A DNA stretch of 33,116 nt from Choristocarpus tenellus KU-1152 (lineage: Eukaryota; Protista; Phaeophyceae), in the NCBI GenBank assembly GCA_964200185.2, contig CAXNAD020000067.1, positions 1 to 33,116 of the forward strand, written 5' to 3'. The notes beneath the pieces were generated by a model. The model was not told where the DNA came from, did no database searches, and worked only from the letters and a program-made list of their open reading frames with translations. A program made the position numbers and the translations under genes. Positions 1 through 33,116 of this stretch are shown here, in pieces. Each line of letters opens with the position of its first letter. Positions within the stretch are counted from its first letter, which is position 1.

Positions 1-791
1 GGGGAAAAATAATTCTCTTTTTCTTTTTTTTTCCCCAAAAGGCCCCCCGCGGTTGTCCCCCCCCCCCCCCCCCCCCTCCCCAGATACTTTGGGTCTTTTC
101 CTTTCCTGTGTGGCTTTGTCAAGCTATGCTGTCACGGTACCACAGCACCACCACAAGTGTGAGTTGCTTTTGCAGAAACAGCACCGCACACTTCTCAGTA
201 AAACATAAACACTATTTTCCAGTTCAACAGAATCAAAGTAAGTGAGAGGTACCAGGTTATGGCCGTTTCACATTTTTGCAGTTCACCCATATTTCTATGG
301 ATGTAGTGCCAAGTTAGACTTGAGAGTGTGATGTCTCGATTGATAGAGACTACTACTCGACAAAATTCAGAAAAATACCCATACAAATAAAAAAAGGGGG
401 GGAATGTTGCACCTATTCGTCAACCTCCTTAAAATGCAACCCTGTGTACGTCTCGCATACTTGGACTCACAGTTGAATCATGAATAAATTTAGCGGAGAT
501 TATCACTACACACGTAGTGAGTAGATGTCGCCGTTGACCTATCAATGCCAGTTATCATACTCTGTTCTTGTCGTGTTTGTTGTATTCTTCACCTTGTTTC
601 TTCTTATTCTTTCAATGATAGAGCATTTGCAATTTTAAGTGGGTACATTGAGATGTATATGGTTTACCATGGGTACAGTATGTTGAATTACATGGGACTA
701 CACACTCTGGCCCATGGTAGTTACGAAAATGCAGAAAATGGCGAGAAATACTGCATCTTTTAGAATTTTTCTTTCCTTCACTGTTCTATAG

Positions 792-1220
792 GTGCACACT
801 GCACTTCTGTCAACTACATGATAGGTAGACGGGGAAGTAGTTCAGTCCCTTTACTCCATCATTTCGCTCTCTCTCTTCGTGGGCTCCATTTTTCAAAGTC
901 CTGCCTATTACATGAACACAAACGAAGTAGTCATCAATAGAGCTGAAAAATTTCTATCTACATTAGCATACTTGCTACACATTGTCAACCAATGAACTCA
1001 TCCTAAGTAGGTGGGATGGGATGAAGAAAATGATACCGATAAAAATAACATAATTAATCCAGCTCAAGGGATAGATTGGGATCTACCTCAGGCTCGATAT
1101 AAACTATGTACGAAACGTCACAATAGAGAAACTGTTGAGGGTTATGCAAGTTTTGACCATCTCGCATGCTACGCCAATTTATTTAAACCTCTGTGGTATA
1201 CACGCTATTTTCGTGTTTAA
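792..1220 (+). pseudogene. Degenerate coding relic
   Basis: After acceptor-like TTCTATAG| one frame reads VHTALLSTT**VDGEVVQSLYSIISLSLFVGSIFQSPAYYMNTNEVVINRAEKFLSTLAYLLHIVNQ*THPK*VGWDEENDTDK...YFRV. Family not recognised. Confidence 0.3.
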
Positions 1221-1333
1221 TGTGCGCAATCGAAGACCAAGGTATCACTGCAGAAAAGGCTAACAAAACATTTCACAGTTCAACAAAGGGTGTTTCGAGA
1301 GGTACATACTAAAAACATTTGACATATATCTGG

Positions 1334-1575
1334 TCATTTTAGGGATCCTTGTAAAATGCAATCTTGTATACATTGAGGTTAGTACGATGATTCAGACTAG
1401 AGGATATTGACCTCTACTTCAACACATGCCTAGACATGCACCACCGCCCATCTGTTGTTATAGTAATGTATGGCTCTCTTTTGGTGTATGCTTTTATAAT
1501 TGAACATCGACACAACAATAGAAATACAAGCATGATGTTTTTCATACATTTATTGCTATGACATGAGATTGATGA
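1334..1575 (+). repeat. Dispersed direct repeat, copy 1 (~242 bp)
   Basis: Aligns end to end with 7318-7568; shares the identical 33-mer CCTCTACTTCAACACATGCCTAGACATGCACCA (1411-1443 / 7391-7423) and ACAACAATAGAAATACAAGCA. Confidence 0.9.
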
Positions 1576-2777
1576 ATTCTTCCCTTTCCCAGTGAACCTT
1601 TCGAAACCATCTTCTCATGTTTGGCTGCACCGTTCTGAAAATCTCCATCAAATTTCACCTCCCACTCTGACACATCGAACCTGCCAACGATTAGTCAGTC
1701 ACAGCACCGTCACAGCCTTCTCACACACTTCATTAACACACCAAAAAACTGCATGCAAACTAAGCAACTACAGACCAGTCAAGCACTCAAGATGGTCCTT
1801 TAATCTACAGTAGTAAGTGGAACGCGCAGCATATTGTATGGTATATCTGAAATGTGCACATGTAGGGCATTATACATGATATTTTTACAGTATTAATGTG
1901 ATATGCTGGAGGGGCTATAAAAACCATGCCCATTGAAGAAGTTCTCATCATATTAATGAAAGAAGTAGTTTTCAAAATCCACATTTGTGTCGAACAATGA
2001 TCTGATGTGCAAGAGCAGAAATTGGTATGTTGAATGCCACTTGACTGGAGCAATCAAAATACACAAGAAAGCAAGATGCATGCAATTCATCTAGACCTAC
2101 TGTGCCTCTTTCTATCTGTCCCTCATCGTCCAAAATCGATTGCCCTTCTCCACTCTACCCATGCACTAGGTAGGGGATGCAGTGCCCATTCTAAAAATGA
2201 AAGATGGAGCAGCATGGACTTCCTATACACTTGTTCATCACTCTTTAGGTGTCCTCAGACACTATGCACAAGAGGAGGGCACACTTATGTTCTGAGGATA
2301 CACCCTGTAGTGTTGTGTGTTGTGTGTTGTGACCCATTTGGCAAGGGGCATGTACGCAACCAAGTGGTGGCTGTTACATGGCTAAATATGGTACTGTGCA
2401 TTACCTATAAAGTGTGTGTCCACTTAAGGTGTAGCAATCTCTGGAGCACAGTTCAGGTGTGCCATTCCCAGTATCAGACACCATACAAAACATTGTGATG
2501 ACATTCCACCACAAACTACACAAACAACTTTGTTCTGCTCCCCAATTCCTCTTTCACAATCTAATGGCCTAGTCTAGGAAAAAATTGACCGTATTTCGAA
2601 ATTGGAAAAGAAGAGTATATAGCATATGAGTTTCTGGTCTGGAGGGAGAGGTGGTCGAAGTGACTTTTCCCAATCTACGACCTTCATTTGTAGATAGATG
2701 CTGTATATTCTTACATATGTACATGCATCCCGTACTCAAGCAAACTGGTGCGGGAAGAAGAGACACTGTAACACATT

Positions 2778-3924
2778 CTACTCTGCACTACTGGGTGGCT
2801 TAGGGCCCTCCCAGAGTATTCTCCCAGTTGGGGTTACCAGTCTCAAACCAGCTCTGTCCGAAGTGACTTCCAAAAATGCTTCACGGGCATCAGTTGATAT
2901 CCATGGATCACGTACGATATCCCACCACCAGCGACGATAGCGTGGGGTTCGGTAAAATATGCCTTTCTTACTCCATCCCAAGCAGAGGTGTCCCTGTCTA
3001 ACGACAGCATATGGTACATCAGCTCCACCATCTACATCATCTGCTTCACTTCCGTTCTTGCTACTCTTGACAGTGTGCCTCGTTCCCAAGGGTAACCTCC
3101 ACCCCCTCCCCTTGCCAGGAAAAGGGTTTTGTATCTTCAAGACCCTGCCCCTGTATTGTTTTTTGTTCTCAGGGGATGCAGGGACTTTAAATATTGGCTT
3201 GCCGTGTTGCATAGCTGCAGTGGGGTCACACCCCCTCCCAACCATCAAACCTCCCTCCTTGGGAACCCAAGCAATAACTCTGGACCATGGGGGTAACCCT
3301 TCCTCACCACTGGCAATCCATGTTGAAACCATGGACGCACAGTTTGGTGCATCTTCGCCAATGGAGGCTGCCAGAAAGTCGGTGGGCTCCAGCTTGTAGT
3401 TGAAGATCACATCTGGGTACAAAGTTGGGAGGCGGTGTGCCCCACACGACTGGCAGGCTTCCAGAAGATCTGTCACATGCTTCTTGAGTTGGTGTTCTTC
3501 TGCCTGTGGAATGACCAGGGGTGAGGAGGACAAGTAGATGGGCAGTTTGGACAAGGTCAAGTTGTACATCGGAGCATGAGGGTACCTCAAGGGCCAACAG
3601 TTCGATATGTATGAGCATATGTTGGACCCTTGCATTCTCGGCAGAACTCAGTAATACAACAATATTGAATATAGAACGCCATACACAGTTGAAAAGGTTC
3701 GAAACGATCCTATCTCTCTGCAACTGTGGGAAAACAGTAGATAGTGTTGTGCAAGGGCATCAAAACAAGTAGTTGTTGGCTTATTCGATACTGAGCCAAC
3801 CCAAGCGTGACTACCATACCTTGAGAGAAATCTCCTGCACTCGGGTGCTCACACCTCCTGCAGTAAGCACTGTAACAGCACCAAGGGCAATAATAAAAAG
3901 TAGAAAGAGCACCCGCAGCATCAT
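2778..3924 (-). pseudogene. Probable disrupted gene for a secreted/membrane protein; 285-aa ORF of unknown family with a weakly bulb-lectin-like C-terminus
   Basis: 3924-3820 encodes MMLRVLFLLFIIALGAVTVLTAGGVSTRVQEISLK (signal/TM-like) and ends at donor AAG|GTATGG. AG acceptors lie near 3724-3714. Joining to the 2778-3635 ORF requires passing an in-frame TGA at 3650-3648 or a frameshift. The lectin resemblance (AFLEVTSDRAGLRLVTPTGRILWE) is by eye only. Confidence 0.45.
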
Positions 3925-5330
3925 GCCCAGATGATACCCTCCTTCCCGAGGACTGAATCTGTCAGAAGTTTCTCCTGCAGCTTCCGGAACAACCTGAATT
4001 ACTCTACCCCCTCACAGGATGACACGAACACCTAACATGTTCACTACACCCCTGTCCTCACACCCCCCCTCAAACGTGCCAGCACTGGTAAGTCAGGGGA
4101 AAGGGGAGCAGGGATTGATGCCCCTGTCCGTTTGAGAGGCACTGCTGCTTCCTTTCTTACCTAGAGGACCACAGAGGACAGCACGGGGGGGATATCTGGC
4201 CTGTGATGCAATATAATTACTTTTGAGGTTGATTATTACAAAAGATCGGGCAATAAACTGTGGAGATCAACCAGCCCCTCCCCTTCACCCTCTTGCCCGA
4301 GTTCTGCTGACCCAGGACTCCCTGGACTGGGAGCTGGGGCCTGGGAAATGTGGAAGCTCTCAAACGAATACAGGAAGGAAATATTATAGTGCAATGGATA
4401 TGCAAGCTACACAGAATATTTGCAGACTTGTTGTGGCGCCACATCCCAGGATCCTATCTCTTACCTGATCGGCAGGGGTCCCACAAACAATCTCCTCCGG
4501 AACCGCTGTGCTCAGAGTGGTGCCAGGACCCAGCGGCCCTTGAGTATTAATGGTGTGGATGCCTTCTGAGGGGTCCATGAATAACCCCGGTCCGTCGTTC
4601 CTAGCGTCAGCGTAGTGGGTGAAGTCGGGACAAGACCCCTCCCCTTCCGGATAGAGAGTCTCCCCAACCGTCACAACATGAGGGTGCAGGTGGTCGATAG
4701 ACTCCTTGTATCCATCGTCAGGACTTTCTCTGTTTCCGAGGGTCTCTATCTCCTCTGGTGTCACCTGGGAGAGAGGAGGTACATACTTGCAGGGGCTTTC
4801 TTCGCAACCGAGAGCCACCATCTCCTCCAGCGTCACTGGGGGAAGAGGAGGCAGCTCCCAAGGAAGATAGACAGTAGACCCCTCGTTTTCCTGGATAGCA
4901 CTCCCATTGTTGCCACTGGTCTGGACAGACGTATTGACAATGGAGGTACTACGCATAAGGACCTTGTGAGAACGGAAATCCTTCCGGAAGGCAAGGAACG
5001 AATTTTGTCTAAATCAAAGCAGAGCTGTCGCTCATATGGAGAGGAAGATCGAGTGGTCTGTAACACCAATACAAGCTCCTGTGATTAGGCGCGAAAGCAG
5101 GAGGGCAGGTGTCACCCTTATCTGGGAACACATATGCAGCTACCGTCAAGTGCCCTTCATATGTTAATCTCAAGAAGACCTAGCAGACTTGGATCCAAGG
5201 GGACCTTAAAGCAAGTCAATTCACGTGAACGAGAAACCACATCCCTTACCTCCTCTGGTACCACTTCCTCGACTGGAATTTCCACCATCCTCCCACGTTT
5301 GAGGTTTGAGGCAGGCAGCGACGGCATACT
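3925..5330 (-). pseudogene. Degenerate coding relic including the 190-aa ORF 4956-4384
   Basis: The 190-aa ORF is in the same frame as the 3924-3820 segment, separated by TAA (4386) and five TGA (4362, 4287, 4269, 4095, 4014). Protein-like pieces continue upstream in shifted frames (IPVEEVVPEEVRDVV..., HLTVAAYVFPDKGDTCP). Confidence 0.4.
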
Positions 5331-7317
5331 GTGACCACTCCCAGCTCACCTCGCTGCGTTATTGCTCGTGAAACCGTGAATGATGGTAAGGATATGCTCG
5401 GTTTCGACTTGTCTCAACAAAAAAACAAGTTCTGTCGTCCACTGTCGACGTGTAGTGGTTGAAACCGACAACAAACCTATTGGTTAAACGCGACAGGGAT
5501 GTTCTACTAGCCCCAGCAAACACACCTATGAAGGCATACGAGAGAGAAGACATCCCTTCTTTGTGATACACCCTCCAGATGACTTACATCTACAAACCAT
5601 ATGTTTTGGATCAATATTGCTAGTTGATCTCTGAGGCGAGATCTCAACTTCAAATAACCTCGCCCCAACTACGACGTGCGCTGACTCTCTTTGACTTCTG
5701 TGAGACCCCTACGAGAGGTTCATCTGGAGCACGGTTGCCCCCATAGACTTGCAACGGATCATTGATGACTGTACTTTCCTCCTCACTTCTTCCCATGATT
5801 GTGATAACATACATCATATCCCCATAAAACAAATTCTGCGGGACAACAAGATCGTGTCCCAATCACAATGATTAGGGACAATTTGTTTCCCCACACATCC
5901 CAAGGGCTATCGGACAGATGTACATCCCAATTCACTCTTGAAGATGGTTATGGGTGAGGATAAGTTGGGTGATTCTTGATTGATGCAGGGACAGACAGAG
6001 AGCACTGTATTTGGTGTAGTAGGTAGAGGCATAGACTGCCTTAGTCGAAAACAGGTGAAGACATAGACTGTCTCCGTCCGAATTGCTGACTCTCCTGAAA
6101 TCGGGTCTGTGGAATCAGCGCAGCGATCAACTTGGTGGTGCGGTGGTGGAGGATGCGTGTGTGCCTATGTTAAAGGAAAGCGTGACTGGTTGACTTTGCT
6201 GCAAATGGAGATATTGCGTTCATGGAGTCGTCAATTGCGGCCCCTCCAATGGTGAATTATGTGAGCGTATCCTGTTCAAGAGTTGGATTGAAGAATTGGT
6301 ATACAGGGTGTGGTAAGGAGACCCGTGTGCAAGCAGCCCAATTTTCATGTTCCACCACACCTTCTACAACCGATTCATGATGTTCCACGTTTGTAATCCT
6401 CTTCCACCGCAACAAACTCTCATCTTCACGAAGCTTCGAACTCCTGTGGTCTTACTGAGTCGTCCAGCAATCTCGTTGGTGCGATCTCCCTTCCCCACTT
6501 GTTGTGCAACACAAGGTGACTTGACTGCGTGGAGATGCAGCATTATACCGTTTCCTACCCCGTAAATAGAGTTTGACGATATGTTTTTTGGAGAGTACTT
6601 CAAACTTGCCTTTTTCTCCCTTGTGGCCGTGCTGGCATTACACTCTGCCGTATTGATAAGAAGATACTTCGTTTGTGTAACTTGTGTACAAAGTCAAGCC
6701 TTCGTTGCTTATGCATAGCCCAGAACCTGTGTAATGTGGTGGGTGGAGATGACATGGAGAGGTGAGATAGAGTTGGATAACATTCTTGGGTGCTAGTTCA
6801 TCTTGGCAAATTGCATTGTAGTTTCTATTAGTAGAATACAATGTGGAGTATTACCTTTCAATCTTCTTCACCATGAGAAAATGTCTCCTGCTCTGGAAAT
6901 CCCCCCTATAAGGTTCACTCCCGCACCCTCCGGTTGTTGTTTCAACATGACATACGCAATACTCAACAGTGATGCACCCTCCCCAGTTCATTTCCCATTT
7001 CGACGCTGTTTGTTTCTATTTCCATTTCCACCCGTGTCTCTATGTTATTGATGATAGTAGGTAATTTGACTGTGGCAGTGGCTTTGTCTGCGTGGGTGGC
7101 TACGAGACACCTCACCTAACGAAGTTGTGTGCCCTAGACTGGCAAATATTGTTTCCTCAATCCCTGTGCAATCGCATTATTTTTTTGTGTTTAATGTGCC
7201 CAGTTGAAGCACCCCAAAACCAACGTATCACTCCAGGAGAGAGGTGAACACAACAATACTACAATCCAGTAAAGGATCTTTTTGTAAAGTATATTTGAAG
7301 ATTTTTTGATTTTTTTT

Positions 7318-7568
7318 TCATTTTAGGGATATTTGTATTAATCTTGCATACCCTGAGGTTAGTATGATGATTCAGACTACAGGTTATTGGCCTCTACTTC
7401 AACACATGCCTAGACATGCACCAATGGCCCTTCTGCTGTTGTTGTACTGTATTGCTCTCTTACCCTAACGCTTAAGGTGCATTTTTTTATCACAAATCAT
7501 CAAAACAACAATAGAAATACAAGCAGAGTGTTTTTTGTGCATATGTTGCTATGACATGATATTGATGA
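7318..7568 (+). repeat. Dispersed direct repeat, copy 2 (~251 bp)
   Basis: Same orientation as 1334-1575; many substitutions and small indels. Confidence 0.9.
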
Positions 7569-8848
7569 TCTAGCCCATAGTATCCTAGTGGAGTGACAGG
7601 TGGTGTGCAACTGAAGCACTTTGTGCCTTCCCCCCCCTTACACAAAGCGATCAAATCAGTTGAAATCTCATAGCAAATATGTTAGCTTTCATGCATTCAC
7701 TGCCAAGGGTGGCCAAGCATGCCTTTTTGGTTGTTATTGTCGGGACGCTGTTCTCCAGGAATCCAGTCCAAAACAAATCAGGTAGTGACCAGAGTCTAGC
7801 CTGATCCTGTCAAAGTCTAGTGCCCAACATTTTATTAGGATCGACAAACTTTGTCTGGTGGAGGGGTAGGACGTGTGAACAGCCAGGAGATCACACCTTG
7901 TGGGTATCGATTTGTGGGTAGTATTTTAGGTCTAACACTCGTTGACATCTACAGTATAGAGTACCCAATCAATTTAGTGGATGAAGGGTTTTTATGAACT
8001 AAAACAACCCTAAAACAGGTCTTTTTGTGCCTGAATAGTGATCTTCATAATATCACTTTTGTGGCACCAGTCACCATAGTAATAGAGTGGGGCAGGTATA
8101 GTTGAAAAACATAGTGCTATTTGTTGACCTTCTAATGCCAACAGAGTGTGCGCACACGAATGACATGGCACTAGACAGGGCCTCATTCCAACAAGGTTCT
8201 CACTAGTAACAAAGTACATAATACATAAGAAAATTTCAATGTTGTTCCCCCTCACCCAACAGAATGGTCAAGAATAGTATCAATTTCTAGGAAATGCCAT
8301 TCTGAGTTTCAATGAGGGACATTGAATTCAAAACATCATGTGTTACAGTCGCATTTTGGGATTCTACTCATCTCGTACACACTACTAAAGAAACGCCATA
8401 CATATTTGCCCTCAACCCATGGGTCTTAAACGCTTGTCATTTCTCCCCGTGCTTCTCCTTTTCTTGGTTGGATGTCACCTCAAACACATTCAAACTAGGT
8501 TGTGGGTCATCTGACCCTTCACCTTGCTTCCCGTCCTCTTCATGGATTGACCTTGACACCATACTTGTGGAGGAGCTTACCCTCACCATCATGTTGAGAG
8601 TACGTAGGCACACTGCTAGGAATATGCTGGGTGCATGTGCACATTACATGGACGTTTCATTGTTTTGTGTTGCATAAAACTGAAGGAGACATACCTCATA
8701 CAAATTCTTATATTTGAGAAAATTCAGGTCTATGTTCCCATTCTCTGCATGCAGACTTTGGTACATCCAAACCAGATGTGAAGCGCAAGTATTATTTTGG
8801 GAATTTTCGTTATTCCAGGCATTACTCAGAAATGGAAACAATTTTATT

Positions 8849-9355
8849 TAGCTTACCGAGGTGTATGAATCTTGGATGAATTCTTTCATTGGCGACCTTA
8901 CACCCTCATTGAAAAATACCACGTCATCCTCAGTCGCCCAAAGGACTAAATAATTCAACCATTCCAGGTATTGTTGTGGGTTGAATGTCTTTGAGGGAAT
9001 GTTAAATGAGACCTTTGATTGGACAGGGTGGTGTTTGTGCTTTTGTCAATTTTCCTGTATATCTTGTCACTGGTTGGTAATGTATTCCATGGAAGCTCTT
9101 CTTCCCGATTGGACTTCGAGAACTGTCCCTTAGTTTTGTTGCATAGTTCATGTACTGCTTGAGTTCAAGAGACACACTGTGTTGTGAGTTTGTATTAGGA
9201 TATTCTTGAGGATAGTGTAAGATATTGCCGAAATTTATTTCCAAGCTAACATTGCTATTCAGGAGTTCGTATACAAATTTACGCACTACTACATGCTCAG
9301 CACAAAATGCATTACTGATGAGAACGGCATTGCAATACAGATGGGATATAAATAT
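8849..9355 (-). pseudogene. Degenerate coding relic
   Basis: The 94-aa ORF (9286-9002) overlaps a shifted frame reading RRASMEYITNQ*QDIQEN*QKHKHHPVQSKVSFNIPSKTFNPQQYLEWLNYLVLWATEDDVVFFNEGVRSPMKEFIQDSYTS; both internal stops are TGA. Confidence 0.3.
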
Positions 9356-10169
9356 TTATAAACTCCAATTAACGGGTTTGTTTGTAGTTGACTGGAATAA
9401 ATATACTCTGGGGAACTGTAGTAGTGTTTGACAAGGCACAAACTCACAACTCTTTTATTCATCCTATAGTATAGCACTCCTAGAACTAGAGACTGGGTTC
9501 CTCCTCCTGCTTTCTTTCTAAGTAGGGCATCACAAAATAGAGCTCATAAAATTCAAAATCAGTAAAAAACGTATCACACTTTAATCACAAGGAGAACGAG
9601 TACCATACCTACATGAATTGAGATGTGAACTTGGAATTGAGAAAGAACATTTATGAGCAACAGATGCTTAAAAAGAGAAAGCTCTTACACTAATATACTA
9701 TTGTGATTAGTCCCACATTTCACAGAAAGATTTAGTAAGAAGAAAATGTACAAACTCCATGGACTTGAAACTTGTGACCAAAGCACTGATACACACATAC
9801 ACACACACCATTAACTGCTGGGTCTCATATTCTACACCACTTTGCCATACTTTTGAGAATTTCATCTTGAACATGAGAGCCTTGTAACAGCAATAAAACT
9901 ATTGATCCTAAACCTACATCCTTTTCCTTGCGCAAAAAAGCTCTGTTCATGCACAGAAATCCATACTACCAACCACAGCAAGGACAAACATGCACTATCA
10001 TTGCCAGGCAGGTCAAGCACAATCCCACCTGATCCTTTCCTAAGAGAACTATGTTCAAAAGGCCTCATTTAACACATACGCCAACTTCCCCATAGACTCC
10101 ATGCCAACAATTTCTTCATCCTGTCCAATACAAAAATAAACAAATACTAAAACGTTGACCTCTCTCATC

Positions 10170-11610
10170 CTAAAGTGTGGTTGGCCCCTCAGACACCTTG
10201 CGTGGTTGACCTCGGGGTCGCTTCGGTACATCTACATCACTGGCCTCCATTCTCACCTTTTTTGGCCTACCACGAGGTCGTTTCGGAACAATATTTTGTG
10301 TCCTTGATCGTCCAACCAATTCCTTTTGCACACCATCAGCACCATCATCCTCTACGATCTTCCTTGGTCTTCCCCTACCCCTGCGGACCACAACTGTATT
10401 GCCCCCTTCGACCAGCTTTCCACTGGATTTTTCCCCCAAGACATTTTTGATTTTTGGTTTTACCCTGCTGCGTTTCATAGGCTTGTTCCTACCAATTTGT
10501 GGGTTTTCAGACATGCTATTTTCAGGTGTACTATCGACAGGGATCACCTCATTGACAATGCTGCTATCAACTACTGTGCTATCATCATAATCGTTATGTG
10601 TGATACTGTCAAGAGTCATGTCATCATCTACCAGGCTATCAACTAGATTCCCATTCTTAGGTACTTCATCAAGACGAGTAGACGGATGAATGAGACCCTT
10701 ATCAACCCCCTCTTGATCACTATAGGCGATCTCCTTTGCCCCCTCCATGTCTTCAACCATTGAAGTCAAACTTGGGTCAAACTCAGAGTCAGTCGGCAAC
10801 TCCCCACCCCCCCAGAACAGGTCTGGAAACGAAAGCAGTGCAGGCATTGGTGCAGCACGCTCCAAATCATTCACACCTCCCTCCGGAAGCTCCTTTAGAA
10901 GCTCCGGTTGAGTCTCAGCTTCAGCACCAGACTCCACAATTTCAACATCCTCCACAGTGCTCCCCTCAACATTTTCCCTCTCCCCCCAATCATACTTCCT
11001 CTTACTAACTGGCCAGCCCCCACTATTGAACCCTTCAAGATTTGACATATTCCTGACTGGTTGTATCATCTCAAGGTCAAGCTCTTTATGTTTGGGTTGT
11101 CGTCCCCTCCTCTTCCTTCCATTTTCCAGGCCCCCACCTTCCCCAAGGGCACTCTCATGTCTACCTTCCTCGCCATATTCCATTTCCTCATCAATCTGGT
11201 AGTTTGACCCCTCAGTTAGTGATTCCCACTTCTGATTGGTCACAATTGGTTGAGCCTTTGAATTTTCAAGGTTTCCCAGCTCACTACCTGGGATAAACAT
11301 TTCCCCATTAGTGCGTTGGGGTGGCCCTTGGCGTCGCCGGTCCCATGAGGCCTCCAACCTCTCTCCATCATCCCGTTCCTGTTTCTTCCTCTCAATTTCA
11401 TTCTTTTTCATATCAGCCACACTTATCCCAACCTTAGCTGCCTCTGCAGCGCGTGCAGCTGCATTTCTTCGCCTGGTTGCATAGGCCCGAGCAGCCTTCT
11501 CAGACCGCTTGCGTTGCTGATCAATCAGAAACGTCTCACTGTTCATGGTAGCCCTCAATAATGCTCCCTCCGCAAGCTTCTGTTCCATCCATGCTTGAGG
11601 GTTTTCAAAT
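10170..11610 (-). CDS. Terminal exon of the AT-hook gene (480 codons including TAG stop)
   Basis: Contains the 472-aa ORF; acceptor TCTCTTTAAAG|A at 11611/11610. AT-hook-type motifs RRGRGRPRK and KRPRGRPKK, plus degenerate KRPRGQPRK and KRRGRQPK. Confidence 0.9.
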
Positions 11611-14600
11611 CTTTAAAGAGATAAGGAGAACAACTGTGTGTGAGTGGTGGGTGGGCAGGCGGACGTGTGGTGATTGAAGATCTCGTGGCATGTTGTCTTT
11701 TTCATGCCCATGTCTAAATCCAATTCACTACTTTGGCACACATAACTGGATAATAATCCTCACCTAACAGAAAAAGGCAAAGAACTTAATTAAAATGGAT
11801 GTGTTCTGAAGACATGCTGACATTAATAGAAACAATCTTGGCAGGGTGTGGGCCCAAATACACATCCTGCTCTTACAGAATCCTGAACTAAAATCACAAC
11901 CAAAAACTATCCTTATTACTGAATCAGCCTGGGGATATCGGATATCAACTACAGAAATGAGACCAGGTTCAGCTTAATGTTCTACTAGGCTAGGCCACGA
12001 TGTTCTATGTCCACATGCAAAGACTGGTTTAGGATATAACAAAAGTGGCACACATTAATACTATACATTGTTATCAGTATTCATAACAAAAAAATGTGCT
12101 AGTGGAGTCTTGAGGTCTTCATCTCGATCTGAATTAGTAAAATACAATACAAGAAAGAAAGAATGGGGAAGTTTTCAAATTGAAGTTACAACACCTGCAT
12201 GAAAACAGAGTTCCTTGCCTGATCAGTAATATACAAAACACCAGTATGGATCATCATTACCTCCTACTCCTCTCCCAATGAACATGTGATATCTATCCAA
12301 ACAAATTCCAACACTACTAAAATACAAATGGAAAGGGTCATTAGGTTTGGCAAAAAATTTCGCCTTTTTCATCATTTGGCAAAACAATCAATGCTAATCC
12401 CAAAATACGTTAGAAGGTAATGTTTCAATAGATACAAAATTTCCATTATGTCATGTTACCTTTTTTGGTTAACAAAAAGCCAACTTCCCCGATAAGAACA
12501 GACTTCACACCGAAAAATGGGGGTAATTCAACAAGGGCATACAGTTCAATATTTGTGAGTGGGTGCAAGGGGAAGGGGGGCGGATGGATGACCAAGTGTC
12601 CTCCCGCCAACCAAGAAAAACACCAATCAAGTTCAAAATAAGTCAGTATGTTGGCATTACCACTCCAGACATTACAATTTTTTTTTTTATTACCTACATG
12701 AAAAAACAAAATAAAACCTCAACCGCTACAGTCTATATCCCAGCACACTAAACACCCACACTGCATAGCATGCTTAGTTGCTTCCAGAGTAATAAATCGC
12801 AACAAAATTAGAAGCAGATGCACTCTATACTGATAAATGAGCAATTCCATTTTGAAATCATCGTAAAATATATCAATACTGCTTACGACGAAGGAGCTTT
12901 TGATAAGAAAGTTTTTTATTTTTATTTTTTTTATTGAAACTAATAAACAAGCATTTGCGCACAACAGTACCCACTATTGCACCTGAACTTAATTTTGGCC
13001 CGCCTCTTCCTCTCAGCTTCTTCTGCATCAGTGAACACCCTGAGGAATAGATTCCAAGAATTTCTCTTTTTCTTAGCTAACAATTATAACTAGAAAAATA
13101 CAGAGGAAAAAACAGTTGGCTCACTGTCAGCAATATTACCACAGGAATGGAAGTGTCAGTGCAACAAATGACTGTTGAAGAAGCTGATGATGATATGATG
13201 GGAAAAAAAAGTGTACCATGAGCAGTAGATATGTAAAAGTGATTAATATCATAACATTATACCAGCCTAACAACCCCCCAGTATGAACTTGGTGGCAATT
13301 TTCAATTTGTTGTCAACATCAGTGGACCTCTGACAAACCGGTAAGTTTCCATCCCGTCTTCTAGCTTTGAATGAAGCCTCCAAAGAAGAGGAGCAAAATT
13401 TAACAGTTCCACACACCCTTGAAAATGAGATGAATATATATATGTATGTGTTGAAGGGTGCTATATGTTTTGGCGATTTTGGCATTGGTATCAGAAAATA
13501 AAATACCAAGTACAAGCACATGCAGCTACGTATTAAAAAATATATTGAGCCATTACATAGAAACCTAAGCAAGTGCAGTGTGACCAAAATTTCCAAGACC
13601 CACAATGTGCATAGCTCATTATATAAGTCTTCCATAATGGGGAACAGGAGGGTGTTGTGTATGACGGATTTCAGCTGTGAGTGTACTAACCCTAACATCC
13701 ACGAAGTCTCACATCTAAAGGTTGGTCATGTTAGAGGCCTAGGGTTAGGGGGTGTTGAGAGGGAGTGGGAAAGGTAGAAAGGTAAGTTAACATTAGTCAT
13801 GTACGGGTGTCCTACCTTACAAGCCACTGAGAACATTTCTTCCATGAGAAAGTTGTGCAGGGTGGGCGGGCTGAAATGATATGTGAGATGCTCTCAATTT
13901 CCTCAAACTACTCAGTAACACACAAATGCCAACCAAAGAGTGTTATCAAAAGTGAACCAATCCCAAACAACATTTCACATTTCACAAAATTTCTTCTATG
14001 CAATATCTTCAAACACAAAAAAGATAGGTATTGTACAAGTAGTGAGCAAAAGGGGGAATAGGGTTAGTGTTGTGATTAGAACAATATATACTTCACAGTA
14101 CCTAACACTAGCCCAATAAAGCATAGAGAGTCAGTTGCTAAACATTGTAGATCTGCATCTGTTGGCTAGATCTAGTCATGTGGCCTGCCTGACAGCACAC
14201 TGTATATCCATACTACATTGCCCACCAGTATATAGTAGTATCCACCCAATTTTCCACTCCATGTGTCTATTGTACCATCTCGAACCAAACCCACAAAACC
14301 TTGATACTACTCCAGTTGTATTTATTCTACACTACTACAAATGAACCACAATCACAAGTATCCAACAACTATTCTTCACACAAATGGGCCACAACATACA
14401 AATATTCCTCAACACAGGAGCATGCTAGTACTCTGCTGCTAGAGACCAATACACAAAATCAGCACTGATAAAAACTGTTCCACATCTGTGCTAACTCTAA
14501 CTTTTAACTTGTGACTAAATCGCTCTTGTCACTCACTATTGCCATCCATTGAAGACCTAAGTACATATCAGCCCCTAACCCTAGCTCTATATTTCCATCT

Positions 14601-17600
14601 TTCGTGGCTAAGGTGAGAGTTAGGGTTAGTACTAGTACCACTATCAATATCATCTTGTCCTGACTAAGTATCCATTGGTGATCTCCTCCTCACCCACTCG
14701 GATTGAGCTGAGCTGCGAGAGTCATTTGACCCATTGCCTAGAATGATGAAGTCAAGACCATACCGTATACTATAAAAATTATGCAAATATGTACTCCAGA
14801 GTATGTTTTGTACCATACCACATGTATCCTTAGGACTAGGGTTAGGGCTAACCCCAACCCTGATCCAAACCAATATCAAATCTAATTTGATTGCAAAAAA
14901 CTAGCACCTACAGAGAGGTATCACATTTCTGCACAACCTGCAACCACCAAAACGTACTACTGCATGCAAAGAACTAGGAATAATAAAACTTAAAATCACC
15001 TTACCTTATTATCTTCACACACACAGATTTCAACTATACAAAATAACATCAAGAGTGCAATAAAACTGAAAGAGAGAGCAACCACAACTTTCCCCCGACC
15101 CCCTCACTATCCTCCCCCACCCACAGTTAATACTGGCTATAACTCGTACCTCACAGCCTCTGCAGCTGTCATATTGCCAGCTTTCAAGGTCTCATCTATC
15201 TCGCTCAGTGAATACACTGTCTCTACCTCCTGCAGTAGAATCAGGGAGGGGGGTTGGGCCGGGTCTTGTAGGGTTATTGTCAAGTAAACGCCTTTGTTCC
15301 ACTATAAGCACCAACTACTGTTTCCCCTCCATCCCCTTATCTCAACCCTAAACCTAACACCTAGTGCAATTGTGTCTACTACTATTCACTACAGAAGAGA
15401 CAAAATGTCAAACACCATTACAAAATCCAATAGCAGACAGAAAAAGAGACCGGAACCTTCTTAGCATCCTTCCGAGGTCGGCGTTTGGCCAGTTGTGCAG
15501 CCTTGTATTCTGGGTTTGCCCATCGTTCTTTTGCAAGTTCAGCTCTCCTGCTCCATGACCCTTCATCCTTCGGAAGCAATCCCTCTCTGACAGGCCCCTT
15601 TTTCACAAATACACACACACACACACACCACAGGCCCAAATTCAGGTGGTATTTGCATGCTCTTATCACATGTGTTACAGAAACTTGGTTTAACATATAG
15701 TGTATGTGGGATGTATTGGGGTGACTACTAATTCAAGAGGCTGCTGTCCAGGACAGTCTAGCAGAGACATACGCGCATGGCAATAGATAGACTGTAGATA
15801 GACTGTAGATACACTGATGTAGACATACACATGTAAGACACACATCTAAGTCTACATTCCCATAGAACACAACAGTGCAGCGTAGGCGAATTGCAACGCA
15901 AAACAAACATCCACCTTCCTAAGTAATTCATCAACAAATATCATTATTCAGTGTGCAAAGGACAAATTGGCAAGCACACATACATCCTCACATGACAACA
16001 CATATCACACACAATTAGATGTACAAACAAGTTGGAAGAACTTTCTTAGTTGAAACATTTACACACAAACATATGTAGGGAGATGTGGGTACACAAACAT
16101 GCTTGTCGTAGTCAGGACCCAAGTCCTTTTCAGGAGGCCTGAGAAACACAGAGTCACTAACTTCCTTCTCTGCATCATAGAACATAGGGTCTTCACCCAA
16201 CTGCTCTGCCCTCTTCTGCGCCTCCTGCCTCTCCCTCTTGGCTTTGTAAGGAACCCTATACCTGTACCAAGCAGCATTTGTCACATTTCATTCACTGAGC
16301 ACTGTGATACCACTGGTACAACCCTAACCCTGACAGATACAAATCCTCCAAGTACTTTGTACTAGTGTAGCATTGATAGTACCACTTGTAGCACAATAAA
16401 AATATTATTTTTATCCAATGCTAACCCTAACCCATAAAAACACACATTATTGTTAGAACCCTAATACAACTAACACTAAAAATATAAATGGTGCTGAGGC
16501 GAGCACCATACCTGCAGTAGTCTGCCCCCATCCATGCAGAAAAGGGTTGCCCTTTAGGCAAGGAATTGTCCCAGTCCAAGGGGAAGAGATTTGACCACAT
16601 GTAGGGAGGAGGAAGCTGTCCCTATCTAAGGAACAGGTGGGAAGGATTTGCCCCTACCCAGCAGGGAAGTGGTGCCATCTATCCAGGGGAGAGGGGTTTG
16701 GCCCTATCCAGTGGAAAAGGGATTGTCCCTTTGAGGTGGGATTAGACTACACCTATCATGAAGGTGAAGGGTTGCCCTATGGAGGGGGAAGGTAGTCGCC
16801 CTCATCCATAAAATATTCATAAGTGAAAAGGTACGCTAAGATGATACTTGAACTTGGATTGCACGAACACCATAAAAACATCAACTGTGCAAAAATTATA
16901 ATTAGGTGAGACTTGGACTAAGACTTGAAATAAACTTGCCGTAGGTATAAAACAATTAGTTCATTGTTCATCCGTGACATTTGAAAATGCGTATATTAAA
17001 AGGAGAAGGGCTCAGGGTACACGGCATTGTTTGCAAGGTGTTAAGTACGGACAGGATAGGCCACTTGATTTGTTTCATCCAAGTCATTACCCTAACCCTA
17101 ATCCTTTCCGTAGAGCAAAATTCATGAGCAAAATGTCTAAAAGCGTGTCTGAGGAACAAAATGGGCTGTTTTTGCACTTCACCTGCTTTGCAACCCTAAC
17201 CCTAAAGGGACACTTTTTGCACACTATCATGCAACCCTGCCTCTATAAAATACTTGGTACTACTATTAGCATGCATTACAACTATTAATGTATTACATCT
17301 CAGACCGGTTGTCACTAGGTAACCTACTTGCATCATAGCAAAAAAATAATAAAAAACTCAAAAGGTATCAAGCACCAGATGCTTGTAAAAATCTTAAGAA
17401 ATCGAGGGATCTTGAGGCCCAACACTGCAAAACTGATCCCACTCAGATCAAACAGTCCTAACCCTGACCCTAACCCTAAACCAGAAAGTTGATGAAAGAA
17501 AACCCCCCACTAAGCATCACATTTGATTTCAAATGACTCAATTGTACTATCATGATGCGATCTTATCATGGGAGACACATCTGGGGCAGTCTGACAACAT

Positions 17601-20600
17601 TTTGGACAGGCCAAAGACAGAAGAGTTTCCTCCTACTTGTGTGCATCACACAGGCTCTTCTTGGGTACCCTACAACTGGTGTATGGCTTGTGCTAGAGTG
17701 TGACATCTTGTGTATGGCTTGGCAAGTGGTGTCCAGCAAAAAAGCCTCAATGAACACCGTAAACACCAGGATGATGATGATGATGATGATGATGATGGGG
17801 CTATTTTACTGGGGGGAATACAACTCCATTCCAAACAAACTGCCAATGTTCTTGAGGGAGGAGGTCAAACAGGCAGTGCCTGATTGCATGAGAAATACAT
17901 CATAGAGAGGCCAATATGGACTGGTTGGGGACAGCACATTGTCAGACCATCAGAAGATGCCTTAAATGAGAACTTAGATGTACCTGAATTTGAAGCTGAT
18001 GACAAAAGAGGTGCTTTTGAAAGAGCAACTTACACCAGTACATAACTGATATTGCAGTTGGGGGTAGCCTACTTTTAACCAGTGTGGATGAGCTTCCTCA
18101 TTGATCAGCTGGTTGAAGCAGGCCAGGCTCAACTGAACCATCAATTATATATCTTGCTCTCACAAACCAGGTCTTTGTTATCAGAGTCAAACTCAGGTGT
18201 ATTGAAGTTACTAATGAAGTTCTCGTTGCATATTATCCATACAGACAATGGGTTGGAGGAGCCATTTCCATCATGGTGCTTGTGCAAAGGAAAAAACTTG
18301 CTTCACCCACAGTCAGTGCTCATACAATACTCTCATCTACTGCTCTGATGGTAATAAGATTAGTATGTTACTGTTATTATAACTTTAGTGAACTGTGTTA
18401 TGCAATAGCTGTGTTACATAATGGACTTGGGTGTTACAGGGATAGCATAGTACTGCGTATGGTTTGGATAGGATAATTTGGATAGGATACTTTGGATGGG
18501 ATACTTTGGATAGGATACTTGCGGGTGTTACATTACAGGTATAACCTTGCTCATGTACTCTACTGTATTTGCACTGCTGATTTACCTCTTCACATACTGC
18601 ATGATTGGCTTAGCAGCCCTGCTCACGGCCAATTGCTCATCAATTATTTCATCCTCCTCCAATGAACTCAGCTTCAGTGGACCGGTCATATCTACTTCTG
18701 ACTTCACCTGCAAAAGAAGAAGCAGAAGCAGAAGGAGATAGAGATGGATATGGAGAAACAGAATGAGAGAAGAAAAGAGGTAGAAAGGGAGAAGAAAAAG
18801 GTTGAGGAAGTCACTTGAGCTTTCATACAACAAAAACGAATCTTCAACAAGTTCAAGAAGGACACTAAGAACAATAAATAAGACGGCTTCCAAATACAAT
18901 CACCAAAAATAAGATGCATACAGAAAAAGAGGCAATAAAAGACTTTAAGTTAGAACAGTAGTGCTAATTCAATTTAAAGCACAAAAAGGTGCAATAACAA
19001 TGACACAGGCATATACTATATCCTCTTGTTCATACTACTGCAACAAAAACTGAATCTACAAAATATTTCTGTCAGTGAGGCTTAACTTGAGGGGTCAAAC
19101 ATTGGGTCTTTAAAGTCTTGCTTCAACCCTCCATCGCGAAGCTTAGAAACCATCCTCCACAGGATGGCAGTGAATCACTCCAAAGGAACTGGGACACCTT
19201 TGGAACTATATATTATAATGTAGTACATAAAACAAATGACAACCTGTAGTGCCATGGTGACTAAAAATGACACTTCATATATACCTTGAATGACTTAAAA
19301 CAGAACTGTCATACCACACTCAACAAAACACAAAAGCATCCACACTTGCACTATTTGACGCTGTTGGAACTAACCCTAACCCTAACCCTAACCCTAACTA
19401 AGAAAATACCATCACACCATACTGACATGGCGGGAGAAGATGACTACCCAATAGTATGTACAAAGGTACAATGCATTAAAATAGTAGTACACTCAACGTC
19501 AATATAATTTATTGTGGATCCAATTTTTGCGTTGGCCTTACCCAAACTACCAACATGATACACACAATTCCCTATTTTATTATTGAAATATGAAGGGTAT
19601 TTGGGAGGTGAAAGTGAGGAGAATAAAACCTTGTTTTGAACACGCTGGTGAGAGGGTTTTCCATCTCTTAGAACAGACCACACCCGCCAAAAAAATGTCC
19701 CCTAGATAGTTAAAAAGACAAGATAAGAAAATTAGTCTGACAATCGTTGCAAGGCTAACCCTAACCCTAATCTTAGCTGTCATTTGGTGAGGTAAGGGTT
19801 AGGGATTAAAAACGTGTTTCTCCTCCACGATGAGTTGGAGTACACTAGAATTGTTTTTGGCAACTACACAAAACCCTAAATAATGAGTACCTCTCAACCC
19901 AAATGATCATATTACTCTTTGCATTGTATTACACCTTGAGGAGGCATCTGTTTATCAATCCCCAATGAAAAAAACGAAAATTATCCCCACAATTGCTGGC
20001 AGTCCAAATTGACCCTAAAATTCTACTGAGTGTAGTAGTGTACAGTGTTTGGGGGTAGTAGTGTACCGCTATCTAGACACACCAAGAACACAGCCTTAAT
20101 ATTCTCAGGCTCCATACTGACAGTTTCCATGGATCGCATCCTTGATTAGTGCCTTGATTAGTGGGTAAACCCGATGGAAGCAAGTGTTTTAAGGGTTAGG
20201 GTTAGGGTTGTTTTAAGTGCACCGGCCGTAGACAATGCAAATTAATGTTGCACTGAAAAATCTCCAACTCCTCAAGAGCACATACCTCACACAGTTACAC
20301 TCCACAGTATTTTCCACATTAAAGTAATAGGGGTAGGGTCAGTGTTAGCCATTGATTAGAACTCACTCCGCAAGCAAGATCTATTGAGAAAGACCTGCAG
20401 TCTTCTCTTGATGCAGTCTAATGCCTCCAAGTTAACACCAGCATACAGCAGAAAGTTGTACAAACACGTTCAAATTAATACAAAATAAAGTGTGTAAACT
20501 AGGTTTCACTCTGCACACCACAATGAAGGGCACCTCAATGAAGTTATCTGCATCTACTCAACTTGAACAACTGCTGCATAACCCTAACCCTAACCCTAAC

Positions 20601-21849
20601 CTATCCAAGGATACAGCACTACCAGAAAAATACAGAGCAACACCACTTCACATAAACATCTCTAACTCCAACATGAACAAGATGAACACAAAATAATCCA
20701 TTCTATATAACCCTTACAACTACAACACCTGTGCTTACGCATTACTTGCTACATTGCCATGTTAGCCCTAGCCCTAACAAAAATAAAAATTGTTTCTTCT
20801 CCATATAGAGATGGGTGGGAACTATGTATGGGAAATCACAATAATTTTGATGTTTTCTCCCTCATTCATCCTATACTTTATAATACAGTTGCAGATAGTC
20901 ACTAATACATAATATCTACATAATATCATGGTGTGCTTGTTCGTGTGCCTTCCACCCTAACCCTGTATAAAGAGCATAGCAGAGAACAAGTATGCAACGT
21001 GTGCAATTGGTACAAAAACGAAATGGAGTGAACATGACTACGACAAGTCATGCTGTAGATACTCTTTCTAATCATGGTTTTGTACGTAAACATGATATTC
21101 AAACATAACAAGTAAAGGCTAGGGCTAGGGTTAGGGTTAGGGTTAGGGTTGGGGAAAGAGGAAAACAAATGGATTCACCCAAAAGGGTTTTCAAAGGCTT
21201 AAGAAGGTCTAGCTTGGTCCTCTCAACCTAGCTTTGACATTAATCCATAACTGCAACATTGAACACGCACATACTTCAAAGCACGTGTCAGAGAGAGCAA
21301 GTACGTCCATCCATTCCCCCCCACACACACTCTTAGACCCAGAGATTCTGGGGATTGATGGTCGGCAAAGCCCAAGCAACCTTTGGCCTTCACACCAATC
21401 CCCCTCACCTTAACCCACAAGGTTCTACTCACAAGGGCAGAGGAACGGGCGACCGTCATTTGAAGTGAGTGCATCTAGTGATCTCTATCTACTTCTGGCA
21501 GTACGTTTCTCTCACCAAAGCTTCCATCAGCTCCAGCGTGCTTCCGATGGGTTTCGATGAAGGTTCATCCTCTTCACTGGAATCTTCAGGATTACTTCTC
21601 TTGCGTCTGATGTATGTAAGGTCGGGAGGAGGGGGGTGAATCTGAGACACCTGCAACTGGGCGAGAAAACATTCAACTGACCTCAGTGCGAGATTCCTGC
21701 ATCAGAAATGCGACTCATGTTGTAATACATACCACAGGAGTGAGATGCATTTCTTCTATGTTCGCCGGTATCCACTTCCATTGCTGGAGCGCAGCCATTA
21801 TTGAAGGAATGGAACAAAAAATCAATGAATGATATCTCGAGGTAAGCAT
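10170..21849 (-). CDS. 11-exon gene, ~791-aa hypothetical DNA-binding protein: basic/coiled-coil N-half with RWANPEYK (NUMOD3-like) motif, acidic disordered linker, C-terminal AT-hooks
   Basis: Hand-spliced exons (minus strand): 21849-21733 (alternative ATG 21798), 21650-21516, 18707-18586, 16261-16099, 15597-15457, 15229-15155, 14737-14694, 13870-13816, 13364-13339, 13039-12983, 11610-10170. All introns are GT-AG with matching phases; total 2376 nt, no internal stop. Junction reads include ELMEAL|VKSEVD, YVKR|YRVPY, LNPSG|PPTLHN, ETYR|VFTDAEE, KIKFR|FENPQAWMEQK. The 16099/15597, 15155 and 13364 boundaries and the start codon are less certain. Confidence 0.75.
16540..16808 (+). repeat. Highly degenerate purine-rich minisatellite, approx. 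22-25 bp unit (GGGAAGGGATTTGCCCCTATCCAG-like)
   Basis: Recurrent ...AGGG(A)TTG(T)CCCTATC... blocks; unit boundaries imprecise. Confidence 0.6.
17770..17797 (+). repeat. (GAT)9 microsatellite
   Basis: Read directly. Confidence 0.9.
18463..18518 (+). repeat. 14 bp x 4 tandem repeat (TTTGGATAGGATAC)
   Basis: Read directly. Confidence 0.9.
19370..19398 (-). repeat. Interstitial telomeric tract (CCCTAA)4+
   Basis: Read directly; AACTAA at both edges. Confidence 0.93.
20192..20209 (+). repeat. Interstitial telomeric tract (AGGGTT)3 between TGTTTTAAG duplications
   Basis: Read directly. Confidence 0.9.
20580..20603 (-). repeat. Interstitial telomeric tract (CCCTAA)3+
   Basis: Read directly. Confidence 0.9.
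21117..21150 (+). repeat. Interstitial telomeric tract (CTAGGG)2(TTAGGG)3
   Basis: Read directly. Confidence 0.93.
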
Positions 21850-22502
21850 TCTGGCAGCTTCTTAGACGAAATCAAAAATCAGAAGGCTTCTCCAGAAAGG
21901 GAACTAGAGCGAGGGGGAACAAAGCTGTCTTCACCGGAGCGATCGTGTTATTGGTAAAAAGGAGCCAGCTACATAATCAAGTCCCTGCGAAAAAATATAG
22001 CTGGCCTTTCAGACCAAAGGATTGGTTAAATACAATGAAAAATAGACAACTTCAATATGGTGCCAAACTTTGAATTTTAGTGGTATTGGTCACAAGGACC
22101 CACTCTTGTGATGTATACGTGGGGAAAAATGTTCTTATGAGTACAATAAATCGAGGGATTACCTGGCCATGCAGAGGAAGTGCTCACTTCTCCGATCCTT
22201 TCGAATTGGTGTTGACCCTGCCCCACCCATACCTGTCCATCTCCTCCCTAGTAAGATTCCACCCGTTCCCAGTTTCAAGCTCGTCCAGAGATTCTGCCTC
22301 TCATAGACACGGATCAGCGGTTGTATCAATCCATTGCACTGCGCCGCGGCCACGGACAACAACATCACTGAAAGCTTCATCTGTCCAAGTATCGTATGTC
22401 ACAACTCGAACTCATCCCTTCTTCCAATGCTAAACCGCCACTCTTTCTCTACAAAACTATTATTTCGAATTTCGAACCTGGATTCCACAGGATGCAAAAA
22501 GG
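21850..22502. promoter_or_regulatory. Probable bidirectional promoter / 5' UTR region between head-to-head genes
   Basis: About 650 bp between two divergent start codons; visibly richer in CpG than the introns and free of telomeric tracts. No specific motif identified. Confidence 0.5.
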
Positions 22503-22675
22503 ATGGATCATCAAGGTCCAGGACCCCTCCTCACGCGGCACGGTCAGTGCAATGAACGTGGCAATGACCACTACCGCTTGGGACGATTCGAAGAGGCCTG
22601 TGTGCAGTATACTCAGGCCTTGTCAGATGTGCAAGGTGCTACAGCAGAATGCAGGTCCAAGTACTACGCGAACAG
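22503..22675 (+). CDS. Exon 1 of TPR-methyltransferase gene (first TPR; not in the ORF track)
   Basis: ATG at 22503; MDHQGPGPLLTRHGQCNERGNDHYRLGRFEEACVQYTQALSDVQGATAECRSKYYAN(R); donor CAG|GTGAGG. Confidence 0.85.
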
Positions 22676-25600
22676 GTGAGGATTCCTCAATATTTATGAC
22701 GGAATGCGCAGGATTTCCTCCTCACTACCTGGTATTCTCACTCATTGATCAGTAGATGCGATACTGTGGATGTAGTATATGTAGCGTTCTTAAGTTGTTG
22801 TGCAATTCTCCATAAAACTTGAATCTTGCCTGATGAGTAGTGGAGAAGTGTTTGGTATAGCCAACATGCTGCTCGCCTTCGGGTCTACAGGCGTGCCATA
22901 CGTTGATACTGCTGGCGGTAAAGATGAAGACATCTGGATGACCTACTTATTTTGGTCGCCATTTGCAGAAAGTGAAACGTAGCAGTGCTGTCTGGAATGG
23001 ATTGTTCCGTTTAGGATTAGTGAAGTCTCCTGAGATTTGCTGTTGTTGTGGGAAAATTGTTTTTGTTCCTTAATTGCTACCGGTATCGCAGACTGTGTAG
23101 ACTATGAAATTCACACTTGTCTGCAACGTTGTCAATATTTTTACACTTGTCTATTCATTGGCGTTTGAACAAACAAAGACATGCACATTTTCAAGAATCC
23201 AGATCCAGATGCTATTTCTTCCCATACCTTGATGCCTTCATGTCTCCTGACCAACACCTGACGACCTGCATTCAGTGAAAAATTTAACATGTAGGCGCCA
23301 CACAAGTGCCTTCTGCTCATACATACACACATATGCAAGCACAGCCCTAACCCTAGCCTATCACATCTGCTGATTTGTTTTGTAAATTTGTTTTGCAGAG
23401 CCCTGGCACATATACAATTGAGGAGATTCGATGTGAGGACCCCAAAGCTCTTCCAACACTTCCTCCCCAACTTCTGTTCCATATTTACTGGAACAGAACA
23501 AAAACATGCCTCTGCAGTTACTTGCGACAAGCAATACAGCTTCAGCACCAATGGTTGCAGTACCTCCTCAAATATTAGCCCATGGATGAGAGGAAATTGC
23601 CTGAAAGAGTATTTAAAAAACTTCTTTGACAAGCATGACGGTGGCCTATCACTATTGTATTATAGTTACTATCCCTTAGGCAGGTGTGAGTGTCTGCATA
23701 TGTGCTTGTGACAGGTCTAGAAAAGTCTGGCAAGTTTTGGCCAATGTATGAAGTTTGTATGATAGAGTAATGAAACAGCACATAGGGTTAGGGTTTATGT
23801 AGTATTAATACCTTGTTGCAGTACAGTGCATGGTATAACAAAAGATATCCGTATGCCACCAACATTGTGGTTATTGTTACTATCATACCACCCCGTTTAT
23901 TTCTGAAATGATATTTTAAAATGCTGAAATTGACCAGTTATATGTCCACCCACTGCTGCAGGAAGTGGGTTACTGATCTTCTTGTTGATATTTGATTCCC
24001 TTGCCCTAATCCAAGCCTACGCTGTATGTGTACAGGGACAATCTCAAAATGAATTTGTACTTCTACAGCTCTAGTCTCCAACAAAACACTTAAAATTGAT
24101 CCTTGCCCTAACCCCAACACTTTAAATATTATACTCCCAAGTATGACAGTCTGCGATAATAGTAGTAATAGTGTATTGAGAAAGTATTACCACAATCAAA
24201 TCCCTAGTATTGTAACACCAACCTCTATCTCAAAACTAATGTCCCTCGCCATGCCTCACCCTAATTTTGAGGAGCATTAATAAAATGAAGTATGATGTAC
24301 TTAGGGTTAGGGTTAGAATTATTTGTTGTAGTGTCGATACTCAAGTAAGTAGTCGGCAGTACAACAAGGAATTAACCCTGTATATCATATTGAAGTTTGA
24401 CCTGTATTGTGAATAGCTGTATTGTGAACCCTAACACTATTGTAAATAGTTAATCACTTTGAAAACATGAACCATACCAATACCCTTCCAACATCAGCCG
24501 CATAGGAGAGTACTTTGTACTGCATTTGATGTTCTGGGAAGTATGAACCGTGGTGTCAATGCTTGTTCATTAATGTGCTTTGTACACTGTGTGTTCTTTG
24601 AAGTATGTACCACATTACCAGTACTACTACAACAATTTGCTTTGAACTGTGAAATGTAAAACCAATACCACTGCAACAATATACCAATATGCTCAATAGA
24701 CTGCCTTGTACTTTTGCTGCTAGTATGTCCACCAATTACCCCACACAATTCATGGTCTTCTTTTTTCTGAATGCAATCTAGTAACTAATATAACAAATAT
24801 CTTTCTTGAAATCAAGAGTCTATGCTGTACCCTATTGCCATCAATCAATGAGGTCATTCGTACACAATGCAACATCTGTCTAAACAATGTTGAGGATTAA
24901 TACCTACCATGACTTATATCATCAAACAGTACCACTATACTGCTGTCAAGATGCATAAAACGCACTTTATTATGGTCACAACATTTTGCAGCCACAGCTA
25001 CAGAGCCAAATTTGCTGATATTCTGAGCATGAACAGCAACAGTGACCGCATCCTACCTGTAATGGAAATTATTTTTGGCTGCATCAACAAGATGATCACC
25101 ATTACAGTTACATGATCACTGCCATTGAATCTTCCATGCAGGAGTTGTGACTGCCAATTCTTTCACCTCAACTAAGGGGGTTTGTATGTCAACCTGATGA
25201 CTGTATGTCAGTGAACACACTCAATTTTTTTCTTTGTGTGCTTGATTTTCACCCCGATCCAGGAGGCATCAACAGATTGCTCTTTGTCATTGCAGGAGTT
25301 CCCGGCTAATCTGAAGGCATTGATACGGCGAGCCCGTTGTTGGGAGGCTCTGGGGCGCTGGGGTTCAGCGGTGGAGGACTACAGGAAGGCGTTGTCTCAG
25401 GCAATGGTGGCACTTCCAGGTGGTGGCAACAACAGTGGCGGAACTGGATCTTTGAGGAGGACAGCTTCTGACGGCCTGAGCCGTGCAGAAGCGAATGCCA
25501 AGGCTGACATGAAGGTGCAAAGATATTTCTGAACAGTGGCATTACAGATCCGTACCAGGAGAGGGTATCATTCCCCAGGTGTCACTTTGTGTCCAGTACT

Positions 25601-28600
25601 ACCAACAGTAGTGGGGTAACTGTCTAATGATTCTTGTTTTTACTGCCACTATCCCCCCCAATAGACAAAGAGAAGGGTTCTCTATGTTCTTATTTTTTAG
25701 TATTGGTTAGTCGTAGGCATATTTTTGTTTTTTTACAGTTTGTTGGAAGCAGACCAGACCAGTGATGAAGAGTCAAGTGCCATTTCATTTTGGTACTAAG
25801 AAACAACCTTTATCAATTCACGCCTCTCCTATTGATAGCACTTAGACTTTGAGTACTTTTAGTACTTTGAGTCTACCATTTGGAGGGAGAAAAGAAGAAG
25901 TCTATACCTTGACTGGGTGTTCTCAAGTGTGAGGTGTATTAAACAGGGGACTTGTGTTCAAAGAGGTATACTTGATGCGATGCGCTTCTGTCCTTAGTAT
26001 ACTTGATGCAATGTGCTTCTGTCCTTACTATACTTGATGCAATGTGCTTCTGTCCTTACTATACTTGATGCAATGCGCTTCTGTCCTTAGTATACTTGAT
26101 GCAATGTGCTTCTGTCCTTAGTATACTTGATGCGATGTGCTTCTGTCCTTAGTCCTTTGTCTTCCTACTGATCATTCCTGTCTTTGCAGGCTGCCCAGGA
26201 GGAGCCTCCTCCAGCAGAGTTGATCCACCCTAGCCAAATGCTCCGACTGCAGCTCTGGGACCCTCTGCCCTCACAGGTAACTTAGTGCATCTGTGAAGTT
26301 CTAGGAATTAATTGGTATCCCTGCCATGCATGGCTGCTCATGAATGTGCATGCACAAACAGCTGTAGTAGTTGCATATGCTTTGCTTTTTTTCAGGGCAC
26401 ATTCCATGCAATTCTTACAACATACTACTTTTTATCATGCCAATTTTATTGTTTTCCTATTGTTTATATTATTGATATTAACATCACAGAAAAGTTTTCA
26501 CTCTATCCCTTTCTCCATCCCTTGAAGGGAACACCAACCAGAGATGACTGTAGTGCCAACCAGTTGCAGTAGCTTGACAAGTGGTGATACGTTTTTCTTG
26601 TTATTTAAATTTGAAGGGTTAGGGTTAGGGTTAGGGTTAGGGTTAGGGTTAGGGTTAGGGTTAGCAGAGTTTGTACACATTTTATCCTCCCAACCTTCGT
26701 GAGGAATGAAACAAACATGTTCTTTCTGGTAATTTTTTTCCTTGTTGGCTGTTAGGGTTAGGGTTAGGGTTCCAAAAGTCACATTGTGCTTCTTTTTTGG
26801 CATTTTTGTTGTTATGGGTATCGTGTCCATGACCATCACCCACCTACCAGGGATGAAATTAAATAAGTTATTTGGTTTGCAGTTTTGTCCACAGTACACT
26901 TCAACTATCATACCTACATACTGTACATAAATACAAAAGTAATGCAAACATACTTGCAGTCATAGAGACATTTTTCAATGGAGATGGGGATAGGATTGGA
27001 GGTATCTATATGTATATCTTACTGTTGATATTGATTCTTGTATATATGTACTCAGGAGTAGTAGCCAAACATTATGGAGTATGAGTGGTAAGTTCTGTTC
27101 ACACAATTCCTCACCACTGCCACCTCCACAACTCCCAAGAAATCTCTTCGAATCGGCTCTTTATGCAAAAAAACGTTGCATTTGTGTTTTTTTGCAAGTG
27201 TTCATTGGGTGAATGGCTTCCTATTTCAGTTCGCATCTCTAATGAATTTGGTCTATGGAGGAGAGCAGACTTTGGACAGGGGAGTGGTGAGGGAAGAAGA
27301 AGTGATGGCAAAGGGAGTGGGACCAACCAGACAATGGAAGGAGAGTGCAAAAATATAACAGAAGCCAACGAGTTGGAGCAGGTCCAGGAGGAGACACATG
27401 AAAAAGGACCTGAAGCAGATGTGAAGCTGAATGTTAATGTGGAGGCAAGGATATTGCAAGGTATGTTACAATATGAGTTCTGTACTATTGACATTGATAG
27501 TTTGCTATGGATGCTTGCACTATTGTTATTACTATTGTTTAGGTGGGTGGAGGGGGATGGGGTAAGAGAGACTTAGGGTGACTAACCCTAACCCTAAGTA
27601 AGAGAGATTTGAGCACATGTATGGTCAGGTAGCTTTTTACATTTGCTGGGTGCACAAACAGGAGCGGTTATATATATTGGTTAGGGTTAGGGTTAGGGTT
27701 AGGTTTAGGGTTAGGTTTAGGGTTAGGTTTAGGGTTACCATTACAGAGCTGCTCTCAACCTTTTACCTCTCTCATCTTGTCCATCTGTATCAGACCACAA
27801 ATATTGATGTATTGTGACATGAATATTGTATCAAAAGTGCTGAAAAAGAAATATAGGGACATTGGTATCAGAAGAATCAATTTTATGTGACATCAACCTT
27901 GGACAATTGATTTTTCACAATTCTCCAGAGGCAGCCACCGTCAATGAATCCAACTTTGACTTAGGGTTAGGGTTAGGAATACAGTTCATGCCTAAGCTAC
28001 CCAACCTGACCCCACTAACCTAAGAATCAGCCCTGCTTAACCTGAGACCTCTCATGGTCCTTTCAAACTGTATCTTTTCCAGCCCGATCCTTTCAAACCT
28101 GAGAACCAACTAGGCTTGAACTGAGATCTGGTTTGGTCCTTTGAAAAATATGTTTTTACTGAGCCAGCCAATAGCCTAGCTCTGTTAAAGGTGCTAAAGA
28201 CCCTGGTCCAGCAAGATAGGGTTAGGGTTTAGTATGGGGCACAGTATGACCACTTCCAATAGTCTGTTGATGTTCTGTACAATGGGAATCGCGTTAGAGG
28301 TAGAAATCATAGTGTTAGGGATTTAGGGTTAGGGGTAACCCTTATCCTGGACACGATAGCATCATACCGCTATGCCCACCAACAGTTTTTTTTCCAGCAC
28401 ATAAATCAGGGATTGTTTTTGTTAAGTCAGGGATTGATATTGTTATGTCAGGGATTGTTATTGTTATGTCAGGGATTGTTATTGTTATGTCAGGGATTGT
28501 TATTGTTATGTCAGGGATTGTTATTGTTAAATCAGGGATTGTTATTGTTGGTGTGTGTCCTGGTTGTAGTAATCCATACATACATATCACTCATCTGATG

Positions 28601-31600
28601 TCTTGTGTTAATAGACCAAACCCTAACCCTAATCCATTACACGTAGCACATCACTGACAATGAAATCAGCAAGTCCAAAGGTGATACAAAGATGCCTCAA
28701 CCTGTTCAACTAGAAGTTTGGTAGTAGGAAAGAAGGATGGCTCTATCAACAACGCCCAAGACAACATCCAACTCCAACTCTACCTCCCCTGCCACCACCA
28801 CTATGCCTACAACAGAAAAATTAAAAGTTGTGAAGAACCAGGAAGCCTGCCAAGGAAGAGCGGACCTGTACTACAATCCCTCCCTGCTCAGAGTTGAGAC
28901 TGACCCTGAAAATGTCTCCATTGGAAGGGAGGGCAAGGCATCCTTCCTTGTTCGTTTCACCCTAACACAACAACAGCAGTGTGCTAGTAGTGGTCCTGGT
29001 GGCAATGACATGGTCTCCAGGGCAGCTGTGTTGGATGGTGGTAGCCACAGCGGTTGCAGTGTTGGGGAAGAAGTGACTGTGCAGATGAAGGAGTCTGGGG
29101 TTATTGGAATCCGACAGCTGGGATTCACAAGGCGTAGTGTATGTGATGGTGGACTAGGGGTTGATAGTGAGAGGGATGGCATTAATGTTCCAGAAGAGGA
29201 CAGTGACTGTGATGGTGATGGCGGCAAGGGTTTGGTAGTGGCGCAGGCGTTGCTGAGGTTGTTTATCGGGAAGGAGAATGCAAAGAATGTGTTGGGTAGA
29301 GAGGTGAGTTTTGATTATAGTTTGGGTGATGGTTTGGGAAGGGTGGGGGGGTGATGTTGAGGTGAGGTATGTTTTTATTTTTTTGTACAGGCTAGGATGT
29401 TCTTGTTGCAATAATAGACTCTGATGAGGCTTTGTATTTCACATTATGTCTATGTTAGTGCTATGGGGTATTGTTCTGATGCTATTGGGTGTACTATTTG
29501 TATATATACCTTCCAAGTCTTGGGGCATTATAGCTAAACACCTATATTTTGTGCTCTACTCTAGTATTATTGTATTGGTGACAATGATTATCTTTTGTGT
29601 TATTAATTATTTCTTTTTGGTGAGGATGAATGACATTAACTCCAAGGTTTAGGGTTAGGGTGAGGATTAGAATCAAAGCATGATTGCAATATTTGTATTT
29701 GAAGTGAAACATTGACCTCCACTTTGAAATTGCGCAATGGCATGTGGTGTGCATACACATTAGAGTGTGTCCAATCAAATCAAACTGTTCCATGCTGATC
29801 CGAGCTTTGGTTGAATCATAGCGATCGTTTTATTGCTGAAATTCCCACAATATATTTTTGTGTTTTTTGGTTGAATTTTTGTGGAATGAGACTCTTTTTG
29901 AAAATCATTGTATGCTTGTGAGCACAGAGGAAATTAATACATCCCAACCCTAATTAATACATCCTACCTTATCCCTAACCCCAATTTTCATAACATGTAC
30001 TTTTTTTTCTTTTCTCATTTCTGAAATAAAGAAATTAATTTTGTTATTCTGTTATCTGTGTTGTGAAATAACAATACAAATATGTTTCTCCTTTCTGTGA
30101 GGCCTTTAATGGACTGTTGATACTACAACATAAACACATACAGCAAAGACAGTCCTACAGACCGTTCTATTCAATTTCATGACAGGAAACAGTTGGTGCA
30201 ACTGTAGTGATTGACTGTTTATAACACTATGGAGGCGTTCTACAAGCAAGGGAAGAGTCCCAGGAGTCGATACCATACTATTCACCCTGCACGGTCTCTG
30301 ATTCCATCAGTAGAGGTAGTGTAATTGAAGGAATGGATAGTGTAACCGCCCTACCTGCTGTCCTAACCCTAACCCTAAGTATTATTAACACAACCTCTCA
30401 AATCATGCTTGAGGAAAGACTATTCCCAGCAAATTCAAAAGTCAGATTTCTTTGTTTTTAGGGCTAGGGTTAGGTATAATATGTGGAATGGAAAATGGTT
30501 AGGGTTAGGGTTAGGGTTAGGTTTGCTATGTACCTTCTCTCCAGAAACAGCAATATTTGGTGTTGTACATGAGACTCATGCAACGATAAGGTGACTGCGA
30601 AAACATGGATAATACTCTGCTCACAAGAAAAGTTATCCTTGTTCAATTTAGCCCTTGCTATATTCATTCCACTGAATTATAATACAAGAGGCTAAATTTA
30701 GCAATCCTGGATTTGCATTGTTTGCGTGTCCAACTCTGTAGAATTGATATTGATATTGATATTGATAACAACTATGCTACGTTACTTCTGTTCCTACACT
30801 AACAAATGGTGTCACTGGTACAGGTGAGTACTACAGTATTGTAGCCCTAACCCTAACCATAAGGCAGGTGAGTAGGACGGAAAAACATGCTGTACTGTAG
30901 GGGCTTAATTACTACTATTTTTATTTTATTCTCTGCTACTTGGAAATATTATGCTTCATACAATTCTAAAATGCTCAGTATTTTTTTTGTATATTTTTCC
31001 CTTGTCCATGCATCTATTGGGTTATGAGTCAGGTGGTGCCCGTCCTGTCTCTTCCCATCTCCATCCTAGCTGGCTCTTGTTCTTCTTCCAAGTGCCCAGG
31101 GTTAGGGTTAGGGTTAGGGTTAGGGTTAGACTCCAAGTCTGCTGATGGAATGGTCATTAACCCCTCCTTGCAGCTGTCACTGAATGAGGATATAGCTAAT
31201 GGCATTCACTGCTGCCGGGAGATCTTTCTCAAGCCCCTAGACATGCACATTCTTATTGCAGAGTCCCCTGGGCAACTTGGTGAGAACAGAGGACATAGGA
31301 TGGACTATGCAAGATATCTAACCCTAACCCTAACTCCAAACGATGTGAAAATGCATGTTTAAAATCTCACTATTTGATTCTCCCCCTTGAGACACAGTCT
31401 AATCCTAACCCTTGATACACAGTCTTGGCAGGAAAAAGAAAATGCAATGATTGTTGAATGATACAATTTGATTTGAATTATTCCAAATCAAAAGGGTTAG
31501 TCTACAATGGATTATAATTGATTCAGACTTATGGTTGGTCAGTTGAGTTTGAATTTCCAAAGACTAACAGAAGATTCTTTAAGCACTGTGGTTAGCTTGA

Positions 31601-33116
31601 GGAAATTGTGATATGATGGACAAATGAGAAGGGCAACTACTCGGTTATTATTATCTTTTATTATTATCTTTTATTATTATCTTTCTGATTTGGCAAAATG
31701 TCCATTTTGTTTTAATTAAGCTATTTTCCTGTGAAGACTTTGTTTTACAATTTTATTTGTGTGATAATAATACCTCCTTAGGGTTAGGGTTAGCATAGAA
31801 ATTATGAGAAAATGTTTATGACCCATAGCCTACATTCAAAGAGTCACGCCATGCCAAGGTGTTACTGAAAGATAAGAAAGAAAAGTATACACTTGAACAA
31901 GACTAAGGATTCTACTGAAAAAAATAATATAGTGCGATACAATTGCCAGCATCTGTCAATCAAGTAATTTTTTTATCTTATCAAGTCTCCTAACCCTAAC
32001 CCTAACCCAAGTATTGTACCCCTGCTTTTATTTCAAGTAATCATGATTAAAAACAGTTGGAGTATTATCTTCTTATTTTTATCTTTTGTGTTTCCAAGAG
32101 GAACCATTCTCATACCTCATTTGCAACAGTTCCCCCATGATGTAGAAAGAGCTAAAAAATCTAATCAAATGAATGAACTGGAAAATATATTTTATTGCAG
32201 GACATAAGTTCTTCCAGTTCAGTTGGTGGTCTTAGGGTTAGGGTTAGGGTTAGGGTTAGTTGGTGGTCTTAGGTATGAACCCGCAGTACCTGCTACACAT
32301 CCTCACTACAACCCATATCACCACAGCGACACTCAATGTGCCAGTTGTTTGTCAGCTCTTAACTCCCTCATTGACCCAGAATTTTTTTCAAGGGTAGTTA
32401 CACATTATCTTTGGAACCCTAACCCTAACCCTAACCCTTTTCTGACTGATTTAGAGCCGTTCTAATTGCTGTGATAATTTGGTGGATGTGTATTGTATCA
32501 ACTATCTCCAGGAGTTTTATGATATATATGTAAGTCAGTTTATTGACAGTAGATTGTGTTGTGTGGACTGTACTCACCTCTTCATTGTACTCACCTCTTC
32601 ATTGTACTCACATCTTCGTTGTACTCACATCTTCATCGTACCTTTTTTTCCCCCAGTGCTGCAGAGTATACTGTGTTTGGACTTAATATATCAGAATAAC
32701 CCTAACTCTAATTCTAATCTCTGTACCTTTATTGTGTCTCAATACACACAATATCTTTGCCATACCTTTATTGATTGTGTTGCAAACTATAGTACAAGTG
32801 TGATTTTCTATTTGAGTCAGCCTACTAAGTATATAATTTATATAATTGTTCCCTAACCCTAAGAGTCATCCACAAGCCTTTATTCTCAAGCCAAAGTCTA
32901 TGTCATACCACCAGTCCTAACCCTCAACCTGTGCAATAACTCATAATGTATCACAACGTACAAAACTTGATAGTGTTAGAGCGGCATCCTCCATCCCTAA
33001 CCCTGACTTACTCTTTATATTGGTACACATAAGTTGATAAATTTTACTATACACATGATAGGTATTGGTGGGAAGGTATGGGATGCAGCATTTGTACTCT
33101 TTGACTACCTCTTGGG
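22503..33116 (+). CDS. Multi-exon gene (3'-partial): N-terminal TPR repeats fused to a METTL21/VCPKMT/EEF2KMT-like (Methyltransf_16) SAM-dependent protein-lysine methyltransferase
   Basis: Exons 22503-22675, 23399-23432, 25263-25514, 26190-26276, 27199-27460, 28816-29303, 31033-31279, 33062->33116; GT-AG, phases consistent. TPR text: NERGNDHYRLGRFEEACVQYTQAL...YYANR|ALAHIQLRRFD|EASTDCSLSLQEFPANLKALIRRARCWEALGRWGSAVEDYRKAL. The last junction gives ILIAESPGQL|GIGGKVWDAAFVLFDYL, the G-x-x-VWDAA-x-x-L start of family-16 methyltransferases. The 28816 acceptor is the least certain. Confidence 0.85.
25263..25514 (+). CDS. Exon 3 of TPR-methyltransferase gene (TPR 2-3)
   Basis: KALIRRARCWEALGRWGSAVEDYRKAL matches the TPR consensus; CAG| acceptor and AAG|GTGCAA donor; 84 codons. 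Confidence 0.85.
25967..26152 (+). repeat. Minisatellite, 31 bp x 6 (TATACTTGATGCRATGYGCTTCTGTCCTTAS)
   Basis: Six contiguous units read directly; only three variable positions. Confidence 0.97.
26615..26664 (+). repeat. Interstitial telomeric tract (TTAGGG)~8, the longest perfect tract in the window
   Basis: Read directly; intron 4 of the TPR-methyltransferase gene. Confidence 0.97.
26751..26771 (+). repeat. Interstitial telomeric tract (TTAGGG)3+
   Basis: Read directly. Confidence 0.9.
27679..27737 (+). repeat. Interstitial telomeric tract with alternating TTAGGG/TTAGGT variant units
   Basis: Read directly. Confidence 0.95.
28406..28549 (+). repeat. Minisatellite, 21 bp x ~7 (TCAGGGATTGTTATTGTTATG)
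   Basis: Read directly; intronic; explains three spurious repetitive ORFs. Confidence 0.95.
30497..30521 (+). repeat. Interstitial telomeric tract (GGTTAG)4
   Basis: Read directly. Confidence 0.9.
31033..31279 (+). CDS. Exon 7 of TPR-methyltransferase gene, containing an in-frame (GGGTTA)5
   Basis: Acceptor TCAG|GTG at 31032, donor TTG|GTGAGA at 31279. VVPVLSLPISILAGSCSSSKCP-GLGLGLGLGL-DSKSADG...GIHCCREIFLKPLDMHILIAESPGQL; the phase fits both neighbouring exons. Confidence 0.8.
31099..31128 (+). repeat. Exonic telomeric tract (GGGTTA)5 encoding (Gly-Leu)5
   Basis: Read directly; in frame with the predicted exon 31033-31279. Confidence 0.93.
31645..31683 (+). repeat. 13 bp x 3 tandem repeat (TTATTATTATCTT)
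   Basis: Read directly. Confidence 0.9.
31989..32008 (-). repeat. Interstitial telomeric tract (CCTAAC)3+
   Basis: Read directly. Confidence 0.9.
32232..32259 (+). repeat. Interstitial telomeric tract (TTAGGG)4+ between 16-bp duplications
   Basis: Read directly. Confidence 0.95.
32415..32438 (-). repeat. Interstitial telomeric tract (AACCCT)4
   Basis: Read directly. Confidence 0.93.
32569..32636 (+). repeat. 17 bp x 4 tandem repeat (TGTACTCACMTCTTCRT)
   Basis: Read directly. Confidence 0.9.
33062..33116 (+). CDS. Exon 8 (truncated by window end): start of the Methyltransf_16 domain
   Basis: ATAG|GT ATT GGT GGG AAG GTA TGG GAT GCA GCA TTT GTA CTC TTT GAC TAC CTC = (G)IGGKVWDAAFVLFDYLL. 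Confidence 0.85.

Follow-up and report, generated by a model that had tools for sequence, protein, structure and literature searches.

A telomeric repeat insertion with a 16-bp target-site duplication in an intron of the brown alga Choristocarpus tenellus, a probable scar of telomerase-extended break repair

The 33,116-nt stretch of DNA analysed here (the window), which is the whole of contig G000:C67 of Choristocarpus tenellus, carries at positions 32221-32273 a perfect run of telomeric repeats held between two identical copies of a 16-bp sequence. This raises the question of how the repeats came to lie there: whether they were inserted at a broken target that was duplicated in the process, and which activity supplied them.

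Structure and genomic setting of the insert

The initial annotation of this DNA had described a perfect 16-bp duplication around a telomeric insert, and examination of both copies confirmed this with exact coordinates: the 16-mer, AGTTGGTGGTCTTAGG, is identical at 32221-32236 and 32258-32273, and 21 telomeric bases separate the two copies. Because the bases just beyond the copies differ on both sides (C/T on the left, G/T on the right), the direct repeat is exactly 16 bp long. The features of the locus are as follows, where C13310 is a contig from a related copy of the region that is described below.

31031..31279, + strand: nearest expressed exon upstream of the insert (spliced contig of run X3, coverage to 31278)
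32221..32236, + strand: left copy of the 16-bp target-site duplication (from the sequence; single copy in contig C13310)
32232..32259, + strand: maximal perfect (TTAGGG)4.7 tract, 28 bp, zero substitutions
32237..32257, G-strand on + (sense relative to the host gene): added telomeric repeat, 21 nt, absent from C13310
32258..32273, + strand: right copy of the 16-bp target-site duplication (from the sequence)

The perfect tract begins inside the left copy, of which it takes in 5 nt (TTAGG), and extends 2 nt (AG) into the right copy. The last five bases of the left copy are in register with the tract, as had also been noted at the outset, and the same in-register TTAGG end recurs at a second locus, C37:9513. 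The first two bases of the right copy continue the register, and the edges of the 21-nt insert can slide by the bases that tract and copies have in common. Searching the whole 164-Mb assembly for the exact 16-mer returned two occurrences, both at the insert site; the probability that any one tract is abutted by such a perfect repeat by chance is roughly 1e-8. The flanks of the insert are unique in the assembly except for their match to C13310. The 21 nt between the copies are pure repeat, with no element body or poly(A), and so do not qualify as an inserted DNA transposon, LINE or SINE.

Run X3 behaves like RNA, and one of its contigs is spliced, joining 27458 to 28814 and 29301 to 31031 with GT..AG boundaries on the + strand. 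The exon at 31031-31279 is closed by a splice donor rated good (exonic G followed by GTGAGA, at 31279/31280), and RNA-like depth is ~0.8 at the insert compared with ~155 in exons. The insert is therefore intronic: it lies ~0.95 kb inside an intron, in a gene that is expressed from the + strand, and its G-strand coincides with the sense strand. A reading of the site as coding exon was rejected on the basis of these depths and of paralog identity, which is equal in introns and exons. Pfam analysis of the neighbouring ORFs gave a weak TPR match and nothing else. A separate telomeric tract of 32 bp (31098-31129) lies inside the expressed exon 31031-31279 itself, with RNA-like X3 contigs on either side.

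TTAGGG arrays of at least 72 bp are found as CCCTAA at contig starts and as TTAGGG near probable contig 3' ends (judged from contig rank). This placement at contig ends in telomere orientation identifies TTAGGG as the true telomere repeat, and the insert, being perfect TTAGGG with the same unit as the arrays, is made of the telomeric repeat that the organism itself uses. Contig C1404 carries a TERT-like sequence, with a Telomerase_RBD match of 33.7 bits, above the Pfam cut-off. Four consecutive TTAGGG units occur 2344 times genome-wide versus 2 for the reversed control, and the window holds 31 perfect tracts of at least 12 bp, on both strands and all beyond 16.3 kb (within about 17 kb). Tract density is uneven: tracts are absent up to 13.7 kb of the window, imperfect ones start at that point, and the density from there on is ~1 per kb. 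Genome-wide, ~1200 tracts of at least 18 bp per start register correspond to roughly one per 20-25 kb, and tract matches are concentrated on certain contigs, such as C37, C73, C74, C172 and C197.

An empty site in a second copy of the region

Searching the assembly revealed a collinear second copy of the region, in which C3872 matches window positions 20319-29326 and C13310 matches 31450-33116. Identity is ~82% overall and 85-90% where the copies are well aligned, with introns as similar as exons. The second copy represents either a segmentally duplicated stretch, and thus a paralog, or a highly divergent haplotype; it is not an ortholog. At C13310:4008-4035, the left flank, one 16-mer and the right flank follow one another with zero telomeric units and zero second copies; this 16-mer differs from that of the window at one position (A instead of T). 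The window copy is longer by exactly 37 bp, corresponding to the 21 bp of repeat and 16 bp of duplicated target. A single 16-mer without a tract in C13310 therefore means that the structure in the window is a 37-bp insertion of repeats plus target-site duplication, where the empty-site evidence consists of one related copy, without an outgroup. The initial annotation had proposed searching for an allele or ortholog in which the 16-mer is single and the tract missing, and C13310 has this arrangement between the same flanks, in the form of a paralog or divergent haplotype. A 16-mer match on C123 was considered as an outgroup for the polarity of the T in TTAGG and was rejected: it carries the same A variant as C13310, and its flanks are unshared (at least 4 mismatches in 12 nt).

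Public reads were consulted as Logan contigs of three runs from one study, and these contigs break in repeats. An independent contig passes from unique sequence into the left copy and beyond, ending at 32221 plus 34 further letters. The Logan contigs neither contradict the junction nor span it fully; no join skipping the 37 bp was present among those listed, an absence that breakage in repeats leaves uninformative.

Most other tracts are common to both copies of the region and partly decayed in one of them, and so are older than the region duplication. Two tracts, 32232-32259 and 32415-32438, are specific to the window copy. The insertion at 32232-32259 is apparently younger than the region duplication and comparatively recent, because the tract is perfect and the 16-mers are identical while the copies of the region diverge by 12-18%.

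Further differences between the copies were observed nearby. The tract at 32415-32438, absent from C13310, is part of a 31-bp insertion of C-strand repeats with a 4-nt filler (CCAA, in G-strand orientation), at best a degenerate 6-bp duplication, and one in-register base at the G-strand 5' junction. A segment of ~108 bp at 32009-32115 is also absent from C13310 and starts exactly at the edge of an older shared tract (31989-32008); it was either inserted at a tract junction or deleted from the other copy, and has no further match in the assembly. Shared tracts can be of unequal length, as at 26615-26664 (50 bp versus 14 bp) and 21126-21150.

Flanking duplications and junction register at other tracts

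The frequency of such duplications was assessed in a 179-kb sample (the window plus loci L001-L094) that is biased to tract-rich places and contains 218 perfect tracts. A duplication was counted where an exact direct repeat with a non-telomeric core of at least 7 bp abutted the tract. This identified abutting duplications of 8-16 bp at 6/218 tracts, every one at a tract of at least 18 bp: 0/125 for tracts of 12-17 bp, 2/44 for tracts of 18-23 bp and 4/49 for tracts of 24 bp or more. The duplications are:

C67:32232: 16 bp
C37:9513: 15 bp, also ending TTAGG in register
C5:14998: 11 bp
C74:26267: 11 bp
C73:1068: 9-bp non-telomeric core within a higher-order repeat of core plus telomeric sequence; ambiguous
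C4:14163: 8 bp

A 9-bp duplication at C67:20192 has a non-telomeric core of 6 and falls just under the threshold; it is counted among the eight junction events discussed below.

A naive control of ordinary microsatellites was dropped, since many of these sit in minisatellites or compound repeats where flanking repeats are trivial, and was replaced by flank permutation and by random placement with an array filter. Flank permutation gave a null of 0.046%. When segments of the same length were placed at random, 0.75% had flanking repeats, almost all in minisatellites, and this null fell to 0.12-0.14% after array-like matches were removed. Following a strict array filter, 3/93 tracts of at least 18 bp keep their duplication, compared with a null of 0.14% (p=3e-4). 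The ordinary microsatellite controls yielded 3/256 isolated cases, two of them compound repeats, and the contrast with telomeric tracts was not significant on the 179-kb sample. The earlier expectation that flanking repeats of at least 8 bp would be commoner at telomeric tracts than at microsatellites thus held as an excess over the null, confined to a minority of tracts, whereas the contrast with microsatellites themselves was weak. Duplication-flanked inserts are a real but minor class, and 45/49 long tracts are without a duplication.

The variation in duplication length from 8 to 16 bp excludes a fixed-stagger transposase: the lengths of 8, 9, 11, 11, 15 and 16 bp show no family-typical fixed value, and among transposition mechanisms this variability fits LINE-type priming only.

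Two of the loci listed above have additional structure. At L085/L086 (G000:C73:1068-1097), the 9-bp core ACAAATTGG lies between telomeric stretches, with telomere-like sequence past the right copy, and at L092-L094 (G000:C74:26267-26295) a degenerate TTATGGTT follows the 11-bp copy. These arrangements suggest either that old, decayed tracts underwent repeated events or that tract and flank were tandemly duplicated together.

Junctions were compared across eight insertions with a reconstructable target, comprising six duplications and the empty sites at 32415 and C3:7850. The numbers of in-register bases per event are:

G-strand 5' junction: 5, 5, 2, 2, 1, 1, 0, 0
Other junction: 2, 1, 1, 0, 0, 0, 0, 0

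Across these eight events, the G-strand 5' junction has at least one in-register base in 6/8 (25% expected) and at least two in 4/8 (6% expected). The asymmetry between the two junctions is as predicted if a 3' end is extended along a C-rich template. It speaks against both the symmetric capture of duplex fragments and the reverse transcription of G-rich telomeric transcripts. Tract 3' ends show a mild excess of ...GGGTT and ...TTAG (p=0.04) that is too weak for use.

The event at C3:7850 (L035-L040, G000:C3:7850-7865) is a telomeric insert of 16 bp that lies in a hairpin loop, carries 3 nt of filler and has 2 bases in register. The hairpin is conserved in a dispersed repeat family (stem CCTACTCC/GGAGTAGG), and the copies on C3872, C43, C48, C981, C1183 and C24995 are empty.

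Origin of the inserted repeats

Both the insert and its duplication are probably explained by a staggered break that was extended by telomerase and repaired by end joining. In this scheme, a germ-line break in the intron would have arisen from opposite-strand nicks 16 bp apart, such that both ends retained the same 16 bp. The 3' terminus, ...TCTTAGG, would have paired with the telomerase RNA template, and telomerase would have added about 3.5 TTAGGG repeats. After this extension, the 3' end (...TTAG) could have annealed to the opposite end through 0-2 nt (AG), and gap filling and ligation by end joining would have generated the present order of target copy, 21 nt of repeat and target copy. Telomerase as the polymerase, the order of these steps and the polarity of the overhangs are presumed. 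A staggered break with 3' overhangs, whose TTAGG end was extended, filled in and religated, had already been proposed in the initial annotation. The empty site, the in-register TTAGG and the recurrence of the class support this proposal, except in the matter of 3' overhangs, which are not separable from filled-in 5' overhangs that would give an identical product.

At the same staggered break, the repeats could have come from a source other than telomerase, either as a telomeric fragment captured during end joining or through polymerase-theta-type copying of a nearby tract. Potential templates are close by, with one tract per 200-400 bp here, short microhomology is present at both junctions of the insert (5 and 2 nt), and other new inserts have the 3-4 nt filler typical of error-prone end joining. 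However, the insert is pure repeat without any non-telomeric passenger sequence, the skew of microhomology towards the G-strand 5' junction is unexpected for capture of a duplex fragment, and thousands of tracts would still require a telomere-specific primary source, so we consider capture or copying unlikely. A different source of the repeats would be LINE-type target-primed reverse transcription of telomeric-repeat RNA at a nick, where a staggered second nick produces a variable duplication. The absence of poly(A), element body and 3' UTR remnant, together with six targets that have no visible common nick-site motif, makes this very improbable, even though the range of duplication lengths resembles that of LINE insertions and microhomology priming is also known of LINEs. 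Furthermore, the strand primed here is the G-strand, which needs a C-rich template (telomerase RNA) and not the usual UUAGGG transcript.

The least probable of the explanations weighed is that no insertion took place, and that the locus reflects tandem duplication or slippage of a pre-existing tract and its flank, a deletion in the related copy or an assembly error. C13310 has neither tract nor proto-repeat and joins the left flank of copy 1 straight to the right flank of copy 2, while a precise deletion between the 16-mers in C13310 would require that the same structure had been there originally. Upstream of copy 1 the sequence is non-telomeric, hence there is no extended array, and the independent contig spans unique sequence into copy 1 and past it. 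These points stand against the observations that the region is formally 1.4 copies of a 37-bp unit, that the genome is rich in minisatellites, as reflected in the unfiltered random-placement figure, and that short-read contigs break within repeats. Expansion of a microsatellite or minisatellite was rejected separately: the sequence outside the 16-mers does not match, and C13310 is without a TTAGGG unit at the site.

Telomerase-extended repair of a staggered break, the preferred reading, can be compared with telomeric insertions in mammals, for which Nergadze et al. (2007; PMC2246262, Tables 1 and 4) distinguished classes with no change, deletion, addition or duplication. The duplication class makes up 4.6% of the loci in rodents and 16% in primates, and at least one in-register base is present at 75-77% of loci (Nergadze et al. 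2007; PMC2246262). In horse, the duplication class comprises 4.5% of loci, and 5% of loci have at least five in-register bases (Santagostino et al. 2020; PMC7215372, Fig. 3d, Tables 5 and 6). The authors of these mammalian studies attributed direct target duplication to a staggered break (PMC2246262, PMC7215372). The algal insert is like the mammalian duplication class in that a few perfect TTAGGG units were inserted in one step, an empty related locus exists and the target is duplicated. Frequencies are also similar, with the class at ~3-8% in the C. tenellus sample versus 4.5-16% in mammals, and with the 6/8 junctions carrying at least one in-register base close to the mammalian proportion. 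In contrast, the algal insert has a stramenopile host (a brown alga), tracts are locally far denser (~1 per kb in the host gene), the empty site was provided by a paralogous or divergent copy instead of an ortholog, and no co-insert derived from telomerase RNA was found.

The locus thus has the tested features of the mammalian duplication class, namely the organism's own telomeric repeat, an empty related site, an abutting duplication and an in-register junction; the role of telomerase we infer. This type of break-repair scar is already known from mammals (rodents, primates and horse), and what is new is the stramenopile lineage; a literature search found nothing on such telomeric tracts in brown algae or Choristocarpus. 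By itself, the single locus is a textbook example and introduces no new mechanism. Its significance is that the mammalian telomerase-at-break scar would also form in a stramenopile, with the same sub-classes and proportions, which supports break repair as a side activity of telomerase that is both old and general. For the short telomeric tracts that are unusually dense in some C. tenellus genes, the insert also provides a mechanistic anchor.

In chromosome healing, telomerase uses as its primer a non-telomeric 3' end that matches its template over 1-5 nt. The priming proposed for the algal insert is of the same kind, but the extended end would have rejoined the other fragment, giving an internal tract and no new chromosome end. 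In target-primed reverse transcription by LINEs, the 3' OH of a break primes RNA copying, and a second staggered break leads to a variable target-site duplication. The algal locus differs from this in having no element sequence, poly(A) or recognisable endonuclease site, and its template would be telomerase RNA.

A more far-reaching possibility, which we regard as improbable, is that telomerase acts as a routine and very frequent repair polymerase at breaks or nicks in particular genes of C. tenellus, priming in a retrotransposon-like manner at staggered nicks, and that an excess of C before tracts reports the base adjoining its RNA template. C is overrepresented just before tracts that start exactly with TTAGGG, at 460/1237 tracts of at least 18 bp genome-wide (37% versus ~25% expected) and at 45/87 in the 179-kb sample, with window examples at 32231, 31777 and 27960. 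The excess is absent in the other five start registers and may reflect the base that adjoins the telomerase RNA template.
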